Assembly: GCA_003450815.1 (NCBI GenBank)
Contig: DMES01000078.1
Span: forward strand, 175 to 64,174
Source of the DNA: Elusimicrobiota bacterium
GTDB lineage: Bacteria > Elusimicrobiota > Elusimicrobia > Elusimicrobiales > UBA9959
DNA: 64,000 nucleotides
Direction: 5' to 3'
In this document: piece after piece, positions 1 through 64,000 of the stretch
Numbering within the stretch: position 1 is the first letter of the stretch
Layout: the number at the start of each line of letters is the position of its first letter
Made by a program: the position numbers and the translations under genes
Notes under the pieces: generated by a model
What the model saw: the letters and a program-made list of their open reading frames with translations, nothing else
Told to the model about the DNA's origin: nothing
Database searches by the model: none

Positions 1-13
1 TAAATCCGGTGTC

Positions 14-1369
14 TCAGTCATTTCTGCTCCCCTGCCGCGTATCTTTTTTGCCGAGTATAGAATAAAGCAGCCGTGTGGAGATTTTAAGATCCGTCATGGT
101 TTTTGTTTTCCTGCCGCCGTTTTCCTGAAGGCTGCGATGTACCGCCTCCGCTGAAAATTTATCAAGGGTTTCGTTTAACCCGTGCTCCAAAGCATAGTCG
201 TACTGCGTGTCCGCGAGGAAGGTCCCGTTCCCCGCCGCCGGCTTTGCCTCGGTGCCAAGGCTGCGCTTTATTTTTTCAGGAGTTATCAGTCCGGAGGAGC
301 CGGCAAGCAGCAGGTCGGTCAGGCGCTTAAGTTCGCGCACATTGCCCGGCCAGGCGTAGCCAAGCAGCAATTTTCGCGCCTCTTCTGAAAATGAAAGGCG
401 TTTGCGTCCGCGCGTTGCGGCCTGGATCAAGGGGAAGATGTCGCCGGTACGCTCGGCAAGCGGCTTAAGTCTTACCGTAAAGCCGTGCACGCGCTGGAAA
501 AAGTCAAAGCGCAGTTTCTTTTCTTCAAGCAGTTTCTGCGGCTCTTCAAATGTGGCGCTGATAATGTGGAAGCGGGAGTATTCCAGTTTATCCGAGCCCA
601 CCGGATAAAAAGATTTTTCTTCAACGGCCTTCAGCAGTTTGGCCTGCATGCCATGGCTCATTGCGCCCACTTCGTCCAGAAACAGCGTGCCGCCGTCAGC
701 CTGTAAAAGCTTTCCCTTACGGGTATTCTCCGCGCCGGTGAAGGCTCCCTTGCGGTAGCCGAACAGTTCCGCCTCCAGCAGGTCTTCGGTGTAGGCGGCG
801 CAGTTTATGGCCACCAGTTCGCCTTTCCTGGCCGAATACTCGTGTATTACGCGGGCAAGCGTGGTTTTACCTGTGCCGGAAGGCCCTAAAATCATTATTG
901 GCAGCTCCGAAGCCGAGTGACGCAAAACTTCGCCCACATCCCGGCGGGTGGCGGCGTCTTCGGTGATAAAGCTTTGGGCGAAGATGGGGGCCAGAGCGAT
1001 GTCGGAATCTTTACGCAGATAGCGTTCCAGCACGGCTTTTACGTTGGCCTCTTCATTACCCTTGACATAAAAGTCGCGGCAGCCCAGTTCATACGCCCTG
1101 GCCACGGTTTCTTCGCAATCGAGTGACGACATTACAACCGCGTAAATGCCCTTTGCCGCGGCAAGCGGTATAATTTCAAGGCCGGAACAGTCGTTCCCGC
1201 CGCCAAGCATAAGGTCTATAAAGCAGATATCGTAGCGGTTTTGGGCAAGTTTCTTTTTGGCCGCTTCCGCGCAATCGGCGGTATCAAGGTTATGTCCGGC
1301 CAGGTGTTTAGCCAGAACTTTTCTCGCCAAAGCCTCGTCTTCAATAACTAAAATATTAAGTTTAGCCAT
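14..1369 (-). CDS. sigma-54-dependent two-component response regulator (NtrC/PilR-like)
   Basis: 451-aa ORF. It has an N-terminal receiver domain (ILVIEDE, CFIDLMLG). The AAA+ sigma-54 activator core shows Walker A GPSGTGKT, the GAFTGA loop (RKGAFTGAE) and Walker B LFLDEVG. A short C-terminal HTH follows. Confidence 0.9.
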   Translation of the reverse strand: MAKLNILVIEDEALARKVLAKHLAGHNLDTADCAEAAKKKLAQNRYDICFIDLMLGGGNDCSGLEIIPLAAAKGIYAVVMSSLDCEETVARAYELGCRDFYVKGNEEANVKAVLERYLRKDSDIALAPIFAQSFITEDAATRRDVGEVLRHSASELPIMILGPSGTGKTTLARVIHEYSARKGELVAINCAAYTEDLLEAELFGYRKGAFTGAENTRKGKLLQADGGTLFLDEVGAMSHGMQAKLLKAVEEKSFYPVGSDKLEYSRFHIISATFEEPQKLLEEKKLRFDFFQRVHGFTVRLKPLAERTGDIFPLIQAATRGRKRLSFSEEARKLLLGYAWPGNVRELKRLTDLLLAGSSGLITPEKIKRSLGTEAKPAAGNGTFLADTQYDYALEHGLNETLDKFSAEAVHRSLQENGGRKTKTMTDLKISTRLLYSILGKKDTRQGSRND

Positions 1370-1443
1370 AAGTTCCTTATAATCAATTTGTAATTTTAAA
1401 ACTCAAACCACCCGGATATTATTATATCCATTTTGGCGGAAAT

Positions 1444-1471
1444 TTTCATTTGAAAATATTTTCAAATGAAA
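1444..1471. repeat. 28-bp perfect palindrome TTTCATTTGAAAATATTTTCAAATGAAA
   Basis: Read directly; it is self-complementary over all 28 nt. It lies about 75 bp upstream of the regulator start codon, inside an AT-rich 500-bp gap. Confidence 0.85.
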
Positions 1472-1873
1472 TTTTTTTTGGCCGCCTTCACCTGTCCTGA
1501 TAAAATCTCAAAAACACATTTCCCCAATGGAAAAGCCCGAAAGCAGGCCTTCTTCCGGATGTTGGCATAAAAAATGCTCTGTGATAGGTGCGAGCAACAC
1601 AGATGAGGGGAATTTCGCGATATTGAAAAAAGGAAGGATGGATAAAAAAATGAAAAATTATTATTCGCACCAATATAATAATCCGCATGAACAGGATGGC
1701 GCCTGCTCCGGATCCACATTCCATAGCGGCCAAGGCGGGAACACCAATTATGATGTAAATAAGCGGCTTAAATAAACAGAAAACTTCTGGCACCGCAATT
1801 TCGTCGCGGCGGCAACAATATCAAAACTAAGTATTTTTAAGTAAACTACCTAAGAAGTGGATTTGAGGAGTAT

Positions 1874-2617
1874 ATGTACAATAAAAATGATTTTAATTCG
1901 ATCAAGCTTCCATCAAATAGAAGAATGTCGGCACTTGCGCTTCTATTGATGGTTATTATGAGTCTGGTTTGGCCGGTAGAAGGCATTTCAGTATTAAGAA
2001 ATGAGTTGGGGGCTTTTATCGGTACAGCATGCCTGCTTCTGCTGGTTAATTGGCGGCTCAAAAAAGACGGCCTAGGGTTTTCGCAGCTGTTGTCGGAGAG
2101 CACAGAAGGGAAGTTTAATGCCAGGATGAGGCGGGTGTTTAAATTGTTTTTATTGTATCTAGCGGTGTTTATTCTGGCCTATTATTTAATTTACAGCGGT
2201 TTTGCTGTTGGGGAGTCTCTTTCGAATGGGAAACTGCTGAAACTTTCTTCCCTTGAAATATTCACCCTAAATGGCAAGATGCAGAAAAATCAACACATGC
2301 TTAATTTGTTCCATCTCGCACCGTTATGGTGGTTTTTTTGGTTGGTTTGTATGGCGCCTTTTTTTGAAGAATTATTCTTCCGTAGATTTTTATATACGGC
2401 GGTAAGGAAAAAATATGGGTTTGCTGTTTCGCTTACTGTTACATCCGGCCTTTTCGGGCTTATACATGCCCCAGCACTCCTTGCGGTTTTAGCTACAACC
2501 ATGCTTGGCTGCTTTCTTGGCTGCCTTTATGAAAAGCAGAAGGATTTTTGCGCCAATGTCGCTTTTCACGCGCTAAACAATGTCTTTACGCTTTTTATCT
2601 TTTGGATCATGAAGTAA
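1874..2617 (+). CDS. CPBP family intramembrane glutamic endopeptidase (CAAX protease-like)
   Basis: Multi-TM 247-aa ORF with the three CPBP motifs: EELFFRR (EExxxR), FGLIHA (FxxxH) and FHALNN (HxxxN). Confidence 0.8.
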   Translation: MYNKNDFNSIKLPSNRRMSALALLLMVIMSLVWPVEGISVLRNELGAFIGTACLLLLVNWRLKKDGLGFSQLLSESTEGKFNARMRRVFKLFLLYLAVFILAYYLIYSGFAVGESLSNGKLLKLSSLEIFTLNGKMQKNQHMLNLFHLAPLWWFFWLVCMAPFFEELFFRRFLYTAVRKKYGFAVSLTVTSGLFGLIHAPALLAVLATTMLGCFLGCLYEKQKDFCANVAFHALNNVFTLFIFWIMK

Positions 2618-2677
2618 TCGGCAAGGAACCGCCGTGGGGTGGTGACAGTGACCGGTAATCTGCGGTTGGTTGAGCTC

Positions 2678-3382
2678 TTATTTTACGGCGGTGTGTACTG
2701 CCACGGCGCCGGGGAATAAGATTTTATAGGAGGGCTTTTTGAATCCGGCTTCAAGTAGCAGGGCAGAGAATTCATCCGCCCCGTAGAAGTCTAGTATGGT
2801 GTTCTTAAGGAATGTGTAGGAGGTCCTGCTGGTCGGCGAGGCCAGGTTTAAAAAACCTATAGCCGTTTTTACATAGACCCTGAAAATTAAATTAACCAGC
2901 GGGTTTTTCGGTCTGGTGGTTTCAAGGTTCAGAAAAATCCCGCCGTCTTTCAGCGCCCGCCGGAACTCCCGCAAGGCGCGAAGCATAAGCTGCCGGTTGA
3001 TATTAATGTTGCGCGCGGCAAAAGAAATCGTCACCAGGTCGAAGGACCCATCAGCGAACGGCAGCGCCTTTGCCTCGGCTTCCACGAATTCTATTTTATT
3101 GGTTTTGGAGCGCGCTTTTGAAAGCATGGCGCGGCTCAGATCGACCCCGGTAATTTTAAGCGCGCCTCTGTAGTCGTTGTAAAGGGTAAGTGAGAAATCG
3201 CCGGTGCCAGCGCAGATATCAAGTGCGGTGGAGGCGTCCGGGGAAAGGTTTCTGACAAGCTTCGCCGCCCGGCTCCGCCACCAGCGGTCAAGGCCGAATG
3301 TTAAAAAAGAGTTCGCGGACTCGTAAAAACGAAAAATACCGTCATAAAACCCGGCAATAGCCTGTTCGGTCTGTGACGGCAT
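2678..3382 (-). CDS. ubiE: UbiE/MenG-type class I SAM-dependent methyltransferase (demethylmenaquinone/ubiquinone methyltransferase-like)
   Basis: N-terminal YxxxNxxxSxGxxxxWR-like segment (FYESANSFLTFGLDRWWRS). SAM motif I is LDICAGTGD. Length is 234 aa. Confidence 0.7.
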   Translation of the reverse strand: MPSQTEQAIAGFYDGIFRFYESANSFLTFGLDRWWRSRAAKLVRNLSPDASTALDICAGTGDFSLTLYNDYRGALKITGVDLSRAMLSKARSKTNKIEFVEAEAKALPFADGSFDLVTISFAARNININRQLMLRALREFRRALKDGGIFLNLETTRPKNPLVNLIFRVYVKTAIGFLNLASPTSRTSYTFLKNTILDFYGADEFSALLLEAGFKKPSYKILFPGAVAVHTAVK

Positions 3383-3404
3383 TTAACAGCGGTCTGGAGA
3401 AAAA

Positions 3405-3578
3405 TTATTTTTTCTCTTCTTTCGGTTCGTTTTCGGCCACAAATTTTCTTATATCTTCTATGGCCTCAATTACGAGTCTGGCCTTTGACAGGCCGAAAGA
3501 AAACGGATATTTATCGTTTTCGTTTCTTTTAAGTACCAGCACCGGCTGGCCTTTGAATTCAGTTCTTTCTACGATCAT
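3405..3578 (-). CDS. small 57-aa protein, possibly PC4/YdbC-like ssDNA-binding fold
   Basis: Hand-translated; it falls below the ORF-track length cutoff. Sequence: MIVERTEFKGQPVLVLKRNENDKYPFSFGLSKARLVIEAIEDIRKFVAENEPKEEKK. A strong GGAGGA lies 6 nt upstream of the ATG. The family call rests only on a remembered pattern resemblance. Confidence 0.45.
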   Translation of the reverse strand: MIVERTEFKGQPVLVLKRNENDKYPFSFGLSKARLVIEAIEDIRKFVAENEPKEEKK

Positions 3579-3783
3579 AAAACTTCCTCCACGCGCCGGC
3601 TGACTTGCCTTGCGCCCTAGTAGTCCTAATCATAACACAAATCAATATGACATTTCAATGTAAATTCAAGTCAATCTCAAACCACTTGCAAGTTCCAAAT
3701 ACTTTATCTATGTTCGATTTATATTTTCAGAGCGGCGGCTTTTTTTGTTATATTATTAGCGCTACGTGCAAGATGAGGAGTTT

Positions 3784-4278
3784 ATGGATAAAAAAGAATT
3801 GTTCAAAGCGTTGCTGGTAAAAGCCGTAAAGGTGCTGGTGGTGTTGACCGCGCTCTTTTTGATTTCCTGTTTTATCGGTGTGCTTCCGTTTGCAAAGTCC
3901 CTGCCATTTTTTACCGAGAAGCTGCCGATATCGGTTTTTTTGAATGCCGTTATTTCTTTGCTCGCTTTAATGGCTTTCGTGGGGTTTGGTTCCGAGACAA
4001 AGGTGCTTATTGACGGCTTGCTTGAGCGGCTGGCCGGGGCGGGCGATCTTTTTTCCCACATAGTCAAAATCCTGGCCCTGCTGTTCGCATACTATGCCTT
4101 TCAGGAGGCGGTGTTTCCGTTTATCAGAAATTTTGAGTGGGTTTATCAGTCTTTGTTCCTGGTGTTTACCATGTTTTTTCTTGCCAAGGCGGGCCTGCAG
4201 GTTTATCATGCAAGCGAAGAGATAAGCCGGTTTCTGCTTTCTCTTTTTAACCCGTACAAAAAAAGCGATTTTATCTGA
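3784..4278 (+). CDS. hypothetical integral membrane protein
   Basis: The ORF track starts at GTG 3766. An ATG at 3784 is preceded by GAGGAG. Several hydrophobic helices are present. No family was recognised. Confidence 0.5.
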   Translation: MDKKELFKALLVKAVKVLVVLTALFLISCFIGVLPFAKSLPFFTEKLPISVFLNAVISLLALMAFVGFGSETKVLIDGLLERLAGAGDLFSHIVKILALLFAYYAFQEAVFPFIRNFEWVYQSLFLVFTMFFLAKAGLQVYHASEEISRFLLSLFNPYKKSDFI

Positions 4279-4348
4279 TTTTCTAATAAATGTTGCGTTT
4301 GCGTGTGTCCCTCACATTAGGATGTCGCCGCCTAGAGACAGAAATAAC

Positions 4349-4377
4349 TTGACAATGCGCTAGTTCGCTTGTAATAA
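4349..4377 (+). promoter_or_regulatory. candidate sigma-70 promoter for pilM operon
   Basis: TTGACA (4349-4354), a 17-nt spacer, then TAATAA (4372-4377), about 95 bp upstream of the pilM ATG. Confidence 0.4.
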
Positions 4378-4472
4378 TTATATAATACTATGTCTTAATA
4401 CAGGCGCCAGTGCTGTCTGAAGCGGTGCCGCGCCTGAAATACGGTAACTTATAAAGAGAGTTTAAAAGACTG

Positions 4473-5591
4473 ATGATTCCAACGATTCCAAACCTGGCGA
4501 AGCTGCTTTTCCCCGCAAAAGATATAGTAGGCATCGACATAGGAAGTTATTCCCTGAAGATAGTGTGTTTTACCCTGGAGAAAAAACAGCTTAAGCTTAA
4601 GGACTGGGGATATATTCCGCTTGCCATAAAGCCGGACGTTCCTCCCGAAGAAAAAAAATCCATCATCGCCCAGGAAATTAAAAACTATCTGAAAAAGAAA
4701 GGCATACAAGCCAGGTACGCCGCGGCGGCCGTTTCCGGCAATGCCGTTATAGTGCGTTATGTCAAGCTGCCAAAGCTTTCCACGAAGGAACTTGCGCTGA
4801 CTATAAATGTGGAGGCCGAGCCGTTTATTCCCTTCGACATCAAAGATGTAAACCTTACCTATCATATCCTTAACGACATTACCGAAGAGGGGCAGCCAAA
4901 GATGGAAACGGTGCTGGTGGCGGCCAAAAAGGATGCCGTGAATGATAAAATCGGCATGCTTTTGGAGGCCGGGCTTGAACCGTTGATAATAGATGTGGAC
5001 TCTTTCGCCCTTGAAACACTTTACGAAAAACTTTATCCGGTTCCGGATGGCAACGCCGCGCTGATCCTGAATATCGGCCATAAGGTGACCAATCTTTCCA
5101 TAGTGGCGCAGGGGGTAACCCGCGTGGTGCGGGACATTTTTATTGCCGGCGCCACTTTTGACAAGGCTATCGTAAAAGCTCTTAAGGTGGACGCGCCGTC
5201 CGCCGAAGCGGTAAAGAAAAAAAAGAGCCTGTTGGTGTCCGATGAAGATAAAGAGACGGCCATAGGCGATTTTGACAGCGAAGGCATTGCCGTTTCCAGG
5301 GCCGCCGCCGGCGTGTTGAGGGATTTATACACCGAAGTGTCCCGCTCCATAGATTTTTATCTCTCACAAGGCGCCGAGCATTCCATATCAAGGATCTATC
5401 TCTCCGGCGGTATGTCAAATCTGGGCAATATAACGAAATTTATGGCGGCTGAATTTAAGGTGCCTGTTGAAGCGGTAAATCCATTTGCATTCCTTGGCGA
5501 ACAGGCCAGGAATGTCCCGGCCGATGTGCTGCCCGTGCTTGCCGTGGCAACGGGGCTCGCGCTGCGCAAACTTAAGGATTGGGAAAAATGA
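4473..5591 (+). CDS. pilM: type IV pilus assembly protein PilM (actin-like ATPase fold)
   Basis: VGIDIGSYSLKIV N-terminal actin-like motif, 372 aa, first gene of a pilMNOPQ-ordered operon. Confidence 0.9.
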   Translation: MIPTIPNLAKLLFPAKDIVGIDIGSYSLKIVCFTLEKKQLKLKDWGYIPLAIKPDVPPEEKKSIIAQEIKNYLKKKGIQARYAAAAVSGNAVIVRYVKLPKLSTKELALTINVEAEPFIPFDIKDVNLTYHILNDITEEGQPKMETVLVAAKKDAVNDKIGMLLEAGLEPLIIDVDSFALETLYEKLYPVPDGNAALILNIGHKVTNLSIVAQGVTRVVRDIFIAGATFDKAIVKALKVDAPSAEAVKKKKSLLVSDEDKETAIGDFDSEGIAVSRAAAGVLRDLYTEVSRSIDFYLSQGAEHSISRIYLSGGMSNLGNITKFMAAEFKVPVEAVNPFAFLGEQARNVPADVLPVLAVATGLALRKLKDWEK

Positions 5592-6139
5592 TACGGATAA
5601 ATCTCATTCCGCCGGAGTATATAGCCAATATTAACCGCAGAGTGGTTATTGCCAAAGTCGTTCTGGGCGCCGTGCTGGCGCTCGCGGTGGTAGTCGTGAT
5701 TTCACTTTGGCATGTTACACGGGCGGAGGCGCTTAAATTAACCATGGCAAAGCGCGAGGCGGAACTTAAATCGCTGCAGGGGGATGTTGAAAAGGTAAAG
5801 GCCATAGAAGCGGATATCTCCGAGGTTCAGCGTTACCTTGACGCCATCAACCGCATAGCCAACGGGCGCTTTATTTACACCAGATTCATGCAGGAAACCG
5901 CGCGCGACCTGCCCGCCACTATATGGTTTACCTCCCTAAGGACCACACTTAACGGCGATGCGATGGATGTCTCCTTCGCGGTTAAATCCCGGTCTGCCTA
6001 TGATTTTGCCGATTGGCTCAACGCGCTTGAAACAAAAGCGAACTATTCCAGCGTCAGTCTGGATGGAATAACAATCAGCGAAGAGGAATCGGTAAAAGTT
6101 TTTACCACACAGGTTAAGCTGAAGTGCATCATCAAGTGA
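5588..6139 (+). CDS. pilN: type IV pilus assembly protein PilN
   Basis: MIRINLIPPE N-terminus followed by a single TM helix. The ATG overlaps the pilM TGA (ATGA). Position in the operon fits. Confidence 0.85.
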   Translation: MIRINLIPPEYIANINRRVVIAKVVLGAVLALAVVVVISLWHVTRAEALKLTMAKREAELKSLQGDVEKVKAIEADISEVQRYLDAINRIANGRFIYTRFMQETARDLPATIWFTSLRTTLNGDAMDVSFAVKSRSAYDFADWLNALETKANYSSVSLDGITISEEESVKVFTTQVKLKCIIK

Positions 6140-6143
6140 ATTT

Positions 6144-6695
6144 ATGGACAAGATAAAGCTTACGAAAGAACAGATAACCCAGATAGCGGCCGGGGTGTTT
6201 TTTGGCGGGCTTTTTATTTTCGTTTACCTGAATTATTTCTGGCTGCCTATTTCAAAGACTATAGCCGCAAATACCGCTAAGGTCGCTTCAATGGAGGGCG
6301 AGATAAACAACGCCAAAATGCAGAAGGCGAAGTATAAAGACCTGGAATCCAAGCTCGAGTCGCTAAAGTCCCAGAAGGAAGCGGCTCAGAAAAAGCTGCC
6401 CAAAGACAGAAAAGTGCCGGACCTGCTGCGCACCATTACCGATCTGGGCAGGAAGTACAAGGTGGATATCCAGTCCATCGGCTCTCCGGTAAGCGGCAGA
6501 GAGGCGTATTTTATCAAGGTTTCATATCAATTGAGCGTGACTTGCGATTATCACGCTTTGGGCCGGTTCATTACCGCTCTGGGGCTTGAGGAGAGAATAA
6601 TGGCCATAGAAAACCTTTCTATATCGGCCGCGGCGGGTGTCAGTAGCTCGATTTCGGCCACTTTTATGCTGGTGGTTTATCAGTATAACGGTTAA
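6144..6695 (+). CDS. pilO: type IV pilus assembly protein PilO
   Basis: N-terminal TM helix, then a coiled-coil, then a ferredoxin-like C-terminus. Position is between pilN and pilP/Q. Confidence 0.8.
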   Translation: MDKIKLTKEQITQIAAGVFFGGLFIFVYLNYFWLPISKTIAANTAKVASMEGEINNAKMQKAKYKDLESKLESLKSQKEAAQKKLPKDRKVPDLLRTITDLGRKYKVDIQSIGSPVSGREAYFIKVSYQLSVTCDYHALGRFITALGLEERIMAIENLSISAAAGVSSSISATFMLVVYQYNG

Positions 6696-6704
6696 GGAAA
6701 ACTT

Positions 6705-7169
6705 ATGCTCCGGGTTTTACTTTTTGCGGTTTTAAGCGTTTCAGCCGCTGACAGTGCCATAGGCCAGGGAGTGCAGGCCGGCGTTGTTCCCGCGGCTCAG
6801 GTTATCGCGTCGACCCCCGCTCCTACGGTGGAACAGCTTTACCTCGGCCTTGGCCGCGATCCGCTGGTGCCTTCCACTGTATCCGGCGGACAGTCCGGAA
6901 CCGCGCTTCAGGCGCAGGGCGGTGTGGCGGCAAGCACTTTCAGCATATATAATTTAAGTCTTACCGGTGTTATGGAAGACTCCGGAGGCAAACAAGCCCT
7001 GCTTTCCGACATTGTTAACGGCAAGGTTTACACCTTGAAGGCGGGCAGGCTTCTTGACTCTAAAAAAAAGCCGGTATCTGGAGTGTCCGGGGTTATCAAG
7101 GGTAAGCAGGTCATACTTTTGACAGACGATAAGAAAGTTCGTCAGATTGATCTTCGCGAAAAGAAGTAG
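6705..7169 (+). CDS. pilP: PilP-like pilus assembly protein
   Basis: Signal-peptide-like N-terminus on a small 154-aa protein. The call is positional (between pilO and pilQ). Confidence 0.55.
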   Translation: MLRVLLFAVLSVSAADSAIGQGVQAGVVPAAQVIASTPAPTVEQLYLGLGRDPLVPSTVSGGQSGTALQAQGGVAASTFSIYNLSLTGVMEDSGGKQALLSDIVNGKVYTLKAGRLLDSKKKPVSGVSGVIKGKQVILLTDDKKVRQIDLREKK

Positions 7170-7180
7170 ACATTGGAGAA

Positions 7181-8941
7181 ATGAAAATGAAAAAACCACT
7201 CGCTTTGCTGCTTACGGCGGTATTTTTAACGCAGAATCTGCCGGTGCTTTACGCTGTTGAAAATGCCACCGTTAAATCAGTCCGCGTATCCGCGGAGAGC
7301 GTTTATATCGCCACCGACAAGCCCGTGGAATACAAGGCCATTTTTATGGGACAGCCTCCAAAACTGGTGGTTGAGCTTATGGGTACGCGGCTGCAAACGC
7401 TTGAAGATATACCGGTAAACGGCAAACTCCTTAAACGGGTGCGTACGGGCCAGTTTAAGACAACTCCTGTCAGCATTTCCAGGGTGGTGCTTGAACTCTC
7501 CCAGAAGGCGGCTTATGAAATAACCCGCAAGGGCTCGGAGCTGGCGGTGGTGCTTGGCGGCAGGCCGGCACAGGCAAGGCTGGCGGTGAAAGACAAACAG
7601 GAGGCTCCCGCCGGAGTTATGGTCATTACGCCTTCCGACAGCGCGGTCCCGTCCCGTCCGGCGGAAATAAAAATGGACCCGGCGCCGGTCAAGCCTGAAG
7701 ATCTTTCAAGAGAAAGCGTGCCGGTCATAAAGCCGAGAAAACCACAGTCCGCGCGTTCGTCTTTCCGCAATATCATGGACAGTCTATCCCGCGAGCCGGT
7801 CAGTTTTGATTATAATGACGCCAATGTGCGCGAGGTAATAGGCATGATGGCAGCCAAAGCCGGAGTCAATGTGATTTACTCCGATGAGGTTTCCGGCACA
7901 ATAACCATCAGCCTTAACAAGGTGCCGTTCGACGAGGCTTTTAAAACCATATTGGACGGAAAAGATCTTGCCGCGCAACAGGTGGGGGACAATATTTTAA
8001 GGATAGCCTCTCCGCAGACTTTTCTCGCGGAGCAGAAAAAAGCAATGCTGCAGACCAGGGTCTTTTTTCTCAATTACGCCAAAGCCGCGGAAGTGAAAAC
8101 CCAGGTGGAAGCTGTGACCTCAGCCGAAAACCGCAAAGCCAGCTGTGTCGTTGACGAGGCCAATAACGCTCTTATCATTACCGCCATCCCCATGAGCCTT
8201 GAAGAGATAGCCCGTCTGCTTAAAAATCTGGATCGTGTTCCGCAGCAGGTGCTTATTGAGGCGAAACTTGTGGAAGTCGCTCTTGACAACCAGATAAGCA
8301 TGGGGGTGGACTGGTCTAACAGTAGCACGGACGGGAATTCCGATTATGGCTCAAGTCTTACCGGACCTGTGGGCGAAACAGGCTGGTTCAGGTTCGGGCG
8401 GGTGACGAGCGACTATGTGTTCAGCTCCTTTATTTCCGCCATCGCCAAAAAAGGCAAAGCCAAAGTGCTCTCGGACCCGAAGATAGCCACGCTGAACAAT
8501 AAACCGGCGGTCATCAACATCACCTCGCAAGTGCCTTATAAAACCCAGACGGTCGCTGCAGGCACGCCGCCAACCGTAACCGATGTTATCGTATACCTGA
8601 CCGTGGGCATCACCCTTAAGGTCACCCCGACCATAAATTCCGACGGGCGCATTTCGATGTATATAAACCCAAAAGTGGAGCAGCCTTCCGCGTCGTATCC
8701 AGCCGAAAAATTCGCCGCGCCTGGAATAGATACCAGAAGCGTTGAAACCAATGTCATAGTGAGAAACGGGGAAACCATCGTGATCGGCGGGCTCATACAC
8801 GATACCCAGAGCGATGTGGTGACCAAAGTCCCGCTTTTGGGAGATATCCCGCTGCTTGGCTATCTCTTCAGGAGAAAAAGCGTGATACGCCAGAGGATGG
8901 AACTGCTGATTTTCGTTACGCCGAAAGTGATAGAAGACTGA
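7181..8941 (+). CDS. pilQ: type IV pilus secretin PilQ
   Basis: Signal peptide and an AMIN-like N-domain. The secretin C-domain ends in VPLLGDIPLLGYLFRRK..LLIFVTP. Confidence 0.92.
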   Translation: MKMKKPLALLLTAVFLTQNLPVLYAVENATVKSVRVSAESVYIATDKPVEYKAIFMGQPPKLVVELMGTRLQTLEDIPVNGKLLKRVRTGQFKTTPVSISRVVLELSQKAAYEITRKGSELAVVLGGRPAQARLAVKDKQEAPAGVMVITPSDSAVPSRPAEIKMDPAPVKPEDLSRESVPVIKPRKPQSARSSFRNIMDSLSREPVSFDYNDANVREVIGMMAAKAGVNVIYSDEVSGTITISLNKVPFDEAFKTILDGKDLAAQQVGDNILRIASPQTFLAEQKKAMLQTRVFFLNYAKAAEVKTQVEAVTSAENRKASCVVDEANNALIITAIPMSLEEIARLLKNLDRVPQQVLIEAKLVEVALDNQISMGVDWSNSSTDGNSDYGSSLTGPVGETGWFRFGRVTSDYVFSSFISAIAKKGKAKVLSDPKIATLNNKPAVINITSQVPYKTQTVAAGTPPTVTDVIVYLTVGITLKVTPTINSDGRISMYINPKVEQPSASYPAEKFAAPGIDTRSVETNVIVRNGETIVIGGLIHDTQSDVVTKVPLLGDIPLLGYLFRRKSVIRQRMELLIFVTPKVIED

Positions 8942-9004
8942 TCTTAAAATTACAGCAGGAATTTTCAGAAGGCTGAAGGTTAAGGCAAAAGATATTTCCA
9001 ATTG

Positions 9005-10495
9005 ATGCTTGTCCTTCCATTCTTTGCCGTCCTCTCTCTTGCCCCGCTTCTACAGGGCCTTTTTGATTTTCCTTTGCAAGCCGCTTTCCAGTCTGTAATA
9101 TTTTTCTCCTGCCTTTTGTGGTTATTCCGTATTCAAAATTTAAGATTCAATGTTCCGGATTGTGGAATCTTGAATCTTGAATCCGGAATCCTAAATCTTA
9201 AATCTGTTGGTATCCGTATAGCGGCTTTTGCCGTTCTGGCGCTTACCTTTTATTCCATGCTCACAAGCCCGGTGCGGGCGCTGGTCTGGCCCGAGTGGGG
9301 CAATTTAGCGGCCGGGTTCCTGATCTTTATCTTTTCCGGCTTTCTGAGCCCTGATGAGCGTAAAAAAACAGATGGCGCTTTGCGGATCGCGGCTTGGGGA
9401 ACTGCGGTGCTTGCCGTAATTCAAGCCCTTGTCTTAAAAACTCCGCAGATCGCCGCTTCACTAGCAAACCCGAACGCTCTCGCTCTTTTCGTGGTAATGC
9501 TTTTGCCTTTGGCGGTGTCGTGGAAAGATTGGTGGCTTGCGGGGACCCTGCTGGTGATTTTGATTTGGACGCAATCCGCTGGAGCGGCCATGGCGCTGAT
9601 CGCGGCCGCCGGCTTTTACATGCACCGGACAATTAGGGCGGCTGAGTTTAAAAAAAATCTGCCGCTTTTTATCCTGCTCGCCGCGGCGATTATCCTGGCG
9701 TTTTCCCGGGTTCCGTCGCAGTCATTTGTTCACCGCCTGCTTTGGTGGAAAAGCGCCATGTTAATATTTCTCTCACGCCCTTTTTTCGGTTTCGGCCACG
9801 CCGCGTTTACCTTCGTCTATCCCGCTTACAGGGTGACAATGCCAGGAGACATGGGGTCAATTTACGCCCACAGTTACTATCTTGAATTTCTGGCTGAAAA
9901 CGGGCTTGTTTGCGCGGCGCTATGGTTTGGGCTTCTGGTTTACGCGGTTAAACAAAAGGCGGGCCTGGCTAAATATTCGCTTATCGGCGCCCTGACCCAT
10001 TGCGTAATTGATTTCGGGCTTTCAGTTCCGGCTAATTTCTGGATTTTCTGCTACCTTGCTGCCCCGGAGGAGCACAGGAGCACAGAAGCACAAGCTGGAA
10101 GTTGGCAGCCGTCGTTCGCATTTGTGGCCCTGCTTGCTGCGGCCTGGCTTAATTTATGTTTTACGCATAACCGGGCTTTGCGCGCGCAGGTGGCCGGTGT
10201 TGCATGTTACGACGGCGGGGATTTTACGGCCGCTGAAAATAAATTTAAAGAAGCTCTTGAAATTGAAAACGGCCCCGCGCCGCTTGAGGCGCTCGGAGAA
10301 ATAGAATACAGACAGGCCCGCGAAACAAACGACAAAGGGACTCTTTTTTCCGCCGCCGTGTTTTTTGAGCGGGCTCTTATTCTGAACCCTTACAGCGCGC
10401 CGGCATACAGGAATCTGGCCGCGGTTTACCGCGTGGCGGGTGAAGATAGGCTGCTCAAGGGCCTTGAGGAAAGGAAAAAGAGGTTTTTCAAATGA
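9005..10495 (+). CDS. O-antigen ligase (Wzy_C) family membrane protein with C-terminal TPR region
   Basis: Polytopic protein with a Wzy_C-like loop (FFGFGHAAF...AHSYYLEFLAENG). TPR-like C-terminus. The track start TTG at 9002 is followed directly by an ATG at 9005. Confidence 0.75.
   Translation: MLVLPFFAVLSLAPLLQGLFDFPLQAAFQSVIFFSCLLWLFRIQNLRFNVPDCGILNLESGILNLKSVGIRIAAFAVLALTFYSMLTSPVRALVWPEWGNLAAGFLIFIFSGFLSPDERKKTDGALRIAAWGTAVLAVIQALVLKTPQIAASLANPNALALFVVMLLPLAVSWKDWWLAGTLLVILIWTQSAGAAMALIAAAGFYMHRTIRAAEFKKNLPLFILLAAAIILAFSRVPSQSFVHRLLWWKSAMLIFLSRPFFGFGHAAFTFVYPAYRVTMPGDMGSIYAHSYYLEFLAENGLVCAALWFGLLVYAVKQKAGLAKYSLIGALTHCVIDFGLSVPANFWIFCYLAAPEEHRSTEAQAGSWQPSFAFVALLAAAWLNLCFTHNRALRAQVAGVACYDGGDFTAAENKFKEALEIENGPAPLEALGEIEYRQARETNDKGTLFSAAVFFERALILNPYSAPAYRNLAAVYRVAGEDRLLKGLEERKKRFFK
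9131..9206. repeat. degenerate heptad repeat (CTTGAAT/CCGGAAT units) embedded in-frame in a CDS
   Basis: Sequence ...ccggatt gtggaat cttgaat cttgaat ccggaat cctaaat cttaaat..., encoding RFNVPDCGILNLESGILNLKS. The same unit type is seen at 49030-49078. Confidence 0.7.
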
Positions 10496-12342
10496 GAATA
10501 ACCTTGAACTGCAGGATTCGGGCTAGTGAGACACTGTTGAAAGAAAGGGCGCGGGACTACGCTCCGGCTTTCTTCCTGCTGTTGGCCTGCTTGCTTTCCG
10601 GGCTTCGGAGCGCCTTTAACTGGGAAGTGTTCACGCTTGTGTTCTTTTGCTGGGCTGTTTTTTTTAAAAAAGAAGGCTTCACGCTCCCGGGGGGGCTTTG
10701 GCCGTGGTTCTTCGGCTGGCTTGGTATCACCTCAATTTTCTCGCTTGAGCCGCTGAATTCGCTTTCCCAGTTCTCAAAATACCTGTTTTTCGCGTTTTTC
10801 TTCTCTTTAACTTCCCATAGCGCCATAACATCAGGGTGGGCTCCGCACTTTGGCCCATTTGGAAAAAGCGGGGGGCGGGCCTGGCTGTGCGCGCTTTTCG
10901 GAGCCGCGCTGGTGTGCGCTTTTGTTGTTCTTTATCAGCGCCTTTCAGGCGGCGGCGTTTATGGGATTATCGGCTATAATCCCAACTATTCAGCGGCAAT
11001 TCTTACGGGGGCTTTTGCGGCCGCCTGGGTATTTATGTTTTCAGAATCCTCACTACGGCTTAAAGCGCTCTATGGCCTGCTCGCCGCGGTTTTCCTTGCG
11101 GGAATAACCGCCTCTAATTCCCGCGGGGCGCTGTTCGCCGCGACACTTGCCGCCGCGACATATCTTGCAGTAAATAAAAAATGGCGGGTTCTGCTTTATC
11201 TGGCCGCCGCTTTCTCTTTGGCCGCCGTAATCGTTCCCGCGGATTGGCTTTATTTTTTATTTAAAACAGGGGATTCCCGCTCCTATGCGCGCGTTTGGAT
11301 ATGGGGCAGCGCACTTAAAGCCGCGTTCTCAAGTCCCTTTTTCGGTTTTGGCCCGGGGTTATTTGAAAGAGCTTTTGAACTTTTCAAATTTCCTTATTTC
11401 AACGGTATTTCATATTATGGTCATTCCACTATTCATGCCCACAGCGAGGTTCTGAACCTTGCAGCCGAGTCGGGATTTCCCGCCGCCGCTCTTTTTCTGG
11501 GGGCGGTGTTTTATTCCGTTAAAGAAAAAAGCCGCGACGCTTTTTCGGCGGCTATGAAGTTATGCGCGCTCTCGCTTTTAGTCCAGGGGTCTTTTGACAT
11601 GGTGTTTTACTCAGGGGCGGTGTCGCTTTTGTTTTTCGGCTCTCTCGGTTTTGCCTCCGGCGGCTGTGCTAAGGAAGCCGCGGGCGGTGAATCCTCTCAG
11701 GCACGGATGGAGCCGGAGGCCACCGGTATGCCTGGGTCACAGTCGCGCTTTATGTCGGTTATATTCGGGATTGTATGCGTTTTAGGCTTTGTGCCCCGGA
11801 TCGTTTTTGACAGGGATTTCTCCCTGGCCATGCGGCCCGGGACGGATCCGGCGCAAAGCCAAATGGCCCTTCGGCGGGCCCTGTTCTTTGCCCCCTGTAA
11901 TAAAGACCTGCTTCTTGAGTTCGCGAGTGCGCGGCTGCTTTCTTCAGGCAATTACGCTTACGCGGCGGCCTTCGTTGAAAATGCGGCCGTCTTTTGTCCG
12001 AAAGATCCGAGGTTCCCGTATCTTGCTGCTGAGGCCTTTATCTACGGCGGCAACGCGCCCTCGGCTTATGACAGGCTTGAAAAGACGCTCGCTCTTGAGC
12101 CGGAATTCATGGCGGCAAGAGTTGCTTTGGCCCGCCTGCTTTATTCCGACGGTAAATTAAAAACCGCGGCCGCGCAAGCCGCTATCGCAGTAACAACAGC
12201 TTCGCAAAACCGGCGGCCGTATTCTGTTTACGATAGGCTGCTAGTAAATTTTAATTTGGAAGCCTTTGAGAGCCTTAAAAAAGACCTATGGAAGAAAACA
12301 ACAACTGGCAGAAATATTGTTTCAGGCCCGCAGGCGCGATAA
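10492..12342 (+). CDS. second O-antigen ligase (Wzy_C) family membrane protein with C-terminal TPR region
   Basis: Wzy_C-like loop (FFGFGPGLF...HAHSEVLNLAAESG) and TPR-like C-terminus. The ATG overlaps the previous stop codon. Confidence 0.75.
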   Translation: MRITLNCRIRASETLLKERARDYAPAFFLLLACLLSGLRSAFNWEVFTLVFFCWAVFFKKEGFTLPGGLWPWFFGWLGITSIFSLEPLNSLSQFSKYLFFAFFFSLTSHSAITSGWAPHFGPFGKSGGRAWLCALFGAALVCAFVVLYQRLSGGGVYGIIGYNPNYSAAILTGAFAAAWVFMFSESSLRLKALYGLLAAVFLAGITASNSRGALFAATLAAATYLAVNKKWRVLLYLAAAFSLAAVIVPADWLYFLFKTGDSRSYARVWIWGSALKAAFSSPFFGFGPGLFERAFELFKFPYFNGISYYGHSTIHAHSEVLNLAAESGFPAAALFLGAVFYSVKEKSRDAFSAAMKLCALSLLVQGSFDMVFYSGAVSLLFFGSLGFASGGCAKEAAGGESSQARMEPEATGMPGSQSRFMSVIFGIVCVLGFVPRIVFDRDFSLAMRPGTDPAQSQMALRRALFFAPCNKDLLLEFASARLLSSGNYAYAAAFVENAAVFCPKDPRFPYLAAEAFIYGGNAPSAYDRLEKTLALEPEFMAARVALARLLYSDGKLKTAAAQAAIAVTTASQNRRPYSVYDRLLVNFNLEAFESLKKDLWKKTTTGRNIVSGPQAR

Positions 12343-13565
12343 GCGGCAATAGTGTCCGGCTGCTTAAAAACGGCGAAGAAGCTTTTGGCGGAATGATTGA
12401 AGCCGTGAAGGCCGCCAAAAAGTATATTCTGCTTGAATTTTACGCTTTCGCTGATGACGCCGCCGGGCGTCTTTTTTCCGGGCTGCTTAAAGAGAAAATA
12501 AGCCAGGGGGTGGGAGTTTACCTCATCCGCGACGCGGTGGGCTCCATACTTACCGACCAGGACTTCTTTTCCGGCCTTGCCGCCGATGGGGCAAGAGTCG
12601 CGGAGTTCCGGCCCGTGGTGCTCTGGAAGCCTTACTGGAACTGGGTGAAGCGCGACCACAGGAAAACGCTTTGTGTGGACGGCGTGAAGGCCTTTGTCGG
12701 CGGTTTTAATATTACCGAAGCTGATTTGCCGCGTTCCCTGGGCGGCCGCGGCTGGAAAGACGCGCAGGTGCGCGTGGAAGGGCCGGCAGTTGCGGAAATA
12801 GAGAAGCTTTTTTGGGAATCCTGGTTTGCAAGCCATCTGACCCCGCCCCCAGCTTCGGGACCGAAAGGTCCTGCCTCAGCCAAGCAGACGGCTGATCCGT
12901 CTCAGGCAGGCGGCGTGGTGGTCGCGCCGGAGCCTGGCGGCGCGCCTAAGGCAGACTTCGCGGAAAACGTCAGCCCGCTGGCTGTCCCGTGGTTATCAAA
13001 AAATTATCCGGCCGGAGATGTTCTGGTTTCAATAGTTTCCGTTTCCGGCATAAGGAATTACAGGTCTATCCGACGCAGTTACAGGTATGCGATAGATAAT
13101 GCCGGGGATAATATTTATATCACCAATGCCTACTTTCTGCCTGATCGTTTTATTTACCGCCGCCTGATAAGAGCGGTTCGCCGCGGAGTGGATGTGCGCA
13201 TAATAGTTCCCCTTAAAACAGACCACCCGTATGTGCGCTGGGCTTCCTGGGCGATGTACGCTCACATGCTGAAAAATGGCATAAGGCTTTACGAATGGCA
13301 GGGTGAAATTCTACATTCCAAAACCGCCGTTATTGACGGGGTTTGGTCTTCGGTGGGCAGCCATAACCTGGACCACAGAAGCCTGCATTATAACATGGAG
13401 CTGAATGTTAATGTTTTCAGCAGAAAGTTCGGTTCGGAGCTGCGGCGGCTTTTTATGGAGGACCTTAAGGGCTCAAAAGAGCTGTCGCTTGACGAGGTGC
13501 GTGCAAGGCCCCTGCTTTCAAAAGCGGCAAGCAAACTGCTGTATCTTTTCAGATCATTCGGCTAA
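12288..13565 (+). CDS. cls: phospholipase D family protein / cardiolipin synthase-like (no TM, ClsB-like)
   Basis: Two HKD motifs: HRKTLCVDG...GGFNI and HSKTAVIDG...GSHNLD. Overlaps the upstream gene by 55 nt. Confidence 0.8.
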   Translation: MEENNNWQKYCFRPAGAISGNSVRLLKNGEEAFGGMIEAVKAAKKYILLEFYAFADDAAGRLFSGLLKEKISQGVGVYLIRDAVGSILTDQDFFSGLAADGARVAEFRPVVLWKPYWNWVKRDHRKTLCVDGVKAFVGGFNITEADLPRSLGGRGWKDAQVRVEGPAVAEIEKLFWESWFASHLTPPPASGPKGPASAKQTADPSQAGGVVVAPEPGGAPKADFAENVSPLAVPWLSKNYPAGDVLVSIVSVSGIRNYRSIRRSYRYAIDNAGDNIYITNAYFLPDRFIYRRLIRAVRRGVDVRIIVPLKTDHPYVRWASWAMYAHMLKNGIRLYEWQGEILHSKTAVIDGVWSSVGSHNLDHRSLHYNMELNVNVFSRKFGSELRRLFMEDLKGSKELSLDEVRARPLLSKAASKLLYLFRSFG

Positions 13566-13591
13566 TCCGAAAATTGCGGCAATTTTCGGAT
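13565..13591 (+). terminator. stem-loop after cls (12-bp stem ATCCGAAAATTG/CAATTTTCGGAT)
   Basis: Perfect inverted repeat lying at the cls stop codon (stop at 13563-13565). It lacks a clear T-tract. Confidence 0.4.
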
Positions 13592-13683
13592 CATGAGGAA
13601 TGACCAACCAGTGCCGGCCGCGACAGGCTTCGTATAGGTGGCGGGGTTAATTACCGAAGAAGTTTTTGCATAAAAGTTTTTTA

Positions 13684-15141
13684 ATGGAAAAAAAATATAA
13701 TTATATTTTTTGGGTTAAATGGTTCTTTAGAGCGGCTCTGCCGGCGGTTTTGTTGGTTTCTTTTTCTGCTTCAGGCTTCAGCCTGGAGCAGGATATAAAA
13801 CCGGTAAATGTCAATGAAGCCGAATATTCGGCGTTGAAAGACAGGCTGAGCGTAAGCCTGTTTTTCCGGGGGGAACTGGCGGACAGGATTATAGACGCCG
13901 GTCTGCAAGGCCGCCTGCTGGAACTTCAAGGCGGAGAAACCCATTCCGAGGTGAGGGGGGCGCTGTTAGACTGGATTAAAAAAAATCCTGACAAAGCCGC
14001 AAACCTTTATTTTTATCTGAGCCGGCACGGTTCATACGGAGTGATGCCGGCGGAAATAAAATATTCAAAGCCCTCATGGGAATTAAACCCGCGCTTTTTG
14101 GGCCTTATAAAAGCGCTTAAGGCGGCGGCCGGGGACAGGGGGATGTCGGATGAAACTTTGAATTTATCCGCGGCCCGGCTTTTTGAGGGCCCTCAAGTCC
14201 CCCCGGAGGCGCGCGGAATAGAGCCTGACCGCGCCCGCGCGGAAGGAACCGCATTCTTTTCCGGCTACGCCGATTACAAGCTTAATCGCGCCGGATTGGA
14301 GAAGGAGCTTAAAAACCTGAGGGGTTGGACGGATTCCCTGAGGGATGGCAAGGAAACGGGTGACGCTTCCGAAACGCAAAGGCGGCTTTTTGACGAGGCA
14401 TTTTCCGCCTACGGGGCTTTTACCGCGGCCGCCTCGGCTTTTAAATCGCGAAGCGCTCTTACAGCCGGAGAATCCGCCGGCCTTGAAAAATCGCGGCGGG
14501 TTTTAAAGGGAAAGCTGGCCGCTCTCACGCTGTATGAAATGGCCGGGCGCGTTCACAAGGCCGCCGGCGGGCTCGGCAGAGAAGACGTGGAACTTATTGG
14601 CGAAGCAAAACTTTTATCCGGTAATTTTGAGAAAGCGGCTGGGGAGTTAGAGGCGGGTTTGTACGCCCCTGGTGAGATGGCCCGTGTTTTGAGAGCGGCC
14701 GGACACGCCCGCGCTGTTTTTTGCGCGCGGGCCGGGGCCGTGAAAACCCTGTCGGCCCTGAGTCTCCGTCTTGAGCGGGCGGCCGGTTTTTCCTGCTTGT
14801 ATGATTATTTATTCTCGGTGTATTTTGAGCGATTTTACCCGGACAGCGATTGTGTCCGGGCCAGGGGCGCGCTTCAGGGGGGAGAAGCTCTGCTCCGGAG
14901 CGCCAGCGCGCGGCTTGGGCGCGGCGCGCCTGGGGAATTGGGTGGCGACCTGTCCGCCGAACTGGCGGCTTTTATCGGGTCTGTTGAGATTGTTGAGAAA
15001 ATTTCCGTCTTCAATAGGCGGGCGCAGTTTTTTTTATGGGGTCTGATCTTCAGGCCGTTTGAGCTTGAGGTTTCGGCTTCGGCCGGAAAATTAAAATTTA
15101 AACCCGCGTTTACTTTTTTTGAAATTACTTTGGTAAAATGA
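13684..15141 (+). CDS. hypothetical secreted protein
   Basis: ATG at 13684 (the track start is TTG at 13666). Signal-peptide-like N-terminus. Ala/Arg/Leu-rich helical protein. No family was recognised. Confidence 0.5.
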   Translation: MEKKYNYIFWVKWFFRAALPAVLLVSFSASGFSLEQDIKPVNVNEAEYSALKDRLSVSLFFRGELADRIIDAGLQGRLLELQGGETHSEVRGALLDWIKKNPDKAANLYFYLSRHGSYGVMPAEIKYSKPSWELNPRFLGLIKALKAAAGDRGMSDETLNLSAARLFEGPQVPPEARGIEPDRARAEGTAFFSGYADYKLNRAGLEKELKNLRGWTDSLRDGKETGDASETQRRLFDEAFSAYGAFTAAASAFKSRSALTAGESAGLEKSRRVLKGKLAALTLYEMAGRVHKAAGGLGREDVELIGEAKLLSGNFEKAAGELEAGLYAPGEMARVLRAAGHARAVFCARAGAVKTLSALSLRLERAAGFSCLYDYLFSVYFERFYPDSDCVRARGALQGGEALLRSASARLGRGAPGELGGDLSAELAAFIGSVEIVEKISVFNRRAQFFLWGLIFRPFELEVSASAGKLKFKPAFTFFEITLVK

Positions 15142-15150
15142 AATAACTTT

Positions 15151-16617
15151 CTATCCCGCCAGCAATCTTTTAATCATTTCATTTGCAAGTTTGGGGTTGG
15201 CTTTGCCTTTGGACTTCTTCATCATCGCTCCGACGATCGGGCCGAGGGCTTTTTCACTCCCATTTTTAAAATCCTGCGCGGCGCCCTGGTTGGCCTCAAT
15301 GGCCTCTTTGGCCCAGGCCTCTATCTGTGCGGTATCGCTCACCTGCGCTAGGCCAAGCTCGCGCAGCAAAATTTCTGGTTTTTTGCCCGTTTCCCAGGAC
15401 GCGGCGAAAATTGTTTTGGCGGCTGAAGGCCCTGTTGTTCCTGCCGTCACCATACCAGCCAATTCCGCTAAATTAGCCGGCAAGATGGTTTTTGGCGAAA
15501 GATAATCTTCCGGTTGTATTTTTAATTCGTTGGCACGGGCGAGAAATTCACCAGCGATCAGATTCGTCACCGCTTTGGCATTTACCTTCGTGGTTTTGTT
15601 CATACTGGCGTCAAAAACTTCGCTTAAATAGCGATCAGAAGTGAGCACGGCGGCATCATAGTTATTAAGGCCGAAATCTTTCATAAAACGCGCTTTGCGC
15701 GCTCGCGGCAGTTCGCCTATTTTCGCTTTTGCCGCTTCAAGCCGGTCCTCCGTAATTCTGAGCGGCACAAGGTCCGGCTCCGGAAAATAGCGGTAATCGT
15801 GCGCCATTTCTTTTGAACGCATGGAAACGGTTTTCTGTTCCTTTTCATGCCAGAGGCGCGTGTCCTGCGCCACGGTTTCGCCGCTCTCAAGCATTGAGGT
15901 CTGGCGCCCTATTTCGTGGTTTATGGCGTCTTTCACCGCCTTAAAAGAGTTAAGATTTTTAATTTCCACCTTGTGCCCCAGCTCTTGGGTTCCGGCGGCT
16001 TTAAGTGAAATGTTTACATCGCAGCGCAGTTCGCCCTTTTCCATATCGCATTGCGAAATGCCGGCCCATTGCATAAGCCGCTTTAGTTCGGTAAGGTAGG
16101 CGTAAGCCTCGTCGGCTGAATTTATGTCCGGTTCTGAAACTATTTCTATAAGAGGCACCCCGCAGCGGTTGAAGTCTACCAGGGTGTAATCCAGCGCCCG
16201 GCTGCCCAGGGCGTGCAGTGACTTTCCGGCGTCCTCTTCCAGATGCGCGCGGGCCACCCGTATGGTTTTTGAACCGGAAGGCTTTAAATCTATTTCAACG
16301 CTTCCAGCCTCGCATAGCGGCCGGTCAAACTGTGAGATCTGATAGGATTTAGGGAGGTCCGGGTAAAAATAATTTTTACGGGCGAAAACAGAGATTCCGT
16401 TCACGTGGCAGTTAAGGGCAGCTCCGGCTTTCACGCCCAGCTCCACCGCTTTACTGTTTGTGACGGGCAAAGCGCCGGGTTGGCCGGTGCACACGGGGCA
16501 AATTGAGGAATTGGCCGGAGCCATGTAGTCCGCCAGCTGGCATGAACAGAACATTTTCGTGGCGGTGTTAAGCTGGGCGTGCACCTCAAGGCCGATAACA
16601 GTTTCAAATTTGCTCAT
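15151..16617 (-). CDS. gatB: Asp/Glu-tRNA amidotransferase subunit B
   Basis: MSKFETVIGLEVHAQLNT N-terminus, 488 aa, GatB/YqeY C-terminal tail. Confidence 0.95.
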   Translation of the reverse strand: MSKFETVIGLEVHAQLNTATKMFCSCQLADYMAPANSSICPVCTGQPGALPVTNSKAVELGVKAGAALNCHVNGISVFARKNYFYPDLPKSYQISQFDRPLCEAGSVEIDLKPSGSKTIRVARAHLEEDAGKSLHALGSRALDYTLVDFNRCGVPLIEIVSEPDINSADEAYAYLTELKRLMQWAGISQCDMEKGELRCDVNISLKAAGTQELGHKVEIKNLNSFKAVKDAINHEIGRQTSMLESGETVAQDTRLWHEKEQKTVSMRSKEMAHDYRYFPEPDLVPLRITEDRLEAAKAKIGELPRARKARFMKDFGLNNYDAAVLTSDRYLSEVFDASMNKTTKVNAKAVTNLIAGEFLARANELKIQPEDYLSPKTILPANLAELAGMVTAGTTGPSAAKTIFAASWETGKKPEILLRELGLAQVSDTAQIEAWAKEAIEANQGAAQDFKNGSEKALGPIVGAMMKKSKGKANPKLANEMIKRLLAG

Positions 16618-16644
16618 AAGCGGTCCTTAGGGGGTAATACTCAA

Positions 16645-16754
16645 GTAGACAGAATTCAGTAGTCAGAATCCAGAATAGCAGATGTGAAGCCTCCGATAGC
16701 TTTTTGCCTTATGGTTTCGTAATTCTGGCTTCTGACTACTGTCTTCTGAATTCT
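16645..16754. repeat. inverted arms of degenerate NNNNCAG heptads (long imperfect hairpin) between NUDIX gene and gatB
   Basis: The left arm (16659-16675, TAGTCAGAATCCAGAAT) pairs with the right arm (16722-16738, ATTCTGGCTTCTGACTA) at 16 of 17 positions. Flanking heptads extend the stem imperfectly. Confidence 0.75.
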
Positions 16755-16769
16755 AACTTTACCAGTTTC

Positions 16770-17195
16770 CTAAATTTTTGAAAAGTCCTCCACCAGTTCC
16801 AGCAGCCGGAGATCGCTCGGGTAAGTTAGATACGCCTCCGCTTCAGCGAGAGCGCACCATTTCATGTCAAAGACCTCGTCCGGCGTTTTTGGTATGCCGT
16901 CTCCGCCCAAGCGTTTCATCAGGTACCAGCGCACGTCTTTGTTTACCGGGATGCCGTTCCTTACGAACGAGTATTCGGCTTTATACAATTCTCCGGTTAT
17001 CCGGCAGTCGAAGCCGGTTTCTTCCGCCACTTCCCGTATCGCCGCGGCTTCTGCGGTTTCCCCGTCTTCCAGGTGGCCTTTAGGGAAAGTCCAGACTTTA
17101 TCGCCGTTAAGGTTGGCCATCAATATAAGAAGGACCTGTCCGTCTTCAAAAATAACGCCGCCTGCCGAGTGTTCGCGCTTTATTTCAGGCGGCAT
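16770..17195 (-). CDS. NUDIX hydrolase
   Basis: Nudix box GHLEDGETAEAAAIREVAEETG. 141 aa. Overlaps the gatA stop. Confidence 0.85.
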   Translation of the reverse strand: MPPEIKREHSAGGVIFEDGQVLLILMANLNGDKVWTFPKGHLEDGETAEAAAIREVAEETGFDCRITGELYKAEYSFVRNGIPVNKDVRWYLMKRLGGDGIPKTPDEVFDMKWCALAEAEAYLTYPSDLRLLELVEDFSKI

Positions 17196-18597
17196 GTTCC
17201 AACTCCTTGATAACGCCGAACATCAGGCTTTCATTGAACGGTTTTACCAGCAGCTGTGCGCCGATGGGCAGGCCGTTCTGACTTTTTCCGGTCGGAAAGG
17301 AAATGCCGGCAAGCCCCGCCAGGTTGCAGGGAATGGTGAAAATATCCGACAGGTACATCGCCAGCGGGTCGGCAATTTTTTCGCCGAATTTAAAAGCCGT
17401 TGTTGGCGCTGTGGGGGTAAGTATAACATCCGCGGTTTTGAAGGCTTCGTCAAAATCCTGCTTGATGAGCGTGCGGATTCTTTGGGCTTTCAGGTAATAA
17501 GCGTCGTAATAGCCTGAGCTGAGCGAATAAGCGCCCAGCATTATGCGTCGTTTTACTTCCGGGCCGAAATTTTGGCCGCGGGTCTTCCTGTAAACATCGG
17601 CCAGGCTTGAACCTTTGACGCTTGCGCCGTAGCGTATGCCGTCAAAGCGGCCCAGGTTGGAGCTGGCCTCGCTTGAGGAGATAATGTAGTAAGCGGCCAA
17701 AGCATAAACGGAATTAGGGAGCGATACTTCCAGCATTCGGGCGCCGGCGGAGCTCAGCCGGCTTTTTACCTTTTCCATCGCGGCGGCCACTTCGGGTGTG
17801 AGTCCCGTCATATCGCTGAAATACTCTTTCGGCAGGCCCACGCGCAGGCTTCTCATGTTAAACGGCCTTTCCATCATCGGCCGCTCAATGGAAGTTGAGT
17901 CTTTCGGGTCGTGAGCGGCCAACGCTGAAAAAGCCAGCTCAGCGTCTTTGACGGTGGATGCAAAGGGCCCGATCTGGTCCAGGCTTGAGGCAAAGGCTGT
18001 AAGACCGTGGCGTGATACCAGGCCATAAGTGGGTTTTAAGCCATAAACGCCGCAGAAGGCGGCCGGTTGGCGTATGGAGCCGCCGGTGTCGGAACCCAGC
18101 GCGATGGGACAGAAACCAGCCGCCACAGCGGCGGCGGATCCTCCGGAAGAGCCGCCCGGCACATAGGCGGGGTTAACTGGGTTTTTGGTTTTTTGGTAAG
18201 CCGAATTCTCAGTGGAGGAGCCCATTGCAAATTCATCCATGTTTGCCCGGCCTATTATAACCGCGTCTTCATCTATAAGCCGCTGTACGGCTGTGGCGGT
18301 GTAGGGGGAAATATATCCTTCCAGTATTTTTGAGCCGCAGGTCATGCGGTGTCCCGCATAGGCCATATTGTCTTTTATGGCCACAGGCACGCCCGCAAGG
18401 AGACCCATTTTTCGGCCAGATGCGGCTTTGATGTCCACCGCCGCCGCTTGCGCGCGCGCGGAATCCGTGAAAACTTCCAGAAAAGCCCCGATCTCGCCGT
18501 CGCGTTCATCTATGACCTTAAGGCAGGTCTCAAGCGCGGCTGAGGCCGTAAGCTTTTGCCCTTTTACCAGTTCAACAGTTTCGGTGGCGGTAAGCAT
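17185..18597 (-). CDS. gatA: Asp/Glu-tRNA amidotransferase subunit A
   Basis: Amidase signature GGSSGGSAAAVA. The likely start is MLTATETVELV at 18597; the track start at 18642 would run into the repeat element. Confidence 0.93.
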   Translation of the reverse strand: MLTATETVELVKGQKLTASAALETCLKVIDERDGEIGAFLEVFTDSARAQAAAVDIKAASGRKMGLLAGVPVAIKDNMAYAGHRMTCGSKILEGYISPYTATAVQRLIDEDAVIIGRANMDEFAMGSSTENSAYQKTKNPVNPAYVPGGSSGGSAAAVAAGFCPIALGSDTGGSIRQPAAFCGVYGLKPTYGLVSRHGLTAFASSLDQIGPFASTVKDAELAFSALAAHDPKDSTSIERPMMERPFNMRSLRVGLPKEYFSDMTGLTPEVAAAMEKVKSRLSSAGARMLEVSLPNSVYALAAYYIISSSEASSNLGRFDGIRYGASVKGSSLADVYRKTRGQNFGPEVKRRIMLGAYSLSSGYYDAYYLKAQRIRTLIKQDFDEAFKTADVILTPTAPTTAFKFGEKIADPLAMYLSDIFTIPCNLAGLAGISFPTGKSQNGLPIGAQLLVKPFNESLMFGVIKELEHAA

Positions 18598-18610
18598 AAT
18601 AATAGTCCTG

Positions 18611-18694
18611 AAGCGCTGAAGAGCTGAAGCTCTGTAGTTCACAAGAATGGAAACGCGTAAAACTTAAAGGCTCTTTACTTCAGTTCTTCAGCTC
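18611..18694. repeat. inverted arms of GCTGAAG-type short repeats (hairpin) between gatC and gatA
   Basis: CTGAAGAGCTGAAG (18616-18629) pairs with CTTCAGTTCTTCAG (18678-18691) at 13 of 14 positions. Confidence 0.7.
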
Positions 18695-18697
18695 TAA

Positions 18698-18985
18698 CTA
18701 TTCTATAACCTTCGGTACTTTTATAAAGTCGGATTCCCGCTGCGGCGCGTTTTTTAAGATAGCTTCCCTATCCTGGAACAACTCAGAAATGTCAGGCCGC
18801 AATACATTTTCAAGGCCGAGTATGTGGGCCGTCGGTTCAACTTTGGAGGTATCCGTCTTGTTCAACTCCTCCATCCAGGAAAGGATGTTGTCGAGTTGTA
18901 AGGAATACAACTCCTTTTCATCCCCAGTCAGCTCAAGCCGGGATAGTTCCGCTATATATTCCACATCTTGTTTTTCTATTTTCAT
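18698..18985 (-). CDS. gatC: Asp/Glu-tRNA amidotransferase subunit C
   Basis: MKIEKQDVEYIAELSRLELTGDE... is a typical GatC sequence of 95 aa. I chose the internal ATG at 18985 over the 129-aa track ORF. Confidence 0.88.
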   Translation of the reverse strand: MKIEKQDVEYIAELSRLELTGDEKELYSLQLDNILSWMEELNKTDTSKVEPTAHILGLENVLRPDISELFQDREAILKNAPQRESDFIKVPKVIE

Positions 18986-18986
18986 T

Positions 18987-19013
18987 AAAAATTTTTGCCG
19001 CAAATATTTTACC
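18987..19013 (-). promoter_or_regulatory. conserved near-palindromic TTTTTGCSGCAAA motif with TGGTAAAAT-like extended -10, abutting the gatC start
   Basis: Minus strand reads TGGTAAAATATTTGCGGCAAAAATTTTTAATG. Near-identical copies sit before aroB (42845-42872) and the dsbD-like gene (28542-28567). Confidence 0.5.
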
Positions 19014-19028
19014 AATTTGTGGAAGCTG

Positions 19029-21224
19029 TCAGATCTCTTGCAGCGGGGCGTATTTAAGCATGAAGGTCTGCCGCGCGCCGGAGTCAAAAGCCACGGTTAC
19101 TTTCGTGTATTCCCCGGTTCCTATCTGGTCTATAACGCGGCCCGGTCCGTAGATAGGATGAGCCACCCGCCTGCCCTTGCCGATGCGGCCCGCTGCCCGC
19201 GGCGGCTGGTAGACGCCAAGCACCTGCACATCGTCCTCGTTCGGCCTTCGCGCCGTTTCGGCCGCCACCCTGCTTTCAAAAATAAACCGCGAGGCTATGT
19301 TGGGGTAAGTGGTGCCGAAAATTCTGCGGGTATCGGCCCAGGTAAGGTAAAGTTTTTCTTTCGCGCGCGTCATGCCCACATAGGCGAGCCGCCGTTCCTC
19401 CTCCATTTCCTCTTCCGAGGTGTTGGCCGCGTTTATGGGGAAAAGATTTTCTTCAAGTCCGGTCACGAATACCACCGGGAACTCAAGGCCCTTGGCCAGG
19501 TGCACGGTCATAAGCGTAACCGCGTAGGTCTCGGTGTTCATGTCGTCCACCTGCGAGGCCAGCATGGCTTCTTCCAGGTATTTATGAAGCGTCGGAGGAA
19601 CTCCCTCCTTGGCGCAGCGCTCCTCAAATTCCTTTATAGCGTTCACCAGTTCCTGCAGGTTGCCCAGGCGGGCCAGCGCGCCTTCCTTGTCTTTTTCGGT
19701 TTCGTCCTCGGTCATTTGCCAGTAGCCGGACTTAACCAGTATTTTTTCAAGCATCAGGCTGGGCGTTGCGGTAAACAAGTCGCCCTTTATTCCCTCTATA
19801 AGGTCAAGAAAATCTTTAATGCCGCGCCGTGCCGTGTTTGTGATGTCGGGCACCTGGTCGGCGGTGAGCAGGGCGTCGTAAACCGGCATTCCTTTTCCGC
19901 GGGCGTAAGCCATTACGTGTTCAAGGGCGGTTTTGCCTATGCCGCGCGCCGGAACATTTATTACGCGCAGAATGCTTACGGTGTCGGCCGGGTTTACCAG
20001 CATTTTCATGTAGGACATGGCGTCTTTTATTTCTTTGCGTTCGTAGAACCGCACCGAGCCTATCAGCCGGTAGGGGATGCGCGCGCGCCTGAAAGCGTCT
20101 TCAAAAGAGCGGCTTTGGGCGTTAGTGCGGTAGAAAACAGCGATATCGTTATAGGTAAAATTGTCTTTGGCGGTCAGTTGCTTTACTTTTTCAAGCACGC
20201 CCCGCGCTTCGTCCAGCTCGTTCTGGTATTCAAGCGCCTCAACAGGGTCGCCGTGCTTTTTTTCGGTCCAGAGCTTTTTTTCTTTGCGGTTTCGGTTATG
20301 CTTTATCAATTCGTTTGAGGAGTAAAGTATTTTAGCGGTGGAGCGGTAATTCTGTTCAAGCACTATGGTTTTTGAATCTTTAAAGTCCTTTTCAAATTCC
20401 ATGATATTGCGGATATCTGCGCCCCGCCACCCGTACACCATCTGGTCCGGATCTCCGACCACGCACAGGTTCCTGTGTTTCGCGGAAAGAGTTTTTATCA
20501 GCACATACTGGGAGTGGTTCGTGTCCTGGTATTCATCCACCAGTACGTATTCGAAATATTCCTGGAAGTACTCGCGTATTTCGTCCTTTTCCTTAAGCAG
20601 CTCGGCCGTGCGCACTATCAGGTCGCCGAAATCAAGGGCGCAGGCCTCAGCGAGCTTGGCCTGGTAGCGCAGGTAGATTTGCGCCGCTTTCAGGCGATTC
20701 GGTTCGCCGGAGGCCTCGGCGTTTATCAGGTAGGACCCGGCATCAAGCAAATCGTCCTTGGCGCGCGAGATGAGGTTCACATAAATTGGAGCTTTGGATT
20801 TATCGCTTTCAAACCCCAGCTCCTCCATGGCCAGCTGCACTATTTTTTTCTGGTCATCAGAGTCGTAGATAAGGAAGTCGGGTTTTATGCCTATCAGGCG
20901 GCCGTGCTGACGCAGCAGGCGCGCGCCGAAAGAGTGAAAGGTATGTATCCACATGCCGCCCGAGTAGGGCACAAGCCTGGCCACGCGGTGCTGCATTTCC
21001 TGCGCGGCTTTGTTGGTGAAAGTGATGGCAAGTATGCGCGTTGGAGAAACGCCCGAGGCTATAAGCAGCGCTATTTTTGAAGTCAGCGTTTTGGTCTTGC
21101 CTGTGCCCGCCCCGGCAAGTATCAGTTCCGGTCCCGCGAAATAAGTAACGGCCTCAAGCTGCTTCGGGTTCAAAGCCAGTTTGGGTAAAATTTCCGGATT
21201 AAGCTGTATGTCCAATACGCTCAT
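19029..21224 (-). CDS. uvrD: ATP-dependent DNA helicase UvrD/PcrA (SF1)
   Basis: Walker A AGAGTGKT, DEYQDTN motif II, and a C-terminal tail typical of PcrA/UvrD. 731 aa. Confidence 0.92.
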   Translation of the reverse strand: MSVLDIQLNPEILPKLALNPKQLEAVTYFAGPELILAGAGTGKTKTLTSKIALLIASGVSPTRILAITFTNKAAQEMQHRVARLVPYSGGMWIHTFHSFGARLLRQHGRLIGIKPDFLIYDSDDQKKIVQLAMEELGFESDKSKAPIYVNLISRAKDDLLDAGSYLINAEASGEPNRLKAAQIYLRYQAKLAEACALDFGDLIVRTAELLKEKDEIREYFQEYFEYVLVDEYQDTNHSQYVLIKTLSAKHRNLCVVGDPDQMVYGWRGADIRNIMEFEKDFKDSKTIVLEQNYRSTAKILYSSNELIKHNRNRKEKKLWTEKKHGDPVEALEYQNELDEARGVLEKVKQLTAKDNFTYNDIAVFYRTNAQSRSFEDAFRRARIPYRLIGSVRFYERKEIKDAMSYMKMLVNPADTVSILRVINVPARGIGKTALEHVMAYARGKGMPVYDALLTADQVPDITNTARRGIKDFLDLIEGIKGDLFTATPSLMLEKILVKSGYWQMTEDETEKDKEGALARLGNLQELVNAIKEFEERCAKEGVPPTLHKYLEEAMLASQVDDMNTETYAVTLMTVHLAKGLEFPVVFVTGLEENLFPINAANTSEEEMEEERRLAYVGMTRAKEKLYLTWADTRRIFGTTYPNIASRFIFESRVAAETARRPNEDDVQVLGVYQPPRAAGRIGKGRRVAHPIYGPGRVIDQIGTGEYTKVTVAFDSGARQTFMLKYAPLQEI

Positions 21225-21277
21225 AATAAATTAAACGCCAGAATTTAAAAAATATCGCAAGACGGGATAGACCAATT

Positions 21278-22123
21278 TTATAATTTTTGTGGTCTGTTTT
21301 GTTTGTAATTATAAAAATGGTTTAAAGGACCGCGGCCGGCGCCCAATTTATAGTTCCTTGATCCTGCGAGCGCGCTGTTTAGAAATTCCTTGGCGGATTT
21401 AACCGCTTTTATCATTCCCTCGCCTGTGTCCGCGCCCGAGGCCAGACAAGAAGCGATAGCGGTGGAAAGTGCGCAGCCGGTGCCGTGCGAGTTTGGTGTG
21501 TTTATCCTTGGCGCGCCAAACCAGATCATTCTCTTTGTGTCCGGCAGATATAGGCAGTCGGTCGCGGTTTTACCGCGTGAGTGTCCGCCCTTTACCAAAA
21601 CGCTTCCCACGCCCAGGTCCGCTATTCTTACCGCAGCCTCTTCCATGTCTTTCGCGCGGCTTATTTTTATTCCGCTCAGCAGCTCAGCCTCAGGGATGTT
21701 CGGCGTTATTATATCCGTAAGCGGCAGCAGCTTTTTTTTGTAGGTTAGAAGAGCCTTGCGCCTTAAAAAAACAAAGCCGTCACTGGCCGCTATTACCGGG
21801 TCCGCCACTATATTTTTGAATATTTTTTTCCGTAAGAAATCGGCTATCGCCAGCACCGCGCCTTCTGACGCTATCGCGCCTATTTTTACAGCGTCAATCG
21901 TTATGTCTTCCGCCAGGGCTTTTAGTTGGCCGCTTATGAAACACGGCGGCAGCGCGGCTAGCTCAAAAACGCCGGTGGTGTTTTGTATGGTCAGCGCGCT
22001 CAGGGCGCTAAGGGCGTAACAGCCCAGAGCGGACGCGGTCTTTATGTCCGCCTGAATGCCCGCGCCGCAGGAAGGGTCGGAAGCTGCTATGCACAGTACG
22101 GTTTTAAGCCTTTTGCGCTTCAT
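21278..22123 (-). CDS. thiD: hydroxymethylpyrimidine/phosphomethylpyrimidine kinase
   Basis: IAASDPSCGAGIQADIKT N-terminus, GTGC motif near the C-terminus, thi operon context. Confidence 0.9.
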   Translation of the reverse strand: MKRKRLKTVLCIAASDPSCGAGIQADIKTASALGCYALSALSALTIQNTTGVFELAALPPCFISGQLKALAEDITIDAVKIGAIASEGAVLAIADFLRKKIFKNIVADPVIAASDGFVFLRRKALLTYKKKLLPLTDIITPNIPEAELLSGIKISRAKDMEEAAVRIADLGVGSVLVKGGHSRGKTATDCLYLPDTKRMIWFGAPRINTPNSHGTGCALSTAIASCLASGADTGEGMIKAVKSAKEFLNSALAGSRNYKLGAGRGPLNHFYNYKQNRPQKL

Positions 22124-22754
22124 TCTTGTTTCCTGCCAGGCATTTTTCCATGTTTTTGGCCGCCTGGAAGGGACTGGTAGTCAGGCAGATATAGGAAACC
22201 ACGCAGAGGCCGTCGGCTCCGGCGGCAATAACCGATCGAGCGTTTGAAGGGTTTATTCCGCCTATGGCTACCAGCCGCGTATCCTTCATTATTTTTCTTA
22301 TTCTTGAAAACCCCTCAAGGCCGAGGGGGCTTGCCGCGTCGTTTTTTGAAGACGTGAAAAAAACGGGGCTAGCGGAAACATAACTCAGAGGTAGTTTCAA
22401 AGCTGAACGGGCCTGGCTTTCATTCTCTACCGAGAGGCCGATTATGGCGTTCTTCCCCAGTATCCGCCTTGCGCTCAGTGGGTCAATGTCGGATTGCCCC
22501 AGATGTACTCCGTCGGCTCCGGAGACAAGCGCCACGTCAACCCGGTCATTTATCATCAGCGGGATCTTGCGGGACCTGAGCATGTTTTTGAGGCTTTTTG
22601 CCAGCTCAACATACTGACGCGCCGGCATATATTTTTCCCGGAGCTGCACAGCCGTTATGCCGCCGCGCGCCGCTTTGGCAATCGTATCTTTAAGTTTTCC
22701 GGCAGGAGCGAATTCTGTCCCGATTACAAGATAAAGACTTAGGTCAGGCTTCAC
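22104..22754 (-). CDS. thiE: thiamine-phosphate synthase
   Basis: LYLVIG...VQLREK...GADGVHLGQSD...AIGGI pattern. 216 aa. Confidence 0.9.
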   Translation of the reverse strand: MKPDLSLYLVIGTEFAPAGKLKDTIAKAARGGITAVQLREKYMPARQYVELAKSLKNMLRSRKIPLMINDRVDVALVSGADGVHLGQSDIDPLSARRILGKNAIIGLSVENESQARSALKLPLSYVSASPVFFTSSKNDAASPLGLEGFSRIRKIMKDTRLVAIGGINPSNARSVIAAGADGLCVVSYICLTTSPFQAAKNMEKCLAGNKNEAQKA

Positions 22755-23559
22755 GGGTTATCCTTAATCTTCGTTCTAGATCCTCCGGTTTTAGCGCGTA
22801 CAGGCAGTCAAGAAAACAAGCCTGGAAGCTGCCGGGCAGGGCTGTTTTTTCACGGGCCATTTCTCCTGCTATGCCCGTAACCGCGGCCGCTGTGTAAGCG
22901 GCCTCAAAAGCTGAACCGCATACGCCGGCGAAGGCTCCAGTGAGCGCGCTAAGGGCGCAGCCCATGCCGGTCACCTTCGTCATCAGTTCCACCCCGTTTG
23001 CGAGCGACATGGTCCCATCGCGGGAGCGGATAAAGTCTTTTGCGCCGCTTATGGAAACCGCACAGCCGTATTTAGCGGCGAGCGCGTCGGCCGCTTCAAG
23101 CGCCAGCGACGAAGAGCAGGAACTGTCTACGCCCCTGGTGCGAGCCGCGTCCGCGGCGCCGGCCACGGCTTGTATCTCCGAAGCGTTTCCCCTCAACACA
23201 GCTATACTTCCGGATTCCAGAAGTTCTCTTGCCGCGGCGGTCCTATAGGCTGTCGCGCCCGCACCAACCGGGTCCAGCACCACCGGTTTGCCGCAGGCGG
23301 AGGCCGCTTTGAGCGCGCCTTTCATGCTTAACACCCACCTGGGATTTAAAGTGCCTATATTGAGGACAACAGCCGAAGAGAGGAAAACAATGTCCTCGAT
23401 TTCTTCTGCCGCGTCCGCCATAACCGGCGAGGCGCCCACCGCCAGCAGGGCGTTGGCGGTGAAGTTCATCGCCACATAATTGGTTATATTATGGACCAGT
23501 GGTTTAGCGAACCTAACTTTCTCAAGGTTATCGCAGATTTTTAGGGTTTCCAGGTTCAT
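22744..23559 (-). CDS. thiM: hydroxyethylthiazole kinase
   Basis: PLVHNITNYVAMNFTANALLAVGASPVMA motif. The ATG at 23559 overlaps the thiC TGA (ATGA). Confidence 0.9.
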   Translation of the reverse strand: MNLETLKICDNLEKVRFAKPLVHNITNYVAMNFTANALLAVGASPVMADAAEEIEDIVFLSSAVVLNIGTLNPRWVLSMKGALKAASACGKPVVLDPVGAGATAYRTAAARELLESGSIAVLRGNASEIQAVAGAADAARTRGVDSSCSSSLALEAADALAAKYGCAVSISGAKDFIRSRDGTMSLANGVELMTKVTGMGCALSALTGAFAGVCGSAFEAAYTAAAVTGIAGEMAREKTALPGSFQACFLDCLYALKPEDLERRLRITREA

Positions 23560-24833
23560 ATGGCGGCCTTCCCCGGCCCGAAGGTTTTTTTTGAGTTTTT
23601 CATCGCGCAGAAATTTTCCCCGCACATGGAGCAATAGCCTTTGCCCGTATCGCCGCGCTTTGCGCGGAACATCTTTCTTGCGCGTGCCGGGTCCAGGGCC
23701 AGACTGAATTGTTTCTCCCAGTCAAAGGCGTACCTGGCCCGGGACAGTTCAAGGTCGCGCTTTTGGGCGCCGTTCAGTTTACGGGCAGCGTCCCAGGCGT
23801 GGGCGGCCAGTTTGAAAGCCGTAACGCCCTGCTTTATTTCCTCCAGGTCCGGCAGCCCCAGATGTTCTCCTGGTGTGACGCAGCAAAGGAAGGCCGCGCC
23901 CGCTCTGGCCGCTATGGCCGCGCCTATGGCGGCGTTTATGTGGTCGAAGCCCAGGGCTATGTCGGTTACCAGCGGACCTAAAACATAGAGCGGCGCGTCA
24001 TGGCAGACTTTAAGGGCTTTTTCCACATTCATCTCTATTCCATTCAGCGGTATGTGGCCCGGCCCCTCCACCATCACCTGAACGCCTCTTGCCCTGGCTT
24101 TCAGTACCAGTTCGCCCAGCGTTTCAAGCTCGCCGAACTGGGCCGCGTCGGAAGCGTCGGCAAGCGAGCCCGGCCTCAATCCGTCGCCAAGACTGATGGT
24201 GACATTATATTCGTAGCAGATATCCAGAATGTCGTCAAAACGCTCGTAAAAGGGGTTTTCTTTCGCGTGCGCCTTCATCCAGCCGGCTATCAGCGAGCCG
24301 CCTCTCGACACAATTCCTGTTACGCGTTTCTCGGCCAAGGGCAGGTGTTTGCGCATGAGGCCCGCGTGGATGGTCATAAAGTCCACTCCCTGCGCCGCTT
24401 GTTTTTCTATAAGGTTCAGCATGTTGCGATAAGTAAGTTTGGTAATGTCTTTTAGTTCGGAAAAAAGGCCGTAAACGGGAACCGTGCCTAGCGGCATTTT
24501 ACAGCGCGCCATAATTTCTTTCCGTATAGCATCAAGGCCGCCGCCGGTGGAAAGGTCCATCACGGTGTCGGCTCCGTTTTCGAGCGCGGCCTCAAGCTTC
24601 AGAAATTCTTCCCGCAGATTTGAGGCTTCGCCTGATATGCCGAGGTTGACGTTTATCTTGCAGGAGAAGTTCCTGCCGATTATTATTGGGTCTATACCGG
24701 CGCGGCGTTTATTGGCGGGTATAACGGCCCGCCCGGATTCAAGTTCCTTTAATATATAAGCGCTTTTGCGGCCCTCTTTGATGCCAATGGATTTTATGTG
24801 GGATGTGTTAAGGAATGCTTGTGCTGTAGTCAT
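23556..24833 (-). CDS. thiC: phosphomethylpyrimidine synthase
   Basis: Radical-SAM ThiC C-terminal CSMCGENFCAMK. I chose the start at 24833 (MTTAQAF), which follows the GGAGGA inside the riboswitch 3' end. Confidence 0.93.
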   Translation of the reverse strand: MTTAQAFLNTSHIKSIGIKEGRKSAYILKELESGRAVIPANKRRAGIDPIIIGRNFSCKINVNLGISGEASNLREEFLKLEAALENGADTVMDLSTGGGLDAIRKEIMARCKMPLGTVPVYGLFSELKDITKLTYRNMLNLIEKQAAQGVDFMTIHAGLMRKHLPLAEKRVTGIVSRGGSLIAGWMKAHAKENPFYERFDDILDICYEYNVTISLGDGLRPGSLADASDAAQFGELETLGELVLKARARGVQVMVEGPGHIPLNGIEMNVEKALKVCHDAPLYVLGPLVTDIALGFDHINAAIGAAIAARAGAAFLCCVTPGEHLGLPDLEEIKQGVTAFKLAAHAWDAARKLNGAQKRDLELSRARYAFDWEKQFSLALDPARARKMFRAKRGDTGKGYCSMCGENFCAMKNSKKTFGPGKAAI

Positions 24834-24925
24834 GTTTTCCTCCGCCGGCATTATCCGGATCAGGTTCCAAGGGTCTTCCGGTCGGACCGGAACTCTCAGC
24901 CTCTGAAAAAGAAGCTCCCCTGTTA
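24834..24925 (-). promoter_or_regulatory. TPP (THI-box) riboswitch
   Basis: Minus strand reads CAGGGGAGC...GGCTGAGAG...ACCCTTGGAACCTGATCCGGATAATGCCGGCGGAGGA. This matches the conserved CUGAGA and ACCUGAUCUGGAUAAUGCCAGCG cores. Its 3' end includes the thiC SD. Confidence 0.9.
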
Positions 24926-24974
24926 TGTTCTGTTTGAAATTATATATCTTTTTCAGGCTTATAGTTTCCCGGTT

Positions 24975-25562
24975 TTAAACCTGCTGGTGGCTCAGGCTGC
25001 CGCGCCTTACCAGCAGGAAAATTCCCAGCGCGCTGTTGGAGAACACTAGCAGCGCCGGGTAAAGCCAGGTGGAGATTGTGTAATGCTCGATCGCGAACAG
25101 TGAAAAAAACGAGCACAGCGTGGCGATGAAATAGCTGGAAGCCGATTCTTCATACGGCTTGTTCCATGCTTTCCTTATTGTCGGGAAATAGCCGATGGTG
25201 TCTATGATGCAGACGATGAGTACCGACCAGACTGGCGTTTTAGTTATGATCCAAAGCGGAATCGCGCAAAACGCGACTACAAGGCTGGTCCAGTCCCCTT
25301 TTGTGATGTCCTTTTCACCTTTATAATAGCCCAGAACCGCCAGTATGCAGCAGGTTGCCGCGCTAAATCCCCGCGCCCAGGAACCTGGGCCCGCGCCCTC
25401 GGCGACCTGCGCCGCGAAGCCTATGCCCGAAATTGTCGCCCAGATAAGCCATGAGAATGCATGAGGTTTTGTTTTGCCTTTAAAGATAGAGGCAAGGTAA
25501 ATCGCGCGTGAAAGCGCCATCATAGCGATGGAAACAAAACCAAAGAATGCGGTGTGGGTCAT
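24975..25562 (-). CDS. hypothetical polytopic membrane protein
   Basis: 195 aa with about 6 hydrophobic helices. Overlaps the downstream end of the thioredoxin gene. No family was recognised with confidence. Confidence 0.55.
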   Translation of the reverse strand: MTHTAFFGFVSIAMMALSRAIYLASIFKGKTKPHAFSWLIWATISGIGFAAQVAEGAGPGSWARGFSAATCCILAVLGYYKGEKDITKGDWTSLVVAFCAIPLWIITKTPVWSVLIVCIIDTIGYFPTIRKAWNKPYEESASSYFIATLCSFFSLFAIEHYTISTWLYPALLVFSNSALGIFLLVRRGSLSHQQV

Positions 25563-26701
25563 TTTGCCGGCGTGACGCGCAGAAACTCAATGGTCCGGCG
25601 CGCCGGCACAAGGATCAACCCCTGTCCGGCAAGAACCCGATCGGCTTCAGTAAGGTCGCCGTATTTCCACTTGAGATCAAACTCGTATGTTCCCTTGAGC
25701 CCGGTCTCATCCACCACCGGCCTGTCCAGGCTTGACCAAAGGGCGCGCGCGATTCTGGGCATTTCGGCTGTGCCGACCAGGTCGCCGCCTCCGTATGCCA
25801 TTAAGCCCATCTCACCCGCCTCCGGCGCGCCCGGTTTTGGCCGGGGAGCGCCTTGGGAGGTTGATAAGGTCAGGACAAAAACATTGGTCTCCGCGGGTTC
25901 CGGCATTACGCGTATATTGAAAACGGACTGGATGGCGGTCTTCAGAACTTCACGGCCCTTCTCGATTCCATCAGGAGGCGTCTTCAATGTCAGATTCAGA
26001 GAATCCACCGGTTTTGTGTCCAGAATGACCTGGTTATCTTCAACGTCCCAAATACGCGCGATGCTGTTTAAAAATGGGACCCCTTGCATTTCAAGTTTTG
26101 TCTGAGAGCTTGACATGCGCCACTTGCCGGACCCGGACGATATTTTTATTTCAAAAATAGTCTTGACGGTTTCCGGCTTAACCGCCGGAGCTTTAGTATC
26201 CTCCCATTCAACAGGCTTGGGTTTAAAATTACCCGCGATCGCGTCACGAACTTCTTTCTCTTCCAGACTTGCCGGGAATATGCGCGCCAGCAGGGTTCCG
26301 TCCTTGCCGATAAGGTAGCCGTCCGGCCGTCCATTGACCCTATAAGCTTTAAACGAGGATTCCTTCTGGTCAATACCCACCCAGGATTTTATTTCGTGCG
26401 TTGTGAGAAATGCGGTGATTGTGTCTGTTGATTCGTCGGTTACCGCGATGAAGACCACAGGCTCGCCCTTCAGAGCTTCATGCAGGCGGTTTATATGAGG
26501 CAGGCTTGCCACGCAAGGCGCGCACCAGGTCGCCCAGAAATCAAGGAAAACCACTTTTCCTTTAAGGTCCTTCAGTCCTTTGACACTGGTGACCGGGGCG
26601 TTAAGGACTTTTGCTATTTTGAAGTCCGGCGCCTGCGCGGCATAGGACGGCCCTTTACAGGCGGAAATCATCAGGGCCATAATTGCGAAGATTCTTTTCA
26701 T
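25559..26701 (-). CDS. TlpA-like periplasmic thioredoxin fused to a TIGR03435-like C-terminal domain
   Basis: Signal peptide and redoxin motif FWATWCAPC. The C-terminal part has FEIK..., PVVDETGLKGTYEFDLKW and LGL-type tail patterns that I associate with TIGR03435. Confidence 0.7.
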   Translation of the reverse strand: MKRIFAIMALMISACKGPSYAAQAPDFKIAKVLNAPVTSVKGLKDLKGKVVFLDFWATWCAPCVASLPHINRLHEALKGEPVVFIAVTDESTDTITAFLTTHEIKSWVGIDQKESSFKAYRVNGRPDGYLIGKDGTLLARIFPASLEEKEVRDAIAGNFKPKPVEWEDTKAPAVKPETVKTIFEIKISSGSGKWRMSSSQTKLEMQGVPFLNSIARIWDVEDNQVILDTKPVDSLNLTLKTPPDGIEKGREVLKTAIQSVFNIRVMPEPAETNVFVLTLSTSQGAPRPKPGAPEAGEMGLMAYGGGDLVGTAEMPRIARALWSSLDRPVVDETGLKGTYEFDLKWKYGDLTEADRVLAGQGLILVPARRTIEFLRVTPAK

Positions 26702-28530
26702 GGTTTGTTTTCTCCTTTTAGTTTTAGCTGGGCGAGCGAGTCCAGCACAAGCCCCGGCGTGAGAAGCTCAGGCAATAGAACGGCGGGTCCGCCGCCGGGA
26801 TGCACCACATAAAGCGGCACGCCGTTGCGTCCATATTTTGAAAGTTCCGCCTCTATGCTTTTATCGCGTCCGGTCCAGTCGGCCCGGAAGGCGCGGACGC
26901 CGTCGCGTGAAAGCGCCGCGCGCACTTCACTAGAGGCCAGCGCGGTGCGCTCGTTTACCTGGCATGACAGGCACCAGGCCGCTGTAAAATCTATGAACAC
27001 GGTATGTCCGGCGGCGCGCTCCTGGGCCACGGCTTCAGGCGACCATTGCCGCCAGAGGGCGTTTTGGGGCGGTGGATTAACAGCGAGAAGCTGCCAAAGA
27101 ACCCAAAGAAGCCAAAGACTGCTGGCGAACATCGGCAACGCCAAAAGCTTTTTCAGCAGGACCATCCAGGCGCCTGGCTTCGGAAGAAGCCGTATCAGCG
27201 CGGGCCAGGAAGAAAGACAGGCGTACGGCGCGGCGGCGCCAAGCCCGAGCGCGCCGAACACGGCCAAGGTTTCGCCCGCCGGGCGCGTTACGGCCCAGCC
27301 GAGAGTGGCGCCCATAAATGGGGCCGTACAGGGCGCTCCGGCCACCATGGCGAACACACCGGAAAAAAACGCGCCGATCCGGCCCTCGCGGGCGGACAGG
27401 GATGAGCCTGTGCCCATCCATCTGGCGCCGAATTCAAAAACGCCCAGTAAACTTAGCCCGGCGAAAAAGAACAATACAGCCAGCGCGGCAACCAGCCAGG
27501 GTGATTGGAACTGCGTTCCCCAGCCCAGAGTGTGGCCGGCGCGGCGTGCCGTCAGTAGCATTAACGCCAGAGCTTCGCAGCTTAACACCATTCCGGCGGC
27601 GTAGGCCAGCGCTTCATAACGGGTCCGCGTGGTATTCTGTTCTTTGCGGTTCAGCAGTCCAAGCGTTTTGAAAGTCAGCACGGGAAACACGCACGGCATC
27701 AGGTTTAGCAGCAGCCCCCCGGCGAAAGCCAGAAGGAAGAAGCGTGCCTCCGTGCCGTCTGCGCTTACCGGGACGGAGACCAGCACAGGATTAAATCCGG
27801 GGCGTATCAGCACGCCCTCCATCCGCGAAGGTATTTTTGAGCCGGGCGCCGGGTTTAAGGCTATTTCCGTTTCCAACGGGCTTACGCTTACGGCTGAACG
27901 TGTGTTTTCAAATATGCCGGGTTCCTCCGGAAAGAACTCGGCCAGCGGATGGAGGCCTTTAAGGCGCAGGCGTATATTGTTCCCGTCATGCGCGGCCGTA
28001 ATTATTGCGCCGGAATCAGGCCGCGGTACACTTGCAAGCGAAGCCGCAATAGCCGCTGCATCGTCCGCGCGTTCACGTGAGGTTCTTTCTACATTTATCC
28101 TGAGCGTTAATGCCGCTGAGCCTGGCAGACAGGTTTCCCGGCATTCCAGCCATTCCGCTTTCGCACGGAGACTGACGCGCGTTCCGGGGCGGGTGTCCGG
28201 GGCCGCTGTAAGCGTAAACGGCAGGATGACCGCACCATTGTAGCCGAAATTGGTGAGCGGCGGCGATTCCAGTCGCATCGGCGCGGGCCATTGCATGGGG
28301 GAGGCTTTCCAGCCAGTAGGCAGCCTCCATTCCAGCCTTGGAGACATTCCCGCGTCTCCCGGATTGCGCCAATATACGTGCCAGCCGTCATTTAGTTTAA
28401 ATTTAAGCCCCGCCGTAAAGCTCTCACCGGGCTGTACTGTATCGCGCGCGGAGAGAAGAGAAATGTCAACATGGCCGGCATATGCCGGCCATGAAAATAA
28501 AATCAACAGAACGGCGATGGCGGGTCTCAT
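26698..28530 (-). CDS. dsbD: DsbD-like thiol:disulfide interchange protein
   Basis: Signal peptide, N-terminal periplasmic domain, CcdA/DsbD-type TM core (LNLMPCVFPVL ... GAPCTAPFMG), and a C-terminal thioredoxin FTAAWCLSC. Confidence 0.8.
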   Translation of the reverse strand: MRPAIAVLLILFSWPAYAGHVDISLLSARDTVQPGESFTAGLKFKLNDGWHVYWRNPGDAGMSPRLEWRLPTGWKASPMQWPAPMRLESPPLTNFGYNGAVILPFTLTAAPDTRPGTRVSLRAKAEWLECRETCLPGSAALTLRINVERTSRERADDAAAIAASLASVPRPDSGAIITAAHDGNNIRLRLKGLHPLAEFFPEEPGIFENTRSAVSVSPLETEIALNPAPGSKIPSRMEGVLIRPGFNPVLVSVPVSADGTEARFFLLAFAGGLLLNLMPCVFPVLTFKTLGLLNRKEQNTTRTRYEALAYAAGMVLSCEALALMLLTARRAGHTLGWGTQFQSPWLVAALAVLFFFAGLSLLGVFEFGARWMGTGSSLSAREGRIGAFFSGVFAMVAGAPCTAPFMGATLGWAVTRPAGETLAVFGALGLGAAAPYACLSSWPALIRLLPKPGAWMVLLKKLLALPMFASSLWLLWVLWQLLAVNPPPQNALWRQWSPEAVAQERAAGHTVFIDFTAAWCLSCQVNERTALASSEVRAALSRDGVRAFRADWTGRDKSIEAELSKYGRNGVPLYVVHPGGGPAVLLPELLTPGLVLDSLAQLKLKGENKP

Positions 28531-28541
28531 TTTTGGTTATT

Positions 28542-28583
28542 AAAAATTTTTGCCGCAAAAATAAAATGTTGTTCCTCAACATT
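28542..28583 (-). promoter_or_regulatory. intergenic module: AT-rich hairpin (AAAATGTTG-aggaa-CAACATTTT) plus 17-bp palindrome ATTTTTGC-N-GCAAAAAT
   Basis: Lies between the ychF stop and the dsbD-like start. The 20-mer ATAAAATGTTGTTCCTCAAC (28561-28580) recurs exactly at 42914-42933. The palindrome recurs at 18987-19013 and 42845-42872. Confidence 0.6.
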
Positions 28584-29657
28584 TTATACGTTAAACTTAA
28601 AGAAGCAAACATCGCCGTCTTTCATTACGTATTCCTTGCCTTCCGAGCGGATCAGGCCTTTTTCTTTCAAAAGCTTTTCTTCGCGGTATTTGACGATGTC
28701 TTCAAAGGAATAAACTTCGGCGCGGATGAAGCCTTTCTCAAAATCGGTATGGATGCGGCCGGCCGCCTGCGGCGCTTTCAGGCCTTTGCGCAGGCTCCAG
28801 GCGCGCACTTCGTCGTCCGAGCCGGCGGTGAAGAAGGAAATCAGATCCAGCAGTTTCTGGCCGGCCAGTATCATTTTCTCAAGGCCGGTGTATTCCTCTC
28901 CCAGGTCTTTCATGAACGCGGCTTTTTCATTTTCGGGCAATTCTATTAGTTCCGATTCAATCTTTGCGGAAATTTCCACCAGAATAGCGTCGCGCGACTT
29001 TACAAAATCGCGCAGCTTAGCCTGCACGGCGGCGTTCGGGCTTTCGGAAGTGTTGGCCACGAAGAAAACTGGTTTTACGGTGAGCAGGTTGAAGTCGCGC
29101 ACTTCCTCTATGGTGTATCCCGCTTCTTTGGCCGGTTTGCCTGCGACCAGCAGTTTTTTTATCTTTTCAAGTTTTTCCTGTTTTTCTTTGGCTTCCTTGC
29201 TGCCCGAGCGCAGATTGCCGGAATTCTTGTCTATCATTTTGTCCACGGCTTCCAGGTCGGCCAGCATTAGCTCGGTTTCTATCACTTCAATGTCGCGTAT
29301 GGGGTCCACTTCGCCCAGCACATGCACCACATCGGGATTGTCGAATACGCGCACCACCTGCACTATGGCGTCCACCTCGCGGATGTTGGCCAGAAACTTG
29401 TTGCCCAGGCCCTCGCCCTGAGAAGCGCCTTTCATAAGGCCCGCGATGTCCACGAATTTTATATAGGAGGCGACCTTTTTCGGCGGCTTGAAAATTTCAA
29501 AAAGCGCGTCCAGACGCTTGTCCGGTATCGGCACCACTCCCACATTCGGGTCTATAGTGGTGAAAGGATAGTTGGATGAAGCCGCGCCCGCCCTGGTAAG
29601 CGCGTTGAAAAGCGTGGATTTGCCCACATTGGGGAGTCCTACAATTCCTATTTCCAT
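28584..29657 (-). CDS. ychF: redox-regulated ATPase YchF (Obg-family)
   Basis: GIVGLPNVGKSTLFNALT P-loop, TGS-like C-terminus, 357 aa. Confidence 0.95.
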   Translation of the reverse strand: MEIGIVGLPNVGKSTLFNALTRAGAASSNYPFTTIDPNVGVVPIPDKRLDALFEIFKPPKKVASYIKFVDIAGLMKGASQGEGLGNKFLANIREVDAIVQVVRVFDNPDVVHVLGEVDPIRDIEVIETELMLADLEAVDKMIDKNSGNLRSGSKEAKEKQEKLEKIKKLLVAGKPAKEAGYTIEEVRDFNLLTVKPVFFVANTSESPNAAVQAKLRDFVKSRDAILVEISAKIESELIELPENEKAAFMKDLGEEYTGLEKMILAGQKLLDLISFFTAGSDDEVRAWSLRKGLKAPQAAGRIHTDFEKGFIRAEVYSFEDIVKYREEKLLKEKGLIRSEGKEYVMKDGDVCFFKFNV

Positions 29658-29794
29658 TGTTCAGTCCTTATGGTTCGCGGTAAGATAATATGAAATGCTC
29701 ATATTATTTTGCCGCGAGCGCTTAGCCGCGTGAGAATCTCAAAATTAAAAGCCGATTCCCGCGGAGGAACCGGCTTGCCGCCAGCAAATTGTGG

Positions 29795-29812
29795 CGGCCT
29801 GTACGGGATTTG
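29795..29812. repeat. 18-bp exact copy of the tRNA-Glu 3' end (att-like remnant)
   Basis: CGGCCTGTACGGGATTTG at 29795-29812 is identical to 29951-29968 (the 3' acceptor/T-arm of tRNA-Glu). Confidence 0.8.
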
Positions 29813-29950
29813 GCCACAAGTCGCTTCTTCGCCGTCGCTCAGTCGCGCTCGCGGCCCCGGCTCGCGGATTCGCCTGCTGGCTCATCAACGCTCCGCCTTT
29901 CAAATCCCGCCGCAAGCCAAGCAGTTGGCTTGCTTATGGAAAATTGTATA

Positions 29951-30024
29951 CGGCCTGTACGGGATTTGAACCCGTGATCTCTGCCTTGAGAGGGCAGCGT
30001 CCTAGGCCGCTAGACGAACAGGCC
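29951..30024 (-). tRNA. tRNA-Glu (anticodon CTC)
   Basis: Hand-folded cloverleaf. Acceptor GGCCTGT/ACAGGCC, anticodon stem CTGCC/GGCAG, loop CTCTCAA, T-arm ACGGG-TTCAAAT-CCCGT. 74 nt, no encoded CCA. Confidence 0.9.
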
Positions 30025-30070
30025 GTAAGTTCACAGTTTACCAAATAGCCGGCTTAGCAGGCAAAAAAAC

Positions 30071-30142
30071 CAGCCGACGGCCGGGATTGAACCGGCGACC
30101 TACCGCTTACAAGGCGGTTGCTCTACCGCTGAGCTACGTCGG
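30071..30142 (-). tRNA. tRNA-Thr (anticodon TGT)
   Basis: Hand-folded cloverleaf. Acceptor GCCGACG/CGTCGGC, D-arm GCTC-AGCGGTA-GAGC, anticodon loop CTTGTAA, T-arm GCCGG-TTCAATC-CCGGC. 72 nt. Confidence 0.9.
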
Positions 30143-30185
30143 CATTCTGTATTGGTAATTTTACTATATTTGGGCAAATTTTAAT

Positions 30186-30629
30186 TTACTTGGTGTCCAT
30201 ATAGGTGTCCATCGGGGCTGGTTTTGGGGCAGATTCCTGCGTGATTGGCATACACGTGTTAAAGGCCCGCATCTCTGCCTGTAAGTAGCCGCTGCTCAAA
30301 TGTGCGTATCTTTGTGTCATTATGGGGCTGGCATGTCCGAGTATCTTTTGTAGGGCGGGAAGATTTCCGGTTTTCATAATAAAATGGCTTGCAAAAGTAT
30401 GGCGTAGGTCATGGAATCGGAATCCTACAATTCCCGCAGCTTCCAAGCACTTCCCAAAATATCGTCTTAGTGTTATATCGGGCACGTTGAAAACCTTGTC
30501 CGTTGGTTCCAGCGGTCCCATGACTAGGAGAATGTTGTGTAATTTAGCAGCGATAGGTATTTCCCTTGGCTTGCCGGACTTTGATTCTACAACGTGTCGT
30601 ATATTTCTTTCTGCAAGGCGTCGCTTTTT
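30186..30629 (-). pseudogene. tyrosine recombinase (phage integrase family), C-terminal catalytic fragment only
   Basis: FHDLRHTFASHF and LGHASPIMTQRYAHL motifs. Integrase-like reading frame (VESKSGKPREIPIA) continues upstream of the first Met to an in-frame stop at 30630-30632. The N-terminal core-binding half is absent. Confidence 0.75.
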
Positions 30630-30877
30630 TTAACAAGCGGAGCGCTGTCGGAATTCCGGGCTAATTTTTGGTCTATGGTTTTCTCAAATTCGCGGTTTGC
30701 CTGGCTATATTGCGCAGTTATGTCATCCAGTTTATCGTTCAGTATTTTTGTTTTCTCATTCAAATCCTGATTGAGTCTCCGGACTTCCGCATCATCTTGG
30801 AGTCCGCGATTTCGGTGTAATTCCGCCCCGATTCGCCGTCTTCCTTTAAAAAACCACGTCAGGAGTTTAGCGGGATT

Positions 30878-31375
30878 TTATGAATGGCCGGCTTCGGATA
30901 AGGAATACAGGCGGCGGCGGGCCATTTCCTCTATTCTGGTGCGAAGCTCTTCATGCCTGTCCAGCAGCTTTTTGAAATCGCTGGAAGCTATGTGCGCCAC
31001 TTCACAGGCGCTTTTGGCTACAATGGACGCTGAGCGCTTGGCTGTCGGCACCAGGTAACTTATCTCCCCGAAAAGGTCGCCGGGACCGAGGTGCGCGACT
31101 TCTTTTGACAGAAATATCCATCGCGACTGACATACCGACAGCCCGCCCTTGATAACCACATAGACATTCGTTCCGGGCTCGCCTTCTTTGAGAATTACCG
31201 ACTCAGGTTCATATGCGCTGACTTTTATTGATGGCAGGGTCTCTTCAATTTCTGAAACAAGAAGGTGGAATGTTTTCGAGAGTATTTTCAGGTCTGCATG
31301 GACCGCTTTCCGTTCTGTCATATTTTTCTCCTGTTTTCCGGTCTTAGGATTGACTGTGCGCAGGACAGACATCAC
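30878..31375 (-). CDS. cyclic-nucleotide-binding domain protein
   Basis: cNMP-binding signature GDLFGEISYL...KRSASIVA. 165 aa. Confidence 0.75.
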   Translation of the reverse strand: MMSVLRTVNPKTGKQEKNMTERKAVHADLKILSKTFHLLVSEIEETLPSIKVSAYEPESVILKEGEPGTNVYVVIKGGLSVCQSRWIFLSKEVAHLGPGDLFGEISYLVPTAKRSASIVAKSACEVAHIASSDFKKLLDRHEELRTRIEEMARRRLYSLSEAGHS

Positions 31376-31482
31376 TTACGCTGCTCTGCAGCAACAATAA
31401 GGCCGGTTATCCTGAGCAAACCCCGCCCTTCCGTGGCTGGAAGGGTGCCTTTAGGATTATATATAAAAAATATCCGCCAGCA

Positions 31483-33132
31483 TTGGGGAAAAAGGAAAAG
31501 ATTGCCCTGTATATCGTATCATTTACTATGGCTTTGGACCTGATAGTAAGCGGTTTGCTCATTCCTGTGGAAATTGATGGGCCTGAAGAATACTTAACAT
31601 CCGCCGCGCTCAGGCTTAAGATCCAGGCAACAGAGCTCAAGGTCGTCAGAATACTTTCCAAATCTCTTGTTTCCAGCGACAAGCAGCAGTTCTATTATGA
31701 AATCTCGCTGGTTATGAGCGTTCCCGCCGGTTACGAGAATAAAGACAATTTTTCCGTCTACGTAAAGCCTGTCGCGCGGCCTAAATCCGCGCGGGCCGGT
31801 GAGCGCCCTGTAATTATCGGTTTCGGCCCGGCCGGGATGTTCGCGGCGCTTGAGCTTATAGAGTACGGGCTTAAACCACTGATATTTGAAAGGGGCAAGC
31901 GGCTGGAAGAGCGCCACGCGGATGTGCGGAGTTTTATTAAAGACCGGACGCTGGCTACGGAGTCTAATATCCAGTTCGGCGAAGGCGGTGCCGGCGCCTA
32001 TTCCGACGGGAAATTGTTTTCAAGGCTCAATAATTCAGTATACGCAGACAAAGTGCTGGACACCTTTATTAAATTCGGCGCTCCGCCGGAAACGGGGTAT
32101 GTCAGCAAGCCGCACCTGGGTACAGATGTGTTGCGAAAAATAACAGCCAATATAAGGAACCATATACTTCAAGCAGGCGGCGAAATACGTTATGGCTCAA
32201 AAATGACGGATATCCTTATATCCGGGGGGGAAGCATCCGGCGTAGTCATTAACGGTTCGGCGGAGTACCTTTGCTCAAGCATCTATCTGGCCATAGGCAA
32301 TTCGGCGCGCGACACCTTTTATTTGCTGCACAAAAAAGGTGTCAGCCTTGAGCCTAAGCCTATTTCTGTCGGAGTGAGAGTTGAGCACCCGGCCAAAACC
32401 ATCAACCTTATCAGGTACGGCGACAAGTACCGTGACTTCCACCGCATAGGCGCCGCCACCTATTCGTTTAACTGCACAAACCGCAAAACAGGCCGCGGCG
32501 CTTACACTTTCTGCATGTGCCCCGGCGGCGAGATTGTAAACGCGTCTTCGGAAGAGGGCGGGCTGGCGCTTAACGGTATGAGCTACTCGGCCAGGGGTTC
32601 CGCATTTTCGAACTCGGCTATCGCGGTAACCTGTACACCGGCGGATTATAACTCGTCTCATCCGCTTGCCGGAGTTGAGTTCCAGAAAGATATAGAGCGT
32701 AAAGCTTTCCTTGCTGGCGGGGGAAACTGGAAAGCGCCCGCCCAAAATCTAAGGGATTTCTTAAGCGGGAAGCCGTCTGCCGAGCTAAACAGTAATTCAT
32801 ACAGGATGGGCGCCCATAGCGCGGACCTGAACCGCATTTTCCCGGCTTTTATAAGCGAAGCGCTTTGTTACGCTTTTAACCAATGGGAAACGGAATGCCC
32901 TTCATTCGTAGGCGGTGACGCCATACTTATGGGTCCGGAAACAAGAACTTCCTCTCCAGTAAGGATCAGGCGCGGGAAAAATTTTGAATCGGTAAATATA
33001 CGGAACCTTTATCCGATAGGTGAAGGGTCGGGGTACAGCGGGGGGATAACCAGCTCCGCCTCCGACGCGATAAAAGCCGTGGAAGCCGCGCTGCGGGATG
33101 CGGGCGCGGCAAAAATCGGATGTGCGGTCTGA
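31483..33132 (+). CDS. FAD-dependent oxidoreductase (COG2509-type)
   Basis: Rossmann motif VIIGFGPAGMFAALEL after a roughly 100-aa N-domain. FGEGGAGAYSDGKL motif. 549 aa. Confidence 0.75.
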   Translation: MGKKEKIALYIVSFTMALDLIVSGLLIPVEIDGPEEYLTSAALRLKIQATELKVVRILSKSLVSSDKQQFYYEISLVMSVPAGYENKDNFSVYVKPVARPKSARAGERPVIIGFGPAGMFAALELIEYGLKPLIFERGKRLEERHADVRSFIKDRTLATESNIQFGEGGAGAYSDGKLFSRLNNSVYADKVLDTFIKFGAPPETGYVSKPHLGTDVLRKITANIRNHILQAGGEIRYGSKMTDILISGGEASGVVINGSAEYLCSSIYLAIGNSARDTFYLLHKKGVSLEPKPISVGVRVEHPAKTINLIRYGDKYRDFHRIGAATYSFNCTNRKTGRGAYTFCMCPGGEIVNASSEEGGLALNGMSYSARGSAFSNSAIAVTCTPADYNSSHPLAGVEFQKDIERKAFLAGGGNWKAPAQNLRDFLSGKPSAELNSNSYRMGAHSADLNRIFPAFISEALCYAFNQWETECPSFVGGDAILMGPETRTSSPVRIRRGKNFESVNIRNLYPIGEGSGYSGGITSSASDAIKAVEAALRDAGAAKIGCAV

Positions 33133-33139
33133 CGCTGTT

Positions 33140-34939
33140 ATGGCTATACTGCTTAGTTGTCAAAATCTTTCCAAAAGTTTCGGCTCGCGGCCGCTGTTCG
33201 AGGGGCTGTCCTTCGGCCTTTCTGAGGGAGAGCGTACCGGGCTTATAGGCCCAAACGGGGCCGGCAAATCCACGCTGCTGAAAATACTGGCCGGTCAGGA
33301 AACGCCCGACGCCGGCGCCGTTACTCCCCGGCGCGGCCTGCGGCTGGGCTATCTGGCCCAGCAGGACCACTTTGAAGCGGCCCCGCAGGGCTGGACCGCC
33401 CGCGACCAGGTTGTACAGGCGCTGCAGGGCCTCGGTCTGCAGGACTATGAAATTGATATGCGCGCCGCCGCCGGGCTTGCCTCCGCCGGTTTCACGGACC
33501 CAGCGCGGCAAGTGAGCGCGCTTTCAGGCGGCTGGCGCAAGCGTCTGGCCATATTGTCACAGTCCGTACGCGAGCCCGACCTGCTGCTGCTGGACGAGCC
33601 CACCAACCATCTTGACATAGAAGGCGTGCTGTGGCTGGAGCGGTTCATTTCAGAGCTCAAATTTCCTTTTCTTGTGGTCACGCATGACCGCCGCTTCCTG
33701 GAGCGGGTCACCAACCGCGTGATAGAGCTGAACAAGCGCTATACGGAGGGCCATTTCAGCAGCGTAGGCAACTATAGTCAGTTCCTTGAAAACCGCGAGG
33801 CTTACTTCGACACGCAGGCTGCGCGCGAAGACTCTGTGCGTAATATCGTGCGGGGGGAAATAGCCTGGCTGCGCAAAGGCCCCAGGGCCCGCGCGACAAA
33901 GCAGAAAGCCCGCATAGACAGAGCGGGGGAGCTGATAAACGAGCTTTCAGAATTGGAATACCACAACTCCCAGGGCCGCGCCGCAGATATAGACTTTACA
34001 GCCGGTGACCGCCAGGCCAACCGCCTTGTATATGCCGTAAAGGCTGAAAAAAGCCTGGGCGGCCGCAAGTTGTTCGGCCCGCTGGATCTGACACTGGGTC
34101 CCGGAGATAAGCTTGGGCTATTGGGCGGCAATGGCAGCGGCAAAACGACCCTGCTTAAAATGCTGGCCGGTCAGCTTATGCCTGACACCGGCACGCTGAA
34201 ACAGGCCGAAGGCCTGCGCGTGGCAACCTTTGACCAGCACCGCGCCGGTCTGGACTTGGACCTTACGCTTAAGCGCGCCTTGTGTGGCAACGGCGAGCAT
34301 GTTTGCTATAAAGGGTCAAACATCCATGTGCGCGGCTGGGCTTCGCGCTTCCTTTTTCGCCAGGAGCAACTGGACATGCCGCTGCGGCTGCTGTCCGGCG
34401 GCGAGCAGGCCCGCGTTCTTATAGCCGGGTTCATGCTGCGGCCCGCCGACGTGCTGCTGCTGGACGAACCCACGAACGACCTGGACCTTCAATCGCTGGA
34501 GGTGCTTGAAAGCAGCATGCAGGAATTTCCAGGCGCTCTGGTGCTGGTCACACACGACCGCTACCTGCTTGAGCGGGTAGGCAGCCGCCTGCTTGCGCTG
34601 GACGGCCGGGGTAACGCCCGCTTTTTTTCCGATCTCTCACAGTGGGAAAGCTGGATGGAGCGGCAGCAGGAAGAGCTGCCTCCTGTTCCAGCTGCCGGAG
34701 AAGCCCACGCGGGCCCTTCCGCTAAAGAGACAAGGGAGTTTAAGAACGCACTACGGAAACTGGAAGCCGAAATACAAACCGCAGAGGCCCAGGCGGAAAA
34801 AGCCCGTCTGGCCCTTGAAGACGCCTCCATCGCCACCGATGCGGAGGAACTGGCCAAACGCCACAAGAAGCTGGATGACGCCTTGCAAAAAGTGGAAACC
34901 CTGTTTACCCGCTGGTCCGAACTGCAAAAAGGCAGATAG
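33140..34939 (+). CDS. ABC-F family ATPase (Uup/EttA-like)
   Basis: Two ABC cassettes (GPNGAGKST / LSGGWRKR / LLLLDEPTNHLD and GGNGSGKTT / LSGGEQAR / LLLLDEPTNDLD). Coiled-coil C-terminus. No TM domains. Confidence 0.9.
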   Translation: MAILLSCQNLSKSFGSRPLFEGLSFGLSEGERTGLIGPNGAGKSTLLKILAGQETPDAGAVTPRRGLRLGYLAQQDHFEAAPQGWTARDQVVQALQGLGLQDYEIDMRAAAGLASAGFTDPARQVSALSGGWRKRLAILSQSVREPDLLLLDEPTNHLDIEGVLWLERFISELKFPFLVVTHDRRFLERVTNRVIELNKRYTEGHFSSVGNYSQFLENREAYFDTQAAREDSVRNIVRGEIAWLRKGPRARATKQKARIDRAGELINELSELEYHNSQGRAADIDFTAGDRQANRLVYAVKAEKSLGGRKLFGPLDLTLGPGDKLGLLGGNGSGKTTLLKMLAGQLMPDTGTLKQAEGLRVATFDQHRAGLDLDLTLKRALCGNGEHVCYKGSNIHVRGWASRFLFRQEQLDMPLRLLSGGEQARVLIAGFMLRPADVLLLDEPTNDLDLQSLEVLESSMQEFPGALVLVTHDRYLLERVGSRLLALDGRGNARFFSDLSQWESWMERQQEELPPVPAAGEAHAGPSAKETREFKNALRKLEAEIQTAEAQAEKARLALEDASIATDAEELAKRHKKLDDALQKVETLFTRWSELQKGR

Positions 34940-34977
34940 TCAGAGATTTTATAAAATATCCATAATTGGAGGAGAAA

Positions 34978-35484
34978 ATGAAAAAAGTCGCCATGTTCAT
35001 AGCTTTTCAGGGCTTTCGGGATGAGGAATACACCGAGCCCAAAAAAATACTTGAAGCCGCCGGAATAAAAGTGGACACGGTTTCAACCGCTAAAGGCCAG
35101 GCCAAGGGCAAATTTCGCGCACTTGCGCAGGTGGATAAGGTGATAGATGAAATAAACCCCGCCGACTATGACGCCCTTGCTTTGGTGGGGGGGCCAGGCG
35201 CTTTGGAACATCTGGATAATCAAAAAGTTTATGCGATTTTTAAAAAAGCTGAGGGGCTCGGAAAGCTTATAGGTGCCATCTGCATCGCGCCGGTTGTTCT
35301 GGCCCACGCCGGGCTTTTAAAGAATAAAAAAGCCACAGTCTGGCCCGACGGCTCCGGCGAACTTGAAAAAGCCGGGGCCGAGTATACCGGCGCCGAAGTT
35401 GAAATTGACGGAAAAATTATAACCGCCAGCGGCCCCATTCCCGCGCGAGCATATGGCAGGGCGCTGATGGAAGCTTTAAAATAA
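34978..35484 (+). CDS. DJ-1/PfpI family protein
   Basis: Nucleophile-elbow AICIAPVVLAHAG. GGAGGAG RBS upstream of the ATG at 34978. Confidence 0.85.
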   Translation: MKKVAMFIAFQGFRDEEYTEPKKILEAAGIKVDTVSTAKGQAKGKFRALAQVDKVIDEINPADYDALALVGGPGALEHLDNQKVYAIFKKAEGLGKLIGAICIAPVVLAHAGLLKNKKATVWPDGSGELEKAGAEYTGAEVEIDGKIITASGPIPARAYGRALMEALK

Positions 35485-35514
35485 TAGTTTGAAGAGGTAA
35501 ATCAAAAGCATATT

Positions 35515-38295
35515 GTGAACTTGATTAAAAATAGATTTCTGCAGGGGCTGGCGGTTGTTCTATGCGCATTGCAGTACGGATATGCGCAGAAGTCATCGTC
35601 TGCAACCGTTAGGATAAATTATTTCAGTAATTCCCAATCCGTGCAGGGAGACCTGTTGCCCGATACCGAGTTTATAAAGAAGTCCAGTGCCACATTGGAG
35701 AATATAGAGATTCTGCCAACTTACCGTTCCGGCAATGCTTTTATAATCAATATGCCGGAGGGAATTTCACCTGAAGTGTTGAAAGATGTGAGCGCTAGTT
35801 TTACTAAAACAATCGAAATAAAATTCATAGAAGACGCCACAACACTTCTTGTCTCCTGGCCGCCGGGTAATGATGAGATCACAAAATCCATGTTCGATGA
35901 GTTTTCCAATACAGCGAGAACGCCGGGTTTTCCGCGCGTAAAACTGAAAAACGGATATATTTTCAAAGCACGGCTTCCTGACGGCAGAGACGTAGAGGCG
36001 TTTTCGGACAGGGAAACGATCAGCCCTGGAGATTGGTTTAAGATTCTTATGGTCAATACCCATCTTAAAATGGGTCCCAATCAGGTGGTGGCAAAGTCCT
36101 TCGTAAAACTGTTCGGAGGCTCCGGATTGCTTTCTGATATGGCAACACACGGCTATATGGACAAAGCCGACATTAACATCGGGTTGACATGGCAGCCCTC
36201 TAATGTCAATGGATTGCCATTCGGGGCGACCATGGATTTATGGAATGAAACAAAAAGCCATATCTATGCCTTTACTCCGTACGATTTACCCATCCTGAAT
36301 TCCGTGGCTGAAAAAGTCTCAAAAAATGCCATAAAGATTCCGGAACTTATTCTCGGCAATATCAGCTTGAGTTCCTCAACTATCGGCGGATATGGGAAAA
36401 GGTATACGATAAAGGAGGTCAATGGCGTTAAGATCGGTTTCTTTTTCGTGCTTGATAATAAAGCCAGAATGGCTAGTGTGGGGCCCTTGCCCGCGGAACT
36501 TTCCGACCCCGTGGGGACCTCCACGGAAATAGTGAAAATACTGGTGGATAAAGAGAAGGTGGATGTTGTGGTAATGCTTGCCATGTTTGATGAAGATGAG
36601 CTGCAAACCATCCTTTCGAAAATCCCCGGGGTTGATATTGTCATAAACAACAGCTCCTATGGAAATTTCTACTCGGTGATCAGAACAAACCTGCTGACGC
36701 TTGAGAACTGGGGTGATGAAATAGGCCATCCGGCGGTTGTGGCGGATTTGCCTAACGGCCGGATCGGAAAACTTCAGCTTGAGTTTTCCGAACAAGACGG
36801 TAAAAAGCGGCTGACTTCAGTATTGCAGGGGTCCGAAGGCATGGATTTTGCGGCCCGGCAACGGAATGAATATGATAATTATGATGATAATGGCTTCATC
36901 GGCAGTATCGCTTCTGGGGCCCGTCTTCTGCCGGACCCCACTGCTTTGTGGTCCAAAGATAAAAGACAATACACGCCTCTTGAAATTTTCAACTTAGGTG
37001 CCGTTACTCTAAATGAAAAAACAAAAGCCGAAATCGCATTTTTAAAAATAAGACCTTTTTCCCTAAGTCTGGTAGGGGAAATCCCCGAATCTGTAATCCG
37101 GCACTGGTTTCAGCATTGGGAAATTATTACTGCCGAGCTGGACGGGGCGGCTGTGCGGGCGCTTTTGAAGCAGATGGATTTCGATCACATCCCCGTTTCC
37201 TCAGATGATGATTGGCGGAAAAAATACACCAAAGGGAGCTGGCTAGCCGTGGGCGGCGTGTCAAAAGACGGGCGTGTGGGCGGAATTCCGCTGAACAACA
37301 ATGAAATTTACAAGGTATCGTTCAGCGAGGATTTGCTGGCCGAAGTAAAGGACTTCCCCGCGCTGGGCAGGATTAAGCACAAATTGGACACGGATTTGTA
37401 TTTAGACGATATCGTTGTTGACCAGCTTCTGGAGATTAAAAAGAATTCAAATGCGACGTCCTACGAACAATTGCGAAAGCTGATGGCCGGAACGGCATCT
37501 GCGCGCTGGAAGTGGCGTTTGAACGTCAAGGAGGCGGCCCTGCAATTTTCGGAAACACAGGTTGCAAACACCGCAGCCTTCAGCCAGGTGCCGAATTCCA
37601 AGTTACAGGCTTCAAACCAGATGTTCATGCAGAATTCGCTCAGGCTGGCTTTGGAATCACGCCATGATGCCTTCTGGGACGACACGAAAGTGTCGCTTGA
37701 TTATGGGAAGATCATTCTAAACCCAATTGGTGGGGGAAAAGTGGTAAGTGAAACAGCCGACCAGATGCTTTTTGAGAACGAAATGCGTTATGCCGCTTTG
37801 AAATGGGATAGGTTCGGCGGAGCGGTGCTGGGGCCGCTTGTGTCGTTAGGCTACAATACGGAATTCACACATGATGCCGGTATTCCCAGAAGAAAGATTG
37901 TTGTGGGGAAGGCGGGCGTAAAGGTGTTTGAGGGCAGGGTAATTCAGGATTTTTATAGCGCGGCGGTGATTGAGCGGGATTTTACTTATCCGGACGCATA
38001 CACAAAATTGGCGTGGGAAATGGGAACTCATTTGGGTGGCCTGATAGGCGGAATAGGCCCTGAGTATTCTGTGGACATATCCTACAAACGGTTCTCTCCC
38101 AACCGGTTGAGAGTAACAGATCTTAAACAAGAGTTCGACTTGGCTGCAAAACTTAAAATAAAATTATTTTCAGATCTAAGCTTAAATCCATTCGCAGACT
38201 TTTATTCGGCAAAAGGTGTGAGCGGAGAAACGGCGCATAATTATATTTTCGGGATTTCTCTGGACTACTCCAGGCTTTTTAAAATACGGAACTAG
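35515..38295 (+). CDS. large hypothetical secreted / outer-membrane-associated protein
   Basis: 926 aa. GTG start followed by a signal peptide (AVVLCALQYGYAQ). The C-terminal third has alternating beta-strand-like patterns. No catalytic motifs were recognised. Confidence 0.6.
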   Translation: MNLIKNRFLQGLAVVLCALQYGYAQKSSSATVRINYFSNSQSVQGDLLPDTEFIKKSSATLENIEILPTYRSGNAFIINMPEGISPEVLKDVSASFTKTIEIKFIEDATTLLVSWPPGNDEITKSMFDEFSNTARTPGFPRVKLKNGYIFKARLPDGRDVEAFSDRETISPGDWFKILMVNTHLKMGPNQVVAKSFVKLFGGSGLLSDMATHGYMDKADINIGLTWQPSNVNGLPFGATMDLWNETKSHIYAFTPYDLPILNSVAEKVSKNAIKIPELILGNISLSSSTIGGYGKRYTIKEVNGVKIGFFFVLDNKARMASVGPLPAELSDPVGTSTEIVKILVDKEKVDVVVMLAMFDEDELQTILSKIPGVDIVINNSSYGNFYSVIRTNLLTLENWGDEIGHPAVVADLPNGRIGKLQLEFSEQDGKKRLTSVLQGSEGMDFAARQRNEYDNYDDNGFIGSIASGARLLPDPTALWSKDKRQYTPLEIFNLGAVTLNEKTKAEIAFLKIRPFSLSLVGEIPESVIRHWFQHWEIITAELDGAAVRALLKQMDFDHIPVSSDDDWRKKYTKGSWLAVGGVSKDGRVGGIPLNNNEIYKVSFSEDLLAEVKDFPALGRIKHKLDTDLYLDDIVVDQLLEIKKNSNATSYEQLRKLMAGTASARWKWRLNVKEAALQFSETQVANTAAFSQVPNSKLQASNQMFMQNSLRLALESRHDAFWDDTKVSLDYGKIILNPIGGGKVVSETADQMLFENEMRYAALKWDRFGGAVLGPLVSLGYNTEFTHDAGIPRRKIVVGKAGVKVFEGRVIQDFYSAAVIERDFTYPDAYTKLAWEMGTHLGGLIGGIGPEYSVDISYKRFSPNRLRVTDLKQEFDLAAKLKIKLFSDLSLNPFADFYSAKGVSGETAHNYIFGISLDYSRLFKIRN

Positions 38296-38296
38296 G

Positions 38297-38327
38297 AAGG
38301 GACACAATACCTATTGAGCTGGAATTG
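38297..38327. repeat. left copy of 31-bp imperfect direct repeat flanking the FkbM gene
   Basis: AAGGGACACAATACCTATTGAGCTGGAATTG here versus AAGGGGACGCAATACCTATTCCGTTGGAATTG at 39263-39294. Confidence 0.8.
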
Positions 38328-38333
38328 CGTATT

Positions 38334-39248
38334 ATGTCCCCGTATATGGCTGATATAACCGACAGGAAAGGGCGGAAGATCCGGATAATTTTCCGTGACA
38401 GGGCGGGCAGCGGGAAAGAGCTGAGCGGCGCTGTGCTTAACGCCGCGCTGCGCGTAAAAATAAGCGTTCCGCGCATAATCCGGAAAGCGGCCGGGCCCGG
38501 CTCATTTGCCGGCGGCTGCCTGGTAAAGACGCTGTGCGACAAAGCCATTAAAGAAATATTGGGTCTGGAGCCTGTAAAAGCCGAAATTAAATTTGAGAAG
38601 TGCCGCAGTTTCATGCTGGATGTGCCCGCGGATATCGGGAATTTTCTATCGGACATAAGCGGGATAATAATAGAGAACCAGTACAACTTTGAAGATTTTA
38701 AAAATGCGGTGGTGGTAGACGCCGGCGCCAACATCGGTTTGTTCTCTCTGTACGCAGGTGCCCGCGGGGCCGGAAAAGTTTACGCTTTCGAGCCTGTCAG
38801 AGAAACCTACGGTATGCTTAAGAGCAATATCTCCGCCAGCCACCTGGGAAAGGTCGTTTCAGCTGTAAATGCGGCGCTGGGCGCGCAGCGGGGCACCGCA
38901 AGAATAAAATGCAATACCCGGGGAGAGGGGTCTGCGATGATAGCCGGCGGCAATAGCGGCGTAAACGAAGGTGTCAGCTACGAGCAGACGCGCGAAGTGA
39001 AAATCCTTGCCCTGGACGACTTAATAAGGCGGAAAGTGGATCTTATAAAAATAGATGTGGAAGGTTATGAGAAGAATGTCTTGCTTGGCGCCGCGCGGCT
39101 GATAAGGAAACACAAACCAGTGCTGTCTTTTTCAGCCTATCACCGCAGCGCTGATAAAAAAATGCTGCCGAAAACAGTCTTGGGTTTAAGAAAAGATTAC
39201 AAGATCACTTTAAATACTTTTGCCGAGCATGATTTTTACTGCGAATAA
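38334..39248 (+). CDS. FkbM family methyltransferase
   Basis: VVDAGANIGLFSLYA...VYAFEP...IDVEGYE motifs typical of TIGR01444/FkbM. Confidence 0.8.
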   Translation: MSPYMADITDRKGRKIRIIFRDRAGSGKELSGAVLNAALRVKISVPRIIRKAAGPGSFAGGCLVKTLCDKAIKEILGLEPVKAEIKFEKCRSFMLDVPADIGNFLSDISGIIIENQYNFEDFKNAVVVDAGANIGLFSLYAGARGAGKVYAFEPVRETYGMLKSNISASHLGKVVSAVNAALGAQRGTARIKCNTRGEGSAMIAGGNSGVNEGVSYEQTREVKILALDDLIRRKVDLIKIDVEGYEKNVLLGAARLIRKHKPVLSFSAYHRSADKKMLPKTVLGLRKDYKITLNTFAEHDFYCE

Positions 39249-39262
39249 AATAAGGGTAAAAT

Positions 39263-39294
39263 AAGGGGACGCAATACCTATTCCGTTGGAATTG
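39263..39294. repeat. right copy of the direct repeat flanking the FkbM gene (overlaps mtgA stop)
   Basis: See 38297-38327. This copy encodes the last residues (PIPTE*) of mtgA on the minus strand. Confidence 0.8.
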
Positions 39295-40060
39295 GGCTTT
39301 CTGTTTCCGAGATGATCGTGGCGGCGCTTGAGGTGATCACTTCAAGAGATTCGTCCAGGTCGGCTTCTTCAGTCTCATCCGGCAAATAGCCTGAAGCCCG
39401 CATCCGCGATACAATCTGGCTTTTCCTCTTTTCCATAAAGCGGGTGCCTTTAGTCGGGCTGTAGCGCCTGGGGCTCGGCAGGGCCGCCGCCAGCGCCGCG
39501 GCTTCTTCGGGGGTAAGTTCCAAGGCGTTCTTGCCGAAATATGCCGTAGAAGCTGCCTGCGCACCGTAGATTCCTTTTCCCCATTCGGCTACATTCAGGT
39601 ATATTTCAAAAATGCGCCGCTTGCCCAGCGTTTTCTCAAGCCGGCGGGCTATCAGGATTTCTTTTACCTTTCGCAGAGGGTTTTTTGAAGGGGATAAGTA
39701 AAGATTGCGGGCCACCTGCTGCGTTATGGTGCTTCCGCCCCGCGCCAGTCGCCTGGCTTTCAAGTCGGTCTTAACTGCCCGCCAGGTGCTTTCCCAATCT
39801 ACGCCTTTGTGGCCGTAGAAATTGTCATCCTCAGCCACCAGGACGGCGTGTTTTAAGTTTTCGGAAATGCCATCCCAGCCGGTCCAGATAATATTGCGGC
39901 TCAGTTTTTTGCCTTTGGCCGCGGCCTGGCGCTCCTTTATCAGCATGTAAGAGGTTACAGTGGGGTTCTGTTTCTTCAGCGTGCGCACATCCGGAAGCCA
40001 AAAAACATAAACTGCGCTAGCAAGTAAAACCGCTCCGGCAGCTGCTAAAATAATTTTCAT
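39278..40060 (-). CDS. mtgA: monofunctional peptidoglycan glycosyltransferase
   Basis: N-terminal TM helix. GT51 motifs EDDNFYGHKGVD and RGGSTITQQ. Confidence 0.9.
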   Translation of the reverse strand: MKIILAAAGAVLLASAVYVFWLPDVRTLKKQNPTVTSYMLIKERQAAAKGKKLSRNIIWTGWDGISENLKHAVLVAEDDNFYGHKGVDWESTWRAVKTDLKARRLARGGSTITQQVARNLYLSPSKNPLRKVKEILIARRLEKTLGKRRIFEIYLNVAEWGKGIYGAQAASTAYFGKNALELTPEEAAALAAALPSPRRYSPTKGTRFMEKRKSQIVSRMRASGYLPDETEEADLDESLEVITSSAATIISETESPIPTE

Positions 40061-40062
40061 AT

Positions 40063-41316
40063 TTAATGGAAGTTTTTTTTAAAATCGGCAAAAAAAGCCG
40101 GATATGATTTTCTTACGCAGCTTGCGCCCTTTGTTATCACCGGCTTTCCAGCTATCAGGTTTCCGACGGCCGCCGCCATGGCTATGCGGTGGTCGTTGAA
40201 TGTTTCAATCGGTTTGCCGCCCCGGATTTGCTGCGGGCCGGTTATTATTAATGAATCGGTTTTGAAAGAAGCCTTTATCCCTAGGCGCTCAAGCAGGAGT
40301 AAAGTTGTTTTTATCCTGTCGGATTCTTTATGCCGCAGTTCAGTAACACCCTGTATTATCGTTTTGCCTTCGGCTGAGGCGGCCAAAAGAGCCAGCAGCG
40401 CAAGCTCATCTATCATTGACGGAATTTCATCCGGCGCTATTTTAACGCCCTTAAGCCTGGCCGGAAAAACTTGAATCACGCCAACCGGTTCAGGCCTGGT
40501 TTTTTTTATTTTTATTTTCAGGCGTACGCCCATCTTTTTAAGTGTTTTTAAAAAACCGAGCCTTGAGGGATTAAGGCCGACATTCTTTATTAAAAGCGTC
40601 CGGTCTGAAAGCAGGGCCGCCGCTATAAAAGGCGCGGCCGAGGAAATGTCACCTGGTATTGTTATGTGACCGGCGGAAAGGGGGCCCGGTTTTAAAATTG
40701 TTGTGAGGCCGCTTATCGTTATTTTAGCGCCAAAGTGTTTAAGCAGCCTTTCCGTGTGGTCGCGGGTCTTAAAGCGTTCCGTTACCGAGGTGCGGCCATC
40801 TGCGTAAAGTCCCGCCAGCAGTGCGGCCGATTTTACCTGTGCGCTGGGAACTGAAAGTTTAAGGCGGGCTCCGGTAAGCGGGGCTCCGGATATTTTTAGC
40901 GGTGCCAGGCCGTTTTGGGAACTTATTCTGGCGCCCATGGCCGAAAGCGGCTCGGTCAGGCGCGCCATAGGCCTTTTCAAAAGCGAGCCGCGTCCAGTAA
41001 GGACCGAATTAAAATCCTGACCCGCCAGCAGGCCGGCCATAAGGCGCATTGTTGTGCCGGATTCTCCTGCGCTCAACGGTCCGGCCGGTTCTTTAAGACC
41101 TTTGAGTCCCAGCCCTTCGACTTGCAGGCTCTTCTTTAAAAAATTTATTTTGACGCCAAGCTTTTTAAGACAGGCCGCAGTGGCAAGGGTATCTTCGCAT
41201 ATAGATGGATTAAAAATGCTGGTTGTGCCGTCCGCAATAGCGGCAAGTATCAGAGCCCGGTGTGTGATGGCTTTGTCAGGAGGGGGTGTGTAGGAGTTAC
41301 TTGGAGTGTTTTCCAT
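40063..41316 (-). CDS. aroA: 3-phosphoshikimate 1-carboxyvinyltransferase (EPSP synthase)
   Basis: PPDKAITHRALILAA and LKISGAPL motifs. I preferred the ATG at 41316 to the TTG track start at 41334. Confidence 0.92.
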   Translation of the reverse strand: MENTPSNSYTPPPDKAITHRALILAAIADGTTSIFNPSICEDTLATAACLKKLGVKINFLKKSLQVEGLGLKGLKEPAGPLSAGESGTTMRLMAGLLAGQDFNSVLTGRGSLLKRPMARLTEPLSAMGARISSQNGLAPLKISGAPLTGARLKLSVPSAQVKSAALLAGLYADGRTSVTERFKTRDHTERLLKHFGAKITISGLTTILKPGPLSAGHITIPGDISSAAPFIAAALLSDRTLLIKNVGLNPSRLGFLKTLKKMGVRLKIKIKKTRPEPVGVIQVFPARLKGVKIAPDEIPSMIDELALLALLAASAEGKTIIQGVTELRHKESDRIKTTLLLLERLGIKASFKTDSLIITGPQQIRGGKPIETFNDHRIAMAAAVGNLIAGKPVITKGASCVRKSYPAFFADFKKNFH

Positions 41317-41749
41317 TTTTCCCTGCCGCGGCAAGGCAGAAGTCTATGGCTTTTAGATATGAATCGGCACCGAAGCCTTTTATCTGCTTAACGCAGACAG
41401 GTTTGATAACGGAGATTTTACGGAATGGCTCGCGTTTTGAAATATCGCTGAGGTGAATTTCTACGGCGAACATCTCCAAGGCTTTTATGGCATCGCGTAT
41501 GGCATAGCTGTAATGGGTATAGGCAGCCGGGTTTATAATCAGCGCATCGGTCCAGGCAGCGTTGGCCGTCAGCAGGTCAATAATGGCGCCTTCGCAGTTG
41601 CTCTGGAAACAGCGGGTTTTCACTCCGCGCGCGGCGGCGTGGTTTTTTATTAAAGCGTTCAAAGCTTTAAGCGTAATCCTGCCGTAAATGCCGGGTTCTC
41701 TTTTGCCGAGTAAATGTAAATTCGGGCCATGAATAACCAGTAGGTTCAT
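41297..41749 (-). CDS. aroQ: type II 3-dehydroquinate dehydratase
   Basis: LVIHGPNLHLLGKREPGIYG N-terminus. 150 aa. Confidence 0.93.
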   Translation of the reverse strand: MNLLVIHGPNLHLLGKREPGIYGRITLKALNALIKNHAAARGVKTRCFQSNCEGAIIDLLTANAAWTDALIINPAAYTHYSYAIRDAIKALEMFAVEIHLSDISKREPFRKISVIKPVCVKQIKGFGADSYLKAIDFCLAAAGKNGKHSK

Positions 41750-42843
41750 TTTAGCGTTTCCTCTAATGCTATTTTCAGTATGGCCGGTTTTATGTTTTCC
41801 GCTGTTTCCATAAGACCGGGCGCCTTTATCAGCACAAAGCGATTTATGTTCCCGCGCGCTTTTTTATCTTTTGAAACAAGCGCGAGGAAGCGCTTGAAAT
41901 CCCCGCAGGCCGCGCTCAGGGGTTTAAGGCCGAGCCCGCGTATAAGGGCGGTCAGTTTAGTAAATTCTGTTTCGGGCAGCAGGCCTGTCTCTTTTGAAAC
42001 TATCAGGGCAAAAAACAGGCCGTGTGCCACGGCTTCGCCGTGAGGAAGTTTGCCTTTAGAAAGCGTTTCAAACGCGTGCGCGGCCGTGTGCCCGAAGTTT
42101 AACAGTTCCCGTTCACCGTTCTCGTCTTTTTCGTCTTTTGAAACAATAAACATCTTGAATTCGGCGCAGGCTTTGACACATTTGAAAAGGGCGCTACGGT
42201 CGCCTTTTAGGGCGGCGTTAAGGTTCGACAGCACGGTTTCGCGCAGGGAGTTGCCGCCTATAAAGGCATATTTTAAAAGCTCTCCGGCGCCGGAGAGCAG
42301 TTCTTCGCGCGGCAGGGAATCCAGGAAGGCCGTATCGCAAACGGTCAGGTCAGGTTGATAAAAAGAGCCGAGCATGTTCTTTATTCCGCCAAGATTGACG
42401 GCGGTCTTTCCGCCAAGGCCCGCGTCTATCTGGCCCAGAAAAGTGGTGGGGACGCTTATCCATTTTATTCCCCTCATGTAAATTGAGGCTGCAAACCCGG
42501 CCAGGTCCGTAACCGAACCTCCTCCCGCAGCGAGTAAAAGAGACTGGCGGGAAAAGCTGTGTTTGAGCAGGAAAAGGCAGAGTCTTTCCAATTCAGCAAT
42601 GTTTTTGTTGCCGCCGCGGCCGGTCAGGCTGTAATAAATAAAATTTTTTCGCGTTGGGCCAAGCAGGCGCTTAAGGTTTTTGCTGAATTTATTTTCGGCG
42701 AGTGGTTCCGTTACCACGCAGACCTTGTCCGCTGCGTCAAAAAGCCCGCCAAAAACCCCCGGCAGGTTTTTGAGCCCAGTGGTAAAAACGGTTTTAACGG
42801 TCTTTTCCTCTTTAATGTTCAAAGCGAGTATTTCTGTTTTCAT
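41746..42843 (-). CDS. aroB: 3-dehydroquinate synthase
   Basis: GGGSVTDLAGFAASIYMRGI and metal-binding His pattern (NFGHTAAHAFE...HGEAVAHG). I preferred the ATG at 42843 to the TTG at 42861. Confidence 0.9.
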   Translation of the reverse strand: MKTEILALNIKEEKTVKTVFTTGLKNLPGVFGGLFDAADKVCVVTEPLAENKFSKNLKRLLGPTRKNFIYYSLTGRGGNKNIAELERLCLFLLKHSFSRQSLLLAAGGGSVTDLAGFAASIYMRGIKWISVPTTFLGQIDAGLGGKTAVNLGGIKNMLGSFYQPDLTVCDTAFLDSLPREELLSGAGELLKYAFIGGNSLRETVLSNLNAALKGDRSALFKCVKACAEFKMFIVSKDEKDENGERELLNFGHTAAHAFETLSKGKLPHGEAVAHGLFFALIVSKETGLLPETEFTKLTALIRGLGLKPLSAACGDFKRFLALVSKDKKARGNINRFVLIKAPGLMETAENIKPAILKIALEETLK

Positions 42844-42844
42844 C

Positions 42845-42933
42845 AAAAGTTTTTGCCGCAAAAATTTTTACCATATCCGGCATGGGGATGGATAAAACCC
42901 CGTGTCGTGTAGGATAAAATGTTGTTCCTCAAC
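42845..42933 (-). promoter_or_regulatory. split copy of the hairpin + palindrome intergenic module upstream of aroB
   Basis: The palindrome motif GTTTTTGCCGCAAAAATTTTTACC is at 42849-42872. The exact 20-mer ATAAAATGTTGTTCCTCAAC is at 42914-42933, overlapping the stop of the DUF360 gene. The two parts are separated by 41 bp. Confidence 0.6.
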
Positions 42934-43261
42934 TAAACCCGGAAAGGAAAGCATTTATTATCCACAGTACCAGAGCAAATATCATAGCCCACCAGAAACT
43001 AGCCACATGAAACCCCGGTACCAGCCAACTGACCAACTGCACCATCCCGCCGATAATCACGAAAGTAAAAAGTCCCAGCGTCAGTATGTTTATAGGCAGG
43101 GTAAGAATTATTAGTATGGGCCGCAGCACGGCATTTGCAGCACCCAGAACCACGGCCACCACCAGCGCGGTTGTAAAACTGTCAAGTTTGACTCCCGGGA
43201 GGATTCTGGCCGTAACAAAAACCGCCACCGCGCTCAAAACCAGATGGATGATTATTTTCAT
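42929..43261 (-). CDS. DUF360 / phage holin family 4-like small membrane protein (YvlD-like)
   Basis: 110 aa with 3-4 TM helices. The pattern VFVTARILPGVKLDSF...LGAANAVLRPIL is typical of this family. Confidence 0.7.
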   Translation of the reverse strand: MKIIIHLVLSAVAVFVTARILPGVKLDSFTTALVVAVVLGAANAVLRPILIILTLPINILTLGLFTFVIIGGMVQLVSWLVPGFHVASFWWAMIFALVLWIINAFLSGFS

Positions 43262-43324
43262 ATGAATTTTTCAGGCTCGAAGCCGCAGAAACAATAATAC
43301 CAATTTTTCCGCCTATCCCCCTCG

Positions 43325-43360
43325 CAAAACAAAACCGCCGGGGGGCTCCCCGGCGGTTTC
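43325..43360 (-). terminator. rho-independent terminator after the Gly/Pro-repeat gene
   Basis: Minus strand has AACCGCCGGGG-agcc-CCCCGGCGGTT followed by TTGTTTTG. Confidence 0.8.
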
Positions 43361-43404
43361 GCATTAATGGTCAACAGGACAAAATCTGCGCTGTTGACGC
43401 TCCT

Positions 43405-45621
43405 CTACTGCAAGTTCAGTTTATCGCTGTTAATATAACCCTCGTTCCAGTTCCCGCCGCTTACTTCGGACTTGCGGACCTTGTAATAACCATTCTTCTC
43501 GCCGGTTATTATGACTTTTTCGCCGCGGTTAACCTTGGCGATAGAATTGGAGAAGATCCCGTGGGTACCGCTCCTTACATCGGTGTCATTCTTTGACACT
43601 ACGCCGATCTTATTGGGGTTCGTTCTAGTGTACATCTGGCGGGTATCGCCGACGAGGTTGCCCTTTTCCGAGAACGTCACGTAAAGAGCGTCCGCGTCCG
43701 GCGCGACCACATCATAGAGCTTGCCGATGTTAAAGCTCACAACAGCTTTTGCGCGGCTGCCCACACCGTCGACTTTCAGATCGGGAACAAGAACTATCTC
43801 CCCGCGCTCGCTCTTGACCACTATGGCGACAACGTCCGATTTCTGGAAACCGAAGTTCCTTAGTTCGGCCTTCAGTATGATATTTTCGCTCGCCTCGAAC
43901 TTGCCGTCATTGTTCTCGTCGTAGAACGAGATATCCAGGACCTTCAGGACCGCGTTCTCGCTGTAATACTTGTCAGCCGCCGCGATACCGGACTGTTTGC
44001 CGGCTTCAAAAGCGCCGGGATACACCTCGGCTGCCGTCTTCTCGTAGCCCGCTTTGTATCCGAGTTTCGTCTGTTCTGCGGTGCCGGCAGCCCAACCTTC
44101 CTTCTGGCCGACAGCCTGGCCGTTATTCAGGCCTTGAGTGCGCTGGTCGGCATATTCCAGCTTACTGTATTGCTCATAGTAATAAGAATACGCCGAGTTA
44201 TACGCCGTATTATAAGCATCCTGGTATCCCTTCTCTTTTCCTTCGGTAAAGCCGTTCCTGTAGCTGCTTGAGAACTGAGCATCGTAGGCCCGCCTGTATG
44301 CCATCTGGTATCTTTCGTTATATCCGTCACGCTTGGCGTCATCATACGCCCGCTGGTAGCTTCTGCGATAGCCCTCCTGATAACCTGCCTCATAGGCGCG
44401 TTTCTCTTCCGGGGTTGTATACCCGTTGCGGGCCAACGCTATCGGAAGATCCGTCCTTTTGTCCATCGTCAGGGCGCTTTTTGCGAAGCCGCCCCTCTGG
44501 GCTTTGAAGCCACTCCTCATGGCCTGTATGTCGGAGAAAGAGCTTTGCAATTCGGCTTCACGCTGGCTGAAGCCGGCCTGATAGCCAGCTTTCTGCCCGT
44601 TCCCGGCTTCTATAGCCGCAGCGTCGGCCTGCCCCTTCGCGTATCCGGAGCTGTAGGAAGCGGCGTCCTGCAACCCTGCTTGTTTCGCCTCGGCAAAGGA
44701 GGTGTTGTAACCGTCAGTATATCCCTCGTCATAGCAGCGCTTCTTTCCGGCCTCGGTCCCGCTATTAGTTCCGACGTTCTGGCCGTCCAAGCTTCCTTTC
44801 TGTGTTCCCGCAGACTGATCTACGTTATAGCCGTCTCTATAACCCGATTGCCTGCCAGCGGTATCACCATCATTAATGCCGTTCCTTTGTCCGTCTCTTT
44901 CTCCGGCTTCAATACCGTCAGAGTGGCCTGCCCGTCTTCCTTCCCTGATGCCTACTTCGGAACCATCCCTTATGCCATCGTTACGCGCATGAGTGGTATC
45001 TACCGGCACAGGCGGCTGTGGAGGCTGGGGTGGCTGGCCGCCGTGATTGCCACCGGGCTGGCCGCCATGATTACCGCCGGGCTGACCGCCTGGGTTACCG
45101 CCAGGCTGGCCGCCGCCCGGGAAACCGCCGTGGTCATTACTGGGGCCACCGGGGTTACCGCCGGGCTGACCGCCGTGATTGCCGCCGGGCTGACCACCGG
45201 GGTTACCGCCAGGCTGGCCGCCATGATTGCCGCCCGGGAAACCGCCGTGGTCATTTCCGGGGCCGCCTGGGTTACCGCCGGGTTGGCCGCCGTGATTGCC
45301 ACCGGGCTGACCACCGGGTTGACCGCCGGGCTGGCCGCCAGGCTGGCCGCCATGATTGCCGCCCGGGAAACCGCCGTGGTCATTTCCGGGGCCGCCTGGG
45401 TTACCGCCGGGCCCGCCGCCATGATTGCCACCGGGCTGCCCAGGCTGCCACCCTTGGGGCGGTGGCTTGCCTGGAAAAGCTTTTTGTTCTTGTATGATTT
45501 GCTTAAGACTGTCGCTAACATCCGACAGTTGCATGACAGACCCGTTGTCTGAGGCCAATACCACACCCGAGGCCATTAGAAGATAGGGTACCAACGTCGC
45601 CGCGCAGAATGTTTTTTTCAT
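43405..45621 (-). CDS. secreted Gly/Pro/His-rich repeat protein with G-Y-rich central repeats and C-terminal SH3b-like domain
   Basis: Signal peptide. About 150 aa of GGNHGGQPGGNPGGPGNDHGGFPGG repeats. A long region of D/E-G-Y/R short repeats (YEAGYQEGYRRSYQRAYDDAKRDGY). The C-terminus GEKNGYYKVRK..GYINSDKL resembles bacterial SH3. AGGAGA RBS. Confidence 0.75.
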   Translation of the reverse strand: MKKTFCAATLVPYLLMASGVVLASDNGSVMQLSDVSDSLKQIIQEQKAFPGKPPPQGWQPGQPGGNHGGGPGGNPGGPGNDHGGFPGGNHGGQPGGQPGGQPGGQPGGNHGGQPGGNPGGPGNDHGGFPGGNHGGQPGGNPGGQPGGNHGGQPGGNPGGPSNDHGGFPGGGQPGGNPGGQPGGNHGGQPGGNHGGQPPQPPQPPVPVDTTHARNDGIRDGSEVGIREGRRAGHSDGIEAGERDGQRNGINDGDTAGRQSGYRDGYNVDQSAGTQKGSLDGQNVGTNSGTEAGKKRCYDEGYTDGYNTSFAEAKQAGLQDAASYSSGYAKGQADAAAIEAGNGQKAGYQAGFSQREAELQSSFSDIQAMRSGFKAQRGGFAKSALTMDKRTDLPIALARNGYTTPEEKRAYEAGYQEGYRRSYQRAYDDAKRDGYNERYQMAYRRAYDAQFSSSYRNGFTEGKEKGYQDAYNTAYNSAYSYYYEQYSKLEYADQRTQGLNNGQAVGQKEGWAAGTAEQTKLGYKAGYEKTAAEVYPGAFEAGKQSGIAAADKYYSENAVLKVLDISFYDENNDGKFEASENIILKAELRNFGFQKSDVVAIVVKSERGEIVLVPDLKVDGVGSRAKAVVSFNIGKLYDVVAPDADALYVTFSEKGNLVGDTRQMYTRTNPNKIGVVSKNDTDVRSGTHGIFSNSIAKVNRGEKVIITGEKNGYYKVRKSEVSGGNWNEGYINSDKLNLQ
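45000..45456. repeat. coding tandem repeats (about 120-nt period with nested 15-nt GGxPG-type sub-repeats)
   Basis: Blocks such as ccgcccgggaaaccgccgtggtcatttccggggccgcctgggttaccgccggg recur at about 45232 and 45360. The region is GC-rich. Confidence 0.85.
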
Positions 45622-45883
45622 TACTGTTCTCCTGGGTTCCGGATTTCCGGAACTTTATTAAGCTGATAAGATATTGTAGCCGAACCCTCTGCGGATATAA
45701 AGAGCATAAAGGCCCTGTGTTTCGGGGAAAATGGCCCGCAAGATATAGGCCCTTTGGCCCTAGGTGGGGCCGTGCTAACCCGGATTAGTTCCGCTTTAGT
45801 AGACGGCCTTTCTTTGGCGCACATCCCGCCCCCTCACTGGAAAAAAGTTAAGATGTTTCTTCTGAGCCATAAAATCCAAAGTG

Positions 45884-45916
45884 ATACAAAACCCTTAGAA
45901 AGTAAGGGTTTTGTAT
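45884..45916 (-). terminator. 14-bp perfect stem-loop (ATACAAAACCCTTA/TAAGGGTTTTGTAT)
   Basis: On the minus strand it is followed by CACTTTGGATTTTAT. It lies downstream of brnA, in a 467-bp non-coding gap. Confidence 0.5.
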
Positions 45917-46088
45917 AGCCTGCCCCCGGCCCCACCTCCCAGAGTTGCGAAAATGCTACGAAGGCGAACAAATGGGGAGGTGGCCAAAGATTATGAGTAA
46001 TATCAGGTACACCTTATTTTACTTGGTAATATAAGGCAGATGGGAAGGAGAATACGCGGGGGCTGGCGTCCCCGTGTGTTACTAAGAG

Positions 46089-46382
46089 CTACTTGTGCGT
46101 GGAGTGATGAGCGTGATGCCCGGTCGCACGCTGCATGAGTATTTCGTTAATAAGCGTCTGATAGCCGATGCCGCGATGCTTTGCCTGAGTGTGTGCCCAT
46201 TCAAGCACTTTGGGATTGAGCCGGATCTGAATGGACTTGTATTTATCAAGTCCCTTCAAGGGCCGCCCACGGGAAGGCCTTTTGACTCCGAGTTTGGCTT
46301 CAATAGCTTTCCGGGCCATCTCCACCTCTTTACCCGTGACTCGATGCGCCTGTTTAAAGGGGAATTCCTTTATTTTGTTCAT
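46089..46382 (-). CDS. brnA: BrnA-like antitoxin (CopG/RHH-type C-terminus)
   Basis: RGRPLKGLDKYKSIQIRLNPKVLEWAHTQAKHRGIGYQTLINEIL pattern. The ATG at 46382 follows GGAGGC. Confidence 0.7.
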   Translation of the reverse strand: MNKIKEFPFKQAHRVTGKEVEMARKAIEAKLGVKRPSRGRPLKGLDKYKSIQIRLNPKVLEWAHTQAKHRGIGYQTLINEILMQRATGHHAHHSTHK

Positions 46383-46529
46383 ATTGCCTCCTTTCACTAC
46401 GATTGGCTTTTCTTGCGCTGATAATCCGAAAGACATCTCCCGGCTCTCGGATTGTAAAGACGATCACTAAAACGCCAAGTGTTTAACGGCATTCGCTTCG
46501 CCCTTTTTTACATCCCAGGTAAAGTCCAT
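46383..46529 (-). pseudogene. brnT: BrnT-like toxin remnant with internal deletion/premature stop
   Basis: Hand-translated. MDFTWDVKKGEANAVKHLAF* (N-terminal BrnT-like) is followed, in another frame, by IVFTIREPGDVFRIISARKANRSERRQY (BrnT C-terminal motif RIISARKA). The central part is missing. Confidence 0.6.
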
Positions 46530-46777
46530 AATTACAGTATATACCATAATTCACTGGATTTCAAGTGGGTTTTTAAAAATCTCTACCTCTGTCCCCTCAG
46601 AGGTGTGAAAGTGCTGCTTTTGCGACGCTCAAACAAGAAACAGGGGGATTGCCCGAAGAGAGAGGAAAAAGGGCTCTGGACTTTTGCGACACGGGAAAGA
46701 TGTTGACTCAATTCGCCGAATTCTATGTCATAAATAAAGCGGTCCAAATATCCCTAATATCAATTTCCCGGATTATC

Positions 46778-47314
46778 TCAGAACAATTTTTTAAAATCCG
46801 GCCAGCCGTAGGCTACCTCCGCCAACTCTATCCCCCCGAAAGTCTGGGTTTTCCTGCCAGGAAGCAGGATTCCTCCTATCGATTCATAATAGTGCCGTGT
46901 GGGATTGTTTTCCAGCACCTATAGGTACATGCCGCAGTAACTATTTTCGAGGAGCCACCGTGCGAAATGTTTTGTCAGAAGGCGGCCAAGGCCCTTATGG
47001 TGATATTTTTTTAACAGGTAGATGGCGTACATTTCTCCGTCGTAATTTCCGATCTTTTCCCGTGCCTTGCCGCCTCCTGAAAAGCCTATAATCTCCATCC
47101 CGTCGAGAACGGCAAAATTTTTCTGTCCTGAATCTGGGGACAGCCGTTTTATCCAGCCTTGCAGAGCTTTTTCATGCGTCTGCCCGTCCAGCACGGAATC
47201 CGGCATTATTCCCTTATAGGTTTCTTGCCAGGCGTCAATATGCACCTTTGCCAGCCCTGCTGCATCCTTGTGTGTGGCGGCCCGCACAATAAATTTATTT
47301 TCTGATGTATTCAT
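46778..47314 (-). pseudogene. GNAT N-acetyltransferase interrupted by an in-frame TAG
   Basis: The 131-aa ORF ends ...CGMYL* at 46919-46921. The same frame continues VLENNPTRHYYESIGGILLPGRKTQTFGGIELAEVAYGWPDFKKLF*, a typical GNAT C-terminus. The acetyl-CoA motif HHKGLGRLL is present. Confidence 0.65.
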
Positions 47315-47353
47315 AAGTCAATTTATCAGTCCAGAATCTGGAAAATTAGTCCG

Positions 47354-47872
47354 TTATTTAAACGAGCTAATTTTCCGGGCTATAAGGGCCGCTGTCCCGG
47401 CCGGCGTGCGCCCGGTGGTGTTTATTATTAAGTCTGAGAGCCGGTAGAACGGCAGTCTTTTGGAGTAAAGTTTTTTGGCGCGCCTGCGCGCCTGCTCCCA
47501 GTTGCCGCGAAGCCGCGGCCTTGGGCCGCGGGCGGCCTTAAGCCTTTTTTCAAGCTCCGCCCAGAGGCAATGCAGGTAAATAGTAAAGCCGGTGGTTTTA
47601 AGGAGCTTGGCCCATCTGCGAGAGGGATAAATCCCGCCGCCCAAAGCCGCCACCAATCCCTGTTTCCCGGCCATTTCGCGCATCGCTCCGGTTTCAAGGT
47701 CCCTGAAAGCTTTTAATCCTTTTGTGGTTACCAGCTTGCTTATTTTCATCCCTGCTTTTTTTTCAACTATGAGGTCCGAATCCGCGAACCTGCGTTTCAG
47801 CCGCCGCGCCAGGATTTTGCCGGTTGAGGTTTTGCCGGCGCACATAAAGCCGGTAAGATAAATATTCTTCAT
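47354..47872 (-). CDS. aroK: shikimate kinase
   Basis: IYLTGFMCAGKTSTGK P-loop. The ATG at 47872 overlaps the aroC TGA. Confidence 0.88.
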   Translation of the reverse strand: MKNIYLTGFMCAGKTSTGKILARRLKRRFADSDLIVEKKAGMKISKLVTTKGLKAFRDLETGAMREMAGKQGLVAALGGGIYPSRRWAKLLKTTGFTIYLHCLWAELEKRLKAARGPRPRLRGNWEQARRRAKKLYSKRLPFYRLSDLIINTTGRTPAGTAALIARKISSFK

Positions 47873-48936
47873 CGCTTGGCAGGCCGTCTGACGGCCATAG
47901 GCATTGATACGGCACAGCCATAGGCTAGTTTTTTTCCGGTTTTTAACCGCCATAGTTTAACCCGTTGTTTTATTTCCTCAAAAGTGTCGCCGCCGAATTT
48001 TTCAAGCAAGGCTCCGGCAAGCGTAAGCGCGGCCGCGTGTTCCGCTATAACGGCAGCGGCAAAAACAGCTGTGGTGTCGGAGGTTTTGGAAACAGCCTCG
48101 GTGTTTTTGAAGGTTTTCAGGTTTATGGATGGAGTGCCGGCTTTAAGTCCGGGCACGGGTTTTATTGCGCAGCGCATTACCAAAGCGCGGCCGTTAGTCA
48201 CTCCGCCGTCAAGCCCGCCCGATAGTTCGGGGGTTTTAGCGGCTGCAAGGCCGCTTAGGGTCGCAAGCTTAAAACCGCCGCCCAGTTCAAAACCCTTAAC
48301 TCCGTTTACGCTCATAAGCGCGGCGGCCATCCGGGAGGTTAACTTTGCGTCCCACTGGTTAAAATTACCAAGGCCCGCTGGCAGATTCTCCGCCGTAATT
48401 TCAAAGACTCCTCCCAGAGTGTCACCGGCCGCACGCGCCCGTTTAAGCTCAACCGCTGCGCTTTGGGCCGTAATTTCATTAAGTCCGCCTAAAGATACTA
48501 TTCTTGAATTTATACAGACGCCCAGAAGTTCATTAAGGCGCAGGGCGAAAGAACCCAAAGCCACCCTGGCTGCGGTTTCGCGGGCGCTGGCGCGCTCGCG
48601 TATAAGGGCGGCGTTTAAAGTGTCGTATTTCAGCATTCCCGCCAGATCGGCGTGTCCCGGCCTTGGAACGCTTGAAAAAGGCAATTCGTTAAAAACCTTG
48701 ATGTTTTTTATCAGTACTGTTATGGGCGCGCCGGTGGTTATTTCCTTTTGTATGCCGGAAACTACTTCAAAAGAGTCGGTTTCAATGGCCTGGCGCGCAC
48801 TCCTGCCCGGCGCCTGGCGGCGGCGTTTCAGTTGTGCGGCTATATATTGCTTTGTAACGCGCACGCCTGCCGGGAACCCCTCTAAAATACCGGCCAGATA
48901 TTTACCGTGCGACTCACCGGCGGTAAGGTATCTCAT
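47869..48936 (-). CDS. aroC: chorismate synthase
   Basis: MRYLTAGESHG N-terminus, RPGHAD motif, 355 aa. Confidence 0.93.
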   Translation of the reverse strand: MRYLTAGESHGKYLAGILEGFPAGVRVTKQYIAAQLKRRRQAPGRSARQAIETDSFEVVSGIQKEITTGAPITVLIKNIKVFNELPFSSVPRPGHADLAGMLKYDTLNAALIRERASARETAARVALGSFALRLNELLGVCINSRIVSLGGLNEITAQSAAVELKRARAAGDTLGGVFEITAENLPAGLGNFNQWDAKLTSRMAAALMSVNGVKGFELGGGFKLATLSGLAAAKTPELSGGLDGGVTNGRALVMRCAIKPVPGLKAGTPSINLKTFKNTEAVSKTSDTTAVFAAAVIAEHAAALTLAGALLEKFGGDTFEEIKQRVKLWRLKTGKKLAYGCAVSMPMAVRRPAKR

Positions 48937-48968
48937 GTAATCTCCTGTTTAGCGAATAGTGAATGCTG

Positions 48969-49078
48969 GTTGCAAGTCACAAGTCTCATGTCACAAGTAA
49001 GAAGCTGAAGGAAGAATACAGCATCTTCAATCTTAAATCTTGGATCCGGAATCTTGAATTGTCAATCTTTTCATCGTT
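48969..49078. repeat. degenerate heptad repeats of opposite polarity (NNNCAAG then CTTGNNN/AATCTTG) between aroE and aroC
   Basis: Left arm: ttgcaag tcacaag tctcatg tcacaag taagaag. Right arm: aatctta aatcttg gatccgg aatcttg aattgtc. The right arm encodes the last 12 aa of aroE. Confidence 0.65.
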
Positions 49079-49884
49079 TCCCGCTTAAATTTTACTATTT
49101 CCGCGATGTGTTTATTTGTCCAGAATTCAAGCGAGCGCGCGGCCTGGTACACCAGTATTTCCTTGCCGTCTATTATTGTTTTGGCGCAGGCCATGCGCGC
49201 CGAACGGAGAAACCCGGTTTCGTCTCCCAGGTAAGCCAGGTCGCAATAAGCGGCCTTCCTGTTAAATATGGCGTTTATCCGACCGTACGCGTACATTCCA
49301 ACAGGTGTGGCATTTATGAAAATATCGGCTTTTTCGGATTTTTCAGTGAAGCGGCGGACCTTAAATACGACCTTAGGGAAAAGTGCGGAAAATTCAGCGG
49401 CAAGAGCGCGCGCTTTTTTGGTATCGCGGTTATGCAGGCTTATTTCCCCAGCCTTATTGCCAGCCAGGAACCAGAGGGCGGCTTTTGCCGCCCCGCCGGC
49501 GCCCCAGACAACGGCGGTTTTGCCTTTTACCGTAAATTTTTTTTCACGAAAAGTGTCGGAGAGCGCCCGTGTGTCGGTGTTAATTCCCGCCATACCGTTT
49601 TTGTCAAATTTCAGCGTGTTGGCGGCTTTCACGCTGAAAACCGCCTGATCTGAAGCTGTTAAAAAACCGGTTATGGCTTCTTTAAGAGGCAGTGTTACAT
49701 TTACCCCGGTCCAGCCGGCAGAGCGCAGCCGCTTTAAAGTATGCGCCAGGTCTTTTTCGCGCGTTTCATGCAGGGAGTAGGATATTTTAAAGCCGGTAAG
49801 CTCTGAGAATATTTTAAAAATTTCAGGCGAGAGGGAGTTTTTAAGCGGGTAGCCTATCAGGCCGATTTTAAGCATTTTCATCAC
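49033..49884 (-). CDS. aroE: shikimate dehydrogenase
   Basis: LIGYPLKNSLSP N-terminus, GAGGAAKA NADP motif, 283 aa. Confidence 0.9.
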   Translation of the reverse strand: MMKMLKIGLIGYPLKNSLSPEIFKIFSELTGFKISYSLHETREKDLAHTLKRLRSAGWTGVNVTLPLKEAITGFLTASDQAVFSVKAANTLKFDKNGMAGINTDTRALSDTFREKKFTVKGKTAVVWGAGGAAKAALWFLAGNKAGEISLHNRDTKKARALAAEFSALFPKVVFKVRRFTEKSEKADIFINATPVGMYAYGRINAIFNRKAAYCDLAYLGDETGFLRSARMACAKTIIDGKEILVYQAARSLEFWTNKHIAEIVKFKRETMKRLTIQDSGSKI

Positions 49885-50870
49885 CCGTGGAGTTTGGTTG
49901 TTTTTTTTACCAGTGCGCCGAAAGCTGGGAGACCAAGGGTCTGTGCGCCGTCCACCAGGGCTGTTTCGGGGGAGACGCTGGCCTCTATTAAAAGGCCGTC
50001 CGCGCCGGAGGCGGCGGCTTCAAGTGCGAAGCGCTCCGCCAGAATCCGGTTTTTTGAGGAATGGCTGGGGTCGGTGAGTACCGGCAAGCCTGAAGCGGAT
50101 TTTGCTTTGCGCATAAGTTCCAGGTTAAGGCCGGTTTTGCCGCTGGTAAAAGTGGAATCGCCTCTTTCGCAGAGTATCAGGGTTTTGCAGCCGTACTTAA
50201 GCAGGTATTCCGCCGACAACAGCCATTCTCCAAGGGTGGAGAGCATCGCCCGTTTTAAAAGGGCCGGTTTGCCGCTGCGGCCTATCTCCTTAAGCAGTTC
50301 GTAATTGCGCATATTGCGGGCGCCTATTTGTATGATGTCCACCGCGCCGGAAAGCTTTTCTATCTGGCGGGTGTCGGTAGCTTCCGTTACCAGCGGCAGG
50401 CCGGTAAGCTTTTTGGCTTTTAAAATTATTGGGAGGCCCTTAAAACCTATGCCCTGGAAGGTATATGGCGAAGAACGCGGTTTAAAAAGTGCGGCTCTGA
50501 GCGCGTGTGCCCCCGCTTTTTTGAGCGCGAGCGCGGAGGCCAGATAATTCTTTTCATTTTCAACAGCGCATGGTCCGGCTATATAGATAAATCGGTTTTT
50601 TACAAAATTAAGCGGCCGCTCGGGCAGGGGGTGGCCTTTTGTCCGCATTGCCAGCGGGCAGAGTTCGTCTATTTCAAACTCTACCTTGCTGACGCCGGGT
50701 ATATTCTCTATGAACGCGGCAACTTCGGCTGTTTTTTCAGCTTTTAAGCCTGTAACAAGTATTTGGTCTTTTACGGTTTCAAGATTTGCGCCCGCAAGCG
50801 GCTGAGCCAACTTCCTTTTCAGAATTCCTATGCGGCGTGGGGAGAGCACGTGTGTGAGTTTTATTATCAT
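49881..50870 (-). CDS. aroF: 3-deoxy-7-phosphoheptulonate (DAHP) synthase, type I-beta with N-terminal regulatory domain
   Basis: KDO8PS-like TIM-barrel patterns (IAGPCAVE, LVTEATD, IGARNM, DPSHS). Extra N-terminal domain of about 80 aa. aro cluster context. Confidence 0.85.
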   Translation of the reverse strand: MIIKLTHVLSPRRIGILKRKLAQPLAGANLETVKDQILVTGLKAEKTAEVAAFIENIPGVSKVEFEIDELCPLAMRTKGHPLPERPLNFVKNRFIYIAGPCAVENEKNYLASALALKKAGAHALRAALFKPRSSPYTFQGIGFKGLPIILKAKKLTGLPLVTEATDTRQIEKLSGAVDIIQIGARNMRNYELLKEIGRSGKPALLKRAMLSTLGEWLLSAEYLLKYGCKTLILCERGDSTFTSGKTGLNLELMRKAKSASGLPVLTDPSHSSKNRILAERFALEAAASGADGLLIEASVSPETALVDGAQTLGLPAFGALVKKTTKLHG

Positions 50871-51121
50871 TTTCTCACCTGCAAGCGCCTAGTCTGTCTG
50901 ATAATTACCTCAAATATTTTTTGCACCGGCTTTCTGAAAGCCGCGCGGCCTGCGTTTTTTTGTGCTTTTGAAAGCACCTCTTTTTCGCGGGCGCGGTCTA
51001 CTACCCGTTTTTTAAGTTTTTTCAGCGAAAGCGCCAGAACAAAACGTCCGGCCAGCAAGCGGGCAATTTTCTTATCAATTAAATCTATTTTTGCCCTTTT
51101 TCTTTTGAGCTTATTGCGCAT
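50867..51121 (-). CDS. chorismate mutase (AroQ class)
   Basis: 84 aa, helical. IDLIDKKIARLLAGR matches the R..ID.iD..l..Ll..R motif. Overlaps the DAHP synthase start. Confidence 0.75.
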   Translation of the reverse strand: MRNKLKRKRAKIDLIDKKIARLLAGRFVLALSLKKLKKRVVDRAREKEVLSKAQKNAGRAAFRKPVQKIFEVIIRQTRRLQVRK

Positions 51122-51343
51122 TTGTAAATTCTATTAAATTTAGGTGGCGGGGTCATTGTAAAACCATGTGTAACTACTGCTATAGCCACATTTTGCTCCT
51201 GTAGTGGCAAAGCTTGCTTTGCCCTTTTACGCAGAGCAAGCTCAGTCGCGGACAGCGCCAGAGGCCCGCGACAGGCCAGTGTCACTGCAACTACGCTGAC
51301 ATGTGAGAGAATCATGATTCCAAAACTATTGTAAAATAGTCTT

Positions 51344-52465
51344 ATGGCGGAGACATTGGAGTTTAAAGACGCGGGTAATAAGCTTGAGCGGCTTGAAGCC
51401 GCGCTTTCCGCTTCGTCGGCGCTTTTCGGCCTGGCGGCTAAAAAAACGGATTTAAAAGAGAAAGAGGCCGTTTCGCTTGAGGCCGGATTCTGGGATAAGG
51501 CGGAACAGGCCCAGGTGCATCTAAAAGAATTGAACGATTTAAAAAAGGGCGTTGAACTGGTGGATAAACTGGGGCGCGAGCTGGAGGACTGCCGGGCGCA
51601 CCTGGAGCTTGCCAGGGAAAGCGGCGACCTGGGCGAGCTGCCGCTTATAATGGAGGCGCTAAAGTCCGCCGAACAGAAGCTAAGCGCTTTTGATTTTGAA
51701 CTTAAACTTTCCGGTCCCCACGACAAAGCCAGCGCCATTATAAGCATACACTCGGGCGCCGGCGGCACCGAGGCCTGCGACTGGGCGCAGATGCTGCTTC
51801 GCATGTACACGCGCTGGGCGCAAAGCAAAGGTTTTTCTTTCAGCATCACGGACATTCTGCAGGGCGAGGAAGCCGGCGTAAAAAGTGTTACCGCTTTTGT
51901 GAACGGCAAATACGCTTATGGGTACCTTAGGAGCGAAATAGGCGTGCACCGCCTGGTGCGCATCTCGCCTTTTGACGCCAATAAGCGCCGCCATACCTCG
52001 TTCGCCTCGGTTGACGTGCTAGCGGATATTGATGAGGAGATAGATATTAAAATAGACGAAAAAGACCTGCATACCGACACCTACCGCTCAGGCGGGGCGG
52101 GCGGCCAGAACGTGAACAAGGTGGAAACCGCGGTGCGCATAACGCATATCCCCTCCGGCATAGTGGTGCAGTGCCAGATAGAGCGCAGCCAGCATCAGAA
52201 CCGCGAAACCGCCATGAAGATGCTGAAAGCCAAACTTTACGAAGTTGAAATGGACAAAAAACGCTCAGAAATGGAGCGCCACTACGACGCCAAAGGCGAC
52301 ATCGGCTGGGGCCATCAGATACGCTCCTACGTGTTCATGCCCTACCAGATGGTAAAAGACCTGCGCACCGATCACGAGACTTCACAGATCCAGAATGTAA
52401 TGGACGGCGACCTGGACTCTTTCATGCACTCCTACCTAACCTGGTCCGCCGGTGGGAAAAAATAA
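51344..52465 (+). CDS. prfB: peptide chain release factor 2 (uninterrupted frame, no programmed +1 frameshift)
   Basis: SPF tripeptide (RISPFD) and GGQ ([11 protein letters not shown]). 373 aa, continuous from the ATG at 51344. Confidence 0.93.
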
Positions 52466-52884
52466 AATACAACAAAATTCTTCCTGGCGAGCGTTTATAC
52501 AAAGACGAGATTTTATTGAAGTCGGCGGGGTATGATGTTGAAATAGTCGGGGCCGAGCTTTTAGGCCGGGATGGCTCCACATTAAACGGGCCGGTATTTA
52601 TTTACGATGTTAGGGAACTAAGGGAAAAGGCAGGAGCCTTTTCCCTACATACGTTGACGGTGTTTTTTATGGTGCCGGGAATTTGAACGGCGGTGCAGGT
52701 GTATCTGGATCTTGCCGGCTATTAAGGAAGAGGCGCGGAAGCTGCGGCTGGAAATCCTTAAAAATCTCATAAAATCATCATGATAAGCAAAAATAGCGCT
52801 CCTGAAAAGCACATAGGGCCTTCCATCAGCATCAGTGCAATTTCGCTATGGATTTAATAGAATTGACTCAGTTCAGGGAAGTTT

Positions 52885-54408
52885 ATGAGACCTATCCGCA
52901 TATTCATAAGCAGTGCGCAAAAGGAATTTGCAACTGAACGGGCCGCGTTGCGCGATTATCTGCGCGGCGATGCCCTTATGCGCCGGTTTTTTGAACCGTT
53001 TTTGTTTGAGGATGTCCCCGCTGCCGATCGCAGGGTGGACAAAGTCTACCTGCATGAAGTGGAACAGTGCGACATCTACCTCGGCTTATTCGGCAACGAG
53101 TACGGGTTTGAGGACGCCGACGGCCTTTCACCAACAGAGCGCGAATTTAATACCGCCTCCGGGCTGCATAAGGCGCGGCTAATCTTTGTAAAAGGGGCGG
53201 AGGATGGAGCCAAACATCCAAAGATGCAGGCACTCATCCTCCGAGCCGGGTCGGAACTCATTCGGCGCCGGTTTGGAACGAGCGCGGAACTGCTCACTGA
53301 CGTTTATTCCGCGCTGGTGCAGGTGCTTGAAGACCGGGAACTGATCCGTACCGGGCCGTTCGATGCTGCTCTTTGTCCCGGGGCTGCGCTGGAGGATCTG
53401 GATGAAGGAAAAATGCGGCGGTTCATTCTTGATGCCCGCCGTGCCAGAGGCCTCCCGCTGAGCGAGGAGGCCTCTCCAAAAGATATTCTGACCCACTTAA
53501 ACCTTCTTGATAATGGTGGGGTGGTGAACGCCGCCGTGCTATTGTTCGCGCGGCAGCCGCAACGGTTTCTGGTCTCCTCGGAAGTGAAGTGCGCACATTT
53601 CCACGGCATTGAGGCAACAAAACCGATACCTTCCTATCAGACATACAAAGGTACGGTATTTGATTTAGTGGACCATGCGGTGGATTTCGTCTTATCGAAG
53701 ATCAATCTTGCCGTTGGCACGAGGGCGAACAGTTCGCAGGCGCCTGTTGCATATGAGATACCCCCGGAAGTTGTTCGCGAAGCTGTCGTTAATGCCGTGG
53801 CGCACCGGGATTACACCAGCAACGGCAGTGTCCAGATTATGCTCTTTTCCGACCGGCTGGAGGTCTGGAATCCGGGCACTCTGCCGCCTTCGCTTACGCT
53901 GAAGAAACTGCGTCACCCGCATGGCTCGGTGCCATGGAATCCCCTGCTGGCTGAACCGCTTTACCTCACGAAATACATAGAACGTATGGGCACCGGCACG
54001 GGGGATATGATCATGCGCTGCCGGAATGCGGGTCTTGCCGAGCCGGAGTTTGGCCTGACCGACGGCTTTGTAGTCACCATCCGCCGCAAGCCGGAGCAGG
54101 CATTTGAGGCGGTTGGGGGAGAGAAGAGTCAATCCAGGGGCAAGTCACAGCCAGAGTCACAGCCAGAGTCACAGCCAGAGTCCTTGGAAATTCGGATTTT
54201 GCGCCAGCTTGCGGCAGCTCCTTTAGGAAAGGCTGAGTTGTCTGCACGCCTCGGCCAAAAGGAAATTTCAGGCCAGTTAAACAAGGTTATTCGCGTTCTC
54301 CTGGGTGATCAAACCATCGAAATGACCACCCCCGACAAGCCCAATAGCCGTCTGCAGCAGTACCGACTCACCGAGACAGGCCGCGCCTTGCTCACAAGGA
54401 AGAACTGA
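52885..54408 (+). CDS. DUF4062-like N-domain fused to a COG2865-type (RecG-like HATPase_c_4) region and C-terminal winged-helix
   Basis: The N-terminus IRIFISSAQKEFATERAALRDYL fits the DUF4062 pattern. The central AVLLFARQPQRF...VVREAVVNAVAHRDYTSNGSVQIMLFSDRLEVWNPGTL fits the COG2865 core. An SQPE x3 linker precedes a wHTH-like tail. Confidence 0.7.
   Translation: MRPIRIFISSAQKEFATERAALRDYLRGDALMRRFFEPFLFEDVPAADRRVDKVYLHEVEQCDIYLGLFGNEYGFEDADGLSPTEREFNTASGLHKARLIFVKGAEDGAKHPKMQALILRAGSELIRRRFGTSAELLTDVYSALVQVLEDRELIRTGPFDAALCPGAALEDLDEGKMRRFILDARRARGLPLSEEASPKDILTHLNLLDNGGVVNAAVLLFARQPQRFLVSSEVKCAHFHGIEATKPIPSYQTYKGTVFDLVDHAVDFVLSKINLAVGTRANSSQAPVAYEIPPEVVREAVVNAVAHRDYTSNGSVQIMLFSDRLEVWNPGTLPPSLTLKKLRHPHGSVPWNPLLAEPLYLTKYIERMGTGTGDMIMRCRNAGLAEPEFGLTDGFVVTIRRKPEQAFEAVGGEKSQSRGKSQPESQPESQPESLEIRILRQLAAAPLGKAELSARLGQKEISGQLNKVIRVLLGDQTIEMTTPDKPNSRLQQYRLTETGRALLTRKN
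54145..54180 (+). repeat. perfect 12-bp x3 tandem repeat (TCACAGCCAGAG) encoding SQPESQPESQPE
   Basis: Read directly. It forms the linker between the HATPase_c_4-like region and the C-terminal wHTH. Confidence 0.95.
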
Positions 54409-54721
54409 ACAATTATCCCGGCGGCCTTGACGCGCCGGCGGCGGAGATAAAAAAGCATATCTCCAATAAGCTGGTCCGGGAAGGCTTTGAAAAATATCGG
54501 ACAAATTCGCCTCTGAAAAGCACATAGGCCCCAAAATGGCGGCGGACTTTGAGGAAATTCCGGTCGGCGGACAGCGCAATATGCTGCTGCGCGGCGCTTA
54601 TAAAAAGTTGATTATTTGTTGACGGTGAAGGGCTTCTAGTGATAAAAATGTATTATAAGTATAAGCCCTTAATATGCTTGTTTAGAATATTTAAGGGGAA
54701 AGGACACAGGCGGAAACTGTT

Positions 54722-54934
54722 ATGAGATACAAAAAATCACTGGATGCGGAGAATGATTTTAAGCAGGAATTTTCAAGTGTGCGGAAACGGCAGTATAATG
54801 AGGTGTGGGAATTTATTGAAAAAGAGGGCAAAGAGAAATTTACTTTGGATGTATGGGAGAGGATGTATAAAAAGTATAAAAACCTGTATATAAAAACCAA
54901 CAAGAGCTTTGTGGATAATATGCATAAAACTTAA
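54722..54934 (+). CDS. hypothetical small Lys/Glu-rich protein
   Basis: 70-aa ORF at the start of the AT-rich segment. Weak RBS. Confidence 0.35.
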   Translation: MRYKKSLDAENDFKQEFSSVRKRQYNEVWEFIEKEGKEKFTLDVWERMYKKYKNLYIKTNKSFVDNMHKT

Positions 54935-54980
54935 AATTAAATACGCGCCGAAGCGAGGATATGGAGTCAAGAGGAGATTT

Positions 54981-55388
54981 ATGGATAAACAAATTGAAAT
55001 TCTGAAATTTCTAAAAAGTCGTAGAATAGTACTCATTGATAAGCTAACTGAGAATAAAGAGGCAATACCAGGCTCAAAAACTGAATTGCTAGGTGAAATA
55101 ATATTTGGCAAAGCGAATCTTGCCGATGTAAGCATTACTGAGATATTTTCTAAATGTGACTTAGATATTAACGGGCCACATGATATAGGATATTTAGAGG
55201 AAAAAGGGTATGCTACCATTGACAAGGCTAAAAATACTATGCATATTACTGGACTAGGTCTTGACCGATTACAGCCTTTCCTCAAAAGAGAACGACATAA
55301 TATTTGGGTGTATGGAGTTTTAGCTACCATCTCGGTAACACTTGGTTCTTTTTTTGCAAATTGGCTTTTTGATTTTTTTAAAAAGTAA
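54981..55388 (+). CDS. hypothetical protein: wHTH-like N-terminus plus C-terminal TM helix
   Basis: The ATG at 54981 is preceded by GAGGAG. MDKQIEILKFLKSRRIVLIDKL resembles a MarR/wHTH start. C-terminal helix IWVYGVLATISVTLGSFFANWLF. Confidence 0.5.
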   Translation: MDKQIEILKFLKSRRIVLIDKLTENKEAIPGSKTELLGEIIFGKANLADVSITEIFSKCDLDINGPHDIGYLEEKGYATIDKAKNTMHITGLGLDRLQPFLKRERHNIWVYGVLATISVTLGSFFANWLFDFFKK

Positions 55389-55434
55389 ATCTATAAGGGG
55401 GGGATTTGGGTGGAGCCAAACTCAACAATAAAAT

Positions 55435-55815
55435 ATGGACAAAACAGATGACGAAGATATACTTTCCGAGAGTTTGTTGAACTTACTTAACGATGGAAAA
55501 ATGTCTGCACACCAACCCATTGTGGGGTTTCGTAGAACCGCAGAACTCCTTTATGGAAAATGGAATACGTCAATAATTATGAGAAAGGAAGACGCTGAAA
55601 AACACAAAAAACCACATGTACATGTCGAATCTTCAGATGGAAATACAAGTTTTGATTTAGACGGAAATAATTTGACTTCTAATACAATAAAAAAAGAAAA
55701 CTACTTCTCTCGATGGATAAAAGAAAAGAAACAGTTTTTATCCGTAATCTGGTTTGAACTGGCCGATGATAATCCTAATAAAGTGGTTATACAAGAGCAG
55801 AAGCGGTTCTTATAA
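55435..55815 (+). CDS. DUF4160-like protein
   Basis: KKPHVHVESSDGNTSFDLDGNNL...RWIKEKKQFLSVIW matches the DUF4160 PHxHV...W pattern. The start is uncertain (alternative ATG at 55501). Confidence 0.5.
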   Translation: MDKTDDEDILSESLLNLLNDGKMSAHQPIVGFRRTAELLYGKWNTSIIMRKEDAEKHKKPHVHVESSDGNTSFDLDGNNLTSNTIKKENYFSRWIKEKKQFLSVIWFELADDNPNKVVIQEQKRFL

Positions 55816-55913
55816 TTGATAATAATTAAACGGTGGTTGTATTGTCATATTGCAAGAATATTAAATGTTTTTTGTGTTATGTTGTTACAATGAGCGGGTA
55901 ATGGGACATATAT

Positions 55914-56654
55914 ATGAAAGAAGGCGATAACAATGTCGAGTTTAGGCCCGTGTGTAAGGATACTCCGGAAGAATTTACTGATTTTTTAGCGAATTTAAAG
56001 GACCCGACGGAGCCGGAAAAGCATAATAGCGCCTGGACAAGGTTGTGGACTCAGATTAAGATATGGGCTAACGGGTGTATTAGAAAAGTCTTTGGGGCCA
56101 CTGAGGAAGATGCTGAGGATTTAACCAGTAAGGTGATGAGTACTGTTTTTGCAAAAATATATGAGTTTGAAATTCAGGACAAAAAGCACTGTGCACTGCA
56201 ATTTTGCGGGTATATTAATAGATTCGTTATAAATATTTGGATGAAGATTAAAGGTAGCAAGTTTACCAAAAGAAAATTGAAAGGGTCGGATAAAGAAAAC
56301 GCAGCGGAGGAAGGTGGGATAAGGAGAGAGGCAGCGGAAGAACAGTATCAACGCGACGTTGAGGTTTTAGATGATAAAGGTGATAAATCGGACCCGGCTG
56401 CTATTTTGTATAGCACAAGGAAGATTCAATCGGGTTTTTACTATTTGGATTTATTCGCTAAGCAGAGCGCCGTAAAAGCTTGGGTCCTAAGGAAGGCGGC
56501 ATTTTTGATAATAACGGATCCGGAATTTACACTTAGCCGGGATGTTAAACGGCGGTTGTCGGTTAGCCGTGAAACGCTGTGGCGCGATTGTAAGGAGTTT
56601 GCTGAATTTGTACGGAACCAACCCGGAAGTAAGGAAGAGGGGCTTTATGACTGA
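55914..56654 (+). CDS. sigma-70 family (ECF-like) sigma factor candidate
   Basis: Region-2-like segment AWTRLWTQIKIWANGCIRKVFGATEEDAEDLTSKVMSTVFAKIYEF...YINRFVINIWM. Region-4-like HTH tail RRLSVSRETLWRDCKEFAEFV. Motif-level recognition only. Confidence 0.55.
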   Translation: MKEGDNNVEFRPVCKDTPEEFTDFLANLKDPTEPEKHNSAWTRLWTQIKIWANGCIRKVFGATEEDAEDLTSKVMSTVFAKIYEFEIQDKKHCALQFCGYINRFVINIWMKIKGSKFTKRKLKGSDKENAAEEGGIRREAAEEQYQRDVEVLDDKGDKSDPAAILYSTRKIQSGFYYLDLFAKQSAVKAWVLRKAAFLIITDPEFTLSRDVKRRLSVSRETLWRDCKEFAEFVRNQPGSKEEGLYD

Positions 56655-57195
56655 GGATAATGAGAAAAAAGAGTTTTATCAACGACTGATTGATATCGTA
56701 GGTGAGCGGGAGGTTGGGATAATTTTACCTTCTCATAAGGTGGGGAAATGCGATGAAGGCCTGATAATCAGCTATCTCTCAGGCGGGATGCCGCCGGCAA
56801 AAATGAAAGTTGCAGAGGAAAAGATATTCTCCTGCAGCAAATGTACCCTGCTTGCCATAGAATTAGCAAGGGCGACGGAAGGCATAAAAGATGATTGCCC
56901 CCAGGGAACAAAACTGGATCATGAGGGGTTCGTGCGCTGGCGTGAGCGTTTTGAGAAAGAGCATTTATATACAGTAAATAAAAAATATGGAAAGACAGAC
57001 CTAAAGTTTACCGCAAATGGGTGGGATGCGAGGATTGATAACGCTAAAGAAGACTTTCGGGTTAGGGTCGGTAAAAAAACATACGCGCCTACTAATGACG
57101 GGATTATTACCTACCCGGATACTCCGGATGCCGTGCTTGAATCTGCAGATGGGCCGACCGTTAATATACATGAATTCTCTGGGGGGCGTAAATGA
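56647..57195 (+). CDS. hypothetical cytoplasmic Cys-containing protein, anti-sigma-like by position
   Basis: Overlaps the sigma-like ORF by 8 nt and the STAND gene by 4 nt. Cys cluster C-x27-C-x2-C (GKCDEG...FSCSKC) sits where zf-HC2 anti-sigma proteins carry theirs, but the canonical His is absent. No TM helix. Confidence 0.4.
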   Translation: MTEDNEKKEFYQRLIDIVGEREVGIILPSHKVGKCDEGLIISYLSGGMPPAKMKVAEEKIFSCSKCTLLAIELARATEGIKDDCPQGTKLDHEGFVRWRERFEKEHLYTVNKKYGKTDLKFTANGWDARIDNAKEDFRVRVGKKTYAPTNDGIITYPDTPDAVLESADGPTVNIHEFSGGRK

Positions 57196-59549
57196 TTCAA
57201 CGTATTGAACAGGAAATGGAAAAACTTTTGCTGGAGAAGCACGGCCTTGATTATCTTCTTAATAATGCCGCTGATGATATTGTTGCCAAGATAAAAAATA
57301 TGGAGAGTGGGGTGTTTTTAGTGGAGGGCTTGCCTGGCATAGGGAAGAGTGCCAGCATGAAGTATATTGCAAATGCCGTTGGCGCGCATAACCCAGAAAG
57401 AGTTGTTCATTTTTACTTCAGCTTGAATAATCCTGTTTTAGATAATGCGGATAATTATTATGAATACACCTGTGATAAAATCAGGATAATAATGGGAGTT
57501 GCAGATCCTGCCGTTCCACAAATTCAAACTTCAAGAAGGGAGAGGAAAGATTATAACGATTTCCAGCAATCCGTATTGGATTTGTCCTCCGCAATAGGCA
57601 AAGATGACGAGAAAAAAGTTTATTTTTTCATTGATGGTATAGAGGAGATGCGTGATTATAAAGAATTCCTTAGCTATATTCTTCCGGCTGAAGGTGTTAT
57701 CTATGTAATTTTTGCGCAACCAGGCGTTTGTAACGGAAGTTTGCCGGTAAATTTCCTTGAACACGGAAAAATAAAAAATCGGGTTGAAGTAAAATATCTC
57801 AATAAAACACACGCCAGGGAATTTTTCTGGAAAGTGTTTGGGAAAGCCCCAGATGCTGAATTTGATGTTTTTGAGTCTAAGGTGCGAGCGCATTTTGATA
57901 GTTATATTGAAACCGAGGAAAACCGTTGCCCATTATTGCTTAAGATTTTAGCCGAGGACGCAAAGGAGGATGGATTTAATCTAGATAGGGCTTGGGCTAT
58001 TGGGTTAGAAGGATATTTGGATGGGCGAGTTAAACTTTTTTCTGAGAATGCAAAAAAGCTTTTGGTTTTAGTGGCGCTAGCCAAAGGCCCGCTGCAGAGC
58101 GAAGACCTTGTTGAAATGACGGGTTTAAGCCGGGCGGTTTGCGATGGGGCACTTAACGAGGCGAAGAAATTTTTAATAATTAACGGCCAAGGTATTGTTA
58201 TATCCCATAATGTGTGGGCAAAATTAATTTCTGATAGATGGGGTGACAAGTCAAGTTATGAAGTGTATTTAACTTGGTGCGCCAATTGGAGCAACCCTTC
58301 CCTGCGCCAGGAAACAGCGGTATATATAGCTCGGCACTATGTGTTTCATGTCCTGGACTTTTCCGACAGATGGTCTGATGGCTCTGGAAGAGCAGAGGAA
58401 TTATTGCTTGAACTGTATAAGGACTCTGCTGATGAATATGTGGGCTTTCAGCTAAACACTTTATTCCCATTAGGTGAATCTTTGACTGATATTAGTCGCA
58501 TAGCTAAAAAAGCTTTTGTGAGAGTTTCCTCATCGCAAAAATTCAAACCGGAACTTGTGGTTACTTTGGTAGCGGTAATATGTCAGATAGAGGGATCAAA
58601 ACGTGCAGATTTTACAAGGGAGTATTTAAGCGCTGCGAACCGGAAGGGTATTGACAGTGAAATCGATAAAGGCATAATTCGTGAGGTAGCAACTTCTGTT
58701 TTAGCCATGATTGGATGCGATGAGGCCGGGCTCGTATGGGGATTGCTACCGATTGAGACGGGGGTGGATAAGAAATGGGATGATTCTCAGGCTCTATGTT
58801 ATCTGGTCTCAGAAAAGATCTTTAGAGAGATGCCTTCTGAAGAAAATAAGTTGCTAATATTTGATACTTTCTTGCAAAACACGAGGAGATGTTTAGAAGG
58901 TGACGCGGTGCGTTTAAAATCAGCTACGTGGCCTGAGAATGTTAAACTTGTTTACCAAGGTCTGCGTGTCTGGTTGAATATCTATGCAGCTTTTCAGCCG
59001 TGGTTGAAATTACCACATGATTCTAGAAATCCTAAGGTAAAAGTCTTAGCAAAGCATGGGGCTCAGTATGAACAAGGTATTCTGTTATGGGTAAATGCAC
59101 TTTTTAGATGTGCGAAACAAATATCTAAAGAAAAAAGCGGGATTTCTGGGGTGGAGCGTGAAATGCTTAATAGAATTCAGCGTGCAGGAATTCTTGCCCA
59201 ACTTAAAATAAAGCCAGTCATATGGAATATGGGGCCTAAAGGCGCAACCTGCAGAGCAGATGAGATTGTGTCTTTATCATGTATTATAATTTGTGAACAA
59301 GATGTTGTTGCAAGGCGTGCTGCTGCTGAGGGGTTGATTGAAATTGGTGATTCTACGGCTTGTGAGGCTTTGATTTATGGACTAAAGAATGATACAGATG
59401 TCCAAGTTCGCGCCCGATCCGCCACAGCTTTAGGTAAAATTGGTGATCCCTGTGCGCAAGAGCCGCTGATTGAAGCTATAAATGATGAATTTGAAGAGGT
59501 TCGAGTGGCTGTTAAAACGGCCCTTGAAAAACTCAGGCCTGCTAAATAG
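57192..59549 (+). CDS. STAND (NACHT-like) P-loop NTPase with C-terminal HEAT (PBS-lyase type) repeats, no N-terminal effector domain
   Basis: Walker A GLPGIGKSA at about aa 47. Walker B VYFFIDGIEEM. Long helical middle region. C-terminal repeats AAEGLIEIGDSTACEALIYGLKNDTDVQVRARSATALGKIGDPCAQEPLIEAINDEFEEVRVAV. Confidence 0.75.
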   Translation: MIQRIEQEMEKLLLEKHGLDYLLNNAADDIVAKIKNMESGVFLVEGLPGIGKSASMKYIANAVGAHNPERVVHFYFSLNNPVLDNADNYYEYTCDKIRIIMGVADPAVPQIQTSRRERKDYNDFQQSVLDLSSAIGKDDEKKVYFFIDGIEEMRDYKEFLSYILPAEGVIYVIFAQPGVCNGSLPVNFLEHGKIKNRVEVKYLNKTHAREFFWKVFGKAPDAEFDVFESKVRAHFDSYIETEENRCPLLLKILAEDAKEDGFNLDRAWAIGLEGYLDGRVKLFSENAKKLLVLVALAKGPLQSEDLVEMTGLSRAVCDGALNEAKKFLIINGQGIVISHNVWAKLISDRWGDKSSYEVYLTWCANWSNPSLRQETAVYIARHYVFHVLDFSDRWSDGSGRAEELLLELYKDSADEYVGFQLNTLFPLGESLTDISRIAKKAFVRVSSSQKFKPELVVTLVAVICQIEGSKRADFTREYLSAANRKGIDSEIDKGIIREVATSVLAMIGCDEAGLVWGLLPIETGVDKKWDDSQALCYLVSEKIFREMPSEENKLLIFDTFLQNTRRCLEGDAVRLKSATWPENVKLVYQGLRVWLNIYAAFQPWLKLPHDSRNPKVKVLAKHGAQYEQGILLWVNALFRCAKQISKEKSGISGVEREMLNRIQRAGILAQLKIKPVIWNMGPKGATCRADEIVSLSCIIICEQDVVARRAAAEGLIEIGDSTACEALIYGLKNDTDVQVRARSATALGKIGDPCAQEPLIEAINDEFEEVRVAVKTALEKLRPAK

Positions 59550-59642
59550 ACGGTTGCTGTAGATTATAGTCGCTTTTTAGACTATGATTCCCCAACATCC
59601 CCTCCTAAACGAACCATAAAAAACTAATAGCTGGAGTAACTT

Positions 59643-59685
59643 CCCCAGGCAGCAGTAAAATGCTGCCTGGGGCTGCTTTGTTTTG
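59643..59685 (+). terminator. rho-independent terminator after the STAND operon
   Basis: CCCCAGGCAGCA-gtaaaa-TGCTGCCTGGGG followed by CTGCTTTGTTTT. Confidence 0.85.
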
Positions 59686-59805
59686 GCATTAAGTTTCCGA
59701 AGAACCCATATAGACAAATAATTGGACAAAACACCCTGCAACAAAATAGCGTTAACCGGGAATATACAGGTAGAAGGGTAACGCTGAGAGGGTCTGGGGG
59801 ATGGT

Positions 59806-59977
59806 ACAAACTGGAAGCCGGCGACATATAGTGATAGGCAATTAAAACTTACGGAGGAATATATGAACACAAAACACCTTACAGTAGACACAAGCAATGC
59901 GGCCTGGGAGATTTTCGGGTTTGACCGGGAAATGCGGGGAAGTGAGCATCGCGTTACGGATAGCCAGCGCTCAAAAA
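59806..59977 (+). repeat. copy 1 of a ~170-bp tandem duplication (leader + first ~38 codons of the NYN gene)
   Basis: Aligns with 60073-60245 at a 267-268 nt offset, with by-eye identity of roughly 80%. The first 26 nt (ACAAACTGGAAGCCGGCGACATATAG) are identical. Confidence 0.85.
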
Positions 59978-60585
59978 CCACAGTCTGCCTTCAACGCGAG
60001 GCTATTGAACGCTGCGGAAGCTGCGGCGCGCCTGCCATACAGGGGGCGGGGTTCTGTTATTCGTGTCTTGCAACAAACTGGAAGCCGGCGACATATAGCG
60101 AGAGGCAGCAAAAACTTACTGAGGAATATATGAACATAAAATACCTTATAGTGGATGGAAGCAATGCGGCCAGGGAAATTTTTGGGTTTGGCCGGGATAT
60201 CTGGGGGAATGAGCGCCGCGTTCTGGATAACCAGCACTCAAAAAGCCTGCTTTCCGTGCTTGCCGCGTTTCCCAAGAGGCTCGGTATACCTGAAATTAAG
60301 GTGTATTTTGACGGAACCGTGCGGCCGCATGAAATATGCCCGCGAAACCTGCCCATGAGCGTACGCCTGGAATTCGGTGCCGGAACTGCCGCGGATGAAC
60401 TTATAGTACGCGAGGCCGGCGCTCTGGTCAATAGCGCCGGAGGGATAGCCGTTGTAACTAATGATCGCGATCTGGGAAACCGGGTTAAAGGGTTGGGGGT
60501 ATTCAAGGTTCTTCCGGTGTGGTCACTGAAAGCAATGGCCCAGGATGCCGGTCTGAATACGGATTTGTATTTCCACTCGGCCTAA
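59863..60585 (+). CDS. NYN/PIN-like (YacP/Rae1-like) ribonuclease domain protein with duplicated N-terminal segment
   Basis: The second copy MNIKYLIVDGSNAAREIF...ADELIVREAG...IAVVTNDRDLGNRV fits the NYN YacP pattern. An internal ATG at 60130 has its own RBS and would give a 151-aa canonical protein. The upstream 89 aa are a degenerate copy plus a Cys-rich linker (CGSCGAP...CYSC). Confidence 0.65.
   Translation: MNTKHLTVDTSNAAWEIFGFDREMRGSEHRVTDSQRSKTTVCLQREAIERCGSCGAPAIQGAGFCYSCLATNWKPATYSERQQKLTEEYMNIKYLIVDGSNAAREIFGFGRDIWGNERRVLDNQHSKSLLSVLAAFPKRLGIPEIKVYFDGTVRPHEICPRNLPMSVRLEFGAGTAADELIVREAGALVNSAGGIAVVTNDRDLGNRVKGLGVFKVLPVWSLKAMAQDAGLNTDLYFHSA
60073..60245 (+). repeat. copy 2 of the tandem duplication
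   Basis: See 59806-59977. Confidence 0.85.
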
Positions 60586-60652
60586 TGTGCGGGTTCTGTG
60601 CCAACGGAAGCGGAGTAAAACGACCTTCAGTCAAAACTTAGTAAGAGGACTT

Positions 60653-62284
60653 ATGATAAAAATAAAAAACAATAATGATTATCTCGCAAACCTTACCCGC
60701 ATTCTTTGCAACCCTGATTTCCACCGGGCTCTTCCCGATAAGTCTCCGGCGCCATTGCTTAAGGCGCCGACAAGGCTTAGGTCTGTTGCTTCGGCTGTTG
60801 ACTCTAAAGCCGTCTGCGCCAAAACTCTTGCGGAATTGCGCGAGCTTTTTGCCGCCGGTCAAAAGGGAGTTAAGCGCGGGCTTAAAATACCTTTTACCAA
60901 AATTTGCGTGCAGAAACGGTTTGATGAAATAGAGTCCGCGGCCTTCGCGCTCTTTGCGGTGGCTGAAATTTCCGGTCGGGATCAGTTTGAAATCTTCCGC
61001 GGGGCGGAAAACATCTTTAAATCCCTGGCTGGCCTGTTCGGCATGGAAAAGGTAAGGCTGGCCCCTTATTTTCTGTCTTCCGGCAAACTCAGGAAATCCG
61101 GCGTGTTTTCGTGTGGACATTACATGCAGGACGACGCCTTCCGTCTGCCGTCTAACTTAAGGGAGAAAATTATTGAAAAACTGCTTACCGGAGATAAGAA
61201 ATCCCTCAAGAAGAAAAATAAGGTTGTGAAAATACTCCGGCCCGGCAGCATTTCAGAGAGGCTCGGTTTAAACGTAATAGCGCAGGAGGCCGCCAAAAGA
61301 CAGCTCTCAACCGTGGCTTTTCAGCATTTGCAGCGCGCTAAAACACCGGTTAAATCAGGGTTGGCCGCGCCGCGCCTGAATACGCTGCTTATCGGGCCTA
61401 CCGGCTGTGGAAAAACTTATATAACCAAATGCCTGGCGGAAATACTGGGTGTGCCCGTTGCCTTTTGCGACGCCACACAGTACACTGAAACCGGCTATGC
61501 GGGCGCCTGTGTGGAAGATATGCTGGTGCAGCTTCAAACGTCCGCCGGAGACAACCCCAAAGCCGCGGAATACGGGATAATTTTTATAGATGAAATAGAC
61601 AAGATACGCGCGGAAAGTGTGGGTCAGTCACATAACAGTAACCGTGATGTAAGCGGTCTTAGCGTACAGCAGGACCTGCTTAAAATACTTGAAGGCGACA
61701 AGCTTAACTATGAGAAGTATCGTACAAGGTGTCTCAGCGAGTATAGCTTTAACGTAAAGAATGTGTTGTTTATCGCCGCGGGCGCATTCCAGGGTTTGGT
61801 TGATATCGTAAACGATCGGATTAAAACCAAAAGACAGATAGGATTTAATGACCAGGCGACCTTAACAAACGGTCAACCTGAGCAGGTTAATCTTCTGCAA
61901 CAGGTACGTCCGCAGGACATTATAAAGTACGGTTTTATGCCGGAGCTTATAGGGCGTTTCCCTAATGTAATTGCGCTTGACCGGCTTACCAGGGAAGATT
62001 TTCTGGGTATACTGGATAATCCCCGCACAAGCCTTGTGGAGTATTACCGCGATTTTTTCAATAAACATGGTGTGGAGCTGGAAATCCCGCCTGAGTTTTA
62101 TGGGGAAATTTCCGCCAATGCCATTGACCGCGACTTGGGCGCCAGGGGCCTTAACGCTGCCGTGGAAGGGTTTTTCTCAGGCCTGGTTTTTGACCTTCTG
62201 AAGTTCAAGAAAGCCGGTGAAAGACAAAAAGTCAACATAATGGACTATACTCGCGGCGGGCATCTTAAGGAACTGTTCGGGTAA
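60653..62284 (+). CDS. ClpX-like AAA+ ATPase with a novel ~240-aa N-terminal domain (no ClpX zinc-binding domain)
   Basis: Walker A GPTGCGKTY. Pore-loop-like ETGYAGACVED (ClpX has GYVGEDVE). Walker B IIFIDEIDKI. LLKILEG, FIAAGAF, an IGF tripeptide (RQIGFND), FMPELIGRFP and GARGL. I preferred the ATG at 60653 (AAGAGGA RBS) to the GTG at 60587. Confidence 0.8.
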   Translation: MIKIKNNNDYLANLTRILCNPDFHRALPDKSPAPLLKAPTRLRSVASAVDSKAVCAKTLAELRELFAAGQKGVKRGLKIPFTKICVQKRFDEIESAAFALFAVAEISGRDQFEIFRGAENIFKSLAGLFGMEKVRLAPYFLSSGKLRKSGVFSCGHYMQDDAFRLPSNLREKIIEKLLTGDKKSLKKKNKVVKILRPGSISERLGLNVIAQEAAKRQLSTVAFQHLQRAKTPVKSGLAAPRLNTLLIGPTGCGKTYITKCLAEILGVPVAFCDATQYTETGYAGACVEDMLVQLQTSAGDNPKAAEYGIIFIDEIDKIRAESVGQSHNSNRDVSGLSVQQDLLKILEGDKLNYEKYRTRCLSEYSFNVKNVLFIAAGAFQGLVDIVNDRIKTKRQIGFNDQATLTNGQPEQVNLLQQVRPQDIIKYGFMPELIGRFPNVIALDRLTREDFLGILDNPRTSLVEYYRDFFNKHGVELEIPPEFYGEISANAIDRDLGARGLNAAVEGFFSGLVFDLLKFKKAGERQKVNIMDYTRGGHLKELFG

Positions 62285-62379
62285 GAGCATCGGGGGCTTA
62301 TGAATGGCAGGAAAGGCAGGTAACATTTCGGCAGCTGTAGTCTTATAGTAGAGGCTGGTTAAAACATAGGAGGTTATAT

Positions 62380-62601
62380 ATGGCTGGACATAGAGCTTGG
62401 AACAGGTTTAATAACAGCGGGGTTGCCTGGAATCACTGCGGGTATGGGTTTAGGAAAGATGATAGTGAGGATAGGGAGGCATCTAAATGGGATAGAGAGC
62501 TTGCCGCCCGGACTTTGCTTAAGATAGAGGCTAGAAAGGCGGCGGTGAAATTTACCAGGGATGTTCCCATAAACACAATAGGGATATATTGGGCCAGGTA
62601 G
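62380..62601 (+). CDS. hypothetical small protein
   Basis: 73 aa. Strong RBS TAGGAGGT. Preceded by a copy of the island leader element. Confidence 0.5.
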   Translation: MAGHRAWNRFNNSGVAWNHCGYGFRKDDSEDREASKWDRELAARTLLKIEARKAAVKFTRDVPINTIGIYWAR

Positions 62602-62732
62602 TTGTAAGAACGGGAAAATTAGTTATTCTACGCTTGACCGTTCTGAGTATGGCCAAAGTCCCTGCAACAAAATGGAAGCTGTCGGGCATATGTAGGTGAG
62701 AGGCGGTAAGGTTGTGAAAATAAGGAGGCAAT

Positions 62733-62993
62733 ATGGATATTGAAGATATACTGGGCATGCCTAAACATAAGAGGTATATAAAGAATACTCGCACATCGCA
62801 TGATAGGAATGTCCGCATAGAGATCAACGGTGATGTTACAAAGGCTGAGCAGAACTTCCTTAACGGGATGTCATTTTTTATAGCAGGCACACTGAGCAAA
62901 GACGATGAAAAGTATACCCGCTATGTGTCTGAAGTAATGTCGAAGTTGCTCAAGCACTTTGTTGACAGGATGAAAAAGCCGGAGGGCAAGTAA
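62733..62993 (+). CDS. hypothetical small protein
   Basis: 86 aa. RBS AAGGAGG. Preceded by a copy of the island leader element. Confidence 0.5.
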   Translation: MDIEDILGMPKHKRYIKNTRTSHDRNVRIEINGDVTKAEQNFLNGMSFFIAGTLSKDDEKYTRYVSEVMSKLLKHFVDRMKKPEGK

Positions 62994-62996
62994 GAT

Positions 62997-63374
62997 ATGA
63001 ATGACAATATTTTTGAAGATTATTACAAGGATGCTTGCTCACCGGAAAGGAACATGGAGCCGCCCAGGGGTGAGGATAGCGTAATAACAGAGGATGCAAA
63101 GCTTATCAAGGATTCCATCAATGACTTTGTGGGCAAGATGAATAAGCTTGTAGGCACTGTGTTTGATAAAGAGAAGGCTAAGGGAACACGGGACGATTTG
63201 GTGGTAACAGTTGTGGCGGGCGGTCTGGCATTCGCCATGGCTAATGTCTACTACCTTCTCACTCGTGACATTGGAGCCAGGATGAGCAAGGAAGAATTCC
63301 AGCGGACCTTTTTTAGGATGTGCGAGAGCGCTTTTAAGAATATGGAAAAGCGTAAAGACAGCCATAATACTTAA
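62997..63374 (+). CDS. hypothetical protein with one central TM-like segment
   Basis: 125 aa. Starts 3 nt after the previous stop. Hydrophobic stretch VVTVVAGGLAFAMANVYYLL. Confidence 0.45.
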   Translation: MNDNIFEDYYKDACSPERNMEPPRGEDSVITEDAKLIKDSINDFVGKMNKLVGTVFDKEKAKGTRDDLVVTVVAGGLAFAMANVYYLLTRDIGARMSKEEFQRTFFRMCESAFKNMEKRKDSHNT

Positions 63375-63433
63375 GGTAGCTGTTCCCGCGCCAAACAATC
63401 GGAGAGAAAACAGAACCAGAGTAGGGAGGAAAT

Positions 63434-63796
63434 ATGTTTTTCCCAATATTACTTGGTGTCATACTAGCGTACTTCTTCTTCAAGGCGCTATTCGTATTTC
63501 CGTTGTGGCTTAACAGGAATCTCTTTAGCAAGATATGGCACGAAGAGAAGCCAGTGGTTGACAAGGAAACTATAAAGCGCATCAAAGAACTCTGTGTTGA
63601 TGACGAGGTGTCCGAGGAGACCGCCGTGCTTATGACCGCCCGGGAGACTGGCGAGAGCGAACAGAATATTTATGCGGCCTTTGATGTAAGCGATGCCAGG
63701 GAACTTGTGTCGCTTTTGGCGGGTAAGAAGCCCGGGCTGTTTCAGATAATTAACAAGGCGATAAGCAAGTTGCCCAAGAAAGGGATGGGGGGATAA
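63434..63796 (+). CDS. hypothetical protein with N-terminal TM helix
   Basis: 120 aa. RBS GGGAGGA. N-terminus MFFPILLGVILAYFFFKALFVFPLW. Confidence 0.45.
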   Translation: MFFPILLGVILAYFFFKALFVFPLWLNRNLFSKIWHEEKPVVDKETIKRIKELCVDDEVSEETAVLMTARETGESEQNIYAAFDVSDARELVSLLAGKKPGLFQIINKAISKLPKKGMGG

Positions 63797-63797
63797 T

Positions 63798-64000
63798 ATG
63801 AAATACAACCAAGTGCTTGAATGCCGGGAAGATTCCCGTGAGTTCCACTATCTTTTAATGCGGTTCGCCCGAACGGGATTCTATCTTCTAATGGCGGTGG
63901 GGATGATTATCTTTTGTATTGGAGCCGTGTATTTCTTGTGGGGATCCTTGGCGCTTGCATACGATGTTTTTGCGGGGCAGCAATATTCTGAATGGCCCGA
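63798..64000 (+). CDS. hypothetical membrane protein, 3'-truncated by window end
   Basis: The ATG lies 1 nt after the previous stop. Hand-translated MKYNQVLECREDSREFHYLLMRFARTGFYLLMAVGMIIFCIGAVYFLWGSLALAYDVF..., open to the window end. Confidence 0.4.
   Translation, partial: MKYNQVLECREDSREFHYLLMRFARTGFYLLMAVGMIIFCIGAVYFLWGSLALAYDVFAGQQYSEWP

Follow-up and report, generated by a model that had tools for sequence, protein, structure and literature searches.

Organization and conservation of the operon

STAND proteins are, as a class, signal-transducing switches, and the locus studied here raises the question of what output such a switch might control when it has no effector domain of its own and is encoded in one operon with a sigma-like and an anti-sigma-like protein. 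The operon, a rare three-gene arrangement, comes from a groundwater Elusimicrobiota genome and lies in a stretch of 64,000 nucleotides, hereafter the window; its open reading frames ORF1, ORF2 and ORF3 are referred to as genes A, B and C. All three were confirmed at their predicted coordinates (Table 1), as were both junctions, namely the 8-nt overlap ATGACTGA between A and B and the 4-nt overlap ATGA between B and C, and a G-rich SD-like stretch precedes each start codon. The triad occupies the most AT-rich part of the window, as had been noted, with a GC content of 0.402 at 54600-59700, compared with 0.520 on the upstream and 0.481 on the downstream side, and a minimum of 0.346 at 55-56 kb. 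The terminator that was predicted to close the operon is also present, and a homologous hairpin (CCCCTGACAGC...GCTGTCAGGGG-TTTT) is found 3' of the STAND gene in four other loci (L007, L008, L009 and L014).

The order A-B-C is kept, with overlaps of 4-8 nt or short gaps, in every locus that has any of the three genes, so the conservation of the triad as a unit, which the original prediction had left to be checked, holds throughout. These loci represent about six lineages, all uncultured, from groundwater metagenomes or one Elusimicrobiales MAG. In L007 and L014-L016 the triad is directly preceded by a DUF4160 homologue (60% identical); the absence of this gene from L001, L008 and L009 marks it as accessory. 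The view that this is not a described system is likewise sustained: there is no PADLOC model for gene A or gene B, and gene C shows weak partial matches only.

Table 1. Features of the triad and of the genes downstream (window coordinates)
Feature	Coordinates	Strand	Evidence and remarks
DUF4160 gene, 126 aa	55435..55815	+	Pfam DUF4160 1.1e-6; frequent companion upstream of triad
Motif at 5' end of gene A, variant GTTACAA...GGGACATAT	55884..55911	+	PWM 46.4 bits; ends 2 nt before ATG
Gene A, putative divergent sigma-70-family (ECF-like sigma2-linker-sigma4) protein, 246 aa	55914..56654	+	AF2 model, Foldseek, hhalign
Gene B, soluble protein, 182 aa, N-terminal Cys3 helical domain and C-terminal beta-sandwich	56647..57195	+	8-nt overlap with A; AF2
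Gene C, effector-less STAND NTPase (NPHP3_N/NACHT-like), 785 aa	57192..59549	+	Pfam, Walker motifs; 4-nt overlap with B
Intrinsic terminator closing the A-B-C operon	59643..59672	+	12-bp stem, 9 GC pairs, T-rich tail
Motif GCAACAAAAT-N12-GGGAATAT upstream of duplicated NYN 5' fragment	59738..59765	+	PWM 50.7 bits, strict match
Duplicated 5' copy of NYN gene, probably non-functional	59863..60129	+	Fused in frame to real gene, 240-aa ORF
Motif, 27-nt variant, upstream of NYN gene	60070..60096	+	Strict match; ends 33 nt before ATG 60130
NYN (YacP-like) predicted RNase, cargo	60130..60585	+	Pfam NYN_YacP 8.5e-4, sub-threshold
ClpX-like AAA+ ATPase, cargo, 190-aa N-terminal extension	60587..62284	+	NCBIfam ClpX 3.6e-89, below equivalog cutoff
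Degenerate motif GTAACA-N18-TATAGT upstream of p73	62320..62349	+	Sigma-70 scan, by-eye alignment; ends 30 nt before ATG
p73, conserved small basic protein	62380..62601	+	Homologues 41-48% identical in L007, L008, L009, L014
Motif upstream of p86	62664..62691	+	PWM 52.9 bits; ends 41 nt before ATG 62733
p86, conserved small protein	62733..62993	+	Homologues 42-55% identical in L008, L009, L014
p125, conserved, one hydrophobic segment, co-transcribed with p86	62997..63374	+	Homologues in L008, L009, L014

The three proteins of the triad

Gene A has no match in Pfam, NCBIfam, PADLOC, PHROGs or the PDB sequences, and no sigma family of Pfam or NCBIfam is found even in per-domain searches; the Pfam Sigma70 families, which had been proposed as the means of recognizing ORF1, fail outright to do so. 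HMMs match generic HTH families to its C-terminal domain and detect no family in its N-terminal domain, and an exhaustive HMMER search of 1.84 billion representatives yields no link beyond the gene's own three clusters. The ECF-like region 2 and region 4 patterns originally read in this ORF are thus missed in every HMM library, but they are recovered by structural and profile-profile comparison. Its AF2 model (mean pLDDT 67, from an alignment of four sequences) consists of two helical domains and a disordered linker. The top 50 Foldseek matches of this model in the PDB are all sigma factors, including SigH, SigE-ChrR, SigW-RsiW and AlgU-MucA, while the named matches in BFVD are nearly all phage sigma factors; individually the E-values are modest (0.007-0.2, with TM of 0.2-0.39), and collectively the matches are essentially restricted to sigma factors, span both domains and come from two libraries. 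Alignment by hhalign with nine diverse ECF sigmas covers 134 co-linear columns, comprising regions 2.1-2.4 followed by region 4, with a probability of 77.7% (P 1.9e-5; 0.06% for a control family), a value that is suggestive and not decisive. Judged by its modelled fold and profile similarity, gene A looks like a very divergent sigma-70-family factor with an N-terminal extension of about 60 aa and a linker of about 50 aa.

The longest ORF of gene B starts at 56542 (217 aa), and the protein is 182 aa only from the ATG at 56647; given that every homologue has 180-185 aa and an equivalent overlap with the gene upstream, the latter is the right start. The AF2 model displays helices at residues 37-44, 50-61 and 64-80 and a beta domain at 107-165 (pLDDT about 90), and has no match in Foldseek. 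Three cysteines, C35, C63 and C66, are invariant and are situated at the N-terminus of alpha1, in the alpha2-alpha3 loop and at the N-terminus of alpha3, respectively; the position of the canonical ZAS histidine is occupied by lysine or glycine. No transmembrane segment was detected (maximum KD 0.81). In Pfam, zf-HC2 is the sole family touched, by three of the seven members (E 0.027-0.13) and with the alignment in register, at 13-15 bits against a cutoff of 22.2. Of the earlier description of ORF2 as zf-HC2-like, the solubility, the ZAS layout of the three cysteines and the lack of the histidine stand, whereas the family match itself remains sub-threshold. On the strength of the model and the cysteine pattern, gene B is probably a zinc-type (ZAS-like) anti-sigma candidate that has dispensed with the histidine.

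Gene C is a STAND NTPase, and its initial description as an effector-less NACHT-HEAT protein proves correct. It is matched by Pfam NPHP3_N (37.7 bits, 3.1e-9; cutoff 24.8), HEAT_2 (46.6 bits, 4.2e-12) and HEAT_PBS (37.7 bits, 1.6e-9), and both Walker A (GLPGIGKS, residues 46-53) and Walker B (FFIDGIEEM, residues 145-153) are invariant across the family. Since about 40 residues precede the P-loop, an effector domain is absent. Among the homologues the core (1-390) is conserved and the C-terminal HEAT-repeat region is variable, with little or no repeat region in the versions from L009 (465 aa) and L008 (512 aa).

A promoter-like motif that travels with the triad

The repeated leader earlier noted at several downstream genes could be defined as a promoter-like motif conserved across lineages, GYAACAAAA-N12-GGGCATATATA, which comprises two blocks with a fixed 28-nt span, occurs on the gene strand only and travels with the triad, an association that is new here. 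It is found 30-41 nt upstream of start codons with their own SD, belonging to three conserved small genes and variable cargo, and directly 3' of the operon terminator in all lineages. Given this short distance downstream and the terminator upstream, the motif must itself contain the promoter. The strict pattern was observed three times in the window versus 0.06 in window shuffles, and a PWM scan found no further site of at least 18 bits on either strand in the window or in seven related loci; the motif is confined to triad sites within about 150 kb. It is promoter-like in geometry and co-occurs exclusively with the triad, the degenerate copy at p73 being sub-threshold by PWM. An RNA structure was also considered for the motif and was rejected when tested.

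All six lineages have an equivalent motif at gene A, where the start codon lies inside block 2 or 0-3 nt after it. Because of this overlap simple positive autoregulation does not fit, and in three lineages a transcript begun downstream of the motif could not encode gene A.

Beyond the operon, p73 is the first gene past the STAND terminator in other loci, and each of its homologues has the motif 5' of it, as do those of p86 in L009 and L014. The protein p125 has an invariant GGLAF..A...YL core and a maximum KD of 1.73. There is no family match for p73 or p86, and PADLOC and family searches gave no recognised function and no defence-model match for the regulon proteins. L007 and L014 have a homologue of the NYN gene downstream of the triad (152 aa in L014), and in the window a direct repeat, D1, is seen at 59806-59977 and 60073-60244 (84% identical). 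The ClpX-like ATPase matches Pfam AAA_2 (7.8e-24) and phrog_4339 (2.8e-67) and is not present in other triad loci; the cargo in L009 is a DUF4384/LPP20/caspase operon. The wider neighbourhoods encode AbiEi/AbiEii, R-M methyltransferases with BfiI, an SLFN-like helicase, NERD, a DUF4011 helicase-nuclease and serine recombinases, and it is this setting that suggests a possible defence role for the triad.

A proposed sigma/anti-sigma/STAND switch and its alternatives

We propose, with confidence that is evenly balanced, that the triad and its motif constitute a self-contained, horizontally mobile sigma/anti-sigma/STAND transcriptional switch with its own promoters. The N-terminal Cys3 three-helix domain of B would act as a ZAS-like anti-sigma that binds and holds A, and the C-terminal beta-sandwich might provide a docking or regulatory surface. 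The variable C-terminal HEAT region of C would be the sensor, and ligand binding would bring C into an NTP-bound oligomeric state that captures or inactivates B; that C relieves the anti-sigma in this manner we purely infer, the coupling of the genes apart. The freed A would then recognise the two-block motif as a sigma factor and direct RNA polymerase to these module-specific promoters, which would drive p73, p86, the membrane-like p125 and lineage-specific cargo, in the window the NYN RNase and the ClpX-like ATPase. The biological role would most likely be an inducible reaction to stress or to invaders (abortive-infection-type), encoded in a defence or mobile island.

The triad and the motif genes could instead serve a mobile element, be it an integrative island, a satellite or a degraded prophage, as its regulatory switch; the private sigma would then time p73, p86, p125 and the cargo for maintenance or transfer of the element and not for host defence. 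Consistent with this, the module has moved among genomic settings that are unrelated, it has a GC below that of the flanks in all four loci examined, serine recombinase genes bound the L009 contig, KilA-N, ORF6N and Fic/RhuM genes lie near the L008 triad, many phage sigma factors are among the structural neighbours of A, and the ClpX-like cargo matches a PHROG family. We nevertheless consider it unlikely: the triad is absent from IMG/VR, with no relative of B, p73, p86 or p125 in 2.9 million contigs, PHROGs yields no meaningful match to A, B, C or the small proteins, and these searches lend no support to a prophage late-gene module, the counter-reading named in the original prediction. Moreover, the loci share no structural, replication, conjugation or integrase gene beside the triad, and in the window it adjoins prfB on a chromosome-like contig.

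Less likely again is that A and B are a sigma/anti-sigma pair in which B itself reads the signal, for example by thiol or zinc oxidation of its Cys3, with C a co-expressed parallel or downstream partner such as a scaffold, chaperone or effector-like NTPase. The study of the anti-sigma DdvA discusses activation through ROS that target the zinc ligands of ZAS proteins (PMC11506125). The invariant cysteines of B, laid out as in ZAS proteins and lacking the histidine, would suit such a route, and the short versions of C with scant repeats weaken the case for an obligatory HEAT sensor. However, C is retained strictly in every lineage, with its gene always translationally coupled to B. Its NTPase motifs do not vary, it belongs to a class of signal-transducing switches, and the well-folded extra beta-sandwich of B would have no role in a simple redox switch. 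The reading that we regard as least probable, and indeed improbable, makes A an ordinary two-domain HTH regulator that is modulated by B and C and has the motif as its operator or activator site. The purely generic HTH matches of A, the individual weakness of its Foldseek statistics and the way in which the motif at gene A overlaps, as operators often do, the ribosome-binding site and start codon would agree with it. Yet the 30-41 nt from motif to start codon leave no room for a separate -35/-10 promoter, the two blocks over 28 nt themselves match -35/-10 geometry, the essentially sigma-only structural matches extend over both domains, and the ordered profile alignment covers region 2 as well as region 4.

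Comparison with known systems

The proposed sigma/anti-sigma/STAND switch resembles the pairs of ECF (group 4) sigma and class I/ZAS anti-sigma factors (RpoE-RseA, SigW-RsiW, SigE-ChrR) in the sigma2-linker-sigma4 architecture of A, in the anti-sigma gene immediately downstream and co-translated, in a small helical domain with a cysteine where alpha1 begins and CxxC in the turn between alpha2 and alpha3, and in a dedicated two-block promoter. It departs from them in that A is invisible to Sigma70_r2/r4 HMMs and has its N-terminal extension and long linker, B is soluble, without the histidine, and carries a beta-sandwich, a STAND NTPase is the obligatory third gene, and at the sigma gene the start codon and the promoter copy overlap.

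Myxococcus xanthus offers a precedent for such control of a defence island: there the ECF sigma DdvS and the transmembrane ZAS anti-sigma DdvA control a CBASS-CRISPR defence island, and DdvA sits in the membrane, has its TPR-CHAT sensor in the periplasm and is released by regulated proteolysis (PMC11506125). The cysteine positions of gene B follow the CHCC layout of the DdvA ZASD (PMC11506125). Both systems pair a sigma with an anti-sigma that has a zinc-type three-helix domain, and have neighbouring multi-promoter defence-type operons as the regulon; unlike DdvA, B is a cytoplasmic candidate whose presumed sensor is a separate STAND NTPase, and the regulon has no defence system recognised by PADLOC.

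A transcriptional ECF-type output was proposed computationally by Kaur et al. 2021 for some NTPase/caspase conflict systems (TRADD-N / EACC2-caspase), which have ECF-like HTH domains or neighbouring genes for recognisable ECF sigmas; their account contains neither a private promoter motif nor a coupling of anti-sigma and STAND (PMC8195603). The present module likewise has a caspase operon among its cargo (L009), whereas the triad is without TRADD-N, EACC2 and DUF1822.

With the Avs and bNACHT proteins gene C shares the P-loop STAND core, a helical region, a variable C-terminal repeat sensor and a defence-island-like neighbourhood; it differs in having no fused effector and no significant PADLOC match to the Avs or bNACHT families, and its proposed output is a separate sigma factor and not a nuclease, protease or TIR domain. 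MalT and AfsR are STAND NTPases with a fused DNA-binding domain that activate the host sigma holoenzyme. In these, as in the proposed switch, a specific regulon is transcribed once the STAND protein is activated, but here promoter specificity would reside in a separate sigma-like protein, with an anti-sigma-like adaptor between the two. If this is true, the triad represents a new way to wire a STAND sensor to transcription.

Organization and conservation of the operon

The sigma-like gene A, the anti-sigma-like candidate gene B and the STAND NTPase gene C lie where the original prediction had placed them. They overlap by 8 nt at the A/B junction (ATGACTGA) and by 4 nt at the B/C junction (ATGA), with a G-rich Shine-Dalgarno-like stretch 5' of both. 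The longest possible ORF for gene B begins at 56542; however, since all its homologues measure 180-185 aa and show the same overlap with the upstream gene, position 56647 is the real start. The operon sits where the window is richest in AT (GC 0.402 at 54600-59700 versus 0.520 upstream) and is closed by a strong terminator, both as originally described. In all four loci compared, the GC content of the triad is below that of its surroundings (0.42-0.48 versus 0.46-0.52); the motif-controlled downstream genes of the window are nearer to the host GC than the triad is.

Every locus with any relative of A, B or C contains all three genes in the order A-B-C, either overlapping or with short gaps between them, and the expectation that they are conserved as a coupled unit is thereby confirmed. 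The loci outside the window (L001-L006, L007, L008/L019, L009-L013/L020, L014-L017, L018 and L021; about six lineages) encode proteins with 33-54% (A), 43-55% (B) and 38-56% (C) identity to those of the window. Their sources are metagenomes of groundwater or sediment and a single Elusimicrobiales MAG, the only match among 185,579 species-representative genomes; the host of the window likewise belongs to the Elusimicrobiota. The triad is real and conserved, and the architecture first proposed for it was largely right.

Neighbouring genes include AbiEi/AbiEii in L014; two methyltransferases, a BfiI-like enzyme, UDG, an SLFN-type helicase, NERD and DUF1016 in L008; and an 1838-aa DUF4011 helicase-nuclease with serine recombinases in L009. 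The 17.9-kb JGI contig of L009 is flanked by two inverted recombinase genes, and could represent a small mobile or invertible element, or an assembly artefact. Directly upstream of the triad in the window and the L007/L014 lineage is a DUF4160 gene, whose product is 60% identical between lineages, above A (35%), B (46%) and C (47%); it has a weak NCBIfam match to the DhiT toxin and no evident DUF2442-type partner. The two small ORFs at the left edge of the island, the longer with a hydrophobic C-terminal tail, have no homologue in the related loci and no family match. Further upstream, a single gene with PADLOC partial matches to pAgo-associated proteins is enclosed by 24-nt direct repeats (88% identical, CGC..CTGAAAAGCACATAGG.CC), which look like the footprint of a cassette insertion beside prfB.

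Coordinates of the triad, the genes downstream of it and associated features
Locus	Position	Feature	Remarks
Window	52797-52820; 54508-54531	24-nt direct repeat	
Window	52885-54408	Gene between the 24-nt repeats	DUF4062 + HATPase_c_4 + Fic-like_C
Window	54722-55388	Island left edge, two small ORFs	AT-rich; 70 aa and 159 aa or shorter
Window	55435-55815	DUF4160 gene	
L007	965-1336	DUF4160 gene	
L014	4661-5032	DUF4160 gene	
Window	55788-55845	Predicted sigma-70-like promoters	
Window	55884-55911	Motif copy at gene A	Overlaps translation signals
Window	55901-55930	Relic start	Out of frame; 9-codon ORF
Window	55914-56654	Gene A	246 aa
Window	56647-57195	Gene B	182 aa
Window	57192-59549	Gene C	785 aa
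Window	55914-59549	Triad, GC comparison	
L007	1387-5028	Triad, GC comparison	
L008	8762-11539	Triad, GC comparison	
L009	7801-10437	Triad, GC comparison	
Window	59643-59672	Terminator	Strong hairpin, T-rich tail; closes operon
Window	59738-59765; 60070-60096; 62664-62691	Motif sites	
Window	62320-62349	Motif site	Degenerate copy
Window	59806-59977; 60073-60244	172-nt direct duplication	84% identity
Window	59863-60585	240-aa ORF	Includes degenerate NYN copy
Window	60130-60585	NYN RNase gene (cargo)	151 aa
Window	60587-62284	ClpX-like ATPase gene (cargo)	
Window	62380-62601	p73	Homologue of 72-73-aa genes
Window	62733-62993	p86	Conserved gene
Window	62997-63374	p125	Conserved gene, membrane-like
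L009	2-1276; 16588-17862	Serine recombinase genes	424 aa each, inverted

Gene A resembles sigma-70-family proteins in predicted structure

Comparison of the whole gene A protein with the Pfam Sigma70_r2 and Sigma70_r4 models gave no match at E<=1, and the separate domains of six members gave none to sigma HMMs at E<=10. NCBIfam, PADLOC, PHROGs and PDB sequence profiles yielded nothing useful, and HMMER run exhaustively over 1.84 billion representatives, with a two-sequence profile as query, recovered three clusters, all from the family itself. The AlphaFold2 model (mean pLDDT 67; 80-89 in the N-terminal domain) consists of two all-helical domains, 18-113 and 161-234, separated by a disordered linker. 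In a Foldseek search of the PDB with this model, each of the top 50 matches belongs to the sigma-70 family, with alignments of about 200 columns; they include M. tuberculosis SigH, SigE-ChrR, SigW-RsiW, AlgU-MucA and primary sigmas (best E 0.011, probability 0.99); the TM-scores are low, as expected of two flexibly linked domains. Against BFVD, an independent viral library, the named matches are almost only phage sigma factors (best E 0.007).

Profile comparison gave a congruent picture. Although hhalign of the gene A family against E. coli RpoE alone showed no signal (probability 0.6%), a six-lineage gene A alignment, set against a profile built from nine annotated ECF sigmas chosen for diversity, produced a single co-linear match over 134 columns (probability 77.7%, P 1.9e-5), mapping residues 64-113 to regions 2.1-2.4 and residues ~188-234 to region 4 (4.1-4.2); the gene B family, as control, scored 0.06% against the same profile. 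The protein thus displays, with moderate statistics, a sigma2-linker-sigma4 fold co-linear with regions 2 and 4. The ECF-sigma-like character originally assigned to gene A stands in fold and profile alignment, but fails at the level of the Sigma70_r2/r4 HMMs. We consider it likely that gene A encodes a very divergent member of the sigma-70 family with an ECF-like architecture.

Gene C is a STAND NTPase and gene B a candidate anti-sigma factor

Gene C encodes a NACHT-like (NPHP3_N) STAND NTPase, with Pfam matches above threshold to the P-loop domain (NPHP3_N, 37.7 bits versus a cutoff of 24.8) and further matches to HEAT_2 (46.6 bits) and HEAT_PBS (37.7 bits). The Walker A (G46-x-P-G-x-G-K52) and Walker B (D148-G-x-x-E152) motifs do not vary among six homologues. 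Conservation covers residues 1-390, and the C-terminal part is highly variable in length: the repeat region is lacking in L009 (465 aa), reduced to one HEAT pair in L008 (512 aa), and expanded to long arrays in the other homologues (738-800 aa). Only about 40 residues, with no extra domain, precede the P-loop, which begins at residue 46; gene C is therefore a STAND NTPase without an effector domain, as had been proposed together with its C-terminal HEAT repeats. Its PDB sequence relatives are HEAT/alphaRep proteins only. Neither a fused effector nor a match to a known model, such as would mark an Avs or bNACHT protein, was found with Pfam or PADLOC; the PADLOC check suggested at the outset returned no convincing model, only weak partial matches (HEAT-ARM_XIII 2.3e-5, STAND_TPR 1.4e-3).

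The gene B protein is soluble, with a maximum KD hydropathy of 0.81-0.97 and no hydrophobic segment. Its model (mean pLDDT 72) has helices at 37-44, 50-61, 64-80 and 92-105 and, C-terminal to them, a beta-sandwich (107-165) predicted with confidence. Invariant cysteines stand at three positions: C35 before helix 1, C63 in the helix 2-3 loop and C66 at the start of helix 3. The zinc centre (CHCC) of the DdvA anti-sigma domain has its ligands at the N-terminus of alpha1, in the alpha2-alpha3 loop and at the N-terminus of alpha3 (PMC11506125), and the cysteines of gene B follow this layout in a helical part modelled at pLDDT 64-77, for which Foldseek gave no anti-sigma match. Searches with gene B against the PDB by Foldseek found nothing below E 0.04 and generic beta-sandwiches only. 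The H-x3-C-x2-C motif is incomplete: the CxxC is invariant, K, G or E stands at C63-4, and an upstream histidine (H30) is present in most members, not all.

When the N-terminal domain of gene B was scanned alone, zf-HC2 was the only Pfam family touched, in three of seven members (E 0.027-0.13; 12.8-15.0 bits versus a cutoff of 22.2), with the CxxC aligned to profile positions 31 and 34. The original view of gene B as ZAS-like holds for its solubility, its Cys cluster and the missing His, but the zf-HC2 matches stay below the gathering score. Sequence and HMM searches (Pfam with the whole protein, NCBIfam, PADLOC, PHROGs, PDB profiles) gave nothing useful, the family shows no similarity to RseA, and none of the six downstream genes fetched from plasmid ECF neighbourhoods as a ZAS reference was zf-HC2. 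Its adjacency to gene A and the 8-nt overlap are conserved across loci. An anti-sigma role for gene B is plausible but unproven on its sequence and model, and its additional domain could contact gene C.

A promoter-like motif shared by the triad and downstream genes

Synteny extends past the operon into the downstream genes. A 72-73-aa gene follows the STAND-gene terminator in L007, L008, L009 and L014 and corresponds to p73 of the window. In four lineages it opens the regulon; its products are basic (net charge +5 to +10), without family match, and share an invariant N-terminus rich in His, Trp and Asn (MAGH.AW.RFNN..V.WNH.G). In the window p73 is followed by p86 and p125, conserved as well. 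Set among the conserved genes is cargo that differs by lineage: the NYN RNase and ClpX-like ATPase genes in the window, an NYN gene in L014 and a DUF4384/LPP20/caspase operon in L009. The ClpX-like ATPase of the window scores below the equivalog cutoff of NCBIfam ClpX (3.6e-89), carries an N-terminal extension of about 190 aa in place of the usual N-terminal region, matches the phage family phrog_4339 (2.8e-67), and lies under a predicted module-specific promoter; degradation of anti-sigma fragments is a known activity of ClpX-type unfoldases.

Ahead of each downstream transcription unit, in all lineages, stands a two-block motif with the consensus ccTG[C/T]AACAAAA-N12-GGGCATATATA..aGAAGG, always on the gene strand, with a constant span of 28 nt and an end lying 30-41 nt ahead of a start codon with a GGAGG of its own. 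The shared leader noted for these genes is thus borne out as a motif with three strict matches in the window, versus 0.06 in window shuffles. Its association with the triad is exclusive: a PWM of 14 sites, scanned over both strands of the 64-kb window and seven related loci, found no further site of at least 18 bits, and a general host promoter was rejected for want of another site in the remaining ~60 kb of the window. A riboswitch or other structured RNA was also rejected, as the leaders have no Rfam match at E<=0.1 and do not differ from shuffles in folding energy (z from -0.8 to +0.6); the motif therefore acts at the DNA level. Given that the first copy comes after the hairpin terminator conserved behind the STAND gene and that only about 35 nt separate the motif from the start codon, the motif itself is predicted to be the promoter. 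It has promoter geometry, and its two blocks fit -35/-10 recognition by a two-domain sigma; gene A is the sole predicted DNA-binding protein that constantly accompanies it.

Motif, leader and about 38 initial codons of the NYN gene are all repeated in the 172-nt duplication of the window. What reads there as a 240-aa ORF is therefore a fusion, not a single gene, in which a degenerate 5' copy (with VDTSN for VDGSN) is joined to the real NYN gene and part of the 'protein' is translated promoter motif.

The motif also occurs at gene A in all six lineages. In L007, L008 and L009 the only in-frame ATG of gene A lies inside it (taATGGGGCATAT), with AAGGAG in the spacer before, so that A could not be translated from a transcript beginning just past block 2; the ATG follows block 2 by 0-3 nt in the window, L001 and L018. 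A downstream alternative start clearing the motif was rejected, there being none in frame. The window retains a relic start, ATGGGACATATATAT, the counterpart of the N-terminus (MGHIY) given to gene A by the annotations of L007, L008 and L009; the relic seems to have been kept as part of the motif and not for coding. This copy might give a leaderless mRNA, might give a transcript of B and C only and hence negative feedback, or might act as an operator; the upstream sigma-70-like promoters could supply basal expression of A-B-C.

Proposed mechanism and rival explanations

The best-supported model is a three-component switch, in which C would sense, B would hold A, and released A would transcribe the motif-controlled genes. 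We infer the contacts of A with the motif, of A with B and of B with C, the direction of the signal, its trigger and its physiological output, as we do all of the mechanism beyond the pairing of a sigma with a promoter. In its most far-reaching form, an NLR-like STAND sensor would have a private sigma as its sole output: ligand-activated STAND oligomers would strip the soluble Cys3 anti-sigma from a sequence-orphan sigma, firing module promoters before exchangeable effector cassettes (NYN RNase/ClpX-like or caspase operon). We advance this form tentatively, as one that is somewhat more likely to be wrong than right. Judging by the cargo (RNase, AAA+ unfoldase, caspase), by p125 and by the location in an island, the output may be an inducible response against invaders, possibly a suicidal one; PADLOC matched no component of the triad or regulon to a known defence model.

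The same genes might serve as a regulatory switch of a mobile element, a reading with which the recombinase genes at the ends of the L009 contig and the low GC of the triad would agree. Neither IMG/VR nor PHROGs contains a relative of gene B, p73, p86 or p125; on this ground a prophage late-gene module, which the original prediction had named as the finding that would overturn it, was rejected. Alternatively, gene B could be a redox-sensing anti-sigma with C acting elsewhere, as its invariant cysteines might allow; the constant coupling of C to A and B is more readily accommodated by the three-component switch. Lastly, A could be an ordinary HTH regulator, and its C-terminal domain indeed touches generic HTH families; the sigma matches span both of its domains.

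Significance and comparison with known systems

The known controls on ECF sigmas are proteolysis, partner switching, phosphorylation and built-in extensions, and bacterial NLR-like STAND proteins act through fused effectors. If the proposed switch is true, a STAND NTPase as input device would add a new mechanism of ECF sigma control, and a detached transcriptional output via a private sigma would be a new STAND architecture, accounting for some of the 'effector-less' STAND genes in genomes. Such a STAND-to-private-sigma route would constitute a bacterial 'transcriptional innate immunity' and an undescribed mode of ECF-type sigma activation. A sigma-family protein that can evade all current HMM libraries would also point to a detection gap. 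The module, about 3.7 kb with its own compact, highly specific predicted promoter, is amenable to reporter assays and could serve as an orthogonal genetic switch.

The triad has the layout of ECF sigma/ZAS pairs, but differs from them in its HMM-undetectable sigma, the missing His, the soluble two-domain anti-sigma candidate and the obligatory STAND gene. The ECF re-classification mentions no NTPase-linked group, and no account of a sigma/anti-sigma/STAND triad turned up in full-text literature searches. Avs and bNACHT proteins have the STAND core in common with gene C, whereas fused effectors are theirs alone; in MalT/AfsR-type STAND regulators it is the DNA-binding domain that is fused. The DdvS/DdvA system, with its membrane TPR-CHAT sensor and proteolysis, is an example of a defence island under sigma/anti-sigma control (PMC11506125); unlike the transmembrane DdvA with its periplasmic TPR-CHAT, gene B reaches a KD hydropathy of at most 0.81-0.97 and has no TPR/CHAT. 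ECF-type outputs have been predicted in some TRADD-N and EACC2-caspase systems by Kaur et al. 2021, which are built from other proteins than the triad (PMC8195603). Set beside these systems, the triad is a new variant made from known kinds of parts, very rare and found only in uncultured Elusimicrobiota-type genomes.

Follow-up and report, generated by a model that had tools for sequence, protein, structure and literature searches.

A repeat of approximately 45 bases carried by a 7-kb island in this genome is most likely the island's own on-switch, because within the genome the motif is confined to the island and it is found again in both of the other island versions known. Judging from the DNA and the encoded proteins, we estimate a probability of about one half that the motif is a dedicated promoter of a rare accessory island and is read by the island's own divergent ECF-like sigma factor. 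In the proposed layout, a regulator operon with genes for the ECF-like sigma, its 182-aa partner and a STAND NTPase that lacks an effector would end in a strong terminator and give way to a cargo region in which every transcription unit would be headed by a single motif copy or a tandem pair. All features described below in the 64,000-nt stretch of DNA that was analysed (the window) lie on the + strand.

The conserved unit is assembled with fixed spacing as the order of its core is TGnWACAA (block 1), 15-16 nt, GGG(A/C)ATAT (block 2), about 6 nt, and a purine-rich GAGAGGC-like block 3. The arrangement TGnWACAA, 15-16 nt, GGGmATAT is present in window copies A0, A, B and C as well as in copies at 7536 and 7656 of L003, the only other complete locus of this very rare island, with ATA beginning 24-25 nt after the first T of block 1 (T1). 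Positions T1, G2, A5, C6, A7 and A8 are invariant in 9/9 copies, and the core of block 1 is AAC in six of the nine and TAC in three. By eye, no conserved block was found at a fixed distance 15-22 nt upstream of block 1.

Copy A0 (59734-59790; PWM 33.5) stands in tandem 65 nt upstream of copy A, with no gene directly 3' of it. Copies A (59802-59862; PWM 22.4) and B (60069-60129; PWM 27.1) both position T1 61 nt from an ATG, at 59863 for A and at 60130, the start of an NYN-like gene, for B, while in copy C (62660-62732; PWM 33.4) the distance from T1 to the ATG of an 86-aa gene is 70 nt. Tandem copies are found both in the window (A0 and A) and in L003 (7536 and 7656), an arrangement that is not typical of sigma-dependent promoters. 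A preliminary description of this DNA had listed five related copies of a 50-60 bp element, and all five stretches are present letter for letter where it placed them; the 14-mer CCCTGCAACAAAAT is exact in A0 and C, as it reported, starting at 59734 and 62660, and A, B, C and D each terminate in a strong SD and an ATG. The repeat it recognized is real, but the conserved unit is shorter, at approximately 45 nt, with the SD-proximal 25-35 nt common to A and B only. Absent from the list is another copy, at 55883-55913, which immediately precedes the sigma-like gene (TGTTACAA, 14 nt, GGGACATATAT, then ATG), where T1 lies 31 nt 5' of the ATG and the PWM score of 15.3 bits is to be read against a background of 0.83 matches of at least 12 bits per 10 kb per strand. 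The fifth listed member, copy D (62319-62379; GGTAACAT, then TTATAGTAGAGGC), lies ahead of a 73-aa gene and is doubtful, with a motif PWM score below 6. A weak leader-like stretch upstream of the ClpX-like gene (60598-60652) shares only CAAAACTTA..AG with B and was not counted as a copy.

Similarity among the copies was assessed by local alignment, with 1000 dinucleotide shuffles and 2000 random pieces of the genome as controls. The scores of A-B (45), A0-C (21) and B-C (18.5) were reached by 0/1000 shuffles and 0/2000 genomic pieces. The A-D score of 14 was reached by one shuffle in 1000, D aligned no better than chance with A0, B and C, and both D and the region upstream of the ClpX-like gene attained a p of only about 0.03 when compared with genuine leaders of this genome that carry an SD; D is not a reliable member. 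On the PWM, the four strong copies (A0, A, B and C) score 22-33 bits and the best match elsewhere in the 2.79-Mb genome scores 19.4. A relaxed regular expression matched 22 genomic positions, compared with 25 in a reversed-genome control, and five of the 22 fall on the + strand of the island, all ahead of start codons. The motif was absent upstream of the genome's three canonical ECF genes (0/3), which speaks against its being read by another sigma. Scanning the genome and the related loci placed the motif nowhere else in this genome and also in L003 and L008.

Copies A and B are the heads of a single 172-nt duplication with 84% identity (59806-59977 and 60073-60244, 267 nt apart), the first copy of which has copy A at its 5' end. 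The duplicated segment combines 57 nt of leader with 115 nt of NYN-like coding sequence and so spans the leader, the SD, the ATG and the first 38 codons; such continuous similarity across functional boundaries, the mark of a segmental duplication, is seen for the A/B pair only. Since A and B are the heads of one duplication, the five proposed copies reduce to three independent strong ones (A0, A/B and C), all of which beat the controls, plus the doubtful D. A and B would have originated when one leader, along with 115 nt of the NYN coding region, was transferred by copying or gene conversion to the adjacent zinc-ribbon gene. The product is a chimeric open frame (59863-60585) composed of a duplicated NYN N-terminus, a CxxC-x10-CxxC zinc ribbon and a read-through over copy B into the NYN-like gene, whose own ATG at 60130 lies inside the frame, and the matching position in L003 is occupied by a stand-alone 52-aa CxxC-x10-CxxC gene. 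The A/B pair would thus represent a captured copying event that extended into the coding sequence of a neighbouring gene, and the motif illustrates how genes might be recruited to a regulon through leader copying.

The duplication also provides a measure of constraint. Between A and B, the motif core carries no mismatches (0/26), the remaining leader six (6/31) and the coding sequence 22 (22/115), with a Fisher p of 0.014 for core versus coding sequence and an even spread of the coding mismatches over codon positions (5/9/8). The copies could in principle be non-functional relics of repeated duplication of the sigma gene 5' end, kept by recency only, and they do resemble the sigma-gene 5' end of their own locus, first codons included, just as the lack of a gene directly after A0 would suit a relic. 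We consider this quite improbable: the core remained identical while the co-duplicated coding sequence drifted by 19%, conservation of the blocks across loci far exceeds protein identity, and the placement of the copies is consistent, at 61, 61, 61 and 70 nt ahead of start codons.

The motif accompanies the trio of sigma-like, 182-aa and STAND genes into L003 and L008, even though the proteins are just 25-44% identical. With the PWM trained on the window, the top match in L003 is at 7656, in the spacer between the STAND gene and the cargo, and the top match in L008 is at 781, immediately before the sigma-like ATG; local alignment of A0 and C to L003 gave top tiles at 7501-7531, 1531-1561 and 7621-7651. 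In the window and in both L003 and L008, TGnWACAA occurs 29-31 nt 5' of the sigma-like ATG, a coincidence for which the probability by chance is about 1e-11. This cross-locus test is informative in one direction only, from the window-trained PWM to L003 and L008, as a PWM built from the two L003 copies lacked the power to pick out the window copies from 5.6 million genome positions. The motif was not seen in ClpX-like loci that harbor WYL regulators in place of the trio, and an intergenic match at 1514 in one other locus (L007) was rejected as a copy, being by eye a terminator-like hairpin.

These comparisons cover the cargo side in two loci and the regulator side in three. Two scans of genome contigs, using profiles built for the 182-aa and the sigma-like family, revealed no further loci, and two scans of viral contigs likewise revealed no relatives. 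A metagenome scan recovered only L009, from the same organism as L003, while the 182-aa profile identified three clusters among 5.8 billion proteins and gave no clear match when run on 400 further genomes from the phylum. The representative protein library contains a fourth sigma-like protein, P0013.

The first gene of the regulator operon (55914-56654) encodes a 246-aa protein with no sequence match in Pfam, NCBIfam or the PDB and no hit to Pfam region 2 or region 4. Its AF2 model (mean pLDDT 62) nevertheless retrieved sigma factors throughout the top 50 Foldseek matches in the PDB, at weak E-values of 0.05 to 0.9 and probabilities of up to 0.98, and hhalign aligned its region 2 with the genome's own ECF sigmas (E = 0.017). 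The protein is devoid of region 3, with residues 116-169 forming a variable, low-confidence linker. The 182-aa partner (56647-57195) is defined by a helical N-terminal half, an invariant C35 and C63-x2-C66, and a C-terminal beta-sandwich half; it has homologues in L003 (35%) and L008 (44%), and a fold search returned no anti-sigma match. The third gene (57192-59549) encodes a 785-aa STAND NTPase of the NPHP3_N/NACHT-like type with C-terminal HEAT repeats, assigned by Pfam and sharing 32% identity with its L003 counterpart across 461 aa; in the window protein Pfam detected only the NTPase and HEAT-repeat domains and no DNA-binding domain. An intrinsic terminator (59643-59672; 12-bp stem with nine G-C pairs and a T-run) closes the operon.

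Two conserved blocks at fixed spacing, the first bearing an AAC core of the kind found in ECF -35 elements (GGAAC, TGCAAC or TGGAAC), are what would be expected of an ECF promoter, and TGCAAC and TGGAAC are standard -35 words in the S. coelicolor sigma-E regulon (PMC6767563). A CGT/GTC-type -10 was not found 16-17 nt downstream, where the position holds G(A/C)ATAT or GGATA(T/C). Promoter function, a -35/-10 assignment of the blocks, a start site and a requirement for the sigma-like protein are all inferred. Domain 4 of this sigma would read the AAC-type block 1 as -35, domain 2 would read the GGGmATAT block as -10, and transcription would start inside the purine-rich block 3, yielding a 25-35-nt leader that bears the strong SD. 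Once the STAND sensor frees the sigma, all cargo units would turn on jointly. The preliminary description had suggested a common promoter, operator or 5'-UTR RNA element targeted by the sigma-like factor. Its link between a common cis-element and this factor is partly supported, given that the motif is island-only, follows the trio, precedes the sigma gene in three loci and has an ECF-type first block, and that the top 50 fold matches of the protein are to sigma factors only; its inclusion of D and of an RNA element is not.

The copies before the sigma genes fit less well. In all three loci T1 lies 29-31 nt before the ATG, which would put a standard -35/-10 start on the start codon or beyond it, a misfit with a simple -35/-10 reading. 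In the window, a TTGATA-18-TATTGT promoter lies upstream of this copy. The sigma-gene copy may be either a short-spaced leaderless promoter or an autoregulatory site that does not express the sigma, or else block 1 is not a -35. The same geometry could be accommodated if the motif were an operator or an RNA-level leader signal rather than a promoter, with a regulator, ribosome or ribonuclease binding TGnWACAA...GGGmATAT, an explanation we regard as unlikely. At the sigma gene the site would overlap the ribosome-binding site and ATG and mediate autoregulation, and ahead of cargo it would serve as a standby site or pseudo-SD, with the real SD 30-40 nt further downstream. Consistent with this, block 2 at 3/3 sigma genes is an SD plus an AT-rich spacer with the ATG immediately after, block 2 of copy C is GGGCATATG followed by TAG, and the likeness between cargo and sigma-gene copies runs approximately 20 nt beyond the sigma ATG (C GGGCATATGTAGGTGAGAGGCGGTAA versus sigma copy GGACATATATATGAAAGAAGGCGATAA). 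Differing stems around blocks 2-3 in A0 (7 bp), L003-2 (5 bp) and L003-3 (5 bp) gave a combined p of 0.047, a result driven by the single copy A0. Against this reading, the copies fold no more stably than shuffles do (z -0.8 to +0.9), no Rfam match was obtained at E <=1, and the copies start approximately 35-60 nt past the previous stop codon, leaving scant space for a separate promoter. A structured cis-regulatory RNA was rejected as the main reading on the folding energies, the Rfam search and the one-copy stem test, and the 5'-UTR RNA element of the preliminary description falls on the first two of these. A variant in which block 1 is a TG-extended -10, with blocks 2 and 3 within the 5' UTR, is opposed by the lack of a T at -7 when WACAAN serves as the -10 hexamer and by the absence in the sigma-like protein of a region 3 to read the TG extension.

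It is also doubtful that the copies are ordinary weak promoters of the host's housekeeping or another sigma that spread within the island through local duplication and gene conversion, without a sigma dedicated to them. The A/B pair proves that leader-containing segments are copied here, and GCAACA or GGTACA, an 18-19-nt spacer and TATAGC, TATAGT, TATGTA or TATACA resemble a poor sigma-70 promoter. We scanned for TTGACA, 16-18 nt and TATAAT with at least 9/12 matches, A at -11 and T at -7, and among the motif copies only D passed (GTAACA-18-TATAGT, 9/12 matches). Housekeeping promoters of this genome are canonical, TTGnnn-17-TAnAAT, with tRNA promoters reading TTGACT-17-TATAAT, and the invariant positions, namely T1, G2 and the GGG ahead of ATAT, do not belong to the sigma-70 consensus. 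Moreover, duplication at one locus cannot yield the same blocks in L003 and L008, where proteins are 25-44% identical.

The dedicated-promoter reading can be set beside several known systems. Phage sigma factors such as SPO1 gp28 and T4 gp55 have their own promoter classes, and the island is similar in that a mobile element supplies a divergent sigma and a matching promoter word before its own transcription units; in contrast, the island has no phage genes, and control appears to be exerted by a sensor NTPase rather than a temporal cascade. The STAND activators MalT and AfsR/SARP resemble the island in that a STAND NTPase governs the transcription of a small regulon by way of a recurrent upstream DNA word. 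These activators, however, possess their own DNA-binding domain and bind DNA themselves, whereas in the island a separate sigma-like protein is the likely reader.

The closest parallels in promoter form are with group 4 ECF promoters, exemplified by the S. coelicolor sigma-E regulon (PMC6767563), which likewise have two short fixed-spaced blocks, a (T/G)G(G/C)AAC-type first block (TGCAAC and TGGAAC), and a copy beside the sigma's own operon together with a small private regulon. The second block is CGTC there and GGG(A/C)ATAT in the island, which additionally has two invariant A's after AAC and a conserved purine-rich third block. Further differences are the sigma-gene copy too near the ATG, the lack of a Pfam region 2 or region 4 hit for the sigma, and a STAND NTPase as operon partner in place of a membrane anti-sigma. 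The type III-E CRISPR system of Craspase, Csx30 and RpoE (PMC9729208) is alike in wiring a conflict-system sensor to an ECF-type sigma with a transcriptional output, but the island has neither CRISPR nor protease, its sensor is an NLR-like STAND ATPase, and the likeness concerns system wiring, not promoters. In EACC2-caspase systems, predicted conflict systems that also include DUF1822 (Kaur, Iyer, Burroughs and Aravind 2021, PMC8195603), a coupled ECF sigma is likewise proposed to govern several genes, but the sensor and effector domains differ, with a caspase in place of the STAND-HEAT protein; the parts of that account compared here mention no promoter motif for EACC2-caspase systems.

A bolder extension, which we hold only tentatively, is that the motif serves as private promoter to an immune-like switch of a new kind, in which the effector-less NLR-like STAND ATPase controls the divergent sigma via the 182-aa partner. 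The output would be transcription of exchangeable cargo, a cargo unit could join simply by gaining a copy of the 45-nt motif, and the copy over the sigma start codon would be a feedback site that re-expresses partner and sensor but not the sigma. Should the motif serve as the output of the sigma-like/STAND module, an NLR-like sensor would act via a dedicated sigma and a portable promoter, a combination for which a limited literature search found no description. The system could then be defined by three regulator genes and one 45-nt DNA word, and the motif would help to annotate the cargo genes of such islands; should it prove to be just a promoter of host type that duplication has multiplied, there would be nothing unusual in the finding.

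Cargo differs by locus, comprising a ClpX-like unfoldase, an NYN-like RNase, zinc-ribbon and small proteins in the window and dynamin-like GTPases and others in L003. A cassette recombination site of the attC type was given no weight because no recombinase-like Pfam domain is present among the island proteins scanned. The cargo gene common to both loci is the ClpX-like AAA+ ATPase, 64-66% identical, which in the window (60653-62284) encodes 543 aa with a novel N-domain and scores 299.7 bits against NCBIfam ClpX, under the 359-bit cut-off. Those small cargo proteins that were compared between the window and L003 show no significant similarity except for the shared CxxC-x10-CxxC spacing, recognized by eye. 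In the window, the 86-aa gene behind copy C is followed after a 3-nt gap by a 125-aa gene.

The element repeated across the island is favoured here as a dedicated sigma-type promoter motif, a reading to which we assign roughly even odds (about 0.5). The window takes up positions 175-64174 of an 86-kb contig, which belongs to a 2.79-Mb draft genome with 51% G+C. The regulator operon (55914-59549) is AT-rich and comprises three genes, encoding in order a 246-aa protein without a family match, a 182-aa protein and a 785-aa STAND NTPase (NPHP3_N) with HEAT repeats, and it is closed by a strong terminator (59643-59672). After the terminator, leader copies A0 (from 59734) and A (from 59802) are the first elements of the cargo region, followed by an open frame (59863-60585) with an NYN-like N-terminus twice and a CxxC-x10-CxxC zinc ribbon between; copy B (from 60069) lies within this frame, ahead of the NYN-like ATG at 60130. 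A 543-aa ClpX-like ATPase (60653-62284; 299.7 bits, ClpX cut-off 359 bits) precedes copy D (from 62319) and a 73-aa gene, then copy C (from 62660) and genes of 86, 125, 120 and 173 aa, with TatD and MetH beyond.

The letters and coordinates that the preliminary description had assigned to all five copies proved correct on checking, and its claim that the five are related was assessed by local alignment against 1000 dinucleotide-shuffled sequences and 2000 pieces drawn at random from the genome. No control matched the scores of A-B (45), A0-C (21) or B-C (18.5), while 1 of 1000 shuffles reached the A-D score of 14. A0, B and C share a genuine relationship, so similarity exceeds the shuffled controls outside the A/B duplication as well. 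The set nevertheless reduces to three independent strong copies: A and B head a single 172-nt duplication (59806-59977 and 60073-60244, 84% identity) that extends 115 nt into coding sequence, and D aligns with A0, B or C at chance level. When genuine SD-bearing leaders from this genome serve as the control, p is only ~0.03 for D and for the stretch upstream of the ClpX-like gene.

Aligned on their first block, the copies read TGnWACAA (block 1), 15-16 nt, GGG(A/C)ATAT (block 2), ~6 nt and a GAGAGGC-like purine stretch (block 3), with T1, G2, A5, C6, A7 and A8 invariant across nine copies. T1 lies 61 nt from the start codon in A, B and D and 70 nt in C, and the final 25-35 nt before the ATG, SD included, are common to A and B only. 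The exact 16-mer TAAGGTTGTGAAAATA occurs once within the ClpX-like coding sequence (61219-61234) and once in leader C, downstream of block 3 and ahead of the SD (62707-62722); the expected number of such pairs over 4.5 kb is, by estimate, ~0.002. A relaxed regular expression matched the genome 22 times, against 25 in a reversed-genome control, with 5 of the 22 on the + strand of the 7-kb island, every one ahead of a start codon. A two-block weight matrix scored A0 at 33.5, C at 33.4, B at 27.1 and A at 22.4 bits, a range reached by none of 5.6 million other positions (best 19.4). The motif word is absent upstream of the genome's three canonical ECF sigma genes.

The regulator module itself is very rare: 5.8 billion proteins contain three clusters of it, 1.84 billion representatives gave four strong matches, and a further 400 genomes of the phylum, two from the same genus among them, gave no clear match. 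Searching with the ClpX-like N-domain yielded five relatives; a related ClpX-like protein carries the NCBI label Elusimicrobia. One relative (locus L003) has the architecture of the window: three regulators, a 425-nt spacer, a 52-aa CxxC-x10-CxxC gene, the ClpX-like gene and other cargo. Its regulators of 233, 178 and 1497 aa (the last being the STAND protein) are 25, 35 and 32% identical to those of the window, while L008, a 3.6-kb contig, holds all three regulators and nothing else (38-44% identity). The motif recurs in both loci. A matrix trained on the window copies only placed its top L003 match at 7656 (+ strand) in the spacer between STAND and cargo, with a score of 17.0 where 0.33 matches of at least 16 are expected in 35 kb, both strands counted; in L008 its top match, at 781, is immediately 5' of the sigma-like ATG. 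Local alignment over L003 gave best tiles at 7501-7531 and 1531-1561 for A0 (over the whole locus) and 7621-7651 for C, none of them below the 99.9% background quantile and all within the two predicted regulatory spacers. The L003 copies stand in tandem (7536 and 7656), as do A0 and A in the window. From the start of TGnWACAA to the sigma-like ATG the three loci measure 31, 31 and 29 nt; given a word frequency of 7.1e-5 per position, the chance of this placement in three loci is ~1e-11.

The ClpX-like loci with WYL regulators (L004-L007) are without the three-regulator set, and we found no convincing motif copy in them; the best intergenic match in L007 was rejected, since visual inspection suggests a terminator-like hairpin. 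Judged by these sequence comparisons, the motif therefore goes with the regulator trio and not with the ClpX-like cargo. Separately, L004, from another Elusimicrobia genome, has TGCAAC-N17-ATATATG at 12820-12849 before a 155-aa gene, the T of TGCAAC being 27 nt from the ATG in a layout like that of the sigma-gene copies; as an isolated instance, this could be coincidental.

The duplicated copies A and B differ unevenly along their length, with no mismatch in the 26 nt that span blocks 1 and 2, 6 in the remaining 31 nt of leader and 22 in the 115 nt of co-duplicated coding sequence (Fisher p = 0.014). Coding mismatches are spread evenly over codon positions 1, 2 and 3 (5, 9 and 8), indicating that the upstream coding copy drifts freely. 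The motif core has thus either been kept under constraint in A as well as B or undergone more recent homogenisation. That the copies are relics we regard as improbable, the least probable of the readings scored.

What type of promoter the motif would be is suggested by its words. TGCAAC and TGGAAC in block 1 belong to the AAC type of -35 word that is classic for ECF promoters, and the sigma-E regulon of S. coelicolor has identical hexamers (PMC6767563); the motif shares the two-block layout and the AAC of the ECF promoter class and lacks its CGT -10. Host-type promoters multiplied by duplication offer an unlikely alternative: a sigma-70 consensus scan does accept copy D, but it accepts D alone, and the housekeeping promoters seen ahead of the genome's tRNA genes follow the canonical pattern (TTGACT-17-TATAAT, TTGTCT-17-TATAAT and TTGGAA-17-TAAAAT), so we reject the motif as a host-type promoter. 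Block 1 also fits poorly as a -10 hexamer, for WACAAN is without T at -7 and the 246-aa protein is without a region 3 for reading the TG extension. Together, the ECF-type block 1, the non-host promoter type and the poor -10 fit favour assigning the -35 role to block 1 and the -10 role to block 2. The sigma-like protein would read both, and transcription would begin in block 3, giving a leader of 25-35 nt.

The candidate reader, proposed from the outset to be the island's own sigma-like factor, has no match in Pfam, NCBIfam, PADLOC or PDB sequences. Its AlphaFold model (three sequences, mean pLDDT 62) is all-helical, with a variable linker of low confidence (116-169) between its two domains. 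The best 50 Foldseek matches in the PDB are all sigma factors, among them sigma-32, SigW-RsiW, AlgU-MucA and RpoE-RseA, weak by E-value (0.05-0.9) with probabilities up to 0.98, and profile-profile comparison with the genome's own three ECF sigmas aligned the region 2 'AEDL...F..WL' segment (E = 0.017). The protein is likely a divergent two-domain, ECF-like sigma. Its 182-aa partner (56647-57195) has invariant Cys35 and Cys63-x2-Cys66. Its predicted structure combines an N-half made of helices with a beta-sandwich C-half, the latter modelled well (pLDDT 86-91); a fold search matched it to no anti-sigma, and these results lend an anti-sigma role no support.

At the sigma gene (motif copy 55883-55913) the ATG directly follows block 2, such that normal -35/-10 geometry would put the start site 2-6 nt past the A of the ATG. 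The gene has no other in-frame start, because the conserved FKP...T..E starts at once. Three readings arise. The copy could be a leaderless short-spacing promoter, which is just possible in the window and L003 and not possible in L008. It could be a site bound by the sigma-polymerase without expressing sigma, which would fit the separate SD of the 182-aa gene in both loci and a sigma-70-like TTGATA-18-TATTGT (55816-55845), 38 nt upstream of the copy, that could be the housekeeping promoter of the operon. Finally, it could indicate that block 2 acts in the manner of a ribosome-binding site. The cargo copies stay similar to the sigma-gene copy for ~20 nt past the ATG, which fits either a functional third block or leaders copied from the 5' end of the sigma gene.

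That last reading of the sigma-gene copy belongs to a broader and rather doubtful alternative, in which the element is an operator, an RBS-like signal or an RNA leader. Rfam gave no match at E of 1 or below, and the minimum free energies of seven leaders fell within one standard deviation of shuffles. Stems of differing sequence do flank blocks 2-3 in A0 (7 bp) and in L003 at 7536 and 7656 (5 bp each), but their combined shuffle p of 0.047 is driven by A0 alone, and we do not count them as support for RNA structure. The original observation thus holds in part, and so does its proposal of a common promoter, operator or 5'-UTR RNA: the promoter, in dedicated form, is what we favour, and the RNA element finds no support.

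In its way of working, the motif would most resemble a promoter class private to one alternative sigma, be it that of an ECF regulon or of a sigma encoded by a phage. Known or predicted conflict systems with a coupled ECF sigma include Craspase-Csx30-RpoE (PMC9729208) and EACC2-caspase (PMC8195603); a limited literature search found no STAND-NTPase-linked sigma with a mapped promoter word. The ClpX-like ATPase has its own N-domain of ~170 aa where ClpX has its N-terminal part, and its family, only six clusters in a large protein collection, has neighbourhoods that vary and look defence-like, featuring WYL regulators, DnaB_C proteins, dynamin-like GTPases, or an actin-like ATPase together with NYN (L003, L004 and L007 among the loci). 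The frame at 59863-60585 is a chimera of 38 codons from the NYN-like gene, the zinc ribbon and an in-frame read-through over leader B into the NYN-like gene. At the equivalent place in L003 (7794-7952) stands a free-standing 52-aa gene with identical CxxC-x10-CxxC spacing; the zinc-ribbon gene of the window probably had its own 5' end replaced through gene conversion from the NYN leader. Read by eye, an uncalled L003 frame of ~58 codons (7625-7797) crosses two downstream spacer motif copies, its end overlapping the zinc-ribbon ATG. At the head of the accessory stretch stands a 507-aa DUF4062 + HATPase_c_4 + Fic-like_C protein (window 52885-54408), for which PADLOC shows similarity to pAgo-associated proteins, and downstream of MetH, ~5 kb past the window end, lies an IS200/Y1-type transposase gene (L001 10044-10700, contig C41).

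Follow-up and report, generated by a model that had tools for sequence, protein, structure and literature searches.

The locus considered here raises the question of whether two adjacent genes, one for a small NYN-type nuclease and the other for a protein resembling the unfoldase ClpX, work together as a proteolysis-gated toxin or abortive-infection-type module, as was suggested in a preliminary description of the DNA, or whether they are neighbours by location only. The window, i.e., the whole 64-kb stretch that was analysed, comes from an uncultured Elusimicrobiota-like groundwater bacterium, and the locus lies inside a variable, defence-type island; the defence-island neighbours in the contexts covered include CBASS (a DncV-like NTase with SAVED-HNH), STAND NTPases, MoxR/VWA, dynamin-like GTPases, TA-like genes and type I R-M. 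Both the NYN gene and the ClpX paralog (called ClpXL hereafter) are real genes on the + strand, with open reading frames far above chance. The features of the locus are collected in Table 1.

It is noted that the STAND gene at 57192-59549 is followed by a strong intrinsic terminator hairpin, which closes the STAND cassette, with a separate transcription unit beginning after it. The hairpin and the gene coordinates thus bear out the earlier statement that the pair lies directly after the terminator of the STAND operon. The GC3 of 0.51-0.61 is common to NYN, ClpXL and the downstream genes, while that of the STAND cassette is 0.24-0.45, and the composition of the pair is host-like. Since the two genes are on the same strand with a gap of only 67 nt, no terminator was found in this gap, the strong terminator is located upstream and the composition is shared, we infer that NYN and ClpXL are probably co-transcribed as one transcription unit.

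Table 1. Coordinates of the features at the NYN-ClpXL locus (nucleotide positions in the window; aa, residues of ClpXL)
Feature	Position	Strand	Remark
Intrinsic terminator hairpin	59643..59672	+	12-bp stem with 9 G-C pairs, then CTGCTTTGTT (T tract)
Direct repeat, copy 1	59806..59977	+	172 nt, 84% identical to copy 2, spacing 267 nt
26-nt block ACAAACTGGAAGCCGGCGACATATAG	59806..59831	+	identical in copy 2 at 60073-60098
89-codon in-frame extension of the NYN ORF	59863..60129	+	pseudo-N-terminus of NYN, then mini zinc ribbon
Mini zinc ribbon (CxxC...CxxC), CGSCGAPAIQGAGFCYSC	60013-60066	+	within the 89-codon extension
NYN (YacP/Rae1-like) endoribonuclease gene, 151 aa	60130..60585	+	from homolog lengths, fold and acidic residues
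ClpXL gene, 543 aa	60653-62284	+	ATG preceded by AAGAGGA
N-domain of ClpXL, aa 1-195	60653..61237	+	replaces the ClpX C4 zinc-binding domain
ClpX-type AAA+ module	61238..62284	+	from NCBIfam score, ClpX structure matches and aligned paralogs
Walker A, GPTGCGKT	61394-61417; aa 248-255	+	motif in ClpXL
Pore-1 loop, GYAG	61493-61504; aa 281-284	+	motif in ClpXL
Walker B, IFIDEIDK	61580-61603; aa 310-317	+	motif in ClpXL
Arginine-finger region, RDVSG	61640-61657	+	motif in ClpXL
Altered axial loop with YEK	61694-61750	+	replaces the RKH loop
FIAAGAF	aa 373-379		motif in ClpXL
IGF loop, QIGFND	61835-61852; aa 395-400	+	at the ClpP-docking position
FMPELIGRFP	aa 428-437		motif in ClpXL
Sensor-2, GARGL	62138-62152; aa 496-500	+	motif in ClpXL

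For the first gene, the start at 59863, giving an open reading frame of 240 aa, has to be abandoned, because all the 11 homologs have lengths of 149-152 aa and the true gene is the shorter one in Table 1. Its assignment to the YacP/Rae1-type NYN nucleases holds. The protein contains the motifs IVDGSN and VVTNDRDL, and its model (pLDDT 88.6) has as the top three PDB fold matches the Rae1 entries 5mq8/5mq9, with a probability of 1.0, TM of 0.64-0.69, E of 5e-6 to 4.5e-5 and 21-24% identity, the next matches being 5'-nuclease (FEN-type) PIN domains. The protein belongs to a very small family of its own, which has 12 members and a conserved C-terminal tail, LYF[HQ]xA; it scores 19.8 bits with Pfam NYN_YacP (PF05991), under the gathering cut-off of 24.6, and 10 of the 11 family members match this entry at E below 0.1 (best 1.3e-8), with precomputed matches on P0004, P0010 and P0136. 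On proper alignment the acidic active-site residues D9 (in IVDGSN), D61 (YFDG), D89 (AADEL) and D112 (VTNDRD) are invariant in 11 sequences, and in the model they are placed after beta1, beta2 and beta4 and at a helix start. Judged from sequence and predicted fold, the protein is a Rae1/YacP-type NYN endoribonuclease.

The pseudo-N-terminus that precedes the true NYN gene belongs to copy 1 of a direct repeat, which is found in three independent assemblies. This copy consists of 57 nt of upstream sequence with a ribosome-binding site and of decayed NYN codons 1-38 (MNTKHLTVDTSN...), the codon differences between the two copies being 14 non-synonymous vs 5 synonymous, with the family-invariant NYN residues G10, R15 and N34 broken in copy 1. 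The 26-nt block, a perfect stretch within the otherwise diverged repeat, is a candidate regulatory site: the pattern GGAAG-N7-11-ATATAG occurs in the 64 kb only at the two repeat-copy sites, with 0.09 occurrences expected, and related motifs are present upstream of the NYN genes of loci L001 and L005. The zinc-ribbon part of the extension has a homolog in L005, where it forms a 60-aa gene of its own upstream of NYN (E 2e-8), and its pattern resembles that of a 52-aa gene which in L010 precedes the ClpX paralog. A profile comparison of the mini zinc ribbon with the ClpX ZBD gives an hhalign probability of 30%, with 2 of 150 Cys-preserving shuffles scoring as well.

For the second gene, the match with ClpX motif by motif is confirmed, with all seven listed motifs present and with residues 195-518 matching ClpX structures at E 3e-61. 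The substitution of GYAG for GYVG is also correct and is peculiar to the window protein, every aligned relative having GYVG. The loop QIGFND, which was said to match the ClpP-docking loop, indeed aligns on the GIGF of E. coli ClpX and the LGF of chain 8yd0, and IGF is kept in 21/21 aligned paralogs; over 23 sequences G and F are invariant and I is nearly so. As this strict conservation occurs in a family diverged to ~35% identity, it argues for continued selection on the ClpP contact, and docking of ClpXL on ClpP is predicted from the IGF tripeptide, which alone is no proof of binding. No clpP is present in the 64-kb window or in any ClpXL locus, which says little, since only 32 of 80 canonical clpX loci have clpP within their 8-kb flanks.

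The elements by which ClpXL departs from ClpX are the following. The axial loop is 3 residues shorter than that of ClpX, with RKH absent and a conserved YEK instead. The N-terminus does not align with the ClpX zinc-binding domain, and PF06689 (zf-C4_ClpX), which canonical ClpX hits carry, has no match in the window ClpXL or in paralogs P0012-P0042. With the ClpX equivalogs NCBIfam NF003745 / TIGR00382, ClpXL remains under both cut-offs (299.5 bits vs 359; 266.8 vs 370.75), and its identity to ClpX of any phylum is only about 40%. The sub-cut-off scores and the lack of both the zinc-binding domain and the RKH loop set the ATPase apart from housekeeping ClpX, and on sequence grounds ClpXL is a non-housekeeping, accessory ClpX paralog.

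Concerning the N-domain, which was described as novel and about 240 aa long, the replacement of the zinc-binding domain stands, but the length is ~195 aa and the novelty is reduced, because 8 of 17 family N-domains match Pfam PF22977 (winged helix domain, variant, N-terminal to AAA ATPases; best 1.8e-7), with full-length P0046 matching at 3e-9. The N-domain of the window ClpXL itself gives no PF22977 match, and its membership is suggested via transitive homology only. Its model is helical with a small hairpin (AF2 pLDDT 78.6). Foldseek finds no match for this domain in PDB or BFVD, and the sequence search gives only 6 matches among 1.8 billion representatives. One family N-domain has a non-significant Pch2_N match (E 0.079).

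We then consider whether the two genes go together elsewhere. On the ClpXL side, the contexts comprise about 10 contigs, with NYN adjacency in 2 confirmed and 1 likely, and most ClpXL lineages are without NYN. In the larger clade A, a 331-aa HTH_11-WYL-WCX regulator is located directly upstream of ClpXL, with no NYN, in 5/5 lineages examined. In clade B, the clade of the window (P0012-P0015), the WYL regulator is lost and ClpXL is preceded by NYN, a mini zinc ribbon or a STAND cassette: L010 (ClpXL 66% identical) has directly upstream only the 52-aa zinc ribbon and no NYN, and the gene upstream of P0014 is 147 aa long and is not among the NYN matches. Downstream of ClpXL a different gene is found in every lineage, and within clade B the upstream one varies too. 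A DUF2779-WYL-(X)-HEAT backbone is syntenic in L001, L006, L008 and L095 with ClpXL present or absent, L001 being without it. The ClpXL family is rare and tiny, with all its members in uncultured Elusimicrobiota-like bacteria, and its genes lie in variable islands.

On the NYN side, every clade 1 gene of known context goes with the ClpX paralog, with two contexts confirmed, namely the window and the P0004 contig (where ClpXL is P0013 and an FtsA/MreB-like gene lies in between), and a likely third, the P0002 contig, in which NYN is followed after 64 nt by a gene of at least 539 aa. The other NYN clade heads a RuvB-paralog operon in 3/3 contexts, and in half of the NYN contexts the RuvB paralog is present instead of ClpXL. 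L005 has NYN and the zinc-ribbon gene without any ClpX-like gene, and the NYN operon of L001 lies ~2 kb from the DUF2779-WYL backbone. The adjacency is confirmed only in a few closely related metagenome contigs, which is a small sample. As neighbours, the two genes are thus kept together in two and probably three contexts of NYN clade 1, but not in the five clade A lineages or L010. Since clade A has the WYL regulator and half of the NYN contexts have the RuvB paralog, the pair is probably not a general two-gene system but restricted to certain lineages, within a single branch of a rare family. Of the two genes, that of the ClpX paralog is the one that stays constant, with NYN as one among several upstream partners that can replace each other. 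That no named system has this pair agrees with PADLOC-DB 2.0, which gives no model match for the pair, no match for NYN and, for ClpXL, only P-loop-level matches (IetA, DolB; E 4e-4 or weaker, ~40 residues); PHROG gives no match for either protein.

Based on these results, we tentatively prefer a model, to which we give somewhat less than an even chance, in which ClpXL is a ClpP-docking unfoldase with a lineage-specific upstream partner, the arrangement in the window being a proteolysis-coupled RNase module. In the model, ClpXL, having every element of the hexameric ClpX translocase, would dock as hexamers on the ordinary ClpP of the cell and deliver to it a limited range of proteins, selected through the new N-domain and the axial loops, the zinc-binding N-domain having been exchanged for a probable winged-helix-type domain (PF22977-like) and the RKH substrate loops for the YEK loop. 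The directly upstream gene would be the partner or controller of ClpXL, which in the sister clade would be the WYL-type transcription regulator and in the clade of the window the NYN RNase and/or the mini zinc ribbon. The damage would here probably be done by the NYN RNase, through cleavage of mRNA that may, as with Rae1, take place on the ribosome, and ClpXL-ClpP would set the level of this RNase or of an inhibitor. Proteolysis-gated toxicity of the pair is plausible, and a physical or regulatory link between NYN and ClpXL, as well as a role in defence, is presumed.

The model has to be weighed against other explanations, of which one is that the genes are neighbours by location only, i.e., that an inducible accessory ClpXL, lineage-specific, responsive to stress or infection and mostly under a WYL regulator at the edge of an integration hotspot, happens to lie beside an independent NYN/zinc-ribbon RNase cassette, with no mutual action. 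In its favour are the observations, described above, that the genes flanking ClpXL vary, that the backbone is kept with or without ClpXL, that NYN and the zinc-ribbon gene occur without a ClpX-like gene in L005 and that the NYN operon of L001 is found near the backbone. Nevertheless, we regard it as rather unlikely, because each NYN clade keeps its own AAA+ partner (ClpXL in 2 contexts plus 1 likely; the RuvB paralog in 3/3), a pattern not to be expected of random insertion, and the tight spacing, the common strand and the shared composition of NYN and ClpXL also count against it. Much less probable is that ClpXL functionally belongs to the STAND cassette (p246, p182 and the STAND-HEAT NTPase), with the STAND protein sensing the trigger, ClpXL with ClpP serving as the output or reset factor and NYN being an add-on. 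While this three-gene cassette (p246-like, p182-like, NPHP3_N-type STAND) is located directly upstream of ClpXL in both the window and L010, and HEAT-repeat proteins recur beside ClpXL or its backbone (L008, L001), the cassette is cut off by the strong terminator in the window and by a hairpin in L010, its GC3 is clearly below that of ClpXL in both genomes, as expected for a separate insertion, and five other ClpXL lineages have no STAND neighbour.

ClpX alone remodels MuA transpososomes, and ClpXL could similarly be a ClpP-independent remodelling or segregating ATPase, with a winged-helix N-domain targeting DNA-bound or nucleoprotein complexes and with the IGF loop as an ancestral relic. The winged-helix type of the relatives' N-domain, the recurrent DNA-related neighbours (DnaB_C-like, DUF2779, and the RuvB paralog in the sister NYN operon) and the lack of clpP nearby are consistent with this. 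Such a relic is hardly to be expected to stay strictly conserved at the low identity of the family, and the lack of clpP nearby carries little weight, as noted above, so that we give the proposal only a small chance. That ClpXL is simply the housekeeping ClpX of the organism, as its best database and structure matches being ClpX and the presence of no other clpX within the 64-kb window might suggest, is very improbable in view of the failed equivalog cut-offs, the missing zinc-binding domain and RKH loop, the low identity to ClpX of any phylum, the rarity of a family that sits in variable islands behind WYL regulators and the syntenic backbone of L001 that does without it.

Returning to the preferred model of a ClpP-docking ClpXL with a lineage-specific partner, we note a broader and bolder form of it, which we consider improbable at present: conflict or stress modules of a class not recognised before, with a Rae1-like RNase, possibly dependent on the ribosome, that would be combined with a dedicated paralog of a housekeeping AAA+ protein and be gated by the unfoldase through targeted proteolysis. 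The partner would be the ClpP-docking ClpX paralog in one clade or the RuvB paralog in the other, and the trigger would be supplied by the WYL regulator or a STAND sensor. In this form, the zinc-binding domain that the ClpX paralog has lost might persist as the separate mini zinc-ribbon gene that precedes it. If a Rae1-like RNase is truly coupled to ClpXL, the toxin would be gated by its own unfoldase and not by general proteases; the functional link between the two consists so far of a neighbourhood pattern in a handful of contigs.

Finally, we compare the locus with known systems. ClpX is normally a single, universal gene, with the substrates chosen by the zinc-binding domain and the RKH loops. 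Like ClpX (E. coli, PDB 6wr2/3hws), ClpXL has a single AAA+ module plus a small C-terminal domain, with Walker A/B, a GYVG-type pore-1 loop, RDVSG, GARGL and the aligned IGF, at ~37-41% identity over 195-518. Unlike ClpX, it has a ~195-aa helical, probably winged-helix-type N-domain instead of the C4 zinc-binding one and the shorter YEK loop instead of RKH, and it lies not beside clpP or lon but behind a WYL regulator, NYN or a mini zinc-ribbon gene. A family of paralogs in which the ClpP-docking loop is retained and both specificity elements are swapped would be a natural experiment in the re-targeting of ClpXP, and could be expected as a candidate to carry out WYL-controlled degradation that is inducible and substrate-specific.

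Rae1 of Bacillus subtilis is a ribosome-dependent NYN endoribonuclease. The NYN protein resembles Rae1/YacP in the fold, the placement of the acidic residues and the similar small size, and differs in belonging to a separate family with the LYF[HQ]xA tail, in the sub-threshold Pfam score of the window member and in that the gene is always the first of an operon which also contains a housekeeping AAA+ protein's paralog, either ClpX-like or RuvB-like. WYL-regulated defence or stress operons include CapW-CBASS, BrxR-BREX, PafBC of the mycobacterial proteasome locus and DriD. The sister-clade regulator upstream of ClpXL shares with these the HTH_11-WYL-WCX architecture and, as with PafBC, adjoins a component of protein degradation; unlike in the known operons, the controlled gene is a ClpX paralog and not a known defence system, and the window has no WYL gene.

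In toxin-antitoxin or abortive-infection modules with PIN/NYN-type RNase toxins under Lon/ClpXP proteolysis, e.g., VapBC, proteolysis is left to the general protease of the cell, and the toxin has a small antitoxin as its partner. The present locus is similar in having a small PIN-like RNase beside a proteolysis-related gene in a defence island, but the partner of NYN is a dedicated 543-aa unfoldase, and no antitoxin-like gene is evident unless it is the mini zinc ribbon. In type III CBASS with HORMA-TRIP13/Pch2, an AAA+ remodeller regulates the immune effector. Although no HORMA protein is found here and TRIP13 does not resemble ClpX and lacks a ClpP-docking loop, the concept is alike, that of a dedicated AAA+ unfoldase switching an immune module off or on.

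The 543-residue ClpX-like AAA+ protein encoded on the plus strand of the window (denoted ClpXL, as is its family) is a complete ClpX-type motor in which the docking tripeptide is conserved and the specificity elements are new. Residues 195-518 match solved ClpX structures (E 3e-61), every ClpX motif that a preliminary description of the locus had listed is present, and the QIGF that it had matched to the ClpP-docking loop aligns on the GIGF of E. coli ClpX. It is noted that the GYAG listed there in place of GYVG is indeed present but is unique to this one protein, with GYVG found in every aligned relative. The IGF tripeptide, Walker A/B, RDVSG and GARG are kept by each of the 21 paralogs in the alignment, even where identity falls to about 35%. 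It is also noted that ClpXL is not a standard ClpX. It reaches 299.5 and 266.8 bits against the NCBIfam ClpX cut-offs of 359 and 370.75, that is, below both; the canonical matches carry zf-C4_ClpX whereas ClpXL does not; and in the place of the RKH loop of ClpX it has a loop that is three residues shorter, with a conserved YEK. An antisense ORF was rejected as a gene, because its conservation in L010 (the metagenome locus of family member P0015) stems only from the overlap with the ClpXL coding sequence.

The region N-terminal to the motor is about 195 residues long rather than the approximately 240 supposed before, with the ClpX homology starting near residue 195, while the statement that it is not the zinc-binding domain stands. 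Its AlphaFold model (17-sequence alignment, pLDDT 78.6) is helical with a small hairpin, Foldseek against PDB and BFVD gave no match with E below 0.8, and only 6 matches were found among 1.8 billion representative proteins. The domain had been called unrecognised, which holds for the window's own copy, with no match to any Pfam family, but not for its relatives: PF22977 ("Winged helix domain, variant") is matched by 8 of the 17 aligned family N-domains (best 1.8e-7) and also by full-length relatives that are more distant. From these profile matches, the N-domain, although rare and divergent, probably belongs to a catalogued winged-helix type that lies N-terminal to AAA ATPases.

Upstream of ClpXL is a YacP/Rae1-like nuclease gene (NYN); the two co-directional genes lie after the terminator of the STAND cassette, as had been described, and are likely to be on a common transcript. 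The 240-aa ORF originally assigned to NYN is not a natural gene, since the homologs, of which 11 out of 11 are 149-152 aa long in a 5.8-billion-cluster database, align from an internal Met. A possible loss of the catalytic acidic residues was also checked; D9, D61, D89 and D112 are invariant in the family and the residues are intact, so the nuclease identity stands. Moreover, Pfam NYN_YacP is matched by 10 of the 11 family members, and the three best PDB matches of the model (pLDDT 88.6) are all B. subtilis Rae1/YacP (probability 1.0, TM 0.64-0.69). By sequence and model, NYN is to be regarded as a bona fide Rae1-like nuclease, with its active site predicted to be intact. Scanning metagenome contigs with the NYN alignment turned up 2 loci, of which one had been known before, and scanning a viral contig collection turned up none.

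Coordinates of the features in the window and in related metagenome loci (L numbers)
Feature	Sequence	Position	Remark
prfB	window	51344-52465	
507-aa protein	window	52885-54408	DUF4062, HATPase_c_4 (Schlafen/AlbA_2-type), Fic-like C-terminal HTH
STAND cassette	window; L010	55914-59549; 1604-7369	246-aa protein (p246), 182-aa protein (p182), NPHP3_N-type STAND NTPase with HEAT repeats
STAND-HEAT gene	window	57192-59549	
Strong intrinsic terminator	window	59643-59672	after the STAND-HEAT gene
Direct repeat, copies 1 and 2	window	59806-59977; 60073-60244	
26-nt block	window	59806-59831; 60073-60098	
240-aa ORF	window	59863-60585	not a natural gene
NYN gene proper	window	60130-60585	151 aa
Antisense ORF	window	60638-61120	rejected
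ClpXL gene	window	60653-62284	543 aa; ATG preceded by AAGAGGA; orthologs begin with the same residues
Five small orphan genes 3' of ClpXL	window; L012	62380-63796; 13146-13667 (window about 63798-64319)	73, 86, 125, 120, 173 aa
Operon of NYN clade 2	L001; L005; L013	8001-12528; 5955-10672; 71-3375	several orphan proteins, CsgG/LpoB-like lipoprotein, RuvB paralog
GGAAG...ATATAG motifs	L005; L001	5618-5710; 7700-7830	
DUF2779-WYL backbone	L001; L008	882-5949; 5286-11168	
CBASS-like pair and helicase	L095	865-3214	

The 5' extension of the NYN ORF is accounted for by a direct repeat of 172 nt, with two copies that are 84% identical at a spacing of 267 nt, copy 1 duplicating the first 38 NYN codons and the 57 nt before them. 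The copies differ by 14 non-synonymous and 5 synonymous codons, and since the family-invariant residues G10, R15 and N34 are broken in copy 1, that copy is decaying. A 26-nt block, ACAAACTGGAAGCCGGCGACATATAG, is identical in both copies. Motifs related to it, GGAAG...ATATAG, often tandem, are also seen upstream of NYN genes elsewhere. As a sigma-70 or sigma-54 promoter the 26-nt motif was rejected by inspection, the spacings being a misfit, and neither an Rfam family nor a stable RNA fold was found for the window copies of the region. Between the two repeat copies sits a mini zinc ribbon, CGSCGAPAIQGAGFCYSC, which has a homolog in L005, a free-standing 60-aa gene upstream of NYN, and is similar to the 52-aa gene that immediately precedes ClpXL in L010. 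Its alignment to the profile of the ClpX zinc-binding domain (rCxxCG...aIxGxGxxCxxC) has an hhalign probability of 30%, and an equally good score is reached by only 2 of 150 shuffles in which the Cys columns are left in place. As a lead rather than a finding, the ribbon might be a split-off relative of the zinc-binding domain that is missing from ClpXL; against this counts L005, where the ribbon gene is present without any ClpX-like gene.

NYN and ClpXL had been presented as a pair, and comparison with nine more ClpXL contigs and five more contigs of the NYN family indicates that the pairing is real but restricted to a lineage. The tree of the close ClpXL family has two clades. In clade A, 5 of 5 examined lineages carry, immediately before ClpXL and in the same orientation, a 331-aa HTH_11-WYL-WCX regulator, which is often preceded by a more distant DUF2779, and none of the 5 has NYN. 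In clade B (the window, P0013, P0014 and P0015) the WYL gene is gone, and the upstream slot is occupied by NYN in the window, by NYN (P0004) and an FtsA/MreB-like gene beside P0013, by a 147-aa gene beside P0014, and by the 52-aa zinc ribbon, behind the STAND cassette, beside P0015. Thus, ClpXL is the conserved element and the upstream partner is exchangeable. The NYN family likewise has two clades. Clade 1 (the window, P0002, P0004 and P0010) is ClpXL-linked in the contexts known, though only probably so for P0002, whose neighbour is a gene of at least 539 aa that starts 64 nt downstream and, by a cluster membership check, is not in the cluster of P0013. For clade 2, 3 of 3 contexts have NYN at the head of another conserved operon, whose RuvB paralog reaches 241 bits where the cut-off is 282; here, for the second time, a Rae1-like RNase travels with a paralog of a housekeeping AAA+ protein. 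In operons with such a paralog, NYN consistently comes first.

Some observations on these neighbourhoods are added. The backbone DUF2779 - WYL regulator - X - HEAT-repeat is syntenic between L001 and L008. In L008, X is ClpXL; in L001, X is an unrelated 207-aa gene, and the NYN operon lies 2 kb off on the opposite strand. A CsgG/LpoB-like theme recurs around both NYN-linked AAA+ paralogs: the N-terminal region of the more distant ClpX-like P0040 (544 aa) includes a CsgG-like stretch (PF03783, E 2e-8), and a 439-aa CsgG protein lies near ClpXL on the P0019 contig.

The genes are in an island of about 12 kb between prfB and tatD/metH, the latter just outside the window; the window sequence is also present in a groundwater-metagenome contig of 86.5 kb (ENA ERZ909578), a JGI assembly and the Logan assembly of the run, with 0 differences over 59000-63000. 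The left edge of the island, adjoining prfB, is the 507-aa DUF4062 protein, which contains the SQPESQPESQPES repeat and has partial PADLOC matches to Argonaute-associated SIR2-PNTD proteins (E 3e-14). A host-like GC3 of 0.51-0.61 is shared by NYN, ClpXL and the small genes that follow them, and the block from the p70 gene to the STAND gene has 0.24-0.45. In L010 the low-GC cassette (p246-like, p182-like, STAND) is directly upstream of ClpXL too, with the same composition contrast, and it appears to be a unit that was acquired separately and turns up repeatedly at the ClpXL site. In both, a terminator lies between the cassette and ClpXL. A reading of p246 as an ECF-type sigma factor and p182 as its anti-sigma was dropped, having no support in Pfam or PDB. 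The genes 3' of ClpXL are different in each lineage; the related loci contain no homolog of the five that follow it here, none of these has a Pfam match above threshold, and by inspection several resemble membrane proteins, the last also having a CxxC...CxxC ribbon. Elsewhere the ClpXL neighbours include a CBASS pair, MoxR/VWA, dynamin-like GTPases, TA-like genes and Schlafen/AlbA-like regulators, and the NYN locus L001, which has the DUF2779-WYL backbone in common with ClpXL loci, contains a type I R-M system. With such neighbours, the setting is that of a defence island. This is also supported by L095, where a DncV-like nucleotidyltransferase with a SAVED-HNH effector and a SNF2/NOV_C helicase adjoin a DUF2779-HAD-WYL-ClpXL block. 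PHROGs gave no match for any island protein, and tblastn of ClpXL against phage genomes gave matches to the AAA+ core only (at most 41% identity), never to the N-domain.

Based on these data, we propose the following reading tentatively, and at somewhat under an even chance for the whole. ClpXL hexamers would feed a narrow range of proteins to the cell's ClpP for degradation, substrate choice resting on the N-domain, of winged-helix type, and on the YEK loops. The upstream gene would be a controller or partner of ClpXL, namely WYL in one clade and, in the other, NYN and/or the mini zinc ribbon. For the clade of the window, the RNase would be the probable harmful arm, with its level, or that of its inhibitor, set by ClpXL-ClpP. 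The low-confidence, conserved C-terminal tail of NYN, LYF[HQ]xA, is a candidate recognition tag; since the RuvB-linked NYN clade has the tail too, it is not specific evidence for recognition by ClpXL.

The main rival, which we consider somewhat less likely, is that NYN and ClpXL are independent neighbours at an island hotspot. It would agree with the exchangeable upstream slot, and the NYN-ClpXL link, resting on a handful of related contigs, is suggestive; the close spacing on one strand, the shared composition and the fact that each NYN clade keeps its own AAA+ partner point the other way. A lesser rival is that ClpXL serves the STAND cassette, as the recurrence of the cassette in L010 would allow; the composition contrast sets the cassette apart. 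Another lesser rival has ClpXL as a remodeller that acts without ClpP. The window and the ClpXL loci contain neither clpP nor a second clpX, with clpP adjacent in 32 of 80 canonical clpX loci as a control; the best available argument on the other side is that the IGF is conserved across the paralogs, so that ClpP docking appears to be still under selection. That ClpXL is the housekeeping ClpX is very unlikely: the lack of a second clpX nearby would fit it, and the scores below both ClpX cut-offs, the missing zinc-binding domain and the altered RKH loop do not. Note also that a profile search of genome contigs with the ClpXL family alignment returned 80 loci, all canonical clpX, one of the two peptide patterns used, FIDEIDK, being universal to ClpX.

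As had been stated, no named system is known to match the pair; NYN and ClpXL are without a match in the PADLOC models, and the searchable literature has no description of these paralogs or of an association with WYL or NYN, and nothing relevant on PF22977. Both proteins belong to known superfamilies. The ClpX paralog, with its swapped specificity elements and kept ClpP loop, is the more solid and the more interesting half of the finding; its link to NYN is the other.
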